From a virus, in the IMG/VR virus record IMGVR_UViG_3300012933_000155, positions 1 through 64,000 of that record: a stretch of 64,000 nt of DNA. One strand, 5' to 3'. Under the pieces are notes generated by a model. That model was not told where the DNA came from. It made no database searches and worked only from the letters and a program-made list of their open reading frames with translations. The position numbers and the translations under genes were made by a program. Below, piece by piece: positions 1-64,000 of the stretch (its first letter is position 1; the number at the start of each line of letters is the position of its first letter).

Positions 1-148
1 TACCCGTACCGTTACGAGCACCGTCACCACCTAAGTCTAAGTTCTCACCTAGAATTAGTGTTAAGTCTTGTTTGTTAAAGTCTACTGCTTGTGTTACTTG
101 TCCGATTGATAGGAAGTTGCGTAATGTAATGTTCTTTAAAATAATCAT
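1..148 (-). CDS. SMC/SbcC-like recombination ATPase, T4 gp46-like (N-terminus only; gene runs off the window)
   Basis: Manual translation MIILKNITLRNFLSIGQVTQAVDFNKQDLTLILGENLDLGGDGARNGTG has the SMC-type N-terminal strands leading into Walker A (GxN..NGTG[K]); its ATG overlaps the TGA of the gp47-like gene (ATGA). Confidence 0.85.
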   Translation of the reverse strand, partial: MIILKNITLRNFLSIGQVTQAVDFNKQDLTLILGENLDLGGDGARNGTG

Positions 149-1158
149 AGGTTGTTGTAAATCTCTAACAAAATCTTTTTGTCGAATGTATTTGATTCAA
201 TACTGTTAATCTGGTCAATGACAATCTGGTCAACTGACTCAAACTTTAAGCTACCTGAGCCTTCGACTTCAACATGGTCTACCTTCATAGGGATAAGAGC
301 CATTTCACGTAGTTTGTGTTCGGGTATCATAGTTTCACGTATAAAGTTTGCTTCTTCGTAGCTAATATCAATGTCAAGATGTACTCTAACATGACTGTCG
401 GGCAATAGCAAGCCGGCTGGGTTTTCTAAAATATCAGATAGTTTGTAGACACGATATAAGGGTTGACCTGGCCAACTACGAAACTCTGGGTCTTTGTCCC
501 ACTCTAAAATCATCATGCCACGAGCATCATCGCCTGCGTCAGCATAGTTGTGAGGGAAAGCGTTACCAATGTACCAAACGTTTTTCTTTGCTTGACGTTT
601 GTGAAAGTGACCACTGAAGACTTTATCAAAGCCACTCATTTGGTCTGCGTTAATCTCACCGTGGTCTGGCATTTCTACCATAGCGTTCATAAAGAAGTTG
701 GGTAACTCAAAATGTCCAAACAGATACTTTCCCTTGAGCTTGGGAATCTTTTTGTAATCTTCTTGCACTAACCAAGGAGCAATGACTACATCACCTTCAG
801 AAAAGAAGTCATTAATGATTTTAACATTCGGGAGGTGTTTGGCCCATTCCACAGAATGTATATCACGCCGGTCACGATAGTACAAATCGTGATTGCCAGG
901 GATAAAGTAGACAGTATCGAATGCAGCATTTAGCTTCTCCAGTGCTTGTAACCCATATTGTAGTGTTTGAATGTTGATGCTTGCTCTATGATGATTGAAA
1001 TCACCTAAGAAGAAACAAGTTTCACATCCTTCTTTCTTGGCTTCTTGTACGAACCAATCAACAAAATTGGAACAGTCTGTGTTGTGTTGTAAGCTGTTTG
1101 ACTTTAGCCCGAAGTGAATATCGGTAAAGACAGCGGCTTTTTTAAAAAGGTTACTCAT
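145..1158 (-). CDS. Mre11/SbcD-like recombination endonuclease, T4 gp47-like
   Basis: Metallophosphoesterase motifs DIHFG, GDFNH, GNHD, GHF and SGHFH; adjacent to the gp46-like gene. Confidence 0.92.
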   Translation of the reverse strand: MSNLFKKAAVFTDIHFGLKSNSLQHNTDCSNFVDWFVQEAKKEGCETCFFLGDFNHHRASINIQTLQYGLQALEKLNAAFDTVYFIPGNHDLYYRDRRDIHSVEWAKHLPNVKIINDFFSEGDVVIAPWLVQEDYKKIPKLKGKYLFGHFELPNFFMNAMVEMPDHGEINADQMSGFDKVFSGHFHKRQAKKNVWYIGNAFPHNYADAGDDARGMMILEWDKDPEFRSWPGQPLYRVYKLSDILENPAGLLLPDSHVRVHLDIDISYEEANFIRETMIPEHKLREMALIPMKVDHVEVEGSGSLKFESVDQIVIDQINSIESNTFDKKILLEIYNNL

Positions 1159-1165
1159 AAATGTT

Positions 1166-1195
1166 AGTATACAGGAAGAGGGGATGTAAAAACAA
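1166..1195 (-). promoter_or_regulatory. Probable sigma70-type promoter directly upstream of the gp47-like ATG, overlapping an AGAGGGG/CCCCTCT hairpin
   Basis: Minus-strand TATACT at 1166-1171, 7 nt before the ATG; weak -35 TTGTTT; inverted repeat at about 1177-1202. Confidence 0.5.
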
Positions 1196-1218
1196 CCCCT
1201 CTGGTTAAATTGACCAAA

Positions 1219-2118
1219 TTATTCTTCGTATGAAGTACTCGATGAACCCTGACGAGTCCAACTTGGATTGAGTCCGTTGATTTCTAAAATGTCGTCACGA
1301 ATGTTTTGATTACGTTTTTCAGTATTCAACACACGACAGAAACTGTTAGTGATAGCAGCCGTATAGTATGCGAATGGGTTAGCTGATTTGGCTTCGTTGA
1401 AACGTAAACCAACATATGTAAGTTGTAGAATGGCTGAGTTACGCATTTCGTCATTGTAAGTGTATCCGCGCCAGTTAAACTTCATTGCATATTTCTCACA
1501 CATCATAATGTACATGCGGGCAAGTTTGTTAGTGATTTGTCCGTGATCCTTACTGAACTCACCATTTACTAAATCACCTTTCCAATGTGACTTTCCGATG
1601 CAACGTGCTGTATTAGTTTCGTCAAATCTAAAGTGTTGAAACGGTGGAAAGTTGACTTTAACGTGAACCATGTCGTCTACTTCTGCTTTGGTTGTATTGT
1701 CTTCTAAATCAGCAAAAATCTCTTCGCCGTCTCCCTCGAAGTCAAAGATATCTTTTGCTGTTTTCTTTTTGTCAGTCTTGCGAGGCGCTTTTGGTGCAAC
1801 TGGAATATGGTCCCAAGTCATAACTCTAAACACTAAATCTGTAACTGGGATAGAATCTGGACTAACTGAATCTTTCTCACCCGCTTCTAAGCTAAGTCTA
1901 GTTGCTCTGGTTTCTTTTGCTAATTGAATGACTTCAGGGGTAAGTGCGTGTTCTAAACTTTTCTCTATTGATTCAGTGGGCATGTCGCAAATATAGTCGT
2001 AGCGATGATCCTCTGGGTTTGCAAATGTACAATAATGTGTCTTGCTAGTATGAATTTCTTTGAGAATATCTTTATTGTTTAGATAGTTTACTGGTTTCTT
2101 ATGGGGTATTAAGGACAT
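1219..2118 (-). CDS. Late-transcription sigma factor, T4 gp55-like
   Basis: C-terminal half WRGYTYNDEMRNSAILQL...FNEAKSANPFAYYTAAITNSFCRVLNTEKRNQNIRDDIL matches the gp55 region-2 pattern; N-terminal NYLNNKDILKEI; T4-like synteny next to gp47/46. Confidence 0.85.
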   Translation of the reverse strand: MSLIPHKKPVNYLNNKDILKEIHTSKTHYCTFANPEDHRYDYICDMPTESIEKSLEHALTPEVIQLAKETRATRLSLEAGEKDSVSPDSIPVTDLVFRVMTWDHIPVAPKAPRKTDKKKTAKDIFDFEGDGEEIFADLEDNTTKAEVDDMVHVKVNFPPFQHFRFDETNTARCIGKSHWKGDLVNGEFSKDHGQITNKLARMYIMMCEKYAMKFNWRGYTYNDEMRNSAILQLTYVGLRFNEAKSANPFAYYTAAITNSFCRVLNTEKRNQNIRDDILEINGLNPSWTRQGSSSTSYEE

Positions 2119-2143
2119 ATGTCTCCGTTATTATGTTACTAGA

Positions 2144-2172
2144 ATTGTAACACTTTTGTATTAGGAATGCAA
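2144..2172 (-). promoter_or_regulatory. sigma70-type promoter for the late sigma gene
   Basis: Minus-strand TTGCAT-17 nt-TACAAT with TG extended -10; GGAG SD before the ATG. Confidence 0.7.
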
Positions 2173-2204
2173 CCTTTTTAGTAAAAAAGGGCGTTTTTTT
2201 GAGC

Positions 2205-2212
2205 GATAAATA
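2205..2212 (+). promoter_or_regulatory. T4-like late promoter GATAAATA heading the baseplate operon
   Basis: Resembles T4 TATAAATA; the same motif recurs in intergenic positions before other structural genes. Confidence 0.7.
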
Positions 2213-2235
2213 TATTTAGTAAAGGTATAATCACG

Positions 2236-4134
2236 ATGGCAATAGATTTTTCAGGCATCGCCGCACTCAAGGCAGCACAAGACGCTCAGATCCGAGCCGC
2301 AAATGGCGGAGTAATGCCAGCCGCAGATCCGAACGCCGCAAAAATAGAAGCACAAATAGCTGAAATTAATGCTAACATGAGTAAACCAAAAGTTGAAGTG
2401 CCACTGGATCAAATGCTTGCTGATGCTAAAGCAGCTCAGGACGCTAATAATGCAAGATTAGGTATTGTTCAAGATCCTGTTGCCGAAGCCGAATCGGCTA
2501 GGATAACTGCCCAATTAGCTGAGATTGATGCTAACAGAAAAGTTCAGGCTGACGTTCCTGCTACTGTTGATAGAGAAGGAATTGCCGCGGCAGCAGAAGC
2601 TCAAAGAGCTAACTCATTGCAATCAACACCTGCAGAATCCGCTCTCACCCCTAAGTCAGAATTTGTAGGACCAGGAGAACAATTAACCGATGCAGGAATC
2701 CCTGCAGGTAGAGAGATGGGCGTAGCATTTGACGATGAGGGAAATTTGAAGCCAGGTTGGACTAAAGACCCCTCAGGTCAATACATGACCACAACTGATC
2801 CCAACTTCGTTGACCAAGCAACTGTGTCAAGCGCAGCAGAGTCTAGGGCAGAGTTTGCACGAAGTCAGGCAGTAGATGCCAACGGCAACTTAAAAGAAGG
2901 CTACACGTATGATGAGTTTGGTACGCCAGTAACGAAAGCATCAATCGCAGCCGCAAATCAACAAACAGTAGGTTCTAAAGCCGACGCAGGCGCAAGCGAC
3001 CACGGTACCCCATATGATGATGAAGGTAATTTAAATAACGGCTGGGCACTAAATGAAAACGGCGATGCTGTTTGGCAGGGGGCAGGCTACAACGACAAGA
3101 CTGGTGTTACCGCAAAGCCAATTAAAGATGATCCAGGTGTCACTGACCATGGACCCGCCTACGATGATGATGGCAACTTGATGCCTGGCTTTGCTCTGGA
3201 CGAAAACAACAATGCCAAGTGGGTAGGCAAAGGATTTGTTGAACCGGCAACAGCAAAACAAGCTGAAAAAGATAGAAAAGCCGCTGCCGCAAAAGGTATA
3301 TCTGCACCTCAAAAAGAAGCAATCAAAAAAGTCTTATTCAAGCAAAAAGAAGATTGGCGAGTACGTTTAAGTTTGGCACCCAACGCAACATACCTATATC
3401 GAGCAGCAAAAGATTCTAACCACATATTGTTCCCGTTAGTAGAAACTGACGGAGTAATATTCCCCTACACGCCTTCAGTGTCAGTTACATACCAAGCGAA
3501 CTATGATGGTACTGATTTAACTCACTCAAACTATAAACACTATCAATACAAGAACAGTGAAGTTAGTGCTGTAACAATTACAGCAACGTTTACTGCACAA
3601 AGTACTGCTGATGCAAATTACTTACTAGCCGTGATTCATTTCTTCCGCTCTGCGACAAAGATGTTCTATGGTCAAGACAGTAATCCTAAGAATGGTACAC
3701 CACCTCCTCTCTGTTATCTGAGCGGTTATGGTGCTTACCAGTTCGACAATCATCCGTTAGTATTAACATCTTTTGCAATGACATTGCCTGATGATGTTGA
3801 CTATGTTAGAGCTGGTACTAACATGTCGCTTGGAACTTATTCAAGTGACGCGCCACAGAAAGCAAAACAAAAGTCTACTGGTTGGCTAGACTCAATCAAG
3901 TCCAGACTATCAAGCTCAAAGCTAAACAAGGGTGGAATCAAAGATGAACCAGTCTTCTCTAGTTTAGGAAATAAAGAAGCAACATATGTACCTAGTAAGG
4001 TTCAATTTGTTATCACATGTCTACCGATGGTAACAAGAAACGATGTAAGTAATAACTTCAGTTTAGAGAAGTATGCCTCTGGTGAGTTGTTAAGAGGCTC
4101 TAAGAGAAAAACAGGTGGCGGAGGAATTTGGTAA
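2236..4134 (+). CDS. Baseplate/tail-tube-initiator-like structural protein (gp48/gp54/gp19-like C-terminal domain) with a repetitive N-terminus
   Basis: C-terminal domain VIFPYTPSVSVTYQANYD...HSNY...FTAQ...PPPLCYLSGYG is typical of tube-fold baseplate proteins; first gene of the structural operon. Confidence 0.6.
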   Translation: MAIDFSGIAALKAAQDAQIRAANGGVMPAADPNAAKIEAQIAEINANMSKPKVEVPLDQMLADAKAAQDANNARLGIVQDPVAEAESARITAQLAEIDANRKVQADVPATVDREGIAAAAEAQRANSLQSTPAESALTPKSEFVGPGEQLTDAGIPAGREMGVAFDDEGNLKPGWTKDPSGQYMTTTDPNFVDQATVSSAAESRAEFARSQAVDANGNLKEGYTYDEFGTPVTKASIAAANQQTVGSKADAGASDHGTPYDDEGNLNNGWALNENGDAVWQGAGYNDKTGVTAKPIKDDPGVTDHGPAYDDDGNLMPGFALDENNNAKWVGKGFVEPATAKQAEKDRKAAAAKGISAPQKEAIKKVLFKQKEDWRVRLSLAPNATYLYRAAKDSNHILFPLVETDGVIFPYTPSVSVTYQANYDGTDLTHSNYKHYQYKNSEVSAVTITATFTAQSTADANYLLAVIHFFRSATKMFYGQDSNPKNGTPPPLCYLSGYGAYQFDNHPLVLTSFAMTLPDDVDYVRAGTNMSLGTYSSDAPQKAKQKSTGWLDSIKSRLSSSKLNKGGIKDEPVFSSLGNKEATYVPSKVQFVITCLPMVTRNDVSNNFSLEKYASGELLRGSKRKTGGGGIW

Positions 4135-4433
4135 TGTCATATAAACAAACAAGCCCATACTATACAAGTTCAGTAGTCAGTGGTCAATTTTTAGATGTAA
4201 TGGTTGACCGACCTATCATCAAGGATGAGACAGACTCATACTGGACTATTACTCAGACATATCACATGAGACCCGACTTATTGGCGTATGACTTATACAA
4301 CGATAGTAGGTTGTGGTGGGTGTTTGCGCAACGCAATCCTAATAGATTGAAAGATCCGTTATTTGATTTTACCGCGGGCACTAGTATCTATATCCCGCAA
4401 GAAGCTAATCTAAAGTCTTCGCTAGGATTATAA
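4128..4433 (+). CDS. LysM-like baseplate wedge protein (gp53-like)
   Basis: RPDLLAYDLYNDSRLWWVFAQRN...GTSIYIP motif; position in the baseplate cluster. Confidence 0.8.
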   Translation: MVMSYKQTSPYYTSSVVSGQFLDVMVDRPIIKDETDSYWTITQTYHMRPDLLAYDLYNDSRLWWVFAQRNPNRLKDPLFDFTAGTSIYIPQEANLKSSLGL

Positions 4434-4434
4434 G

Positions 4435-7131
4435 ATGGCATCTTCAGTAACAGTAAAAGGTTTAGGATTTGCACTTTCAGGCTCAGGCCGTGTCCTTGTG
4501 ACAGGGTCCGGGATCCAATCATCAGGTCTTGATGCAGGATACGGTGACGAATTAACTCTATCATCTATCCAACGTTTGGCATCTAGTCCAAACGTAACGC
4601 CGGAAGCAGCCGCCATATTAAATTCATTTACTGAATCGGATGTCAATAAAATAGTATTGGCATTTGTTGCACCTCCTGAACCCACACCAGTTCCTGTCTT
4701 CAAAGAATCAGAAATCAACAAACCTATACGGGTTGAGAATGCTCCAGCTCCCGTAGAGAAAACCCCAACACCTCCTACGTCCTCATCCTCATCAAAGCCG
4801 GATGATGATAATAGCAAAAATAATCAGAAGTCTGAGAAGAAAGCAACTGTCGAAGCAACTCCTGGCACCGGTGCCGGACTACCTAATCGTAGAACGTATA
4901 ACCCGTTGGGCGACTTCTCTAGTAGCACTTATCAAATTAGTTTGTATATGGTTACGCCTGAAGCAATGAATCGTTTTGTAATGTCTGGAGCTACCCAAGT
5001 AGGTAATTCAGTCGATGCTGAAGGCAAAATGAGTGATGGTTTCTACTTACTAGCTCAGAGCGGTGGCATCAACAATGTTGAGGGTGAAAAAGAGGGTGGC
5101 AATAAAAGAGCGCCTGGATTTAACTTAGACTTCTTTATCGATGATTTAAAAATGACAACTCTTACTGCTATGCAAAAGACCGGGTCATCATCGGCTGCTG
5201 ACATTAATATTGAGTTCAATATATATGAACCCTATGGTCTTTCATTCACTTCTAAGTTGACTGCGTTAGCCAAGTCACTGCAAAAGAAATCGACATTACC
5301 GGGTTTTACAGGATCATCAAATGCGCTTGCACAGTTTTATGTGTTAGGCTTACGTTTCTACGGATATGACAAAGACGGAACTTTAGTAACGTCGGCTAAC
5401 TATGCAAATTCAGATGCGAATGGTACTACGGATACTCAAGCGTTATTCGAACGATTCTTGCCAATTAAGATTTCTCAATTCCAGTTTAAGCTAACCGGTA
5501 AAACTCCCGTCTACCACATTGAAGCAGTTAACTTACCGCTTTCAGATTCTCTAGGAAACAAACGAGCGCAAGTCAACGTGACTGCACCATTGAGCGGTTC
5601 AACTGTAGGCGAGATGCTGGGTTCACTTATTTCTAAAATGAATAAGTCGGAAGAAGAATCGATGAAGAAGCGTAAAGAGCAAGTGAAGAATAAGAAAGAT
5701 GCTGTAGTACTTGCAAATGATTTTGAAATCGAGTACGAACCTAATTCTACGATCCAAGATTCAGTAATGGTAGATCCAAAAGATTTTGCAAAGTATAAAT
5801 TGAACATTGCAATGGGAGATGTAAAGTCTACTAAAGATTCTAACCCCGCAGCAGAAAGCAAAACTGCAACTAACAAGGGAAAGAAAACAGTAACGTTGTC
5901 TCCGGGTACTCACGTAATCGCTGCTATCGAGCAAGTTATCAAACAGAGTTCATACGTAAAATCAATGTTGAAAGAGATTCCTTCTGCCTTATCGGAAGAA
6001 CCTTCTTCTGAGAATTCTAGCCCTAAGCAAGTTAGTTGGTTCTCTGTATCACCTGGTATTAAAATTAAAGGGTTCGATACAACGTTAAACGACTATGCAT
6101 ACACTATTACGTATTATATTCAAACGTATACCATCCCGTTTGTCAGAAGTCCTTTGATAAGCAAAGGCTCGACTTATATGGGCCCGCATAAGAAATATGA
6201 ATACTGGTACACTGGAAAGAATACTGAAGTTATTTCATATGAACAGCAATATGACAACTTATACTTTCTGACTGGAACCGGCGCTGCACCTCCTGAATCT
6301 ACCCCTCCTGTTCCTTATGCTGACAAACCGCAACCCGCTAACCAAACCGGTTCTCAGAATAAAGCAGCAGAAGCAGTGAATGCGCTTGCAGTCGATTTGT
6401 ATGATCCTGGCTCACAAGCTACAAGTAAAATGACTATATTAGGTGATCCTGATTATCTAGCACAGTCAGTTGGTTCTTCAATGAACACTGTCTTTGATAA
6501 GCTATACGGACATGACGGGTTTTCTATTAATCCAAACGGCGGGCAAGTCTTTGTCGAATTAGATTTCAAGGTTGCAGAAGATTATGATATAGAGTCTGGT
6601 GTAATGTCCATCAATGAGAACATTCGATTCTACGACTATGACAAAAGCGTTCAAGGAAAGATTTCAGGAATCACGTTCCAACTAACTGAAGTCAACAGTA
6701 CCCTATCAAAGGGAAAATTTACACAAGAGTTAACATTGTTACCTACTAACTTAAAACAATTTGCAATCGGCGGCAATGGATCTGACAGTGCAGATGCCGG
6801 AAGAGATGGCAGTAAATCAAACGGAAAAAGAACTACGTTAGATCCTGTTGCAGCAGCAAAAGCAAGAAAAGAATTTGCCGCATCTGATCCTAGAAGATTA
6901 GACTTAGCGCAGAATAAAGATAAAGACACTAACCCATATTCTTTAAATAATGCAACAAGCAAAACTAGAAACACATTACAAGGTCTAACTAAAACTGACA
7001 AAACACCGCAAGGCGTAGACGATGATAGAACTAGCTCTGGTAATTCTAGAGGCTATAACAAAGCAAGTGAAGTATATAAGCGTGATGAATCGATGAGAGA
7101 TTCAGTGACATTGCTTCCTAAAAGACAATAA
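4435..7131 (+). CDS. Putative baseplate hub protein (gp27-like)
   Basis: 898 aa between the LysM and spike genes; C-terminal ILGDPDYL...STLSKGKFTQELTL hub-like motifs; Pro/Ser-rich variable N-terminus. Confidence 0.55.
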   Translation: MASSVTVKGLGFALSGSGRVLVTGSGIQSSGLDAGYGDELTLSSIQRLASSPNVTPEAAAILNSFTESDVNKIVLAFVAPPEPTPVPVFKESEINKPIRVENAPAPVEKTPTPPTSSSSSKPDDDNSKNNQKSEKKATVEATPGTGAGLPNRRTYNPLGDFSSSTYQISLYMVTPEAMNRFVMSGATQVGNSVDAEGKMSDGFYLLAQSGGINNVEGEKEGGNKRAPGFNLDFFIDDLKMTTLTAMQKTGSSSAADINIEFNIYEPYGLSFTSKLTALAKSLQKKSTLPGFTGSSNALAQFYVLGLRFYGYDKDGTLVTSANYANSDANGTTDTQALFERFLPIKISQFQFKLTGKTPVYHIEAVNLPLSDSLGNKRAQVNVTAPLSGSTVGEMLGSLISKMNKSEEESMKKRKEQVKNKKDAVVLANDFEIEYEPNSTIQDSVMVDPKDFAKYKLNIAMGDVKSTKDSNPAAESKTATNKGKKTVTLSPGTHVIAAIEQVIKQSSYVKSMLKEIPSALSEEPSSENSSPKQVSWFSVSPGIKIKGFDTTLNDYAYTITYYIQTYTIPFVRSPLISKGSTYMGPHKKYEYWYTGKNTEVISYEQQYDNLYFLTGTGAAPPESTPPVPYADKPQPANQTGSQNKAAEAVNALAVDLYDPGSQATSKMTILGDPDYLAQSVGSSMNTVFDKLYGHDGFSINPNGGQVFVELDFKVAEDYDIESGVMSINENIRFYDYDKSVQGKISGITFQLTEVNSTLSKGKFTQELTLLPTNLKQFAIGGNGSDSADAGRDGSKSNGKRTTLDPVAAAKARKEFAASDPRRLDLAQNKDKDTNPYSLNNATSKTRNTLQGLTKTDKTPQGVDDDRTSSGNSRGYNKASEVYKRDESMRDSVTLLPKRQ

Positions 7132-7140
7132 GGTAAAACA

Positions 7141-10100
7141 ATGAGTGAGAATGTAGCACAAGTAAGAGGTACCTCCCAGTCATTTAAAAATGACAAAGGC
7201 GGAGCGGTAACTAAAAATTATCCGCTGATAGGCATTGTTAAAAACAACATCGACCCCCAGCGCTCGGGCAGAGTTCAAGTCTTCATTGAAGACTTTGGTA
7301 GTGCCGATTCAAATGACGGGAGCAGTTGGCTAACAGTTAGTTACATGAGTCCTTTCTTTGGCTCTACTTCACCTAGCGGTGGAGATAGCGCAGGGCACGG
7401 GTCGTATACTAATAACCCACACGCATACGGTTGGTGGGGTTCACCGCCAGACATTGGCTCAAAGGTAATTTGTATATTTGTTAACGGAGATGTTAACTTT
7501 GGATACTACATTGGTGGCATTCCTGAATCGGGATTCAACCATATGGTACCCGCAATTGGCTCTTCAACTAACATTACGTTGAACTCAGGCGAAGCTGGTA
7601 GTTACGGTGGAGCAACACGCTTGCCTGTATCTGAAGTCAACAAGGGAAACAGTAAACTTGCAGGAAGTAGTAGCCCATCTAACGAAGCTCGTCCAGTACA
7701 TAGCTACCTAGCTGCGATTTTAAACAAGCAAGGATTGATTCGTGACCCGGATAGAGGTACAATAGGATCAAGTGCAGTAAGAGAAAGTCCTAGTAGAGTT
7801 ATGGGCTTTAGTAGCCCAGGACGTCCTATCTACGAGGGAGGTTTTACTGACGAGACTATCAAGGATGCATCTAAAACTGCAGGCGCTGATAGTATGAAAA
7901 TTGCAGGTAGACGTGGTGGACATTCAGTTGTTTTAGATGACGGTGACCAGTCAGGTGCAGACCAACTTCTACGTTTGCGCACAGCAGGCGGTCATCAGAT
8001 TATGATGAACGACAGTGCCGAAGCATTGTTCATCATACACAGCAATGGACAAAGTTGGGTTGAGTTAGGTAAAGAAGGTACAGTTGATATCTACTCGACT
8101 AATAGTTTCAACGTCCGCACTCAAGGTGATTTAAACTTACATGCAGATAATAATGTCAACATTCATGCTAAGAAAAATCTTAACCTTCATGCTGAAAATA
8201 TTTTTGTAGAGAGTGAAAAAGATACCGCAATCAAATCAGGCGCAAAGTTCAGTCAGCACACTTCAGCGGAACATACTGTTAAAGTTGATGCGGCTATGGC
8301 ATTTGCATCAGGTGGCGCCGCAGGATTTACTAGCTCTGCTGCGACCCACATTAATGGATCTAAAGTTAATTTGAATTCAGGTTCGTCACCATTGACACCT
8401 GCATCTGTTCAGTCGCTACCTACAATCGCCCACACTGATACACTTTATGACGGTTCTAAAGGTTATGCTGCTGCTCCTGGACATCTAAAGAGTATCACGA
8501 GCCGAGCTCCAGCTCACATGCCATGGTCAGATTTGGGAGTAGGGGTAGACGTTAAAGTAAACCTAAGCGCAGAAGCAGCCTTCCCAGCAGCCCCATCTCC
8601 TGCAGTACAACAGGCGAACAACGGTTCTGCGTCAGCTCCTCCTAACCCAACAAACCCGTCACTATCATCTACTGTGCCAAATCCGCAGGCAGCAAGCCCA
8701 TCGTTAGACAAGAACGTGACAAGTGCGTTAGTCTCTCAAGCCGCAACAAACGCCGCAACTGGTGCAGCTGCCAACGCAGTAAAGACCGGACAGTCAGTAT
8801 TAAACCCAGTGACTTCAGGTGGCGCACCTAGTGTTCAATCTTTCAGTATAGGCGATTCTTTCACTTCTGCTTTAAGTTCAAGTACTTCAGGACCAACTGC
8901 GGTCGTGGGCAAATTTGCATTGAATGCTAAACAGTTAGTAGATGCTGGAACATTGAAGCCGGGCGCTGATGCAATCATTGAGAAGGCATTAGCTGCGGGT
9001 AAGTCAATTCAAAATGCGATACCTACTAACTTGTTTACTGGTAAAGACGGTATTACATCAGTGTCTGACTTTACAAAGAACATTGGCGCTCAAGTAAATG
9101 CACAGGTATCATTGTTTAGTAATGCAGAAGATGGTTTAAAGAAAGCTGGATTGATAACTGGTGCAGAGAGCCCAACACAGACTGGCGGTTTAATTATGAC
9201 AGCAGCAGCCGCTGGTATCGGTACTGCGGTAGATTATGCTAAAGGATTAATGTCTTCTGGTACTGCTGGTCTCGGTAGTGGTCTGTCATCTGCTGCAAGT
9301 GGATTAGGTCTAAAGCTCCCAGCGGGACTTCCTAATCTAAGTAATCTAACTTCAGGTAGTCCTGGAGATTTAATGTCTGCCGGTAAGTTCGCATCTGGAT
9401 TAGCAGATAAAGTCACTGGTGGTCTAAGTTCGTTATCTTCATTGATTCCTGCAAACCCACTAGACTCTTTAAAGGGCACAGCAGCAGGCGCATTTGCAAG
9501 TATTACCTCAAAGTTTAAAACATTGAAGTCAGGTGTTCCTGTAAACTTGAATGTGATTAACGCAGAGACGGCTGCCGAAACTGCTAAAGCAGGAGGCTTC
9601 GACCCAATCAAAGCGGTTAAAGGAATGTTGCCTGATCCAAGTGGACTAGGTAAATTACCCGGAGGATTAGACTCAGTGAAAAACATGGTGTCAAGTTTGA
9701 ACCCTTCAAGTATGCTTGACAAACTCCCTAGCTTGGATAAATTAAAAACGGCAGCAACAGGTGCTATCGCAAGTGCTACTTCCGGAGTGACCTCAGCGGT
9801 GGGAAGTATCAGCAAACTTGCAACTGGTGCAACATCTGGAAGCACGTCTGGCGGCAGTATCTCTGCGGCAATCTCAAAGGGAGTTGACGGAGCAGTATCA
9901 TCAGCAACATCAGCTATTTCTAAAGGAGTTGACGGGGCACTAGCATCTGCAACATCAGCTATCGGAAACGCCAAAGGCGGTCTAATGGCTGCTGCAACTG
10001 CCGGTCTTGGTGCCGGAGAACTCTCAAAATTAAATGCATCTATCTCAGCTATTGCTTCAGGCGGACCTGCAGGTATCAAGTTGCCTACTATGGCTGAAGC

Positions 10101-10407
10101 TACTAGTAGTTTCGATGCTATCAAGGATAAATCAAAAGCACTATTAGGTGACCCCAAGATTCCTCCGTTGAGTTTCGGCGCGATGAAGTTTAAGTTACCG
10201 TCTCTTCCTGACGCAAAGAAATTTGATGAGCTTAAGGCTAAACTGTCAACTGAGGAAGATAACTTCTTTGCAACTCGTAAGGCTTATTGGGATGCTAAAA
10301 GTCAGTTCGGACCAGATAGTCCTGAAGCTAAGGCTGCTGAACAGACTTACAAAACGTCAACCCAGACGCTTGAGACTATCAGAAAAGACATGTCCGGACT
10401 AGCATAA
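7141..10407 (+). CDS. Central spike, gp5/VgrG-like, with a long Ala/Ser/Gly-rich C-terminal extension
   Basis: N-terminal OB-fold pattern GIVKNNIDPQRSGRVQV...PPDIGSKVICIF; beta-helix RTAGGHQIMMND...IIHSNGQSWVEL. Confidence 0.8.
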   Translation: MSENVAQVRGTSQSFKNDKGGAVTKNYPLIGIVKNNIDPQRSGRVQVFIEDFGSADSNDGSSWLTVSYMSPFFGSTSPSGGDSAGHGSYTNNPHAYGWWGSPPDIGSKVICIFVNGDVNFGYYIGGIPESGFNHMVPAIGSSTNITLNSGEAGSYGGATRLPVSEVNKGNSKLAGSSSPSNEARPVHSYLAAILNKQGLIRDPDRGTIGSSAVRESPSRVMGFSSPGRPIYEGGFTDETIKDASKTAGADSMKIAGRRGGHSVVLDDGDQSGADQLLRLRTAGGHQIMMNDSAEALFIIHSNGQSWVELGKEGTVDIYSTNSFNVRTQGDLNLHADNNVNIHAKKNLNLHAENIFVESEKDTAIKSGAKFSQHTSAEHTVKVDAAMAFASGGAAGFTSSAATHINGSKVNLNSGSSPLTPASVQSLPTIAHTDTLYDGSKGYAAAPGHLKSITSRAPAHMPWSDLGVGVDVKVNLSAEAAFPAAPSPAVQQANNGSASAPPNPTNPSLSSTVPNPQAASPSLDKNVTSALVSQAATNAATGAAANAVKTGQSVLNPVTSGGAPSVQSFSIGDSFTSALSSSTSGPTAVVGKFALNAKQLVDAGTLKPGADAIIEKALAAGKSIQNAIPTNLFTGKDGITSVSDFTKNIGAQVNAQVSLFSNAEDGLKKAGLITGAESPTQTGGLIMTAAAAGIGTAVDYAKGLMSSGTAGLGSGLSSAASGLGLKLPAGLPNLSNLTSGSPGDLMSAGKFASGLADKVTGGLSSLSSLIPANPLDSLKGTAAGAFASITSKFKTLKSGVPVNLNVINAETAAETAKAGGFDPIKAVKGMLPDPSGLGKLPGGLDSVKNMVSSLNPSSMLDKLPSLDKLKTAATGAIASATSGVTSAVGSISKLATGATSGSTSGGSISAAISKGVDGAVSSATSAISKGVDGALASATSAIGNAKGGLMAAATAGLGAGELSKLNASISAIASGGPAGIKLPTMAEATSSFDAIKDKSKALLGDPKIPPLSFGAMKFKLPSLPDAKKFDELKAKLSTEEDNFFATRKAYWDAKSQFGPDSPEAKAAEQTYKTSTQTLETIRKDMSGLA
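9866..9966 (+). repeat. In-frame 45-nt tandem repeat (AISKGVDGA[VL][SA]SATS x2)
   Basis: gcaatctcaaagggagttgacggagcagtatcatcagcaacatca followed by gctatttctaaaggagttgacggggcactagcatctgcaacatca. Confidence 0.85.
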
Positions 10408-10410
10408 ATA
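10403..10410 (+). promoter_or_regulatory. Late promoter CATAAATA (overlaps the upstream stop codon)
   Basis: Motif match 18 nt before the gp25-like ATG. Confidence 0.55.
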
Positions 10411-10428
10411 TATTAATAGGAACTTATC

Positions 10429-10878
10429 ATGCCAACCTTCATCGGATTTTCAACACAGAATGCTAACAAACAAAAACAATCAGAGTTCCAATTAGGCGTT
10501 GAAGGTGGCGTGGGTTTTAATAGAGCAGTAACTGGATATGGGAAGAAATTCCGATTGACTGACGAGCAGTTAGTGATTCAAAACTTCATTAACTCTCTCA
10601 ATATTCCTTTAGGACAGAAGCCGGGCATGCCTAGTTACGGCACATCTCTATGGGGATTCATCTTTGAACCTAACGTACCTGACGTACAAAGTCAGATCCA
10701 GACTGAGATTAGTAGAATGGCGGGACTAGACCCTAGAATCATTCTAGGTAACGTAGTAGCGTACCCGCAAGACAATGGTATTCTAATAGAAGTTGAGTTA
10801 GCTATAGCGCCTTTTAACGAAGCAAAAACACTATCAATATATTTTGACGAAGGTGCCGCAAAAGCATTCGGAGTCTAA
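10429..10878 (+). CDS. Baseplate wedge protein, gp25-like
   Basis: LVIQNFINSLNIPLGQKPGMPSYGTSLWGFIFEP...DPRIIL is the GPW/gp25 family pattern. Confidence 0.88.
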   Translation: MPTFIGFSTQNANKQKQSEFQLGVEGGVGFNRAVTGYGKKFRLTDEQLVIQNFINSLNIPLGQKPGMPSYGTSLWGFIFEPNVPDVQSQIQTEISRMAGLDPRIILGNVVAYPQDNGILIEVELAIAPFNEAKTLSIYFDEGAAKAFGV

Positions 10879-10897
10879 AATCGCCATATTTTTGTAT

Positions 10898-10905
10898 GAT
10901 AAATA
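10898..10905 (+). promoter_or_regulatory. Late promoter GATAAATA
   Basis: Intergenic motif 17 nt before the gp6-like ATG. Confidence 0.65.
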
Positions 10906-10922
10906 CATAAAAGAGAATAGAT

Positions 10923-13900
10923 ATGGCTACATCCTCACGACAATCCTCAATATTCGGCGTAAATGATTGGAAGGCAATCTACCAAACATTTAGTCAAGCC
11001 GACCTTCAAAGTTACGACTATGAGACCCTACGCAAGAGTTTCATTGACTATCTACGAGCAAACTATCCAGAGACGTTTAACGACTACACTGAGAGTTCAG
11101 AATTCATTGCATTACTTGACGTAATTGCTTACATGGGGCAAGCACTTGCTTTCCGTGATGATTTGAATACCCGTGAAAACTTCATCGATACAGCAGAACG
11201 TAGAGATTCGGTTATCAAGTTAGCAAACTTAGTGGGATACAATCCAAAAAGAAACATTGCAGGTCAAGGTTTCTTGAAAGTCACTAGTGTTAAAACTTCT
11301 GAACAAGTTAAAGATATCAATGGTTTATTCTTGAATAATTTGACAATTCTTTGGAATGACCCTAGTAACCCTAACTGGCAAGAACAGTTTAACTCGGTTC
11401 TCAACGCTGCATTAGTTAATAGTCAGCGTGTGGGTCGTCCTGGACATTCTAAGAGTATCTTAGGTATCAAGACAGACGAGTACTCAGTTAACCTAACATC
11501 TAACTCTCTTCCAGCTATACAATTTACCGCTGATATTAACGGTACTAGTACTGACTTTGAAGTAGTAAGCACCACTAGCTTGAATGAAGATTACGTGTAC
11601 GAAGTGCCACCTTCACCAAAGGGGACATTCAACATGTTATACCGTAATGACAACTTAGGTTACGGTAGCCCAAACACAGGTTTCTTCTTGTACTTCAAGC
11701 AAGGTTCACTACAAACTTATGACTTCAACATCAGTCAAAAAATAAGCAATCAAGTAGTTGATATCCCTTTACAATACGTAAACGATAGCGATACATGGTT
11801 ATACGAAGTAGATCCTATTACGGGTGAACAAGTTTCTTGGGAAAAAGTTGACAGCGTGTATGCTAACTCTTACTTGCAAACAGGAAGTAACACTAAGAAA
11901 ATCTTCTCAGTGTTGTCAGGCTTCAACGACCAAGTAAGTTATACTTTCGGTGACGGAGTCTTTAGTAAGATACCTACTGGCATCTTCAAGGCTTACTTAC
12001 GTGTTAGCAACGCAATGGAATATTCAATTGATCCAGTTGAAATGCAAAACATCAACATTGAAATTCCCTATGTTAGTAGAACTAACCGTGTTGAAACATT
12101 ATCGGTAACACTTGATTTACAACTACCTGTGACAAACGCACAGACTAGAGAAAGTTTAGCAAGTATTAAGGAACGTGCACCTACTCGTTACTATACCCAG
12201 AATAGAATGGTTAACGGTGAAGACTATAATAACTTCCCCTATACATTGTATGGGTCAATCATTAAGAGCAAAGCCCTTAACCGCAGCAGCGTGGGTGTGT
12301 CTCGTAACTTAGACTTACTAGATCCTACAGCAAAGTACTCAAGTACAAACAACTTCGCAGATGACGGTGGTTTATATATCGACACTGACGACGGATATTT
12401 GAACTTCACATTCTCAAGCACAAATGACATTGCGGCATTCTTGACGCAAAACATTGCTAAAGTTTTGCAAGGACATAGAGTACTTCAACACTACGTTCAA
12501 CATTATGCTCGTTACGACTTAAAAGAATCACTAGGTGTTAGCACGTTCACTCCTGTATTGTGGCATCAAACTAGTATTTCCTCACTAGAAGCCACTGGCT
12601 ATTTCAGAACAATTAATGGTTCTATCCCATTAGGTTCATATAGCTCAAGTACTTCACGCTTTATCACACCTGGTGCTATGATTAAGTTTACTGCACCTTC
12701 AGGTCAATATTTCAATGACCGTAGAAGATTAGTGTCTGGTATACCTACTACACCAGAGAGTACTTATTTCTGGGCTACTGTATTGGGCGTTGTTACTGAC
12801 GGTTACAATAACGGACTAGGAAACTTGGCAAGCGGTAGAGGACCAGTGACACTTAACACGTCGGTACCAGAAGGTGCGATTGCAAGTGTTGTTATACCTG
12901 CGTTCGGCAACACCATCCCCAATACAGTATTACAAGAATGTATTGCTAAGGCTGTATTGAACCAAAGTTTTAGTTTGTCGTTTAACAATTCATTGTTGGC
13001 AACTCAGACTAGATGGAGTGTTACTGATTATCCTATTGATGATTATGTTTTAAGATTCCAGTCTGTTGGTTCAGACAGATATCTAGTAACCTACAAATCA
13101 GTAGCATATTACTTTGGTAGCGTTAGAGAAATTAGATTCACATTTGATAGCGATAAGGTAGTGTATGACCCATCATCTGGTAAATTGCTACAAGACCATA
13201 TCACCATCTTGAAAACTAATAGCCAGCCTAACAGCAGCAATGCATTACAGAATGATACCGTACTTAACTCAGTTGGTTTGTACGTAGAGTCTGACGGCTA
13301 TGTTGATGACTATGCAATTGAAATTTCTTCAAGAGATGCTAACAACAAAACAGTTTTAGTTGATCCTGACTTCTTTAATAGAATCACTGGTTATAATGTA
13401 ACTGGTGCAAATTCTAATAGCTTTGTTTTCTTTAAACAAACAATCGATGCAAACTTGTTAACTCGTTATGAGATGGCAGCTGCCAATGAAGTAGTGTATG
13501 CGTACACAACTCACGCTGCAATTGAAAATGTTAAGTATGAGTTTATGGTTGGGCAAGTGTTCTACACTTATCCTGACGGAAAGTTCTATGTAATTAATGA
13601 GAGCAGCACAGTACAGAATATTGTTACTGTTGATGAAATCACTAACTATAAAGCAGTTACGGGTAGACAAGGCTTGCACTTCCAATATAAGCACACGTCA
13701 GGTAACACTACAAGAATTGATCCAGCGACTAGCAACATCATCGACTTGTATGTAGTAACTCAAAGCTACTATACTCAGTACAAGAATTGGATTCAAGACT
13801 CTAGCAATGTAATCACAGAGCCTGCTATCCCTGATATCAATGAGCTACGTCAGTCATATGGTAAAGTAAATGATTATAAAATGCTAACTGATAGCGTTAT

Positions 13901-14291
13901 CTTAAACAGTGTTCGCTTCAAGCCTTTGTTTGGTGCTAAGGCTGATCCTGCTTTACGTGCAACTATCAAAGTTATTAAGGCATCTACTACGACAGCAAGT
14001 GATAGCGAAATTCGCTCATCGGTGCTCAGTGAGATGAACAAGTACTTTTCGATTGACAACTGGAACTTCGGAGATACATTCTATTTCTCTGAACTAAGTG
14101 CATATCTACATAGTACTATTGGAGATTTAGTGAACTCGGTCGTTCTAGTTCCTAATGACCCTAGTTTAAAGTTTGGTGAGCTATACGAGATTCGTAGCGC
14201 ACCTTACGAAATTTTTGTTAACGCTGCCCAAGCTACTGACATCACAGTAATTTCTGCGTTGACCCCATCTGAACTACAGATAAGTAAGTAA
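10923..14291 (+). CDS. Baseplate wedge protein, gp6-like
   Basis: DYETLRKSFIDYL...FNDYTESSEFIALLDVIAY...ENFIDTAERRDSV and TQNRMVNGEDY are gp6/baseplate-J signatures. Confidence 0.88.
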   Translation: MATSSRQSSIFGVNDWKAIYQTFSQADLQSYDYETLRKSFIDYLRANYPETFNDYTESSEFIALLDVIAYMGQALAFRDDLNTRENFIDTAERRDSVIKLANLVGYNPKRNIAGQGFLKVTSVKTSEQVKDINGLFLNNLTILWNDPSNPNWQEQFNSVLNAALVNSQRVGRPGHSKSILGIKTDEYSVNLTSNSLPAIQFTADINGTSTDFEVVSTTSLNEDYVYEVPPSPKGTFNMLYRNDNLGYGSPNTGFFLYFKQGSLQTYDFNISQKISNQVVDIPLQYVNDSDTWLYEVDPITGEQVSWEKVDSVYANSYLQTGSNTKKIFSVLSGFNDQVSYTFGDGVFSKIPTGIFKAYLRVSNAMEYSIDPVEMQNINIEIPYVSRTNRVETLSVTLDLQLPVTNAQTRESLASIKERAPTRYYTQNRMVNGEDYNNFPYTLYGSIIKSKALNRSSVGVSRNLDLLDPTAKYSSTNNFADDGGLYIDTDDGYLNFTFSSTNDIAAFLTQNIAKVLQGHRVLQHYVQHYARYDLKESLGVSTFTPVLWHQTSISSLEATGYFRTINGSIPLGSYSSSTSRFITPGAMIKFTAPSGQYFNDRRRLVSGIPTTPESTYFWATVLGVVTDGYNNGLGNLASGRGPVTLNTSVPEGAIASVVIPAFGNTIPNTVLQECIAKAVLNQSFSLSFNNSLLATQTRWSVTDYPIDDYVLRFQSVGSDRYLVTYKSVAYYFGSVREIRFTFDSDKVVYDPSSGKLLQDHITILKTNSQPNSSNALQNDTVLNSVGLYVESDGYVDDYAIEISSRDANNKTVLVDPDFFNRITGYNVTGANSNSFVFFKQTIDANLLTRYEMAAANEVVYAYTTHAAIENVKYEFMVGQVFYTYPDGKFYVINESSTVQNIVTVDEITNYKAVTGRQGLHFQYKHTSGNTTRIDPATSNIIDLYVVTQSYYTQYKNWIQDSSNVITEPAIPDINELRQSYGKVNDYKMLTDSVILNSVRFKPLFGAKADPALRATIKVIKASTTTASDSEIRSSVLSEMNKYFSIDNWNFGDTFYFSELSAYLHSTIGDLVNSVVLVPNDPSLKFGELYEIRSAPYEIFVNAAQATDITVISALTPSELQISK

Positions 14292-14312
14292 TATATAATA
14301 GGTAATTTTATA

Positions 14313-17300
14313 ATGGTAACACGAATTAGAACGATTGATTTTCTGCCAGAAGTTTTTAAGACTAAGACTAACGAGCAGTTCCTAAGTGCAACTTTGGATC
14401 AGTTAGTTAAGCAACCCAACACTGAAAAAGTTCAGGGTTACATCGGTAGTAAGTTCGGGTATGGCGTAAAGACTGATGATAGTTATGTCGTTGAAAAGAG
14501 TAAAAGTCGTAATGATTACCAACTAGAGCCGGCAATTGTTTTTAAGAAAACAGGTACCAACGAAGTAATTGATTTGATGACGTATGAAGGCATGATTGAT
14601 GCCCTGAGAAACGAAGGCGGCATTGTAGAAGACAATAATCGTTTGTTCTCTAACCAGTTCTATTCTTGGGACAGCTTCACTGACCTAGATAAGTTGATTA
14701 ACTACGGACAGTACTACTGGTTACCTAATGGTCCAGAGTCTGTTGGTGTTACTAACGCAAGCGTTTACTTTAACGTAACGTATGATGTTACTAAGGGAGC
14801 GAACTCATATGACTTCGCTGCGGACACTGTACCGTTGAAGACCTCTAACCCAACGTTGTCGTTAATGCGCGGCGGTACTTATACCTTTAACGTTAGCCAA
14901 GATTCTCCTTTCTATATTCAAGGTGCACCAGGAATCAATGGAACTGATCCTGCTAGACCCAACATCAATACTCGTGATATTTTAGGTCTATCTGAAAATG
15001 GTGTGTCGGAAGGTACGTTCACCTTTACTGTCCCGTTTGCTAACGAACAAGATAACATGAATTTCCCGGGCAACACTGAAGTAGATTTAGTGACTCGTTT
15101 ATCATTTGACCAGGTTCACGGCAAACCTGTACGTGAGTTAAAATCTATCGATGGCATTACATCGTTAGATGGTAAGACTTTGCTTTTCTTTGGTGCAAAG
15201 CAAGATGACCGTGGCTACTTGGGCGACTTGTTTGCCAGCACACCTTTTGGTGTTGATAACCCTAATGCTAGTTCAACTGACGTTTTCGAAGACGGTCAAT
15301 ATACTAACATCGCTGACAACATCTATCAAATTACCTATCAAGGTACAGGGTTAGATGCAGTTATTTCACTTGTAGAATTCCACCAAGTACCTAATAACCA
15401 AAAGATAACCGCCGTATACGGTGAAGAATTCATTGCTAGAACTTTCATTAAGCCTAGCTTTGGTGACTTATACATGATTCCGTTTTTAAGCGCAAGACTT
15501 GATACTCTGTATTACCAAGACGGTAGTAGTGACGGCGTGTTCGGCAAGATTAGAATCTTAGAACAATTATCTGACTACACCATTGATGTACAAGACGACA
15601 TCATCGGACAAAAGACATACACTAGTCCTAACGGCGTTCGATTCACAAACGGATTGAAAGTTAACTTCTCTGGGTTCATCTATCCAGAAACTTATAAAAC
15701 AGGTAATTACTATGTTGAAGGTGTAGGCGAAAGTATTAATTTAATACCAGTTGACGAGTTGGTCGTTCCAGAACCCTTCACTGAAAACTTTAGTAGCCCA
15801 TTTGAAGTCAAGGCTTTTGACTTAGAATCATTCGGTTCTGCATTGTCAGTGCCTACTTCGAAAGACTTCATAACTATCAATCGTAATAGCAATGATAGAA
15901 ACGCTTGGAGTAGAAGCAACAGATGGTTCCATTATGACGTTTTGGCTCAGACGATTGAGCGTAACCCTAACAGCCCTATCGCACAGGCAGCACTTAGTGG
16001 CACCACTGCAAGAGCTAACAGACCCATCATCGAGTTCTACCCTAACCTACGATTGTTCAATCACGGGACTGAGTACAAAGCACCGGTTGACTACATTGAT
16101 TTCACTTCAACAGACGCACTCAATACTATTCCAGGTAATACTCAGATTTTAATTGACGGTCAACTATCTGATATCTCTGATGGCGCACGAATTATATTTG
16201 CCGCAGACAATAACGTTGAAGTCCGTGGTAAGATATTTGTAGTTACTAATACCAAAATTACTGAAACAGGCCCTAGTACAATAGTATTGTCTCCGGCTAC
16301 TGACGGAACAGTGAATGCTGACCAACAAATTATTATTACCACTGGTGCGAATCAAGGTAAGTCATTTTACTTTGACGGCACTAACTGGATAATGAGTCAG
16401 CAAAAGACTCTAGTAAACCAGCCTCCTAAGTTTGACATTTTTGATTCTAACGGAATTAGCTTTAGTGCTCAGGAATATTACCCAGGTTCTGACTTCAGTG
16501 GTTGTACACTATTCGAATTTGCCACTGGTGTCGGTGCAGATGATCCTGTCTTAGGAATCCCTTTAGCCTATAGCTCTGTTGAAAATATCGGAGACATTCA
16601 ATTCAATATCTCATTGAATAGCGAGTCATTCTCGTTTACTGACGGTTTAACATCTAGAACTTTTCCTGTAAGTTATGGTTATGTTTACAAGTATTCAGAC
16701 AGAACAACATATGCTCGTCAAATCGGATGGCAGACAGCCGCAGGTCCTAGCTTCCAGTATCAAGTTTTCAACTATACAGGTACTGACTTATTGGGTCCTG
16801 ACTTTCAGTGCGATATCATTCCAAAGGATCAAGCAGACTCAGCATGGCCTGTACTAGTGGTATATCTAAACAACACTCGTTTGCTACCTAGCGAATACAC
16901 AGTGACCTCAGTTAGTGGGAAGACAACCGTTAGCATTCTTTCATTCACTTCTGCTGATTCAGTTCAGATTATGGTATACAGCGACCAAGTGAGTAAGATT
17001 GGTTACTACCAAATTCCTGACAACTTTGATAGCAACCCTTTCAACTATCCAGTCACATCAGTTCACTTAGGAGACGTCCGCGGTCATTTTAAGAGTATTT
17101 GTAACAACAGGTTAGACCTAGTAGGTGACTCGTTTGGCGCAAATAACTACCGAGACTTAGGTAATGTGGTTCCCTATGGAACAAAAATTATTCAAAACTC
17201 AGGCTCAATGGGTACCCCTGCGATTTACCTTAGAAATAAAGAATACAATATTTTTGACTCATTATCATATAACGCTAATGAGTACATTAAGTTCAAGGCA

Positions 17301-20300
17301 TTACTAGTCAACACCGTAACGAACGGTGACTATAACACCTACCAGCAAGTAGATGAGATTTTAGATGACGTACTTAATAGTATTGCTGCAATCCGTAGTG
17401 AAAGCAATCCGTTCTATTGGAGTGACATGGTTCCTTCAAAGAGCCCGGTCGTCAACAAAACATACCCAATCGCTAACGTAATCAATAAAGTAGATTACCC
17501 ACTGAGCCGAATTTATAGTTTTACTAAAGCTAACTATTATTCAGTTTTAGTATATGTAACTACCACAGTCGAAGGTGTTAAGACAAAGAATCAACTAGTG
17601 AGAGATGTTGACTATGTAGTTAGCGAAACAGAACCTAAAGTAACGTTGACATATAATCTTGCTGCCGGTGATGTAGTTAACATCAAAGAGTACGACCAAA
17701 CGTTTGGTAGCTTTGTTCCTAACACCCCTACTAAGAATGGTTTGTATCCAAAGACAGAACCTGAAATTGAGACATACACAACTTACTTAACTCCAACGTC
17801 ATTCATCGTTGGTCATGATAACTCATACACTAAAACATACGGTGATGTAGTTAACGGTGAACTAACTGACTTACGTGATAAAGTATTGTTTGAATATGAA
17901 AAACGAGTATACAACAACCTTAAAGTAACTGCTAAGATTCCGTTGTTACGAGAAGATATCTTCCCTGGACAATTTAGAAAAACTGAGTTCTCTTATGAAG
18001 AAGTACAACAGTTGTATGCTACACAGTTCTTGAACTGGGCTGGACAAAATAGAATCGATTATAAATCTCAGTTCTATTCTATGACAGAAGATTTTACTTG
18101 GAACTACAATCAGGCTAGAAACAAATTAGATAACACTGAGCTGAAGCAAGGTAACTGGAGAGGTATTTACATTTGGTTGTATGATACGCACAGCCCTGAC
18201 TCTTCTCCTTGGGAGATGTTAGGTTACTCATCTAAGCCATCTTGGTGGGTTAGCCGTTATGGTTCTGCACCTTATACTAGTGAGAACGATTTGCTATGGG
18301 GCGACTTAGAAAAAGGCTTCGACTACAACGACGGTGCCTCTTTCATCAATCCTAAATTTGCAAGACCCGGACTCTCTCAAATTTTACCAGTAGATACTCT
18401 GGGTAGATTATTGCCACCGTCTATGTCTACAGTTGGGTATTCAGAAGCAGCTAACTACAATCGTAGTTGGAAGGTTGGAGATGTAGGTCCTGCAGAATTC
18501 AGCTACTTAAAGAGTAGCACTTGGCCCTTCGATTTGATGCGAATATTCGCTTTGACTAAGCCTCCTGTATTCTTCACCCAAGGTCTTGATTTAGACTCTT
18601 ATCGTTATAACGAAGAATTTAATCAATTCTTGGTGTTTGACAGATTCCGAGCTGCTCCTAGCGACTTGGTAGTATACGGTGGCGGCACTGGAAAAACAAG
18701 AGCTGAGATTGAGGGATATGCTTCCCACTCTATTAACTCATGGGTCGTAGATTATTTGCGTCAGTTTGGTATCTCTGGTAGTAATGATATTGCAAACATG
18801 ATTAAAGAGATTCAGGTGAATTTAGTATATCGTGTTTCAGGCTTTACTGATAAAGATATGATGAAGTTCTACATGGAAAAGGGAAGCCCTAACAGCAAGA
18901 ACAGTTCATTGTTGATACCTGAAGAAAGCTATAGCATCTTATTGTATGAGAACCAACCGTTTGATAAAATTACATATAGTAGTGTAATCGTACAAAAAAC
19001 TGAAAACGGTTATACTGTTAGCGGTAATAGCCAAGACAGAGCATTCTTCCAAACATTAGTGCCAAAGTCAAATGGTAGTTTCGAAGAAATCGTTGTCAAC
19101 TCAGTATCTATTAAGATTCCAAAAGACGCATCAAATGATGTTGCGATAGTTCCCTACGGTACTGAATTCTCATCATATCAAGGTGTATGTACTTTCTTAG
19201 CTAACTACGGAAGATTCTTAGAATCACGTGGTATGGTCTTCGACACATTAGAAAACAACATCCAAGTTACTTGGAAACAGATGGTCAATGAATTACTATA
19301 CTGGTTAACTTCTGGATGGGAAGTAGGTAGTATTGTAAGTATTAACCCTGCAGCTAATGAGCTAGTAGTTAATAGAACTGAGAGTGTAGTTCAATCATTG
19401 ACATTATCAAAGCAAAATTATGCGTTGGATCAAAATCTAATTCCTATCCAACTTAAAGATTTAGGCGTCTATCGCAGCGGTACCGAGTTTAGACTTACTG
19501 CATTGAGTGATAAACAAACTATCTCTTACTTCTCTGCTGGACTAAGCAACGTTGAGCACGTAGTAGTTTTCGACAACACTACTATCTTTAATGATACTGT
19601 CTTTAACGTAGTCACTGGATTGCGTCAACAACGCTTGTTTGTTCGCGGCATTAAAACGGCTGATTGGGACGGCACGTTCGATACTCAAGGTTTTATTCTT
19701 AACCAAGATAACGTAGAGGACTGGCAAGAGAATCAAAAGTATACTAAGGGTGTAATCGTCTTCCACAAGAACAATTACTGGGTTGCTAACACTATGATTC
19801 AACCTAATGTTGACTTCACTAAGCAAGATTGGATCAAAACAGATTATGAATTAATCTCTAAAGGAATGTTACCTAACGCAAGTACTCGTGCATTTGAAAG
19901 CACGTTATACTATGATGCTGCCAGAAGCAATTTAAACAGTGACGCTGATTTACTGAGCTTCTCGTTAGTGGGATATAGACCTAGAGATTACTTGTCTCAA
20001 GCAAACATTACTGACATTTCCCAGTTCAACATTTTCAAAGACATTATTAAGTCAAAGGGAACGTTCAACAGCATTAACATCTTGAATGGTGCGGAACTTC
20101 CACAAGGTACTGTAAACTATCAAGTTTATGAAAACTGGGCAATCAAGAGTGCCGAGTACGGTGGTTTGGTAAATCAAAACTTTGTTGAGTTTGGATTGAA
20201 CAAACAATTACTAACTGGTAACCCTAGCATCGTTGGATTAACTTCAGGCTATGAAGTACCTGGTGTACAGCAACATGTAACTTTAAACAACATCACTAAT

Positions 20301-23300
20301 TACGCTAAGAGCACTAGCAGTGAGAATATCTTGTCAACCTTAGCTGACCACAGCAAAGAGACTGAGATTCTTCGCTCTGCCGGTTATGTAAATTTTGACG
20401 ATGTTGACTTTACTGCGTTTAACTTGTCAGAGTTATCTAGTGCGACAGCAAGCGCAATCTACAAGAATGATTACTTATGGGTCGCTAACCATAAAAATGA
20501 TTGGGACGTTTTCTCTCCTACATCAATCATAAACAACAATCAACCGGTCCATCTAATTAACGTTGCTAACAACTTAGACGGCACCGCGACATTCACATTT
20601 GACAATCAACACAATCTAACAACCGATTCGTTGTTAGTGATTATGAATTTTAATTCTACTGTCAATGGCTTCTATACTATTGCATCAGTTACAGGATTAA
20701 GCTCAGTAGTGGTCTCCCTATCACTTGATGGGTCAGTTACTACCTTATCTGGTTTCGGAATGGCTATTCAATTACAATCACATAGATTGTTAACCCCTAG
20801 TGATGTTAAGTATCTACCATTACTAGATAATGAGTTTGTAAAGAACAAAGCATGGATCGACTACGGCACTGACGGTAACTGGGCAGTATATAGCAAAACA
20901 AATAACTATACCCCAGTAGACGCAAGCGTAATTGGTTCGACTGAAACATTTGGTAACAGCGTATCGTATCACCCTAAGTTAGGATATTTCTTCGCAGACG
21001 GTGGCTCAAGAAAAGTCTATAGAGCGGCATACGATGAGGCATTAGGAACATTCTCTACACTGGAAACGCTACAGCCGTTGTTCAACAGAGTATCTCCGTT
21101 GACATTTGGTAAGAAGATTGTCGTTCAAGGTGACATGCTTATCATTTCTCAGCCAGATAATTTTGGTACAGATAGTTTTCTTTGGATCTACAAGCTAGTA
21201 AACACTGACAAAGTTAAACGTGCCGTATACCAACAATATATTTGGGTATCAGGTGGCGGCATCGGTGAGCATATGGTAATGTCTGGTGATACCAACTATC
21301 TATATGCAAGTGCTAGTTCTTATAGTGGTGCAGTTGTGTTCCAGAAGAATGTATTACCGTTCTTAGATACGACAGGTATCTTGTTGAGCGTAGCTGCTCC
21401 AGTTGGCGCAACATCATTTGTTGTTCCCGGAAATCGTGTAGCTGACTTGCCAGTAGGTGAAGACATTACGTTTGCAAACGATGATAAAGCACCAACATAT
21501 ATGTTGGTTACAAGTCGCTTCAACAGTGCAGCTAACGCTACTACATTCTACATTGATAAACCTCTAACCGAAGAAATTAGTGTAGAAACACAAGTCTACA
21601 CTTCATCAATTAACTATTCATTCGTCGGAGCATTCACTGCAGGCAATGACCCAACTGACGGTTTCTCGTTAGCAATGACAACTACTCACAACGGCGACAT
21701 GGTCTTTATCGGTGCGCCTAGCTATGACTTTAGCGAGTTCCAGACTAACACTGGTATGGGTTATGTGTTCGAGCGTTTGTCTGAAACTTTTGAAATTAAA
21801 ACAGATAGTCCACCATTAACTAATACAGTATTAGTTGTGCCTTGGGTTACTTCTGCTGGTACTGTATTATCTATTAACGGTGTACGTTATGATACTGTAC
21901 TAGCCGGTACTCGTGCGGCACCAGTATGGGTCTACCCTGACTCATTAGTTGAAGGAGCAACAGTATTGTTAGTTGGTCCTGACTTATTCGCAGGTGACCG
22001 TGTAACAGTTGATTCTGTAAACATGGTTGAGAAGCAAGTAATCAGTGCTTACGATACTTCTAGTCAAGTGGTATCAGGTGCGATGTTTGGTCATGGTATG
22101 GACTGTAACATAAGCGGAGCTGACTTGGTAGTAGGTGCTCCTTACTTCATCGATGAAAAGGGTGTCGAAGGACATGTATACCGCTTCATCAACGAGGGTA
22201 AGAAATATGGTGTCATCAATGGATTGTTACCGGTAACTCTTGCAGAGCCAGTTGATATCTTAATCAACCACTTTAGAATTTCTATCCCTGCAGGAAATGC
22301 AAAGGCAGTTGCTGACGCAATTAACTTGAATGCGCTAGACAACATTGTAGCAGAGGCAACGGACGACACAAACGAAGGTAAACTAGTAATTAGATTGCGT
22401 GATCCGAGCTTAGGTCCTGTCAACAACAAATTGACATTGACGGTGTTCAACGGTAGCATACTATATTACTTAGGTATCAGTGAGTATACGAAGACTCAGG
22501 TTATTTCTAGCCCACATGCTGAAAAAGGTTCTCAATTTGGATACAATGTTGCGTTCAACGAATACAACTCGTTCATCGTTAGCGCACCAACAGGGACTAG
22601 ATTCTTAGGAACAACGTTCGACTTCACTGATGATGAAAACAATCACAATGATACTGCGTTTGATAATAACTTCACACAATTTGTAGACTTTGCTGACCAC
22701 GCAGGCGAAGTATACATGTATGATTATATGCCTGGATATAACGAATCTTTGTTAAATTCTGGTAACTACGTATATGCACAGGCATTGACTGATAGTGTTG
22801 CGGATACTGGCATTAAGCCAATGTACGGCAAAGCATTATTCTTTAGACATAATAAAGTTATTGTAGGAACACCTGACTTTAAACCAGCAGAAGTTGGCGG
22901 CAAAGCAACGGTCTTTAATAACTCATCTAACACATCTAACTGGAAAGTTGACCGCATAAGCGCTCCAGTAGTTGATGTTAATAAAATTCAGAAAGTTCAA
23001 ATTTTTGACAGTGCATTGAATTCAATGATTGCTCCTTTAGACTACATTGATCCTATTCAAGGTAAACTATTAGGTGCAGTGAGAGAGAATATTGACTTCG
23101 TATCATTCACTGACCCTGCAGGTTACAATAGTACTGCGGGTACAGGAAATATCGCTTGGGGTAAAATGAATGTAGGTTCTATCTGGTTCGATCCATCTAG
23201 CACTCGCTTCGTTAACTACCATCAAGGCGACACATCTTACAATAGTAAGTACTGGGGAAAGGTATTCCCTGGTAGCACAGTCACCGTATATACATGGATC

Positions 23301-26300
23301 GAGAGCGATACTACTCCTGCATTCTACGTAGGCGCAGGTTCTCCGTACGATGTTGAGAGCTATTCAGCTTCATATGATGTTGACTCTACTGGTAACTTGA
23401 TTACGAAATATTATTTCTGGGTAAGAAACACGAATGTAGTTTACTCGTTAGCTGGAAAGACTCTATCTGATTCTGTTATCGAATCATACATCAGAGATCC
23501 ACAAGCTACTGGTATACCTTACTTTGCTGCTTTCTCACCTAGCACGTTTGGTCTATATAACGTCACTGACCAGTTAACGTTTGACTCTAGTTTGTATATC
23601 GGTTTCAGTAACACCGTTGCTGATAACCCATCACACTCATCATTCCAATTAATTAGAGATGGTGCACCTGATGATTTCTTATCTGGCTTCCCGACAGCAT
23701 TGAATAACTACAGCGACCCTACTGGGTTGTACTTGAAGCTGCTTGACAGCTTCGCTGGATTAGACACAGCTGGATCACTAGTACCTAATCCTAATCTTCC
23801 ATCAATGTTAAAAATTGGTATCAGCAACAAACCTAATCAAAGTATGTTTGTTGATAGATTGAAGGCCCTTAGAAATTATCTAGTCTATGTTAACCAAGTC
23901 TTGAAGTTGTATCCAGTATACGAATTCAAAGAAGCATCGTTCTTGAACAATGCAGGCGCAACATTTGATACTACTAAGTATTGGAACTACGTCAATTGGT
24001 GGGCTACCGGTTACAATGACAACACTAAATCATTAGTTGATGTTGGTCGCTACTATGAGTTACAGACCCTAGATACATTCGAGGGCATGATTGTAGGAGT
24101 CCAGTCTAACAGTAATGGTCGCAGAGAAACATACATCCGCACAAATAATGAATGGGTCCGAATCGGTTTAGAGAACGGAACTATTGAATTTAGTTCAGCT
24201 CTTTGGAACTATAGCACTAACTCAATTGGCTTAGGTAGCAGTTTCTTTGATACTGATAGTTACGATACATACCCGTCTGCGGAAACTCGTAGCGTTATCC
24301 GTGCTATCAACGAGCAGATTTTTGTAGGTGAATTGTTCAAGTTCAGAAATGAAGGCTTGATTCTAATGTTTGAATACATTCAGAGCGAGAATATCGAATC
24401 ACATAACAACATGCCTTGGTTGAATAAAACGTCCTTCATTGACGTAGGTAATACAGTACGTGAGTTGATTGCGTATCCTAAGTTCCAGAAAGATGATGAC
24501 GAATTGCTATATGGCTACATCCAAGAAGCTAAACCATACCATGCAGTAGTTAAGGACTTCTTCATGCGTTATACAGGTTTAGAGACTTATAACAGTGGTG
24601 TGACAGACTTCGATTTGCCATCAATATACAACCAGTCTTTGTATAAGTTTACTTCGCCAGAATTAGTGTATTCTACTGCTGGTACTAATCAATACACTCC
24701 TGGCGATGCTATATGGGAAACTCAAGAGTATTCTAATTGGTATAGCAATCTTGGCTTGAAACTACAAGGTGATAGCAACGCTGAAGTAGCGTTGGTTGCA
24801 AAATACATGACTGTCACTGACAACGTGATTTTTGTTGATAACGCATACGGGTTACCAGTACAAGGCCTAGTTAAAATTGATGACGAGTTAATTGCTTACT
24901 CTCATGTAAACAGAGTATTAGGTAGGTTAGAAGGATTAAGCAGAGGATCTTCTGGTACTACTATCACAGAGCACTTCCCTACAGCAAGAGTTTACATGAC
25001 GTTGCCGGGTGTCGTTGTTGTAGATACTGGTAGAGGCTACATTGACCCTCCTGCTGTACGTGCAATTATTGACACTACAAAATATCCAGCACCAACTCGT
25101 GCTGCTGCGTTGACTGCCATCATGTCAGGTGATAAAGTTATCGGTGTAACAGTTAACGATTCAGGTGAGGGCTATGTTGCTGTACCGACAATTTATATCG
25201 AGCCAGCACTATCAGTTCAGTTCAATACTGCTGACATCAACTTTGCTGACAACACTATTGTTGTACCAACTAACAAATTTGTGACAGGTGACTTAATTAG
25301 ATATGTTGACTTGAACTACGGTGTAGTCAACGAATTGAAAGTTACTGGCTTAACGCATAACACTTTCTATTATGTAAACATTATTTCTGCATTGGGCGAT
25401 GACGCATCATTGATTACGTTACATAGAGCGTATGCGCAAGCACAAACAGGTGATAATCCTATCGAATTGTATACTAAGAATCAATTAGGAAGTAGTATCA
25501 TCACAACATTTGATGATGCACCTGAATATGCACTAGAGATTGCCGCTAAAGCAGCATCAGTGACTAAGAATACTAGAGTACGTGAACTAACTACTAAGAT
25601 TCGTTACGACCGAACAAGCTATGGATCGACAGTTCAGAACTGGGAACCAGGCATGTTCTGGCCTAGCCCGTTTAACTCTTTAGGTAACGACGCCTCTTCA
25701 ACTACTAAAATATATGATGCGCAAGCTGACATAACTCAAGCTAGTTGGCAAGGTGCTATGTTAGACATCACTGGTGTAAGTGATGACCAAGGTACAGTTG
25801 TTGCAACAGTTGATTATAGTCACAGTAATGGTCTACAACCAGGACAAATCAAAGGCTTGAAGATGTATTTCTACAAGACTTTCCCTGGTTATCAATATGA
25901 TGACACTGCTAACGGCGGTGCTAAGTTCAAGATTTTCAGACCACGTTTCGACCCAACAGGAATCGTCAACGCATACTATATCGTTCTAGAAAACTCTGGT
26001 ACAATATATTCTGACGGAGATGTTATTAAAGTTAACGGTTCGGAACTAGGCGGTAGAGACGGCTTGAACGACTTTATTTTGACAATTCAATATGTCACTA
26101 TCCAGAACGGAATCAGTATCTATGCGCTCGAAGGTATTGCAGTAGGCGAGTTTAAGATGTATTATGCAAACCCTGTTGCGCAAACACAGATTAAGATTTA
26201 CACTGACCCTTCATTTAGAGTACCAGTATTGTATGACACATTCACATTTGGTGCCGGTGATTACGTCTTCTTACCAGAACCATTCTCGACTAGCGCAGGT

Positions 26301-29300
26301 TACAAATACGTTGTTGCTGCTACAGTTGTATATGAGAATAAAGTCTATCGTTGCGTTGAGAGTAACAGTGACATGACATTCGATTACAATAAGTGGGCAG
26401 AAGTTAAACCAGATGACCGCTCATTGAATGCAATTGACAGAGTATTGAGTTACTACAAGCCTACAGCTACGATGCCAAACAACTTGTTGCAAGTAGTTCA
26501 GGGAATAACTTATCCATACAATGTATATCGTGGTAATGCGTTTGCAGAAGACGAGGCACTGCCTCTTGATATCGTATTGAAAGACACACCTTTCTATCCT
26601 AGAGATGTCAACATCACTTCTATCACACACGACGGCATTAACTATATTGCAACCGCTGACGCAGCTAGTCACTCACTAGTGTTGGTCAGCACTGATGGAG
26701 AGATTTGGAACACGTATAAAATTTCTAATAAAGTTTTGAACTTAACAGGAATCGCTACGACTGAATCTCCTAGCTACATCATCACATCTAACACAAACAC
26801 TGCTCCTGTTATGATTAGTTTCGACATTCAGAACTGGGAGACATTGGGTGCGTACACTCCGTATGACGTAATTATTTTCGGTGAGTCAGGCTTCGATAGT
26901 TCAGGCATTCAAGCACCTAAAGGGTCGATGAATAGTATTGCTAAGTTGTACGGAGAATTCTTCGCCGTAGGTAGCAACGTCATCAAGAGTTCTAATGGCT
27001 TATCTTGGGAAGCTGCATTTGACTTTGGTAGCAGTCTACCTAATACTCTAACTAGCGTAGTAGCTGTAGAATCTATGTTCTTCGCTGGTCTAGTTGCAGT
27101 AGGTTACGGTCTAAAGGTAATCAGCGGCGCAGGATCTGCTGCCCCTGTGATTGAGCAAGTTGGTAGAGTAATCACATCAACTGACGGCATTACATGGAAA
27201 GTCATCGATCCCGCATTCACCGGAGAAGAACTACACACTGTAGCTGCCTCAGATACAGTTATCGTAGCTGCTGGAACAAACGGAAAAGTATTCTACTCAA
27301 ATAACGGAGAGATTTGGTATCCTGCAAACGTTAACGGTCAAGTTCTAACTCATACGATTCGTTCAAGCATTTATGCTGACTCAACATTCGTATTAGTTGG
27401 AGACAACGGCACAGTGATAACATCATCTGATGGTATTGAATGGTATCAACATTCTTCAACTACAACTTCGAACCTAAACGGTATCACGTTTGACGGTGAG
27501 TATTTTGTTGCTGTAGGAGACTATGGTGTAATTATCCGCAGTAGAAATCAAGGAGAGACTTGGTTAGATGTATCTTTCATTACAAGTAAAGTTCCTTCAT
27601 ATTCTATTCAAGGTGATGACTTCGTTTCTGGATATGGTCCAGAAGAATTAGTCGCTGGCGTAGTTACTGATACATTGAACATCAAAGTTGTAACTAAGCC
27701 CGGCGCATTCTGGGACAACGATGAGATTACTCAGTCGTTTAAATACGGACACACTGGTTTCGGTATGAAGTCAAAGACATTAGTACCAGACTTTACTAAT
27801 ACATTCAGCTTCGACGGGATGCTAGACAACCCAGTTCAAGTTGCAGTGTTTGTTGAAGACAAGGTTTCTGGTTTGTCTACACGCTTGTATGAGACATATG
27901 GCTATACAGTTAACTGGGTTACTAAGGTAATCACATTAAACGACCCAATCGATTCAACTAAAACTATTCTAGTTGAAGTGTATGACTATGGTAACGGAAG
28001 AGAAATCGCACGTGCTAACTCTCAGAACACTCCGGCAATCATTGAAGAAGAAACTGGACATACTCAATTCTTGTTATTAAATTACACGTTCGTTCAATCG
28101 TTCAACTTACGTAATCTAACTACAGTAGATATTGACCCTGTGATTTATCACAACGGTGTTAAACTTGCAAATGATAAGTTTTCTGTTGCAATTGTTCAAA
28201 ATGGAACATTGATTTCGTTCACTGACACATATGACTTAGAAACAGACTATCTAACCTTCATTCTAATGAGTAGCACAGTTGTACCTGAGTTCAACGATTT
28301 GTTGTATGGATACAGTCTTCCAGAGACACAAGTGTTTGAATATGTTGATTCTTCTGAATTCGAGATAGCAAACTATATCGGCAACGTTAAAGAACTAAAC
28401 TACGCAGTAGTCGAAGACTTCAACGATGGCAACACCTACGCAACTATGGGATATGACAATCCAGGCTTCAGTGCATTCAATGTTGGTGATAAGGTAACTA
28501 TCACTGGAATGTTACCAACTGATTGGAACGCAGTGAATGCAACTATTACACATATCTCTACTGCAAACGGTGGCGCTACAAGAACATTCTCATATGTTAT
28601 TGGAAGCACATATTCTACTGCTACAGAGTTTGGTACAGCGCATAACGGATATACTGCTGCGACTGCAAGCGTTGTAGAAGTTAACGGTGAGCGTCTAGCT
28701 TCTACTGACTATGAAATTGATGTATTCACTGCGACATTGACTGTTTCGGCAGCATTGTCGTCTGGTGACTTAGTTGCAATCACAACGTTCAACGATTTCC
28801 AAAGACAGAATCTAGTAACTACTGAAGTTACTACATTGCGTGTAGCACCTATCTATTATATCGACAATACTACGACACCTATTCTAGTAACTACTAGCGA
28901 GGATCACGGTATAGTGGACGGAGATAACATCAGATTAGATGGTATCAAAGGTTCAGTACAGTTGAATAACGCTACTTACTATGCTAAGGTTCTTTCTTCA
29001 TATACTTCGAACGGTAAAACATACTACCCTGTAGAATTATATGAATCAGTATCAACGTTCGGTGGCAATTTAGTATTTGCGTTACCAGTCTCTGGTTCTA
29101 CTGTTGAAGCATATGACGTTAGTGGTTATCTATGGAAGAACACAGATACTGTGACAGTTACTAGCGGCTCAACATACACTGAAGGTTCTAGAACTTGGGT
29201 TACAGTGAACGGCAAACGGGTAGATCCTAGCAACTTGAGATTCAACAGCAATAACAAGTTAAGTATCATGGCTCCGATTGTACCCACTGACTCAGTGATA

Positions 29301-29969
29301 ATTACTGCAATGGTATCTGAAGCTACTCCCGGCTCAATGATTTACAACGTATCAGTTGATAAGTTGGGTAACGGTAAGATTCATCGTTTGACTAATGACG
29401 TTTGGTTAACACAATCGTTGTTCGCTTATGAAGATGTTATCCATGTCAACAACGCTAGATTACTAGTCAACAATATCGTTGAAAACTTAACTGCTATCAC
29501 TGAGTCCGGCTCAGTTGTAGCTAAGTTGAACTACAAGATTGAAGATATGTCCGGTGTTGTCGTGTACAATGCAAGCACACTATTGACTTTAAGTAAGGAT
29601 GACTACGTAGTTAAGAACGTTAACTCTCGTCCTACTGTAATCTTTACTGCTGGCGTTTCTGAGGGTGATAATCTTCAAGTTACTATTCAAATCGGTCACG
29701 TTGTTACTATCAACGGTGAGCAGATTAGATTTAGAGCGGTTGACTTCACAACTAACACTGTTTCAGGATTGATTCGTGGTATTAACGGTACTGGTATCAA
29801 GAAAACGCACGATGTCCACTCGTTTGTTCATGGAATGAATGATGCGACTATGCTAGATCCAATCTTCTATGATAACGTTTTGAACAGTAGTAACTATACT
29901 GCTAAGGGCGACCCAATGCAGATTAGCGATAGCCCTGCAGCGAAGTTCCTGCAAACGGGTCATTATTGA
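14313..29969 (+). CDS. Giant (5218 aa) multidomain baseplate/virion structural protein
   Basis: Uninterrupted ORF after gp6; contains FG-GAP-like blades (FGHGMD..LVVGAP), seven Asp-box SxDGxxW repeats and FCCH-like beta domains. Confidence 0.8.
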   Translation: MVTRIRTIDFLPEVFKTKTNEQFLSATLDQLVKQPNTEKVQGYIGSKFGYGVKTDDSYVVEKSKSRNDYQLEPAIVFKKTGTNEVIDLMTYEGMIDALRNEGGIVEDNNRLFSNQFYSWDSFTDLDKLINYGQYYWLPNGPESVGVTNASVYFNVTYDVTKGANSYDFAADTVPLKTSNPTLSLMRGGTYTFNVSQDSPFYIQGAPGINGTDPARPNINTRDILGLSENGVSEGTFTFTVPFANEQDNMNFPGNTEVDLVTRLSFDQVHGKPVRELKSIDGITSLDGKTLLFFGAKQDDRGYLGDLFASTPFGVDNPNASSTDVFEDGQYTNIADNIYQITYQGTGLDAVISLVEFHQVPNNQKITAVYGEEFIARTFIKPSFGDLYMIPFLSARLDTLYYQDGSSDGVFGKIRILEQLSDYTIDVQDDIIGQKTYTSPNGVRFTNGLKVNFSGFIYPETYKTGNYYVEGVGESINLIPVDELVVPEPFTENFSSPFEVKAFDLESFGSALSVPTSKDFITINRNSNDRNAWSRSNRWFHYDVLAQTIERNPNSPIAQAALSGTTARANRPIIEFYPNLRLFNHGTEYKAPVDYIDFTSTDALNTIPGNTQILIDGQLSDISDGARIIFAADNNVEVRGKIFVVTNTKITETGPSTIVLSPATDGTVNADQQIIITTGANQGKSFYFDGTNWIMSQQKTLVNQPPKFDIFDSNGISFSAQEYYPGSDFSGCTLFEFATGVGADDPVLGIPLAYSSVENIGDIQFNISLNSESFSFTDGLTSRTFPVSYGYVYKYSDRTTYARQIGWQTAAGPSFQYQVFNYTGTDLLGPDFQCDIIPKDQADSAWPVLVVYLNNTRLLPSEYTVTSVSGKTTVSILSFTSADSVQIMVYSDQVSKIGYYQIPDNFDSNPFNYPVTSVHLGDVRGHFKSICNNRLDLVGDSFGANNYRDLGNVVPYGTKIIQNSGSMGTPAIYLRNKEYNIFDSLSYNANEYIKFKALLVNTVTNGDYNTYQQVDEILDDVLNSIAAIRSESNPFYWSDMVPSKSPVVNKTYPIANVINKVDYPLSRIYSFTKANYYSVLVYVTTTVEGVKTKNQLVRDVDYVVSETEPKVTLTYNLAAGDVVNIKEYDQTFGSFVPNTPTKNGLYPKTEPEIETYTTYLTPTSFIVGHDNSYTKTYGDVVNGELTDLRDKVLFEYEKRVYNNLKVTAKIPLLREDIFPGQFRKTEFSYEEVQQLYATQFLNWAGQNRIDYKSQFYSMTEDFTWNYNQARNKLDNTELKQGNWRGIYIWLYDTHSPDSSPWEMLGYSSKPSWWVSRYGSAPYTSENDLLWGDLEKGFDYNDGASFINPKFARPGLSQILPVDTLGRLLPPSMSTVGYSEAANYNRSWKVGDVGPAEFSYLKSSTWPFDLMRIFALTKPPVFFTQGLDLDSYRYNEEFNQFLVFDRFRAAPSDLVVYGGGTGKTRAEIEGYASHSINSWVVDYLRQFGISGSNDIANMIKEIQVNLVYRVSGFTDKDMMKFYMEKGSPNSKNSSLLIPEESYSILLYENQPFDKITYSSVIVQKTENGYTVSGNSQDRAFFQTLVPKSNGSFEEIVVNSVSIKIPKDASNDVAIVPYGTEFSSYQGVCTFLANYGRFLESRGMVFDTLENNIQVTWKQMVNELLYWLTSGWEVGSIVSINPAANELVVNRTESVVQSLTLSKQNYALDQNLIPIQLKDLGVYRSGTEFRLTALSDKQTISYFSAGLSNVEHVVVFDNTTIFNDTVFNVVTGLRQQRLFVRGIKTADWDGTFDTQGFILNQDNVEDWQENQKYTKGVIVFHKNNYWVANTMIQPNVDFTKQDWIKTDYELISKGMLPNASTRAFESTLYYDAARSNLNSDADLLSFSLVGYRPRDYLSQANITDISQFNIFKDIIKSKGTFNSINILNGAELPQGTVNYQVYENWAIKSAEYGGLVNQNFVEFGLNKQLLTGNPSIVGLTSGYEVPGVQQHVTLNNITNYAKSTSSENILSTLADHSKETEILRSAGYVNFDDVDFTAFNLSELSSATASAIYKNDYLWVANHKNDWDVFSPTSIINNNQPVHLINVANNLDGTATFTFDNQHNLTTDSLLVIMNFNSTVNGFYTIASVTGLSSVVVSLSLDGSVTTLSGFGMAIQLQSHRLLTPSDVKYLPLLDNEFVKNKAWIDYGTDGNWAVYSKTNNYTPVDASVIGSTETFGNSVSYHPKLGYFFADGGSRKVYRAAYDEALGTFSTLETLQPLFNRVSPLTFGKKIVVQGDMLIISQPDNFGTDSFLWIYKLVNTDKVKRAVYQQYIWVSGGGIGEHMVMSGDTNYLYASASSYSGAVVFQKNVLPFLDTTGILLSVAAPVGATSFVVPGNRVADLPVGEDITFANDDKAPTYMLVTSRFNSAANATTFYIDKPLTEEISVETQVYTSSINYSFVGAFTAGNDPTDGFSLAMTTTHNGDMVFIGAPSYDFSEFQTNTGMGYVFERLSETFEIKTDSPPLTNTVLVVPWVTSAGTVLSINGVRYDTVLAGTRAAPVWVYPDSLVEGATVLLVGPDLFAGDRVTVDSVNMVEKQVISAYDTSSQVVSGAMFGHGMDCNISGADLVVGAPYFIDEKGVEGHVYRFINEGKKYGVINGLLPVTLAEPVDILINHFRISIPAGNAKAVADAINLNALDNIVAEATDDTNEGKLVIRLRDPSLGPVNNKLTLTVFNGSILYYLGISEYTKTQVISSPHAEKGSQFGYNVAFNEYNSFIVSAPTGTRFLGTTFDFTDDENNHNDTAFDNNFTQFVDFADHAGEVYMYDYMPGYNESLLNSGNYVYAQALTDSVADTGIKPMYGKALFFRHNKVIVGTPDFKPAEVGGKATVFNNSSNTSNWKVDRISAPVVDVNKIQKVQIFDSALNSMIAPLDYIDPIQGKLLGAVRENIDFVSFTDPAGYNSTAGTGNIAWGKMNVGSIWFDPSSTRFVNYHQGDTSYNSKYWGKVFPGSTVTVYTWIESDTTPAFYVGAGSPYDVESYSASYDVDSTGNLITKYYFWVRNTNVVYSLAGKTLSDSVIESYIRDPQATGIPYFAAFSPSTFGLYNVTDQLTFDSSLYIGFSNTVADNPSHSSFQLIRDGAPDDFLSGFPTALNNYSDPTGLYLKLLDSFAGLDTAGSLVPNPNLPSMLKIGISNKPNQSMFVDRLKALRNYLVYVNQVLKLYPVYEFKEASFLNNAGATFDTTKYWNYVNWWATGYNDNTKSLVDVGRYYELQTLDTFEGMIVGVQSNSNGRRETYIRTNNEWVRIGLENGTIEFSSALWNYSTNSIGLGSSFFDTDSYDTYPSAETRSVIRAINEQIFVGELFKFRNEGLILMFEYIQSENIESHNNMPWLNKTSFIDVGNTVRELIAYPKFQKDDDELLYGYIQEAKPYHAVVKDFFMRYTGLETYNSGVTDFDLPSIYNQSLYKFTSPELVYSTAGTNQYTPGDAIWETQEYSNWYSNLGLKLQGDSNAEVALVAKYMTVTDNVIFVDNAYGLPVQGLVKIDDELIAYSHVNRVLGRLEGLSRGSSGTTITEHFPTARVYMTLPGVVVVDTGRGYIDPPAVRAIIDTTKYPAPTRAAALTAIMSGDKVIGVTVNDSGEGYVAVPTIYIEPALSVQFNTADINFADNTIVVPTNKFVTGDLIRYVDLNYGVVNELKVTGLTHNTFYYVNIISALGDDASLITLHRAYAQAQTGDNPIELYTKNQLGSSIITTFDDAPEYALEIAAKAASVTKNTRVRELTTKIRYDRTSYGSTVQNWEPGMFWPSPFNSLGNDASSTTKIYDAQADITQASWQGAMLDITGVSDDQGTVVATVDYSHSNGLQPGQIKGLKMYFYKTFPGYQYDDTANGGAKFKIFRPRFDPTGIVNAYYIVLENSGTIYSDGDVIKVNGSELGGRDGLNDFILTIQYVTIQNGISIYALEGIAVGEFKMYYANPVAQTQIKIYTDPSFRVPVLYDTFTFGAGDYVFLPEPFSTSAGYKYVVAATVVYENKVYRCVESNSDMTFDYNKWAEVKPDDRSLNAIDRVLSYYKPTATMPNNLLQVVQGITYPYNVYRGNAFAEDEALPLDIVLKDTPFYPRDVNITSITHDGINYIATADAASHSLVLVSTDGEIWNTYKISNKVLNLTGIATTESPSYIITSNTNTAPVMISFDIQNWETLGAYTPYDVIIFGESGFDSSGIQAPKGSMNSIAKLYGEFFAVGSNVIKSSNGLSWEAAFDFGSSLPNTLTSVVAVESMFFAGLVAVGYGLKVISGAGSAAPVIEQVGRVITSTDGITWKVIDPAFTGEELHTVAASDTVIVAAGTNGKVFYSNNGEIWYPANVNGQVLTHTIRSSIYADSTFVLVGDNGTVITSSDGIEWYQHSSTTTSNLNGITFDGEYFVAVGDYGVIIRSRNQGETWLDVSFITSKVPSYSIQGDDFVSGYGPEELVAGVVTDTLNIKVVTKPGAFWDNDEITQSFKYGHTGFGMKSKTLVPDFTNTFSFDGMLDNPVQVAVFVEDKVSGLSTRLYETYGYTVNWVTKVITLNDPIDSTKTILVEVYDYGNGREIARANSQNTPAIIEEETGHTQFLLLNYTFVQSFNLRNLTTVDIDPVIYHNGVKLANDKFSVAIVQNGTLISFTDTYDLETDYLTFILMSSTVVPEFNDLLYGYSLPETQVFEYVDSSEFEIANYIGNVKELNYAVVEDFNDGNTYATMGYDNPGFSAFNVGDKVTITGMLPTDWNAVNATITHISTANGGATRTFSYVIGSTYSTATEFGTAHNGYTAATASVVEVNGERLASTDYEIDVFTATLTVSAALSSGDLVAITTFNDFQRQNLVTTEVTTLRVAPIYYIDNTTTPILVTTSEDHGIVDGDNIRLDGIKGSVQLNNATYYAKVLSSYTSNGKTYYPVELYESVSTFGGNLVFALPVSGSTVEAYDVSGYLWKNTDTVTVTSGSTYTEGSRTWVTVNGKRVDPSNLRFNSNNKLSIMAPIVPTDSVIITAMVSEATPGSMIYNVSVDKLGNGKIHRLTNDVWLTQSLFAYEDVIHVNNARLLVNNIVENLTAITESGSVVAKLNYKIEDMSGVVVYNASTLLTLSKDDYVVKNVNSRPTVIFTAGVSEGDNLQVTIQIGHVVTINGEQIRFRAVDFTTNTVSGLIRGINGTGIKKTHDVHSFVHGMNDATMLDPIFYDNVLNSSNYTAKGDPMQISDSPAAKFLQTGHY
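26640..27570 (+). repeat. Seven Asp-box/BNR repeats (beta-propeller) within the giant protein
   Basis: STDGEIW, SFDIQNW, SSNGLSW, STDGITW, SNNGEIW, SSDGIEW, SRNQGETW. Confidence 0.8.
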
Positions 29970-29971
29970 GT

Positions 29972-29979
29972 GATAAATA
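29972..29979 (+). promoter_or_regulatory. Late promoter GATAAATA
   Basis: Intergenic; 4 nt before the ATG at 29984. Confidence 0.65.
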
Positions 29980-29983
29980 ACAT

Positions 29984-30130
29984 ATGAACTCTAAACCCGA
30001 AGATTTAAATGAAGTCGATGCTGAGGAGAGAGTCCCTGATGAACAATCGGGGTTCTACTTCAGCACGTTCATTAAAATCTACGATCCAAATACCCAAGAA
30101 ATTTTAGTACAAACACGAGGCGATGATTAA
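29984..30130 (+). CDS. Small protein, 48 aa, absent from the ORF track
   Basis: MNSKPEDLNEVDAEERVPDEQSGFYFSTFIKIYDPNTQEILVQTRGDD; fills the gap, TAATG-coupled to the next gene, and its IKIYDPNTQEIL echoes LKVYDPNNNEVF in the next protein. Confidence 0.75.
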   Translation: MNSKPEDLNEVDAEERVPDEQSGFYFSTFIKIYDPNTQEILVQTRGDD

Positions 30131-30750
30131 TGTCACACACCATGATTCCTATTTCAATTACAGGCTTTCTAAAAGTCTATGATCCTAATAACAATGAGGT
30201 CTTTTATGACGGCCACAATGCTATTCACTACGAGAATATCTCAGTAGCTATCGCTGACACACTAAGTTCACGTGGCTTTGGTTCAATCTTTAAGATGGCT
30301 TTTGGTAACGGTGGCGCAAGTATCGATGATACTGGTATCATCACTTATTTGCCACCTAACACTACTGGCCAGAACGCCGGTTTATACAATCAAACATACG
30401 CTAAAATCGTTGACGACACTAACGTTTTGAACGGTGATCCATCACGTAACAAGATGGTTCCTAGTCACACTGCTGGTAAAGTCTATACTGACATTATCGT
30501 ACAATGTCTATTAGATTACGGCGAACCAGACGGTCAGGCAGCATTTGACAACGGTACTCAGACACAAGCACAGTTTGTTTTTGACGAATTAGGTCTTGTA
30601 GCTGACTATGGGGTAGATACACAGGGCTTTGAGCAGTCAAAATTGCTCACCCATGTGATTTTTCACCCCGTTCAGAAGTCTTTAAACCGTCAAATTCAGA
30701 TAGATTATACAATCAGAATCCAGTCGCTGACTAACTTAGTCACGGTTTAA
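30130..30750 (+). CDS. Baseplate/tail-fibre attachment protein (tail-collar-fibre N-terminal-like)
   Basis: KMAFGNGG...FVFDELGL...LLTHVIFHPVQKSLNR pattern; structural context. Confidence 0.55.
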   Translation: MSHTMIPISITGFLKVYDPNNNEVFYDGHNAIHYENISVAIADTLSSRGFGSIFKMAFGNGGASIDDTGIITYLPPNTTGQNAGLYNQTYAKIVDDTNVLNGDPSRNKMVPSHTAGKVYTDIIVQCLLDYGEPDGQAAFDNGTQTQAQFVFDELGLVADYGVDTQGFEQSKLLTHVIFHPVQKSLNRQIQIDYTIRIQSLTNLVTV

Positions 30751-30758
30751 GATAAATA
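30751..30758 (+). promoter_or_regulatory. Late promoter GATAAATA
   Basis: Immediately after the stop codon, upstream of the SD-led fibre gene. Confidence 0.65.
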
Positions 30759-30786
30759 CTAGAACACAAATTTGCGGAGCATCTAA

Positions 30787-32004
30787 ATGGCATATACAAT
30801 TATAAGAAGCGATGGGACAACATTGACAACCATCCAAGATGGTACAATTAACACAACCAGCACTTCACTAGGCTTACCCGGTAGAAATTATGCGGGTTAC
30901 GGACAGACTTTAAACACTAACTTCGTTCGTCAGCTTGAAAACTACTCAGGCGCAACCCCACCGAACAACCCATTAAAGGGTCAACTTTGGTACAATTCTT
31001 CTACAGGCACATTAAACGTATGCCCTACAGACGGATTAAGCAACACAGCAGCTTGGGTCACTCTTGCAAGCACTAGTTCTACTGGTGATACTACATTAGG
31101 TGATATTGAGTCTACCGGTAATGTTTCAGTAGCTGATAATTTATCAGTTGGCGGCTCAATTTCCGGTGATACTATCACTGTTCGTCTTGCTACTGTTACT
31201 GACGCACTAACTGCTGACACAGCTACTATCAATGACGGATATATTACTGCGGTAACTACAACTACAATCTCTACTGGATCTGCTACTACTAGCGGTACTT
31301 TAACTGGTGCGTGGACTGTTGTTGGTAACAATGCTTCAGGTGGTAACGCACTATCAGTTTCAAGCGGAAACATTGCGTTTGCTGCTGCTTCTGTTAACGG
31401 TATCAAGTGCGACAACTATATGTACGCAAACGGTGCAGCATTTAACCCCTCAGGTACTTACACTAACGTAAACGTTAGTGATTTCTTGACAGGCGCAAAC
31501 AGCACTACTCGATTTACAGGTAACATTGCCCCAACTAAAGTAACTACAAGTTATATTGCTGGCGGCGGCGTAATTTCTGGTATCTGGACATTAGATACAG
31601 GTGCTAGAATCGAAGCAACATACGCTGACTTAGCAGAACGCTATGAAGCTGACGCAGAATATGAAGTTGGTACTGTATTAGAATTGGGCGGCGAGAAAGA
31701 AGTTACTGTTGCTAGTGAACTTTCTGAACAAGTGTTCGGCGTAGTATCTGATTCTTATGCTTATTTGATGAACGGCGCTGCTGGTGACGAGAAATCACAC
31801 CCAGCTATTGCTTTAGCAGGTCGTGTTCAAGTTAAAGTAGTCGGTAAAGTTGCAAAGCGTGATAGATTAGTCTCTGCTGGTAACGGGTTCGCTCGTTCAG
31901 CTACTAAAGAAGAACTAACTGCTTTCAATAGCATCGGAAGAGCACTTACAAGTAAAGAAACAGACGGTGAAGGTACAGTCGAAGCTATCGTTACAATCAA
32001 ATAA
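30787..32004 (+). CDS. Tail fibre/spike with a C-terminal intramolecular chaperone (peptidase G2/S74-like) domain
   Basis: C-terminal ADLAERYEADAEYEVGTVL...VFGVVS..AYLMN...IALAGRVQVKVVG...DRLVS; Thr/Ser/Gly-rich shaft. Confidence 0.75.
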   Translation: MAYTIIRSDGTTLTTIQDGTINTTSTSLGLPGRNYAGYGQTLNTNFVRQLENYSGATPPNNPLKGQLWYNSSTGTLNVCPTDGLSNTAAWVTLASTSSTGDTTLGDIESTGNVSVADNLSVGGSISGDTITVRLATVTDALTADTATINDGYITAVTTTTISTGSATTSGTLTGAWTVVGNNASGGNALSVSSGNIAFAAASVNGIKCDNYMYANGAAFNPSGTYTNVNVSDFLTGANSTTRFTGNIAPTKVTTSYIAGGGVISGIWTLDTGARIEATYADLAERYEADAEYEVGTVLELGGEKEVTVASELSEQVFGVVSDSYAYLMNGAAGDEKSHPAIALAGRVQVKVVGKVAKRDRLVSAGNGFARSATKEELTAFNSIGRALTSKETDGEGTVEAIVTIK

Positions 32005-32013
32005 GGATAGAGA

Positions 32014-33000
32014 ATGACTTACGCAGCAAATCAAAAAATACTTGCTAACGACTATAATGGTTTGTTGGGCACAGGTACCGAAGCAAACGCACTTAACACT
32101 GTGTGGGCATCAGGTACAAGTAGAGCCGGCTATGGTCAGACTGCTCTTACAACCGTAATCTCTCCGGCTAAAGTCGCAGCAGCCCCTTGGGCAACACTAG
32201 TATCCAGAGTAAATTCGATTGCTAGTCATCAAGGTTCGGCTATTACCGCTGTAACAGCTCCTGCATCTGGTGGTAAAGTTGTCGCACTATCTGCTATTCC
32301 AGTTAACTTAACTACAATTTATAATAACAGAAACAACGCTGCCGGTCAAGGAACTACATACTCTTTGCCAGTAGCAACTCAAACTACTTGGGGTGATAGA
32401 ATTGTTTACACGTTTGTTGTATCGTTCCCCTCAGGTGATGCAGCTCGTTATTACTTCAATGCAGGCGGACAAATCGCCTTCACATTCAGTCATGGTACAA
32501 CTACTGCTGGTATTAATGCGTTATTAAACTCATTATGCTCTGCAATGGGAACTGTTGCGTTTAGCGCTCCTAGCTCGGGTACAGTTAATATCGCTGGTAC
32601 AAACTATGCTGGTGTTACTAAAGTAGGTGGTTCAGGCTCAGCGGCAGCATTTAGTGCAAACGCAGGTTACTATGCAATGAACACTAGCCCGCAAACTATC
32701 ATTAAACAATTAGCAGACCCTGCTAGTTCTTTAACAAAGTATGTTGGTACATTCATTCAAATCGATGCTAAGAGTAACGGTACTCAAGGATCAAAGGGTG
32801 ACATGGGTAATATCTTAACATTCACTGTTACAATTGATGAAGTTAGTACTCAGACTAGTGGGTTGACTGTAGCAACAGGAACAACTGCAACTCTTACAAT
32901 GCGTCCACCGTCAACTACATATTTGACGAACACTTGGGGCATCTTGCCCGGAAACCCTAGCAATACTATTACAGTTACTGGTTCAGTTTCGGGTTCTTAA
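32014..33000 (+). CDS. Virion structural protein
   Basis: T/S/G/A-rich; RYYFNAGGQIAF motif; same operon as the fibre gene. Confidence 0.6.
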   Translation: MTYAANQKILANDYNGLLGTGTEANALNTVWASGTSRAGYGQTALTTVISPAKVAAAPWATLVSRVNSIASHQGSAITAVTAPASGGKVVALSAIPVNLTTIYNNRNNAAGQGTTYSLPVATQTTWGDRIVYTFVVSFPSGDAARYYFNAGGQIAFTFSHGTTTAGINALLNSLCSAMGTVAFSAPSSGTVNIAGTNYAGVTKVGGSGSAAAFSANAGYYAMNTSPQTIIKQLADPASSLTKYVGTFIQIDAKSNGTQGSKGDMGNILTFTVTIDEVSTQTSGLTVATGTTATLTMRPPSTTYLTNTWGILPGNPSNTITVTGSVSGS

Positions 33001-33049
33001 TTAATATATCGGCTCTTCGGTATCCATCTAAATACTCTCAGGAGTACTT

Positions 33050-33355
33050 ATGGATACCGAAGACCTTATTAAAGAAGCCAAAGCAAGATTTAGCCATAAC
33101 AGTGCTAAAGCACAACTTGCAGACAAATACAAAAGCAAACTATCCATTGCCGAACAAGGTGGATTATGGAACATTACCCCTGAACTACTTAGCTTCTTAG
33201 CTAGTTTAGAACAAGAACGTGTCGTAATTATCGATACATTCAACAACCCCGTAAAAGTCGACCGGAGAGAGTTATTAGTTAAGCTATTAACTACTTACAA
33301 TTCCGTTATGGAACAATGGCACAAAGAGTGGACTGAGTTAGAGAACAAAAGATGA
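33050..33355 (+). CDS. Hypothetical protein
   Basis: AGGAG SD, CTAAATA late-type box at 33028-33034, ATGA-coupled to the next gene. Confidence 0.7.
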   Translation: MDTEDLIKEAKARFSHNSAKAQLADKYKSKLSIAEQGGLWNITPELLSFLASLEQERVVIIDTFNNPVKVDRRELLVKLLTTYNSVMEQWHKEWTELENKR

Positions 33356-34152
33356 GCAAAGGCGTAATACTATTTGCCTATAATAACAAGAATGTAGATT
33401 ACTATAAAATGGCAGTTGCTACTGCTAAACGAGTAAACCATTTCTTAAATTTACCCGTCACTGTAGTTACTGACGAGACTACTGACATAGAGAGTTATGG
33501 GTACACATTCGATAAGACTATTATCAATGAAGCAGACAAGTCAAACATCAAAGAAAATACTGCCTGGATTAACAAGGGTAGATTTAATGCATATGAGTTC
33601 AGCCCCTATGACGAGACTATCGTTTTAGATACTGATTATATGATTAACAGCGACACTTTATTAAAGACATTTGATTTTGAATCAGATTTAATGTGTCATA
33701 ACAGAACAAGCGTAATGATGGCTCCAGACGCAGCACAGGAACCATTAAGCACGTACAGCGTTAATACATTGTGGGCTACAGTAATCAGATTTAATAAGTC
33801 ATTGTACGCAAAACAAGTATTTGAATCTATGAAGATGATTCAAAACAATTATACACACTATATGCATTTGTACCGTCTTAATAGCGATATGTACCGTAAC
33901 GACTATTCACTAACGATTGCAACAAGAATCTGTAACGGGCACACAGAAGATACTAGTCAATATCTACCCTGGAATCTAACTCACGTTGGGCAGAATACAA
34001 CGGTATATAAAGTCAACGACAGTGAATTCAACACTGAGTATATGATAATGTACGATAATTGGATCCGCGATAAGTTACGCAAAGAGTATATTACAATCAA
34101 AGATTTTGATTTCCATATGCTTAACAAAAAGAACTTTATGGAGTTAATATGA
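33352..34152 (+). CDS. GT-A fold glycosyltransferase (GT8-like)
   Basis: KGVILFAYN, RFNAYEFSPYDETIVLDTDY with a DxD motif. Confidence 0.75.
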   Translation: MSKGVILFAYNNKNVDYYKMAVATAKRVNHFLNLPVTVVTDETTDIESYGYTFDKTIINEADKSNIKENTAWINKGRFNAYEFSPYDETIVLDTDYMINSDTLLKTFDFESDLMCHNRTSVMMAPDAAQEPLSTYSVNTLWATVIRFNKSLYAKQVFESMKMIQNNYTHYMHLYRLNSDMYRNDYSLTIATRICNGHTEDTSQYLPWNLTHVGQNTTVYKVNDSEFNTEYMIMYDNWIRDKLRKEYITIKDFDFHMLNKKNFMELI

Positions 34153-34946
34153 ATAGAGGCTTTGTAATTTTAGCACAGAATACGAGCACGGTAGATTACG
34201 TCAAGTGTGCAGTATTGTTAGCCAAGAGCATTAAACAACATATGCCCGCAGAATCTGTCTCGATTATCACTGACAATAAAGTAGAAGATGGTATATTTGA
34301 GCATGTTATCCCGTTACCAAAGGGCGACTTAGCTCCTGACAGTGTATGGAAACTTGTAAATGACCATCAAGTATACGAAGCAAGCCCATACGAATACACG
34401 ATTAAGCTAGAAGCTGACATGGTTATAACTAGCGATATCTCATATTGGTGGGATATATTATCGTATAGGGACTTAGTAGTTAGCTCGACTATCAGGAACT
34501 TTAAAGGTGACATTAGCACTAATCAGTTCTATAGAAGATTTATAACTGACAATAACCTCCCCGACGTATATAACGCTGTCACATACTTTAAAAAGAGTGA
34601 CACCGCAAGTGAATTCTTTATGCTTGTTGCTAATATATTCGACAACTGGGAACAATATAAAAAGATATTAAAGTGTGATCCTGAAGAGATTGCTACTACT
34701 GACTGGGTATACTCTATTAGTTGCCATTTAATGGGAGTTGAAAGAACTACACTACCAACATTCACTGAGATGGGTATGACTCATATGAAGCAACATATCA
34801 ACGGGTTGCTTCAACCTGATTGGACTAAAGAGTTAGTCACCGAGTTCTCAATAGACCATATTCGTATTAATGGCTTTGCGCAGAAGTTCCCATTACATTA
34901 TCATGTGAAAGAGTTCTCAAATACTCTGGAGAAATACTATGGATGA
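34149..34946 (+). CDS. GT-A fold glycosyltransferase paralog
   Basis: RGFVILAQN, VYEASPYEYTIKLEADM (ExD); clear paralog of the upstream gene. Confidence 0.7.
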   Translation: MNRGFVILAQNTSTVDYVKCAVLLAKSIKQHMPAESVSIITDNKVEDGIFEHVIPLPKGDLAPDSVWKLVNDHQVYEASPYEYTIKLEADMVITSDISYWWDILSYRDLVVSSTIRNFKGDISTNQFYRRFITDNNLPDVYNAVTYFKKSDTASEFFMLVANIFDNWEQYKKILKCDPEEIATTDWVYSISCHLMGVERTTLPTFTEMGMTHMKQHINGLLQPDWTKELVTEFSIDHIRINGFAQKFPLHYHVKEFSNTLEKYYG

Positions 34947-35268
34947 AGAGATTTATATTGAATTACCTGAGTTTGTTCCGCCCGAATTACGTCTATATTA
35001 TGATGACAACGGCTCAGTAATATGTTATACTTGTGATATACTTGAAGGGAACTATATTATAGTCACCCCTGACGTATTTGCACAAGGTCGACCCGATATT
35101 AAAGTAATTGACGGTAAAGTACAAGAGAAGTTCAACGGCTTAGTGTTGTCGATACTAGAGAAATCTACTACAGGAACAACTACTGTGTTTGATGATATCA
35201 GTATTGTAGTTGACAGTGAGTACAAGGGAAAGACACAACAATGGGAATTAAAGCATTATGAGTTATGA
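34939..35268 (+). CDS. Hypothetical protein
   Basis: ORF overlapping both neighbours in the operon. Confidence 0.65.
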   Translation: MDEEIYIELPEFVPPELRLYYDDNGSVICYTCDILEGNYIIVTPDVFAQGRPDIKVIDGKVQEKFNGLVLSILEKSTTGTTTVFDDISIVVDSEYKGKTQQWELKHYEL

Positions 35269-36205
35269 GATAGTAGACGTAGCCGATTTAGACGTAGTAT
35301 ACTTGAGCTATGATGAGCCACAGAAAGAAGAATTCTGGGTCAAGATTAAGAACATGGTACCCTGGGCAAAGCGTGTCGACGGTGTTAAGGGCAGTGATGC
35401 AGCACACAAAGCTGCCGCAGAAGCCTCAGATACTGAACGATTTATTTTAATTGACGGGGATAATCTTCCTAATAAAGAATTCTTCAACATTCAATTAGAT
35501 TATACTGACAAAGACCCTACATTTACAACAGCTCAATATCGCTGGAGAGCAGTTAATAGCATCAACGGCTTGCGTTATGGTAACGGTGGTATTAGTTCTT
35601 GGACTAAAGACTATGTGATGAACATGAAGACACATGAGGCTAGTGACGGTAACGACACTACCACCGTTGACTTTTGTTTAGATAGTACAAACAATCAATA
35701 CTGGGCTATGCACGATTGCTACAGTACAACATACCCTAACTATACACCCTTTCAAGCATGGCGTGCTGGATTCCGTGAAGGTGTAAAGATGTGCCTGAAC
35801 AACGGTAAGAAGCCAAGCGTAGAAGACTTTAAAGAAACAGTTGCAGGACGCAACATGAACAACTTAACTATCTGGCACAACGTAGGACAAGATGTAGAGA
35901 ACGGTATCTGGGCTATTCATGGCTCACGATTAGGTACTTACATGACTATGTTATCAGATTGGAATCCACAAGAAGTTCAATGGTTTGACAACTTTCCTGA
36001 ACTGTGGGAAAAGTATAAAGACAGAGACCCGCATTATTCAGCAACGTTCTTTGGCGAAGCATTATCTGATAAATTAGACTTGCCTATGTGTATGTTATCC
36101 TCTGACCAAAGTAAGTTCTTTAAGCGTCACTATAATAGTGATAAGCACAACTTAGGACCTTTAGTCAGAGAGATGGATGTTATACGTCGGATCGAAGGTT
36201 GGTAA
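35258..36205 (+). CDS. Glycosyltransferase-like (GT-A) protein
   Basis: LDVVYLSYDEP...RVDGVKGSDAAHKAAA...FILIDGDN (DxD); AWRAGFREGVKM. Confidence 0.65.
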   Translation: MSYEIVDVADLDVVYLSYDEPQKEEFWVKIKNMVPWAKRVDGVKGSDAAHKAAAEASDTERFILIDGDNLPNKEFFNIQLDYTDKDPTFTTAQYRWRAVNSINGLRYGNGGISSWTKDYVMNMKTHEASDGNDTTTVDFCLDSTNNQYWAMHDCYSTTYPNYTPFQAWRAGFREGVKMCLNNGKKPSVEDFKETVAGRNMNNLTIWHNVGQDVENGIWAIHGSRLGTYMTMLSDWNPQEVQWFDNFPELWEKYKDRDPHYSATFFGEALSDKLDLPMCMLSSDQSKFFKRHYNSDKHNLGPLVREMDVIRRIEGW

Positions 36206-38195
36206 TAGGAATTACTTTTTTACGGTACTGAGCATGTACCGTTTCTTTTACCTGGTTAACGTCAGATACAAAGTCTCTGATATTACCTTGCTTAATAATA
36301 GACTGAGAGAAAGTCTTATCTTCAACACTTCTCTCCTGCTCATATAAGACTTTCTTACCCTCGTCTAGTGCAATATGTTTAAGAGCATGACCTAGAATTA
36401 AATGGTAATCTCCGTTATCCTCTACGTTAACTGAGAATTGACAAGTATAGTCGTTAACAATCCAGCTACCGAATGTAGTTGAATCTTTAGTTGGGTCAAA
36501 CTGAATAGTCAGATTGAAACCGCCGAAATACTTAAACAACCCAACCATTATCGACAGATATTCATTACTAATGATATCTTCGAACTTAACGTCACCGTTA
36601 AACTCTAGTTTTGCAAACTCGTCAGGAGACTCATATTCTTTACATGTATTCTTAGTAGAGAACGTATAGAATTCCTCAATATTATAGTAACGTTGACTGT
36701 TAATAATAGTTGAGTTACTGTTATTTGCTAAGATATCTAACCAGACATGTAATAACTTGATACGGATGAATCTATTTAAAATAGTATTCTTGTATCCTAA
36801 CGTATACCAAGCGTCTAAGAACGTTGCACCGTCACCGATAGCATTTTGTCCTGCAATGTTATAAGTCTTCCAGTCAGTATACATGTGACTTGCGATAACA
36901 GGTCCAGCACCGAATCCAGGACTAATCGCCCCAATATGTGTTCTAGCGTTAGCTAACAACTGTAGACTATGTAAGAAGTCAATAGGTTCTTCTGTAGGGA
37001 ATCCAATAATCCAGTTAACGTGATTGAATAACCCAACTTCTTGCCCATGCTTTAAGTTACTTTCAACTTCCCAGATATCAATCTTCTTGCGCATATCTGT
37101 TAATACTTTCTGGCTACCAGACTCTACACCGTAACTAATACATGTGCAGCCCGATTCGGCAATCTTTTGAATAAACTCTTTATCCATTCTGCCGTCACAT
37201 CTAGCATAACTATTCCATTGAATCTTTAATTTCTTCTCTAGTATTAAGTCTACTAATCTTCTGAAATTCTTTAAATTACCGTTAACTAAGCTGTCAACAA
37301 ACCAGAATCTAGATATACCATAGTTATTGATTTGATGTTCCATCTCTTCAACCACTTGCTCAGGGGTTCTGCTTCTAAACTTCCAGAAGTAAGTCTCGGA
37401 ACAAAAGCTACACTCAGCAACACACCCGCGAGATGTTTCAATACTAGCACCGTCGGGATGCTGATAGTTCTTTAAGTTATAGTCACTATAGTCGGGGAAT
37501 GCGCTTTTCTCTAAGTTAAGTTTACTATCAGTAGTACCGATTTTTATACGTGTAGGATACTCGTCAGGAAGTTCTTCTAATACAGATATTAAAGTCTCCT
37601 CAGCTTCGCCGATAAACAAATAGTTAAATGGTAACTTACTCAATGTATTACCCGACATAACTTCAGGACCACCTGCAATGAAACAACTGTTGGGTAATAA
37701 TCGTTTTAATTCATTAACAATATACGTAGAAGCAAGCAAGTTTGTATTATATAAGCTGAACCCGATAACTCTAGGATTAGCTTTTACAATGTCATTGATT
37801 GTTTTATCAAATAAGGGCTTTAATAAAGGTAATATCTCATTATCAAACGATTCATTAGTGACCCAGACATGAAAGTTCTCCCCGCGCCAATAGTCTTTAT
37901 TAACCGTATGATATGATTCAATGTTTAAGTCATAGACCTTAGTGCTGTAACCAAAATGCCTTAGATTGCCCGTCAACTTAGCTAAGTTATAGGGAGGAAA
38001 CAATACACCCCACGCAGGGGCTATAATCATTGCTACTCTGAACTTATCTGTATCTTGCCAAGCAATGTCTGGGTTGACAAAGCCTAGCTCGTTAGTAGAA
38101 CTAACATTACCTAAATGACTCTCTGCATGATTCAAATTGTCTTTAGCTAATATATGCTCAAGTATTACTTGGTCTCGGTCTTTATGTTGATTCAT
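36180..38195 (-). CDS. Cobalamin-binding radical SAM enzyme (class B methyltransferase-like)
   Basis: B12-binding domain (PRVIGFSLY...IAGGPEV...GEAE) plus ETSRGCVAECSFC (CxxxCxxC) and GVESGSQKVL. Confidence 0.88.
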   Translation of the reverse strand: MNQHKDRDQVILEHILAKDNLNHAESHLGNVSSTNELGFVNPDIAWQDTDKFRVAMIIAPAWGVLFPPYNLAKLTGNLRHFGYSTKVYDLNIESYHTVNKDYWRGENFHVWVTNESFDNEILPLLKPLFDKTINDIVKANPRVIGFSLYNTNLLASTYIVNELKRLLPNSCFIAGGPEVMSGNTLSKLPFNYLFIGEAEETLISVLEELPDEYPTRIKIGTTDSKLNLEKSAFPDYSDYNLKNYQHPDGASIETSRGCVAECSFCSETYFWKFRSRTPEQVVEEMEHQINNYGISRFWFVDSLVNGNLKNFRRLVDLILEKKLKIQWNSYARCDGRMDKEFIQKIAESGCTCISYGVESGSQKVLTDMRKKIDIWEVESNLKHGQEVGLFNHVNWIIGFPTEEPIDFLHSLQLLANARTHIGAISPGFGAGPVIASHMYTDWKTYNIAGQNAIGDGATFLDAWYTLGYKNTILNRFIRIKLLHVWLDILANNSNSTIINSQRYYNIEEFYTFSTKNTCKEYESPDEFAKLEFNGDVKFEDIISNEYLSIMVGLFKYFGGFNLTIQFDPTKDSTTFGSWIVNDYTCQFSVNVEDNGDYHLILGHALKHIALDEGKKVLYEQERSVEDKTFSQSIIKQGNIRDFVSDVNQVKETVHAQYRKKVIPITNLRSDV

Positions 38196-39301
38196 GGTGG
38201 CAATAGTGAACTCATGTTACCTAACTTCATATTTGGGTGCTTGAAGACAGGGTCTTTCAATATCTCAATTAACTCATCTCTACCGATATGTCCATCTTGC
38301 CATACAGCCATTCCCTTAAAGCGTTCGTCATCTAAGTGATGCCACTGAGCTAATAGATTAGTCCAGACTTTGGGGTTTGATTTGAATGATGTTTGCCAAT
38401 GTGCATATTCACGCAATTCTTTGTAATTATCACGTTGAACTACGAAATTAGTCTGCCAATTAAACATACGTGGGAAGCACTTGTTAACTGCCATCTCGTC
38501 TAATACTTCTAAGTTCTTCTTTAAACGCTTGAAGTTACCGTTCTTTCTAACAATCTTATATGTGTCTTCGTTAAACGCATCAACGCTTACTTCGATAAAT
38601 TCAATGTTAGGCCATAGTGGCTTAATGCTTTCCCAGTTCTCTTTAGTCATCATTACACCGTTTGTTTTGATGTTGATTCTAAGATTGTCTGGAACACTTT
38701 GTCCTGCAAGCTCTACTAAGTAACTCCAGTACAATGGGCTAGCAAAAGCATCCCCTGAGCCAGTGATGTTTAAATTAACAATTTTATGCTGTACTAGCAT
38801 CTTGTTAACTAAGTCTTTAACCTTCTGATGAATGATTTTAATACGCTGACCGTTCTTATCTTCAAGGTCTTCAGTGTCCCATACTATTAACTTATCTCTA
38901 CAGCTAGGGCATTGTAAGTTGCAACTTAAATCATAACTAAAGCCAATATTCATTGTGCTATTTTCTAATTCTCTGTCTAAGTTTTCTTTAGGAATAATGT
39001 CCCAATAGTCTTTGCGACCGTTCATAAACGAACTTAGCTGAGGACATTGGTCATTACATTGGTCGAAGCAACCTCTTCGCATATCGTCTTGTACGTTCTT
39101 GCGATTGATGTTGTTTAATACTTCTTCTACAGATTGATGTAGCAAGTTACCCGCATCTACTGGTAACCAAGTACCACAGCAGATAGTTACTGCACCATAT
39201 GAATGAATCTCTATATGCTTGAACGGGACCTTGCAACTATAGTTTGAAAGGTCACTAACGTTCTTATAATGTGACTCTGGTTGTATAATAAATTTAGGCA
39301 T
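38192..39301 (-). CDS. Radical SAM protein with an N-terminal SPASM/twitch-like domain
   Basis: CKVPFKHIEIHSYGAVTICC; CNLQCPSC; GSGDAF. Confidence 0.85.
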   Translation of the reverse strand: MPKFIIQPESHYKNVSDLSNYSCKVPFKHIEIHSYGAVTICCGTWLPVDAGNLLHQSVEEVLNNINRKNVQDDMRRGCFDQCNDQCPQLSSFMNGRKDYWDIIPKENLDRELENSTMNIGFSYDLSCNLQCPSCRDKLIVWDTEDLEDKNGQRIKIIHQKVKDLVNKMLVQHKIVNLNITGSGDAFASPLYWSYLVELAGQSVPDNLRINIKTNGVMMTKENWESIKPLWPNIEFIEVSVDAFNEDTYKIVRKNGNFKRLKKNLEVLDEMAVNKCFPRMFNWQTNFVVQRDNYKELREYAHWQTSFKSNPKVWTNLLAQWHHLDDERFKGMAVWQDGHIGRDELIEILKDPVFKHPNMKLGNMSSLLPP

Positions 39302-40521
39302 TATTTTAAAATCTCAATTAATTCAGGTAAAGTCTTTAATGAATTCTCATCTCTGATAGCATCGATTTTAAGCATCTCAGCTTTAAATCTCTCTGCCATT
39401 TTCGGGTTGTGAGGCTTCTCTAAGTGCCAGAATAAGTGCAAGAACTTGTTTCTAATATCTACTTTAAATCTAGTATTGTAATCTGAAATAAAGTTCTCTA
39501 ACTTGTCACGGATCTTTAGTCTAGTAGCATCGGGTAAGGTACTTACATGATAGTGTGGACCGAACTCTAATACGTTGAAACTGAAGTTCTGCCAGTACTC
39601 GTCCGACTCTCTAATGACGCCGATATCAACTAATCTATTGATAACCTCAGGGATTCTATGCACGTTCATGTTACTAACAGTCATGCTTGGCTTAACGTGA
39701 ATATCTAACTCAACTACTTTAATTAAGTTTTCTTCAACTGTTTTCCAATTAGTACCCGCACGAATTAATTCAGCACGGTCATCAATCTCGTCAATACTAG
39801 GCCATAACCAAATTCTTCTGCCCCATTTCTTCCAATAATCAAGGACATTTTTGTTCTTATATGTTAGTTTGCTTAAATTGCTGTTGTACGTTAAGATAAC
39901 ATCGTATCTTTCACTCTTGTCTAGCATGTCTAAGATTTGCCAATGTTCGTCCATTAGTAACGGCTCACCACCTGCAAAGTAGACTTTCTCTACGATATTA
40001 ACATACTTCTTTAAGAAGTCTACATTGGTTGATTCATCAACTGAATCGATGCCGATAACTTTGTCGTTACGTTTCTCATCCATCCAGCCCAATTGTCGAG
40101 CGTCAGGGATCCAAGAGCTAGAGAACTCTGGTCCGCATGTTCTGCATTTATAGTTGCAAAGATTGCTAAATCTAAAGTCCCAGTAACGTAAGTCAACTTT
40201 GTCAACGTGCCCGTCTGTTTGTGTGATAACGGGAATCTCGTTAAGTTTGCTACTGAAATATCTATTGTGGTTGATTCTAGTGCTATGCCCGCTACTACGT
40301 TCGCTTTCAAAGCAACGTGAGCACATGCTTGGCTCTTCACCGTTAATCATTTGTACACGAACTTTCTTCATGTACTCACTGTTCCAAACTTCTTCGATAG
40401 TCTGAGTATTCAAATCTCCTGCATACCCTGTAAAGTCTGTTGTCATACAGCACGGGTAAACCTTACCCCTAGGGATAATGTTAAGATGTGTCCATGGGAT
40501 AGCGCAAATTGTATTTTTCAT
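39301..40521 (-). CDS. Radical SAM protein with an N-terminal SPASM/twitch-like domain (likely start ATG 40521 rather than TTG 40536)
   Basis: CAIPWTHLNIIPRGKVYPCC; CSRC; CNYKCRTC; FAGGEPLL. Confidence 0.88.
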   Translation of the reverse strand: MKNTICAIPWTHLNIIPRGKVYPCCMTTDFTGYAGDLNTQTIEEVWNSEYMKKVRVQMINGEEPSMCSRCFESERSSGHSTRINHNRYFSSKLNEIPVITQTDGHVDKVDLRYWDFRFSNLCNYKCRTCGPEFSSSWIPDARQLGWMDEKRNDKVIGIDSVDESTNVDFLKKYVNIVEKVYFAGGEPLLMDEHWQILDMLDKSERYDVILTYNSNLSKLTYKNKNVLDYWKKWGRRIWLWPSIDEIDDRAELIRAGTNWKTVEENLIKVVELDIHVKPSMTVSNMNVHRIPEVINRLVDIGVIRESDEYWQNFSFNVLEFGPHYHVSTLPDATRLKIRDKLENFISDYNTRFKVDIRNKFLHLFWHLEKPHNPKMAERFKAEMLKIDAIRDENSLKTLPELIEILK

Positions 40522-40589
40522 TAGTGTATATATCAAGGTTGCGGCAGTAGGCTAAAAATACAACAACTACTTAGCTGATTAAATATCGT

Positions 40590-40685
40590 ATGTTTATAAT
40601 TAATTTCTTCAAGCGTCTTGTACGTGAATACCAGTACCGTAAAAAGCTAAAAAAACTACGTGACAGAGACCCATTTATCTATTGA
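40590..40685 (+). CDS. Small basic protein, 31 aa, absent from the ORF track
   Basis: MFIINFFKRLVREYQYRKKLKKLRDRDPFIY; ends 1 nt before the carbamoyltransferase ATG. Confidence 0.65.
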   Translation: MFIINFFKRLVREYQYRKKLKKLRDRDPFIY

Positions 40686-40686
40686 T

Positions 40687-42168
40687 ATGAATTATATTGG
40701 ATTAAGTTCAGGCTTTCACGATGCCGCTGTTACTGTTATCAACGATAAGGGTGATATAGTCTTTGCTGGGCACAACGAACGTTATAGTAAAATCAAGCAC
40801 GATAAACGTATTGACAGTGAGTTAATGGCTGATGCTATGTATAAAGTTAAGGGTGACTTTGAAGTTCATTACTATGAGAAACCCTTATTAAAGTTCTTGC
40901 GTCAATTACGTGCGGGTGAAAAGCCCTCATTACGTAGTTTAAATCCCCGAAACAGTCTTAGCTATCTTGCTAATATGTTCTTAAAGGATAAGAAGATACA
41001 CACGCATAGTCATCATTTAAGTCACGCGGCTGCAGGCTTTCAGACTAGTCCCTACGATGATGCAACCGTTGTAGTGATTGACGCTATCGGAGAGTTTGAA
41101 ACTATTACTATATATGACGCTACATATGTTAATGGTAAAGCCAAGTATAAGAAACTATATAGTAAAACTTACCCAGACAGTATTGGGTTGTTCTATAGTG
41201 CTATGACCAAACGTGTAGGGCTAAAGCCCCTAGACGAAGAATATATACTAATGGGCATGGCTGCATACGGTGAGCCCAAACACTATACTAGTTTACACGT
41301 AGATATGCTAGAATCTTCAAGCGAGATTGACTTCAAAACTAATCTACATATTGGTGTAAATGATGATTATCTTGCAGGCGCTGACGATATGGACATTGCC
41401 GCAAGTACGCAATTACTTACTGAACACTTAATAAAGAATGTAATACGTAAAGCTAGATTACTTGGTAAGAGTAAAAATCTAGTATATGGTGGAGGCGTAG
41501 CATTAAATTGTTTAGCTAATAGATTATTAGGAGAATATTTTGAACAGATATGGATTATTCCTAATCCCGGTGATGCTGGTTCTAGCCTTGGTGCTGCCGC
41601 TCTGGGCTTTGGAGGTAAAGTTAACTTTGTCAATAGTTATCTGGGGCATTGTATTCCTGGCAGTTATCCTGTTAACGACTTACTTGATGAGTTGCTTGTT
41701 AAGCAGATTGTGGGAGTGGCATCCGGACATGCCGAGTTTGGCCCACGTGCCCTGGGCAACCGTAGTCTCTTGGGCGATCCAAGAGGGATACATATTAAGG
41801 AAAGAGTAAATGAAATTAAACGAAGACAGCAATTTAGACCCTTTGCGCCAGTTATTCTGGAAGAATTGGTTGACGAGTATTTTATTATGCCTGACAATTG
41901 GCGTGATAGTCGCTACATGCAAGTCATCTGTACTTGCAGGTTTCCTGACTTATTTCCTGCTATCGTTCATCACGACGGGACTAGTCGTGTCCAGACTGTG
42001 CCAAAAGATGGATCAGGAATCAGAGAACTCCTCGAAAAGTGGTACATCTTAACTGATTGTCCTATGCTGTTAAACACTAGCTTAAACATTAGAGGCGAGC
42101 CAATGGTTAATAATCGTAGTGATGCAGATAGATTTGAAAGACTATACAACGTTAAAGTACTGTCATGA
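40687..42168 (+). CDS. Carbamoyltransferase, NodU/CmcH/TobZ family (start ATG 40687)
   Basis: GLSSGFHDAA, HHLSHAAAGF, VIDAIGE, GGVALNC, PGDAGSSLGAA, EFGPRALGNRS, FRPFAP, DGTSRVQTV, LLNTSLN. Confidence 0.93.
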   Translation: MNYIGLSSGFHDAAVTVINDKGDIVFAGHNERYSKIKHDKRIDSELMADAMYKVKGDFEVHYYEKPLLKFLRQLRAGEKPSLRSLNPRNSLSYLANMFLKDKKIHTHSHHLSHAAAGFQTSPYDDATVVVIDAIGEFETITIYDATYVNGKAKYKKLYSKTYPDSIGLFYSAMTKRVGLKPLDEEYILMGMAAYGEPKHYTSLHVDMLESSSEIDFKTNLHIGVNDDYLAGADDMDIAASTQLLTEHLIKNVIRKARLLGKSKNLVYGGGVALNCLANRLLGEYFEQIWIIPNPGDAGSSLGAAALGFGGKVNFVNSYLGHCIPGSYPVNDLLDELLVKQIVGVASGHAEFGPRALGNRSLLGDPRGIHIKERVNEIKRRQQFRPFAPVILEELVDEYFIMPDNWRDSRYMQVICTCRFPDLFPAIVHHDGTSRVQTVPKDGSGIRELLEKWYILTDCPMLLNTSLNIRGEPMVNNRSDADRFERLYNVKVLS

Positions 42169-42189
42169 CCGTAAGAGTAGGTAATAATA

Positions 42190-44883
42190 ATGATTCGTGA
42201 TGTGTTTTATTTCGGTGAAAAGCCGAACGTTCATCCACGTGAGAAGTTTGCAAATGATTTAGCACACGCAAGAGAGTTATCAACTACAGAACACTTTTGG
42301 ATTATCAACGAGTTCTGTGACTATTCAACGTTTGACTGGGACTTTGACTTTGAACTACTACCCGACGAAGATGTATGGGCAGTTGATTTTATCAATATAT
42401 TCCCTAGTCAGTGGACAAACAATAGCGGCACTTGGCTATGTCCTAAGTTAGATAACAACGATAAGATATATCGTAGTGATGTAGAGCCTGTATATCGCAA
42501 GAACGAAAAGAACAGGTTCTGGAAAGACTCAGCTAGTACATTTGAGTTTGATTATAGCTGGCACCCTGAAGAATATAGTCCCCCGTTTATATTTCAATTT
42601 GGTACTCAGTGGCAAAAGACTAGTGGTCCACAGTATATAATGGACGGTGCGACAGAAGTAAAATACATGACTGAGCCTAGAGCTAAGAAACTAAGCTATG
42701 ATAGTTATTGGGAAACTAATGGGTCTAAGATAGAATCATTTGATTATACTTGGCACCCTGACGACAATAGCCCACCCTACATATATCAGTTCGGTACATT
42801 ACTTGACGAACTAGACGGACCTAGATATGTTACACCCAACAATGACGGCACAGTTGTTTATCTTGAACGGTTAGACGTTGTGTTAGAAGACTTAGAGTTT
42901 CCTAAGTACTATATTAAAACAACATTAGAAGACTTAATTAAAGAACATAATAACGAAATCTTCTGGGCGTTGAACCCTGATTTAGACTATTCTACGTTTG
43001 ATTTTAAATGGCTCCCTGATAAAGAAAACGTCTATCACGTTAATGCATTCGGATCACCCTACAACATCAATAGTCAAACATACTTTGTTAACGGGAAGAT
43101 GTGGAACAAAGGCTATAAAGACATTAACTATGTTGAAGACAAGTTAGTTGAAGCCAAGACTAAGATTAGCATGTTCTTTGTTGATAAAGGAAACAAAGAG
43201 TCAAGTAAAAGATTTGAAGATATAAAGTCACGTTATAGTAATGTGATTAAAACTAGATACTTGAACAACTGGATCGATACGATTAACCGTTGTGTTAATC
43301 GCTCAGAGACTAAGTTATGCTGGATTTTAAATAGTGAACTAGACTATTCAGAGTTTGAATTTGACTATTACCCAAGCCCTTGGCAGATGCAAATGGTTCA
43401 TGTGTTCGGAACACAGTGGAGTCACTGGGGTAATACGTTTATTGTGAATAAAGAATCGTTCACTGAGCAGACCAAATATATTAAAATCATTGAGCATTTA
43501 CCCACGTTAAACTTTGTCAAGTCAAAAAGAACTAAAGCAGTTGATTGCTTATATGATATTGTATTGATTGACCATGGAAACGATTCAGACACTAAAGAAC
43601 TGTTGAGTAACAAAACCAATCAGAATGTCACGGTTGTACCATATAAGCATAGCTATCTACAAACGTTAAAAGAATATTCCAAGTCAGTTGAACTTAAACC
43701 TGAACATTATGTATGGGTTTGTTCTAGTATCTGTGACTATTCAAACTTTGACTTTACTTATATTTGCGACCCATATACTAGAGAACAGTTACATGTTTTC
43801 CCTAGCAACAAGCAGAAGTTCGGAGATACATTCTTAGTTGACTTGAATTCATTTGTCAATAACAGTGAAACTATTAACACATTAAACGAATTCAATAAAG
43901 TAAACTATAACCCGCATCAGTCTGTTAATAGACTACCTGCACCCGTATTCACAGTAGAAGATAGTCAATCTCAAATGACTGAGTTTGATTTTAACTTCCC
44001 CTACGCAGTGTTTAAAACAACAGAAGCCAATGACATTGTTGATGATGAACCATTAAATGTATGGGATAGAAATAGCACAGATATATTAGTCACTACTGTG
44101 GGTGCAAGCAGAGTTATTATACCTAAACACGCTAGAGATTTTATTAAGGGTGATGTATATGACTATCCATATATTAGTAAATCATCTAAACTTGGTTCTA
44201 CTAAGCCACTAGACATTGTGTTTTTAAGTAACGGTGAGAAGTTAGCTGACTTGCACTATGAGAAACTATTGTCAATTAACAAGAATAACAGAGTAGTAAG
44301 AGTTGACGGGGTTAATGGTCGTGCTAAAGCATATCATGCGGCTGCTGAAGCAAGCAACACACCCTGGTTCTTTACAGTGTTTGCTAAACTAGATATGAAT
44401 GAGAAGTTCGATTTTAGTTGGCAACCCGATAGATTGCAGGCTAGAAAGCACTATATCTTCTCAGCTACAAACCCGGTAAACAACTTAGAGTATGGTCATC
44501 AAGCATTAATCGTTTACAATAAGAAACTTGTGTTAGGTAACCCGGGCGTGGGCTTAGACTTTACGTTAGATAACTTGCATGAAGTAGTTGATATCAATTC
44601 AGGCGTTGCACGATTTAATACTGACGAATATAGTACATGGCGCACTAGTTTTAGAGAATGTATTAAATTAAAAGACACTGTAGTAAATAACCCTGACGAT
44701 ATTGTTTCTATTGAACGTTTAAAGACTTGGGCTACTGTTGGTAATGATATGTACGGGGAATATAGTGTCAATGGTGCGTTAGATGCTATTGAGTACTATG
44801 ATAGTGTCAATGGAGACATGGATAAGTTGAAACTAACCTATGAGTGGGAATGGTTGAAAAACTACTACAAAACTAAATACTGA
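42190..44883 (+). CDS. Multidomain glycosyltransferase-like protein with internal repeats
   Basis: C-terminal domain LDIVFLSNGE..RVDGVNGRAKAYHAAA..TWRTSFRECIKL is paralogous to 35258..36205; five W..DYS.FDF.W/Y.P-type motifs. Confidence 0.6.
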   Translation: MIRDVFYFGEKPNVHPREKFANDLAHARELSTTEHFWIINEFCDYSTFDWDFDFELLPDEDVWAVDFINIFPSQWTNNSGTWLCPKLDNNDKIYRSDVEPVYRKNEKNRFWKDSASTFEFDYSWHPEEYSPPFIFQFGTQWQKTSGPQYIMDGATEVKYMTEPRAKKLSYDSYWETNGSKIESFDYTWHPDDNSPPYIYQFGTLLDELDGPRYVTPNNDGTVVYLERLDVVLEDLEFPKYYIKTTLEDLIKEHNNEIFWALNPDLDYSTFDFKWLPDKENVYHVNAFGSPYNINSQTYFVNGKMWNKGYKDINYVEDKLVEAKTKISMFFVDKGNKESSKRFEDIKSRYSNVIKTRYLNNWIDTINRCVNRSETKLCWILNSELDYSEFEFDYYPSPWQMQMVHVFGTQWSHWGNTFIVNKESFTEQTKYIKIIEHLPTLNFVKSKRTKAVDCLYDIVLIDHGNDSDTKELLSNKTNQNVTVVPYKHSYLQTLKEYSKSVELKPEHYVWVCSSICDYSNFDFTYICDPYTREQLHVFPSNKQKFGDTFLVDLNSFVNNSETINTLNEFNKVNYNPHQSVNRLPAPVFTVEDSQSQMTEFDFNFPYAVFKTTEANDIVDDEPLNVWDRNSTDILVTTVGASRVIIPKHARDFIKGDVYDYPYISKSSKLGSTKPLDIVFLSNGEKLADLHYEKLLSINKNNRVVRVDGVNGRAKAYHAAAEASNTPWFFTVFAKLDMNEKFDFSWQPDRLQARKHYIFSATNPVNNLEYGHQALIVYNKKLVLGNPGVGLDFTLDNLHEVVDINSGVARFNTDEYSTWRTSFRECIKLKDTVVNNPDDIVSIERLKTWATVGNDMYGEYSVNGALDAIEYYDSVNGDMDKLKLTYEWEWLKNYYKTKY

Positions 44884-44884
44884 T

Positions 44885-44980
44885 ATGAACTATATTCTAT
44901 GGACAATCGTTTTAGTATTGGGATGTATTGCAGTGTACTGGTTAATTGACTGGCACGACAAGTTTCCTGACGGTGAGTAA
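44885..44980 (+). CDS. Small single-pass membrane peptide, 31 aa
   Basis: MNYILWTIVLVLGCIAVYWLIDWHDKFPDGE; 1 nt after the previous stop; hydrophobic helix. Confidence 0.55.
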   Translation: MNYILWTIVLVLGCIAVYWLIDWHDKFPDGE

Positions 44981-44995
44981 ATGGGTAAGTAACTA

Positions 44996-45024
44996 TTGAC
45001 ATAATCCTATGGGTGTGTTATAGT
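44996..45024 (+). promoter_or_regulatory. Consensus sigma70 promoter for tmRNA
   Basis: TTGACA-17 nt-TATAGT with TG extended -10; predicted +1 near 45031. Confidence 0.88.
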
Positions 45025-45030
45025 ATGAGT

Positions 45031-45403
45031 TATTGCTGTATGAAGCAAAGAGAAAAGTGTTCTGGACGCGGGTTCGACTCCCGCCAGGTCCACCAGCAAG
45101 AATACTGTTCGCACCAAATAATTGCGAAAAAATAGTGGCGTAGTTCTAGACTATGGATCATTAGCAGTATTCTTACTAATGGGCCTGTCATGGTTTCGAC
45201 AGGGCAACAAGTAAACAAGTGGACAGCAGGGTAATGTGAAAGCCCTTAGGATTGGGGGTAAGAGTACAGTAATGTCATGTCAATATGATATCAGTATTTC
45301 CCGGTCGCAGAAGCAAAAAACTTAAATGCAAATGACGAAAGTTACGCATTGGCCGCTTGATAAAAGCGTCCTGGGGTAAGACATACCTCGCAACAGAAAC
45401 TCA
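45031..45403 (+). ncRNA. ssrA: Circularly permuted (two-piece) tmRNA: acceptor piece ~45031-45095, intervening segment 45096-45180, coding piece from 45181
   Basis: The T-arm and CAGGTCC-A-CCA 3' end (45061-45095) lie upstream of the 5' end GGGCCTG-tcatggtttcgac (45181). The acceptor stem pairs 7/7 with the G3-U70 alanine determinant, and the tag ORF encodes ANDESYALAA. Confidence 0.93.
45328..45360 (+). other. tmRNA proteolysis tag reading frame (A)ANDESYALAA-stop
   Basis: gca aat gac gaa agt tac gca ttg gcc gct tga taa, preceded by the resume context aaacttaaat. Confidence 0.92.
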
Positions 45404-45431
45404 GAAAAGGCTCTTCGGAGCCTTTTTCTTT
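45404..45431 (+). terminator. Rho-independent terminator after ssrA
   Basis: GAAAAGGCTC-TTCG-GAGCCTTTTTC hairpin with a UUCG loop and U-tract. Confidence 0.9.
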
Positions 45432-45477
45432 GTCAACGTAATGTAAGGCAAAGGCGTTGTATATATAAGGAGCTTAT

Positions 45478-45612
45478 ATGCAACTAACTAAACCCAAAGA
45501 ACATTCCGACGACAAGCCTAGCAAGTACGAGACAATTTTTCTAATTAGAACTTGCTCACGAGGTTGCCCTAATTGCGACAAGAAACGCATAGGAACATGT
45601 CAGTGTAAGTAA
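45478..45612 (+). CDS. Small Cys-rich protein, 44 aa, absent from the ORF track
   Basis: AAGGAG SD; MQLTKPKEHSDDKPSKYETIFLIRTCSRGCPNCDKKRIGTCQCK (CxxxCxxC...CxC). Confidence 0.6.
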   Translation: MQLTKPKEHSDDKPSKYETIFLIRTCSRGCPNCDKKRIGTCQCK

Positions 45613-45621
45613 CCTTTTTTG

Positions 45622-45649
45622 TTGCACTAGTCCTAGAATAATATATACT
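45622..45649 (+). promoter_or_regulatory. sigma70-type promoter, probably leaderless
   Basis: TTGCAC-16 nt-TATACT; ATG 6 nt downstream; no SD. Confidence 0.55.
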
Positions 45650-45655
45650 AGCACT

Positions 45656-45964
45656 ATGAGTAACGAAACAGCTAAATTTATCAACAGCCAACGCCGTCAC
45701 AAAACGGACGTTCACATTGCTAGACAAGTGAAGATTGCCAGACAAAGTTTGTCACATGACACTTCTAAAGTTGCTAGACAACCACACCGTTTAGCAAAAC
45801 GACATGCTATGGATTGCGGTAATCCAAAGTGCTATCTATGTGGTAACCCACGCAAAACTCACAAAGACAAATTAACAGCGCAAGAAAAACGTTTGTACCA
45901 AGATGTAGATAAGACTACTGATAGACATTCAAACGGACTTCCGTCAACAGACATTGATGAATAA
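45656..45964 (+). CDS. Hypothetical protein with a putative Zn site
   Basis: HAMDCGNPKCYLCGNPRK motif; basic. Confidence 0.7.
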   Translation: MSNETAKFINSQRRHKTDVHIARQVKIARQSLSHDTSKVARQPHRLAKRHAMDCGNPKCYLCGNPRKTHKDKLTAQEKRLYQDVDKTTDRHSNGLPSTDIDE

Positions 45965-45967
45965 TTT

Positions 45968-45990
45968 AGGGCACATAGGTGCCCTTTTTT
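45968..45990 (+). terminator. Rho-independent terminator
   Basis: AGGGCAC-ATAG-GTGCCCT followed by a T-run. Confidence 0.8.
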
Positions 45991-45991
45991 G

Positions 45992-46020
45992 TTGCATAAC
46001 CTAATATATACGTATATAAT
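45992..46020 (+). promoter_or_regulatory. sigma70-type promoter for the HNH-ahpC-ahpD-ORF/tRNA operon
   Basis: TTGCAT-17 nt-TATAAT. Confidence 0.8.
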
Positions 46021-46089
46021 GTATCTCATAGAGCACTAAGTAAATGTTCTGAGTGCTCTACTCAAGTGCTCTAGTATAGAAAGAAGGAA

Positions 46090-46455
46090 ATGTCAAATTT
46101 AGGTTGTTTTACTTGTTTAAGTTGTGGAAAAGTTAATCCTATCAAAGGTCACTCATACACTAACAAGTACTGTAATAATAGTTGCCAACAAGAACACCAA
46201 CGCAGAAACAAGGCGTTTGAGAATGTTCAGAAATGGAAAGAATCAGCTACGCCACAAGCGTGGGCAAAGATTCCCGAGTGGGTAAGACAGTACTTGATTA
46301 ATCAAAGAGAACATCGTTGCCAGGAATGTGATAACACACATCATAACGGTCTAGCTATCCCATTAGATGTAATCTATAAAGATGGTGACAGTTACAACAA
46401 CAAAGAAGATAATCTAATGTTGATATGCCCTAATTGCAAGTCACAAAGAAAATAA
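46090..46455 (+). CDS. HNH-fold zinc-binding protein with a degenerate active site
   Basis: CLSC, CNNSC, CQEC and LICPNC retained; the LEVDHIDG..NN..NL..LCPNCH consensus appears as LDVIYKDGDSYNNKEDNLMLICPNCK. Confidence 0.75.
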   Translation: MSNLGCFTCLSCGKVNPIKGHSYTNKYCNNSCQQEHQRRNKAFENVQKWKESATPQAWAKIPEWVRQYLINQREHRCQECDNTHHNGLAIPLDVIYKDGDSYNNKEDNLMLICPNCKSQRK

Positions 46456-46479
46456 TTCATTAACATAAAGGAAATTAAA

Positions 46480-47025
46480 ATGAAAACAATCGGCGATAAA
46501 ATCACAAGTTTTGCAGTCACAGGCGTTAAGCCAGGCGCACTCACACCAGATGGCGCATTCGAAACAATTACTGAAAAGAGTTTTGAAGGCAAGTGGAAAG
46601 TAATTGTTTACTACCCAAAGGACTTCACATTCGTGTGCCCAACTGAAATCGTAGCATACGACAAATTGAATGGCGACTTCGCAGACCGCGATGCTGTTCT
46701 AATGATTGGCTCTACTGATAATGAATTCTGTAAGTTGGCATGGCGTAATGCACATGAAGACTTGAAGAAGACTAACTCATGGTCATTCGCAGACGTGGCA
46801 CGTGATGAGAACAGCTTGGCAGAACAATTGGGTATCTTCTATGGTCCAGCAGGTGCGGCACTTCGTGCAACATTCATCGTTGACCCAGACAACATCATCC
46901 AACACGTTACAGTCAACAACTTGGACGTTGGTCGTAACCCAGACGAAGCATTGCGTGTACTTGACGCATTGCAAACTGGCGAGTTGTGCCCATGCTCACG
47001 CCCAATCGGTGGAGAAACATTGTAA
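46480..47025 (+). CDS. ahpC: Alkyl hydroperoxide reductase subunit C (peroxiredoxin)
   Basis: YPKDFTFVCPTE peroxidatic motif; LRATFIVDP; GRNPDEALRVLDALQTGELCPC. Confidence 0.95.
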   Translation: MKTIGDKITSFAVTGVKPGALTPDGAFETITEKSFEGKWKVIVYYPKDFTFVCPTEIVAYDKLNGDFADRDAVLMIGSTDNEFCKLAWRNAHEDLKKTNSWSFADVARDENSLAEQLGIFYGPAGAALRATFIVDPDNIIQHVTVNNLDVGRNPDEALRVLDALQTGELCPCSRPIGGETL

Positions 47026-47543
47026 TGACTGCTTGGGTAGACGCACTTAAAGAGTCTAGTATTCCTGACTATGCTAAGGATACTAAACTAAACATTGACG
47101 CTGTAATTAAGCGTAGTACTCTACCTGTTGAAGAAGCGGAAGCTGTTGCCCTCGCGGCAGCTTTTGCTACTGGCAACAGTAAGTTGTGGACTTGGATGGA
47201 AAGTCAAATTGAAAACAAGACTGAAACACAAGCCGCATTAACAGCAGGTGCATTGATGGCACAAAACAACATGTGGTATCCATTTGTTGAAATGGCTGAC
47301 GATGAGAACTTGAAGGGCTTGCCCGCACAACTTCGCATGAACGCTATCACAACAAGCGGTGGCACAACTAAAGAACGATTTGAAGCATATTCATTGGCTG
47401 CAAGTATCGTTGGTAAGTGTCACTTCTGTGTGAAAGCACACTACGAAGGATTGAAGAAGATGGGCTACACTGTAGAACAACTTCGTGATATCGGTCGCAT
47501 TGCAAGTGTCATTAATTCAGTAGCAAAAGTGGTAGCAAACTAA
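47025..47543 (+). CDS. ahpD: Alkylhydroperoxidase AhpD (start ATG 47025, TAATG-coupled to ahpC)
   Basis: IPDYAKDTKLN, ALMAQNNMWYPF, AQLRMN, FEAYSLAASIVGKCHFCVKAH (CxxC). Confidence 0.93.
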   Translation: MTAWVDALKESSIPDYAKDTKLNIDAVIKRSTLPVEEAEAVALAAAFATGNSKLWTWMESQIENKTETQAALTAGALMAQNNMWYPFVEMADDENLKGLPAQLRMNAITTSGGTTKERFEAYSLAASIVGKCHFCVKAHYEGLKKMGYTVEQLRDIGRIASVINSVAKVVAN

Positions 47544-47544
47544 A

Positions 47545-47937
47545 ATGGCAAACATGGCAGAGTACTTTGAAAAGAATCGTTATCATGGCTCATATGAGTT
47601 CGGTGAACGAGTTTTCGGTTATTACAATAAGATTCCTTTCATTGGCTCTGTCGGTAGTGACAGTGTAAGGAGTATGGATGAAGGTCCTATCATCACTGTC
47701 ACACTTGATTTGCCCATTAGTGTTGATGGACAATCAAAAAATGTTATAATTGTAAAACACAAAGACATTAAATCTTTGTTGAGAGATTACGATGCGTCGG
47801 GAGTTCCAAAGGCCGGAGCGACTGATTCTAAACCAGTAGGTAGTGGGTTCAATTCCCATCCGACGCACCAAGAACAACCAAAGTCTAATAGTAAATCACT
47901 GTTAGAAAACTTAAAGAAACTTAAAGGTAAAAAATAA
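47545..47937 (+). CDS. Hypothetical protein whose 3' third is overprinted on a tRNA gene
   Basis: 130-aa ORF coupled to both neighbours; codons ~84-109 lie within the tRNA. Confidence 0.65.
   Translation: MANMAEYFEKNRYHGSYEFGERVFGYYNKIPFIGSVGSDSVRSMDEGPIITVTLDLPISVDGQSKNVIIVKHKDIKSLLRDYDASGVPKAGATDSKPVGSGFNSHPTHQEQPKSNSKSLLENLKKLKGKK
47794..47870 (+). tRNA. tRNA with CUA anticodon (amber suppressor type), 77 nt, encoded CCA, amino acid unknown
   Basis: Acceptor GCGTCGG/CCGACGC-A-CCA; D stem GTTC(C)/(G)GAGC with GG in the loop; anticodon stem ACTG-A/C-CAGT around loop TT-CTA-AA; variable AGGTA; T stem GTGGG/CCCAT with loop TTCAATT. Confidence 0.85.

Positions 47938-64000: not shown

Follow-up and report, generated by a model that had tools for sequence, protein, structure and literature searches.

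A predicted amber-suppressor tRNA gene nested within the reading frame of a small phage protein gene

The whole 64,000-nucleotide stretch of DNA analysed here, called the window, makes up the first 64 kb of one contig of 135,078 bp (40% GC), which appears to come from an uncultured, freshwater, tailed phage. We followed up a sequence-only reading of one small coding sequence (CDS) in this window; the features found there are given in Table 1. That reading had placed a 77-nt tRNA wholly within a stop-free open reading frame (ORF) of 130 codons, and ARAGORN and the ORF listing bear this out. The tRNA occupies codons 84-109 of the CDS, with tRNA base 1 falling on codon position 1 of codon 84, and the tRNA-coded peptide is the same as had been written. 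The TAATG junction at the end of the frame, also described earlier, is seen in the ORF listing, in which the TAA of the ORF overlaps the ATG of the gene starting at 47937. As a whole the CDS encodes a beta-barrel core joined by a linker to a basic C-terminal helix.

Table 1. Features of the tRNA-bearing gene and its surroundings. Positions are those of the window.
Feature	Position	Strand	Basis
CDS of a small phage protein, 130 codons	47545..47937	+	ORF listing; homologs; core pN/pS 0.31
Conserved core, codons 1-83: N-terminal helix and SH3-like small barrel	47545..47793	+	Profile; AlphaFold2 (AF2)
Candidate sigma-70-type promoter: TTGATG, 16 nt, TG-extended TATAAT	47723..47750	+	Consensus scan (10/12 matches); conservation
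Predicted amber-suppressor tRNA, anticodon CUA at 47828-47830, encoded CCA	47794..47870	+	ARAGORN; Rfam; covariation; fold in transcript context
Post-tRNA tail: variable basic linker, then conserved C-terminal helix motif LLENLKKLKGKK (47896-47934)	47871..47934	+	pN/pS; synonymous changes; whole-codon indels; modelled helix 115-127
7-bp RNA hairpin inside the tail, 3' arm in Leu-Leu-Glu codons	47884..47906	+	Kept in ten relatives
Stop/start overlap TAATG with 81-aa membrane protein gene 47937-48182	47935..47939	+	ORF listing; similar junctions in relatives
Likely tRNA client gene, AAGGAG ribosome-binding site (RBS), TAG as codon 5 (48251-48253)	48239..48814	+	TAG kept in relatives

Upstream, positions 46090-47543 hold an HNH endonuclease-like ORF (PHROG matches) followed by an AhpC/peroxiredoxin-like gene and, overlapping it by 40 nt, an AhpD/CMD-like gene, so that two auxiliary redox genes lie immediately 5' of the tRNA-bearing ORF, whose ATG is 1 nt past the stop of the CMD-like gene. 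The CMD-like gene is syntenic in three relatives (L161, L166 and L168). A phage tmRNA of the circularly permuted (two-piece), beta type lies 2.3 kb upstream of the tRNA at 45003-45451, with the tag ANDESYALAA and a near-consensus promoter at 44996-45024; it scores 107 bits with the Rfam tmRNA_permuted model and 103.5 bits with beta_tmRNA, and is also found by ARAGORN. The tmRNA is at the same place in L001, L002, L006 and L008, and is present too in L066, L072 and L073, which are without the tRNA. Further upstream, 14313-29969 is one ORF of 5218 codons, probably a giant structural or fibre protein, with ORFs of 898, 1088 and 1122 codons before it. Downstream, the stop of the 81-aa gene is directly followed by a GC-rich hairpin (GGGGCA..TGCCCC, 48189-48202) without a T run, which may act in processing or attenuation; it lies just before a TATAAATA (T4-late-like) box at 48204, upstream of the client gene.

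No Pfam or PHROG family was found for the ORF, and an Atlas search with it returned unnamed viral clusters only. In a search for cultured relatives, 50,697 phage records had no tblastn match to the ORF, and blastn of 46400-48900 against deposited phages matched solely an ahpC-like piece of a Ralstonia phage. Relatives were found as 89 clusters in a set of 5.8 billion proteins, 109 IMG/VR loci and 265 metagenome loci. Four freshwater metatranscriptome runs contain the region as contigs of relatives 88-99% similar, none of which spans the tRNA; a joint of 47759 to 47936 seen in two of the runs belongs to a diverged relative and was set aside.

The core is the sole part of the protein found in most homologs. 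Its profile of 85 positions was built from 130 representatives (50% identity), mostly 78-85 aa long; most family members have 77-85 aa and end a few residues past KHKDIK, with long forms of about 114-146 aa in the minority. The earlier proposal that the protein core ends near KDIKSLL is thus upheld. Its companion claim, that the remainder is an extension through the tRNA, holds in part: the C-terminal portion does run through the tRNA, but the segment that follows is selected protein and more than an extension, as described below. AlphaFold2, given a 79-sequence alignment, confidently modelled a helix and beta-barrel over residues 4-77 (pLDDT 80-93 over 11-80) and a further helix at 115-127, with pLDDT below 50 only at 83-103, which is the tRNA-coded part. 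The best fold matches of the core, to Tudor (Z 8.1, 60 residues aligned, rmsd 2.4) and CAP-Gly domains (Foldseek E-value 1.2e-3), are in a range common for such searches, and the modelled core appears to be a generic SH3-like small barrel (Tudor/CAP-Gly/KOW-like) that indicates no function. If the model is right, the disordered linker can be where the protein best tolerates foreign constraints.

In the DNA retrieved for the long forms, wherever a CUA tRNA starts 240-249 nt past the ORF start, it is read through in one frame; these embedded loci are the window, L001-L006, L008, L081-L090, L093 and L162-L168. Other layouts also occur. One relative (L054) has a TAA 1 nt before the tRNA. In another (L139, 957-1030) a 74-nt tRNA begins inside the conserved core end, placed in another frame; the ORF continues for 12 nt past this tRNA. 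In eight more (L012-14, L018, L077, L097, L099 and L118) the tRNA ends 8-12 nt upstream of the ORF's ATG, and most family members have no tRNA nearby. A tree of the 76-column core is poorly resolved and places the embedded state in clade A (with L161 inside it), in L004/L005, in the strongly supported clade C and in L139; its well-supported branches force at least two changes of this state.

Two types of tRNA occur at the site, of 77 and 74 nt, which differ by exactly one codon. In L165 and L166 the core and tail are near-identical to those of L001 and the window, yet the tRNA is of the 74-nt type. A 74-nt tRNA between near-identical flanks indicates that the tRNA cassette was exchanged with the frame preserved, and the tRNA at this site is, by this comparison, mobile. 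The block that diverges between L165/L166 and L001 runs from about 20 nt upstream of the tRNA through the tRNA 3' end. A further relative, L161, has no tRNA, yet it shares the gene order (CMD-like gene, ORF, small gene) and the C-terminal motif. As the tail also occurs in this gene that has no tRNA, the tRNA is placed in a linker that joins two elements of the protein. The L161 linker, compared for a possible decayed tRNA, has a match of ~11 nt to the anticodon-loop region, too short a basis for that reading.

The tRNA scores 45.3 bits against a gathering score of 29 (Rfam RF00005) and is the single tRNA that ARAGORN finds in the whole 135-kb contig. The tRNAs embedded in relatives score 33.9-61.9 bits with Rfam, including that of L008, which ARAGORN missed. 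Among the 18 distinct embedded variants, which are related by descent and hence not independent events, the 7-nt anticodon loop TTCTAAA (U33, purine at 37), the T loop and the CCA are invariant. Standard pairs fill 95% of cells of the cloverleaf pairing, compared with 37-46% when the 3' partners are slid, and 8 of the 19 tRNA pairs show changes on both sides, with all four stems kept by compensatory changes. Two departures from regular pairing were seen: pair 31-39 is an A-C or C-A mismatch in every variant, and several of the 74-nt variants have one mismatch in the acceptor stem. Synonymous-site divergence (pS) is 0.16 inside the tRNA against 0.41-0.52 in the flanking codons, as expected from a second constraint. 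Judged by these patterns the tRNA fold is under selection; its processing, aminoacylation and suppression are predicted functions.

The same stretch behaves as coding sequence. Not one ORF-frame stop occurs in any of the 18 distinct embedded variants, against 0-4 stops in the two other frames, and each of the seven free-standing CUA homologs is interrupted, in the frame equivalent to that of the ORF, by 1-2 stops, most of which are the anticodon-loop TAA. Within the tRNA, pN/pS is 0.29 in the ORF frame as against 2.7 and 0.69 in the others. The sequence-only reading had suggested examining whether substitutions in relatives preserve base pairing or amino acids, and they preserve both, the pairing through compensatory changes and the amino acids through the low in-frame pN/pS. 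An example is the compensatory pair at tRNA columns 30-42, which lies at third-codon positions on both sides, is synonymous and has changed in two clades.

The tail beyond the tRNA also carries the signature of a protein. Its length varies among relatives (25, 28, 67, 70, 73, 82, 85 and 124 nt), and every value is 1 mod 3, that is, the indels are of whole codons; when the long tails are shuffled, they are open in 4-22% of cases. Pairwise pN/pS in the tail is 0.24-0.25 in the ORF frame and 1.8-1.9 and 8-11 in the other frames, next to 0.31 for the core, and its variable columns number 6, 6 and 15 by codon position. Over the last nine codons of ten sequences, all eight variable columns are synonymous, where 17% of single changes would be expected to be so, and they include Leu TTR/CTR exchanges. 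In the relatives compared, the interval from the tRNA to the C-terminal motif has no conserved in-frame start, so ribosomes that make the motif must have crossed the tRNA. Two proteins that deviate after the tRNA (P0011 and P0016) come from single low-coverage contigs with junk-like continuations; we regard them as assembly or frameshift noise and not as counter-examples. By these substitution patterns the post-tRNA tail is under protein-level selection, purifying selection acts on the shared stretch in both of its readings, and the overlap is more than chance and not an accident of ORF calling. We are fairly confident that it is a genuine case of dual coding, in which a suppressor tRNA and a protein linker would be specified by the same nucleotides.

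Part of the tail conservation has another source. The tail hairpin has seven pairs, two of them with compensatory changes, and is also present in the tRNA-less L161; it may mark a processing or stabilising site. The conservation of the tail is partly, not wholly, attributable to this hairpin, and some of it may act at the RNA level. The hairpin enters into the first of the alternatives to be weighed, namely that the read-through is functionless: the real protein would be the core of about 83 aa, the tRNA would simply follow it without a stop, run-on ribosomes would be tolerated and, once RNase P has cut, perhaps removed by tmRNA of the phage or the host, and the tail would be conserved for RNA reasons (the hairpin, the tRNA 3' trailer and the RBS of the next gene). 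Such a reading would account for the many homologs of about 80 aa that have no tail, for the relative with the same layout and a stop 1 nt before the tRNA, for the presence of both a conserved hairpin and the next gene's RBS in the tail, and for L004 and L005, in which only 7-8 codons follow the tRNA. It does not account for tail substitutions that are protein-like in the ORF frame, among them Leu TTR/CTN exchanges outside the hairpin, nor for the whole-codon indels, the same tail in a gene without the tRNA, or the frame kept across the exchange of 74- and 77-nt tRNAs. We consider functionless read-through unlikely.

The core CDS also holds a candidate promoter. Its predicted start, near 47757, would give a leader of ~37 nt before the tRNA, and the sole better promoter site in the region is that of the tmRNA. 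Promoter-like sites in the region number 10 compared with 10.9 in shuffles, and a single site is not significant alone. Conservation provides a further line of evidence. The -10 hexamer is formed by Val-Ile-Ile codons of the core and is an exact TATAAT in 62 of 95 distinct family members; the Ile at this site is ATA in 69% of cases compared with 23% elsewhere in the same genes, and the Val before the two Ile codons is GTT in 86% compared with 29%. Three relatives (L004, L054 and L139) have a perfect TTGACA-17-TATAAT. With presence defined as at least 5/6 and at least 4/6 matches, the site was found in 24 of 24 members with the tRNA downstream, in 36 of the 84 that have no tRNA and in 1 of the 4 whose tRNA lies upstream (distinct sequences, which are not phylogenetically independent); in L161 it is absent, as is the tRNA. 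The minimum-energy fold of 47757-47940 includes the cloverleaf (z = -3.2). The tRNA thus probably has its own transcript, from a promoter inside the core CDS. With an internal promoter and an untranslated transcript, competition between tRNA and protein is not forced, and the earlier claim that each polycistronic transcript yields either tRNA or protein, so that ribosome traffic could tune suppressor output, is not supported as stated: the conserved internal promoter offers a tRNA transcript that is not translated. Competition on long transcripts is possible.

A transcript starting at 47757 could instead be translated from an internal start just before the tRNA (TTG TTG at 47776-47781, ATG ATG in relatives with the 74-nt type), giving a separate peptide of about 50 aa in place of, or besides, the 130-aa fusion. 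In clades A and C, TTG or ATG codons do occur in frame at 4-6 codons ahead of the tRNA, with the predicted transcript start about 20 nt upstream of them. However, no clear RBS precedes these codons, L004 and L005 have no start codon there, and in all cases the frame runs on unbroken from the core, a continuity that a separate peptide does not need. We therefore think an internal start very unlikely.

If the tRNA is a functional suppressor, the client gene is its likely target. It lies 370 nt downstream, with its RBS 7 nt before the ATG and 186 more codons after the TAG. All 19 distinct relatives among the loci examined retain a TAG, somewhere from codon 3 to codon 6. The family has 1310 hits and no Pfam domain; phages of Rhizobium, Sinorhizobium and Agrobacterium show weak, partial matches. 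In four relatives (L018, L097, L066 and L155) the client gene comes directly after the small core ORF, and this adjacency indicates that the core ORF, the tRNA and the amber-gated gene form a linked module.

Across the contig, the stops of 149 non-overlapping ORFs are TAA in 100, TGA in 48 and TAG in 1. The sole TAG-ended ORF (contig 132216-133073, outside the window) is followed by 116 more in-frame codons to a TGA and is possibly another client of read-through. With code 11 the coding density is 95.6%, and with TAG as sense it is 95.3%, few ORFs gaining from read-through; given the equal density and the few TAG genes, the phage is not a code-15 phage. A genome with one tRNA, TAG near-absent as a stop and a conserved in-frame TAG appears to need that tRNA. 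As to the amino acid inserted, Gln at the TAG position, as suggested by Q in about 70 database homologs, was considered and rejected: both of the proteins that were traced (P0090 and P0185; loci L169 and L170) translate only with TAG=Q, from code-15 gene calling. The acceptor stem (G1-C72, C2-G71, G3-C70, A73) does not fit the E. coli Gln identity rules. That the cloverleaf is a relic, or a tRNA-like sequence co-opted as coding DNA with no functional suppressor, might be read from the non-canonical G8/C14, the 31-39 mismatch and the acceptor-stem mismatches of some relatives, but is scarcely credible given the compensatory changes in all four stems, the invariant T loop, anticodon loop and CCA, a substitution rate below that of the flanks, and a genome in which this is the sole tRNA, TAG is rare as a stop and a client gene keeps its TAG.

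We have good confidence in the following explanation taken as a whole. The protein would consist of a beta-barrel core of ~83 residues, a disordered linker and a short basic C-terminal helix, with the tRNA gene filling the linker in frame. The tRNA would be made mainly from the sigma-70-type promoter in the last third of the core CDS; as this internal transcript has no ORF start, no ribosome need cross the tRNA on it. RNase P and 3' trimming would release the tRNA, leaving a transcript that carries the RBS and the membrane-protein gene. Full-length protein would come from longer transcripts that start upstream, in the ahpC/ahpD-like operon, and escape processing. The tRNA would serve to read the phage's few in-frame TAGs, above all codon 5 of 48239-48814. 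How the two products are partitioned we infer from the sequences.

A bolder proposal is that the nesting is a built-in switch and not mere compaction. On long transcripts, tRNA folding and RNase P cleavage would compete with unwinding ribosomes; cleavage would leave a core mRNA without a stop, and its product would either receive the tag of the phage tmRNA or be set free as a core-only isoform. How much full-length protein, core-only protein and tRNA is made relative to one another, and with it how far the amber-gated gene is opened, would then reflect the state of translation in the infected cell. We rate this proposal as doubtful.

The nested tRNA together with the downstream conserved TAG would be part of a compact translational control module in a widespread freshwater phage group. 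The locus offers a natural system in which constraints of RNA structure meet those of a protein, apparently solved by a disordered linker and by stem covariation on third-codon positions, and it allows tests of how a transcript is partitioned between translation and tRNA maturation. Because annotation pipelines forbid or trim overlaps of tRNA and CDS, such genes would be mis-called. The candidate promoter inside the core CDS is a new observation.

Co-transcription of tRNAs with mRNAs is well known from the E. coli tyrU-tufB operon and the T4 tRNA cluster, from which the tRNAs are released by RNase P/RNase E. As there, tRNA and mRNA would here share one transcript and be separated by processing; the tRNAs of those systems lie between coding regions, whereas here the tRNA is inside one. 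Phages with recoded genomes (code 15 or 4; Borges et al., bioRxiv 10.1101/2021.08.26.457843; PMC9523058) resemble this one in that they encode a CUA tRNA, seldom use TAG as a stop and have TAG codons in frame within their genes, and differ in that here the code is essentially standard and TAG is confined to one or few genes. The present phage resembles the standard-code phages with a suppressor tRNA that are discussed in the Borges et al. preprint, whose text makes no mention of an overlap. Dual-function RNAs (SgrS/SgrT, RNAIII/hld, tmRNA) and overprinted viral genes (PMC8227390) likewise have one stretch with two selected functions and third-codon positions that absorb the RNA constraint. In dual-function RNAs, however, the coding and the structured or base-pairing parts are mostly separate, and overprinting involves two protein frames, whereas here a whole structural RNA gene is read codon by codon.

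In the literature searched we found no phage or bacterial precedent for a tRNA nested on the sense strand of a CDS, and a complete, functional-looking tRNA nested in a selected frame is undescribed there for either; the nearest cases are in compacted mitochondria. In Armadillidium vulgare, mitochondrial tRNA genes are reportedly nested in, or largely overlap, protein genes. A passage of PMC7062073, citing Doublet et al. 2015, reports a nested tRNA in Armadillidium mitochondria, and a putative tRNA-Pro-like sequence lies within the octocoral MutS gene (PMC11353228). As in our case, a protein gene there contains a tRNA or tRNA-like gene in the sense orientation, and the transcript region has two possible fates. 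They come from reduced, extremely compacted genomes in which aberrant tRNAs are frequent, and the octocoral example is putative, whereas the present one is in a 135-kb phage with ordinary gene spacing and, unlike the mitochondrial cases, combines a canonical-length suppressor with CCA, selection on both readings across relatives and an apparent dedicated promoter in the CDS.
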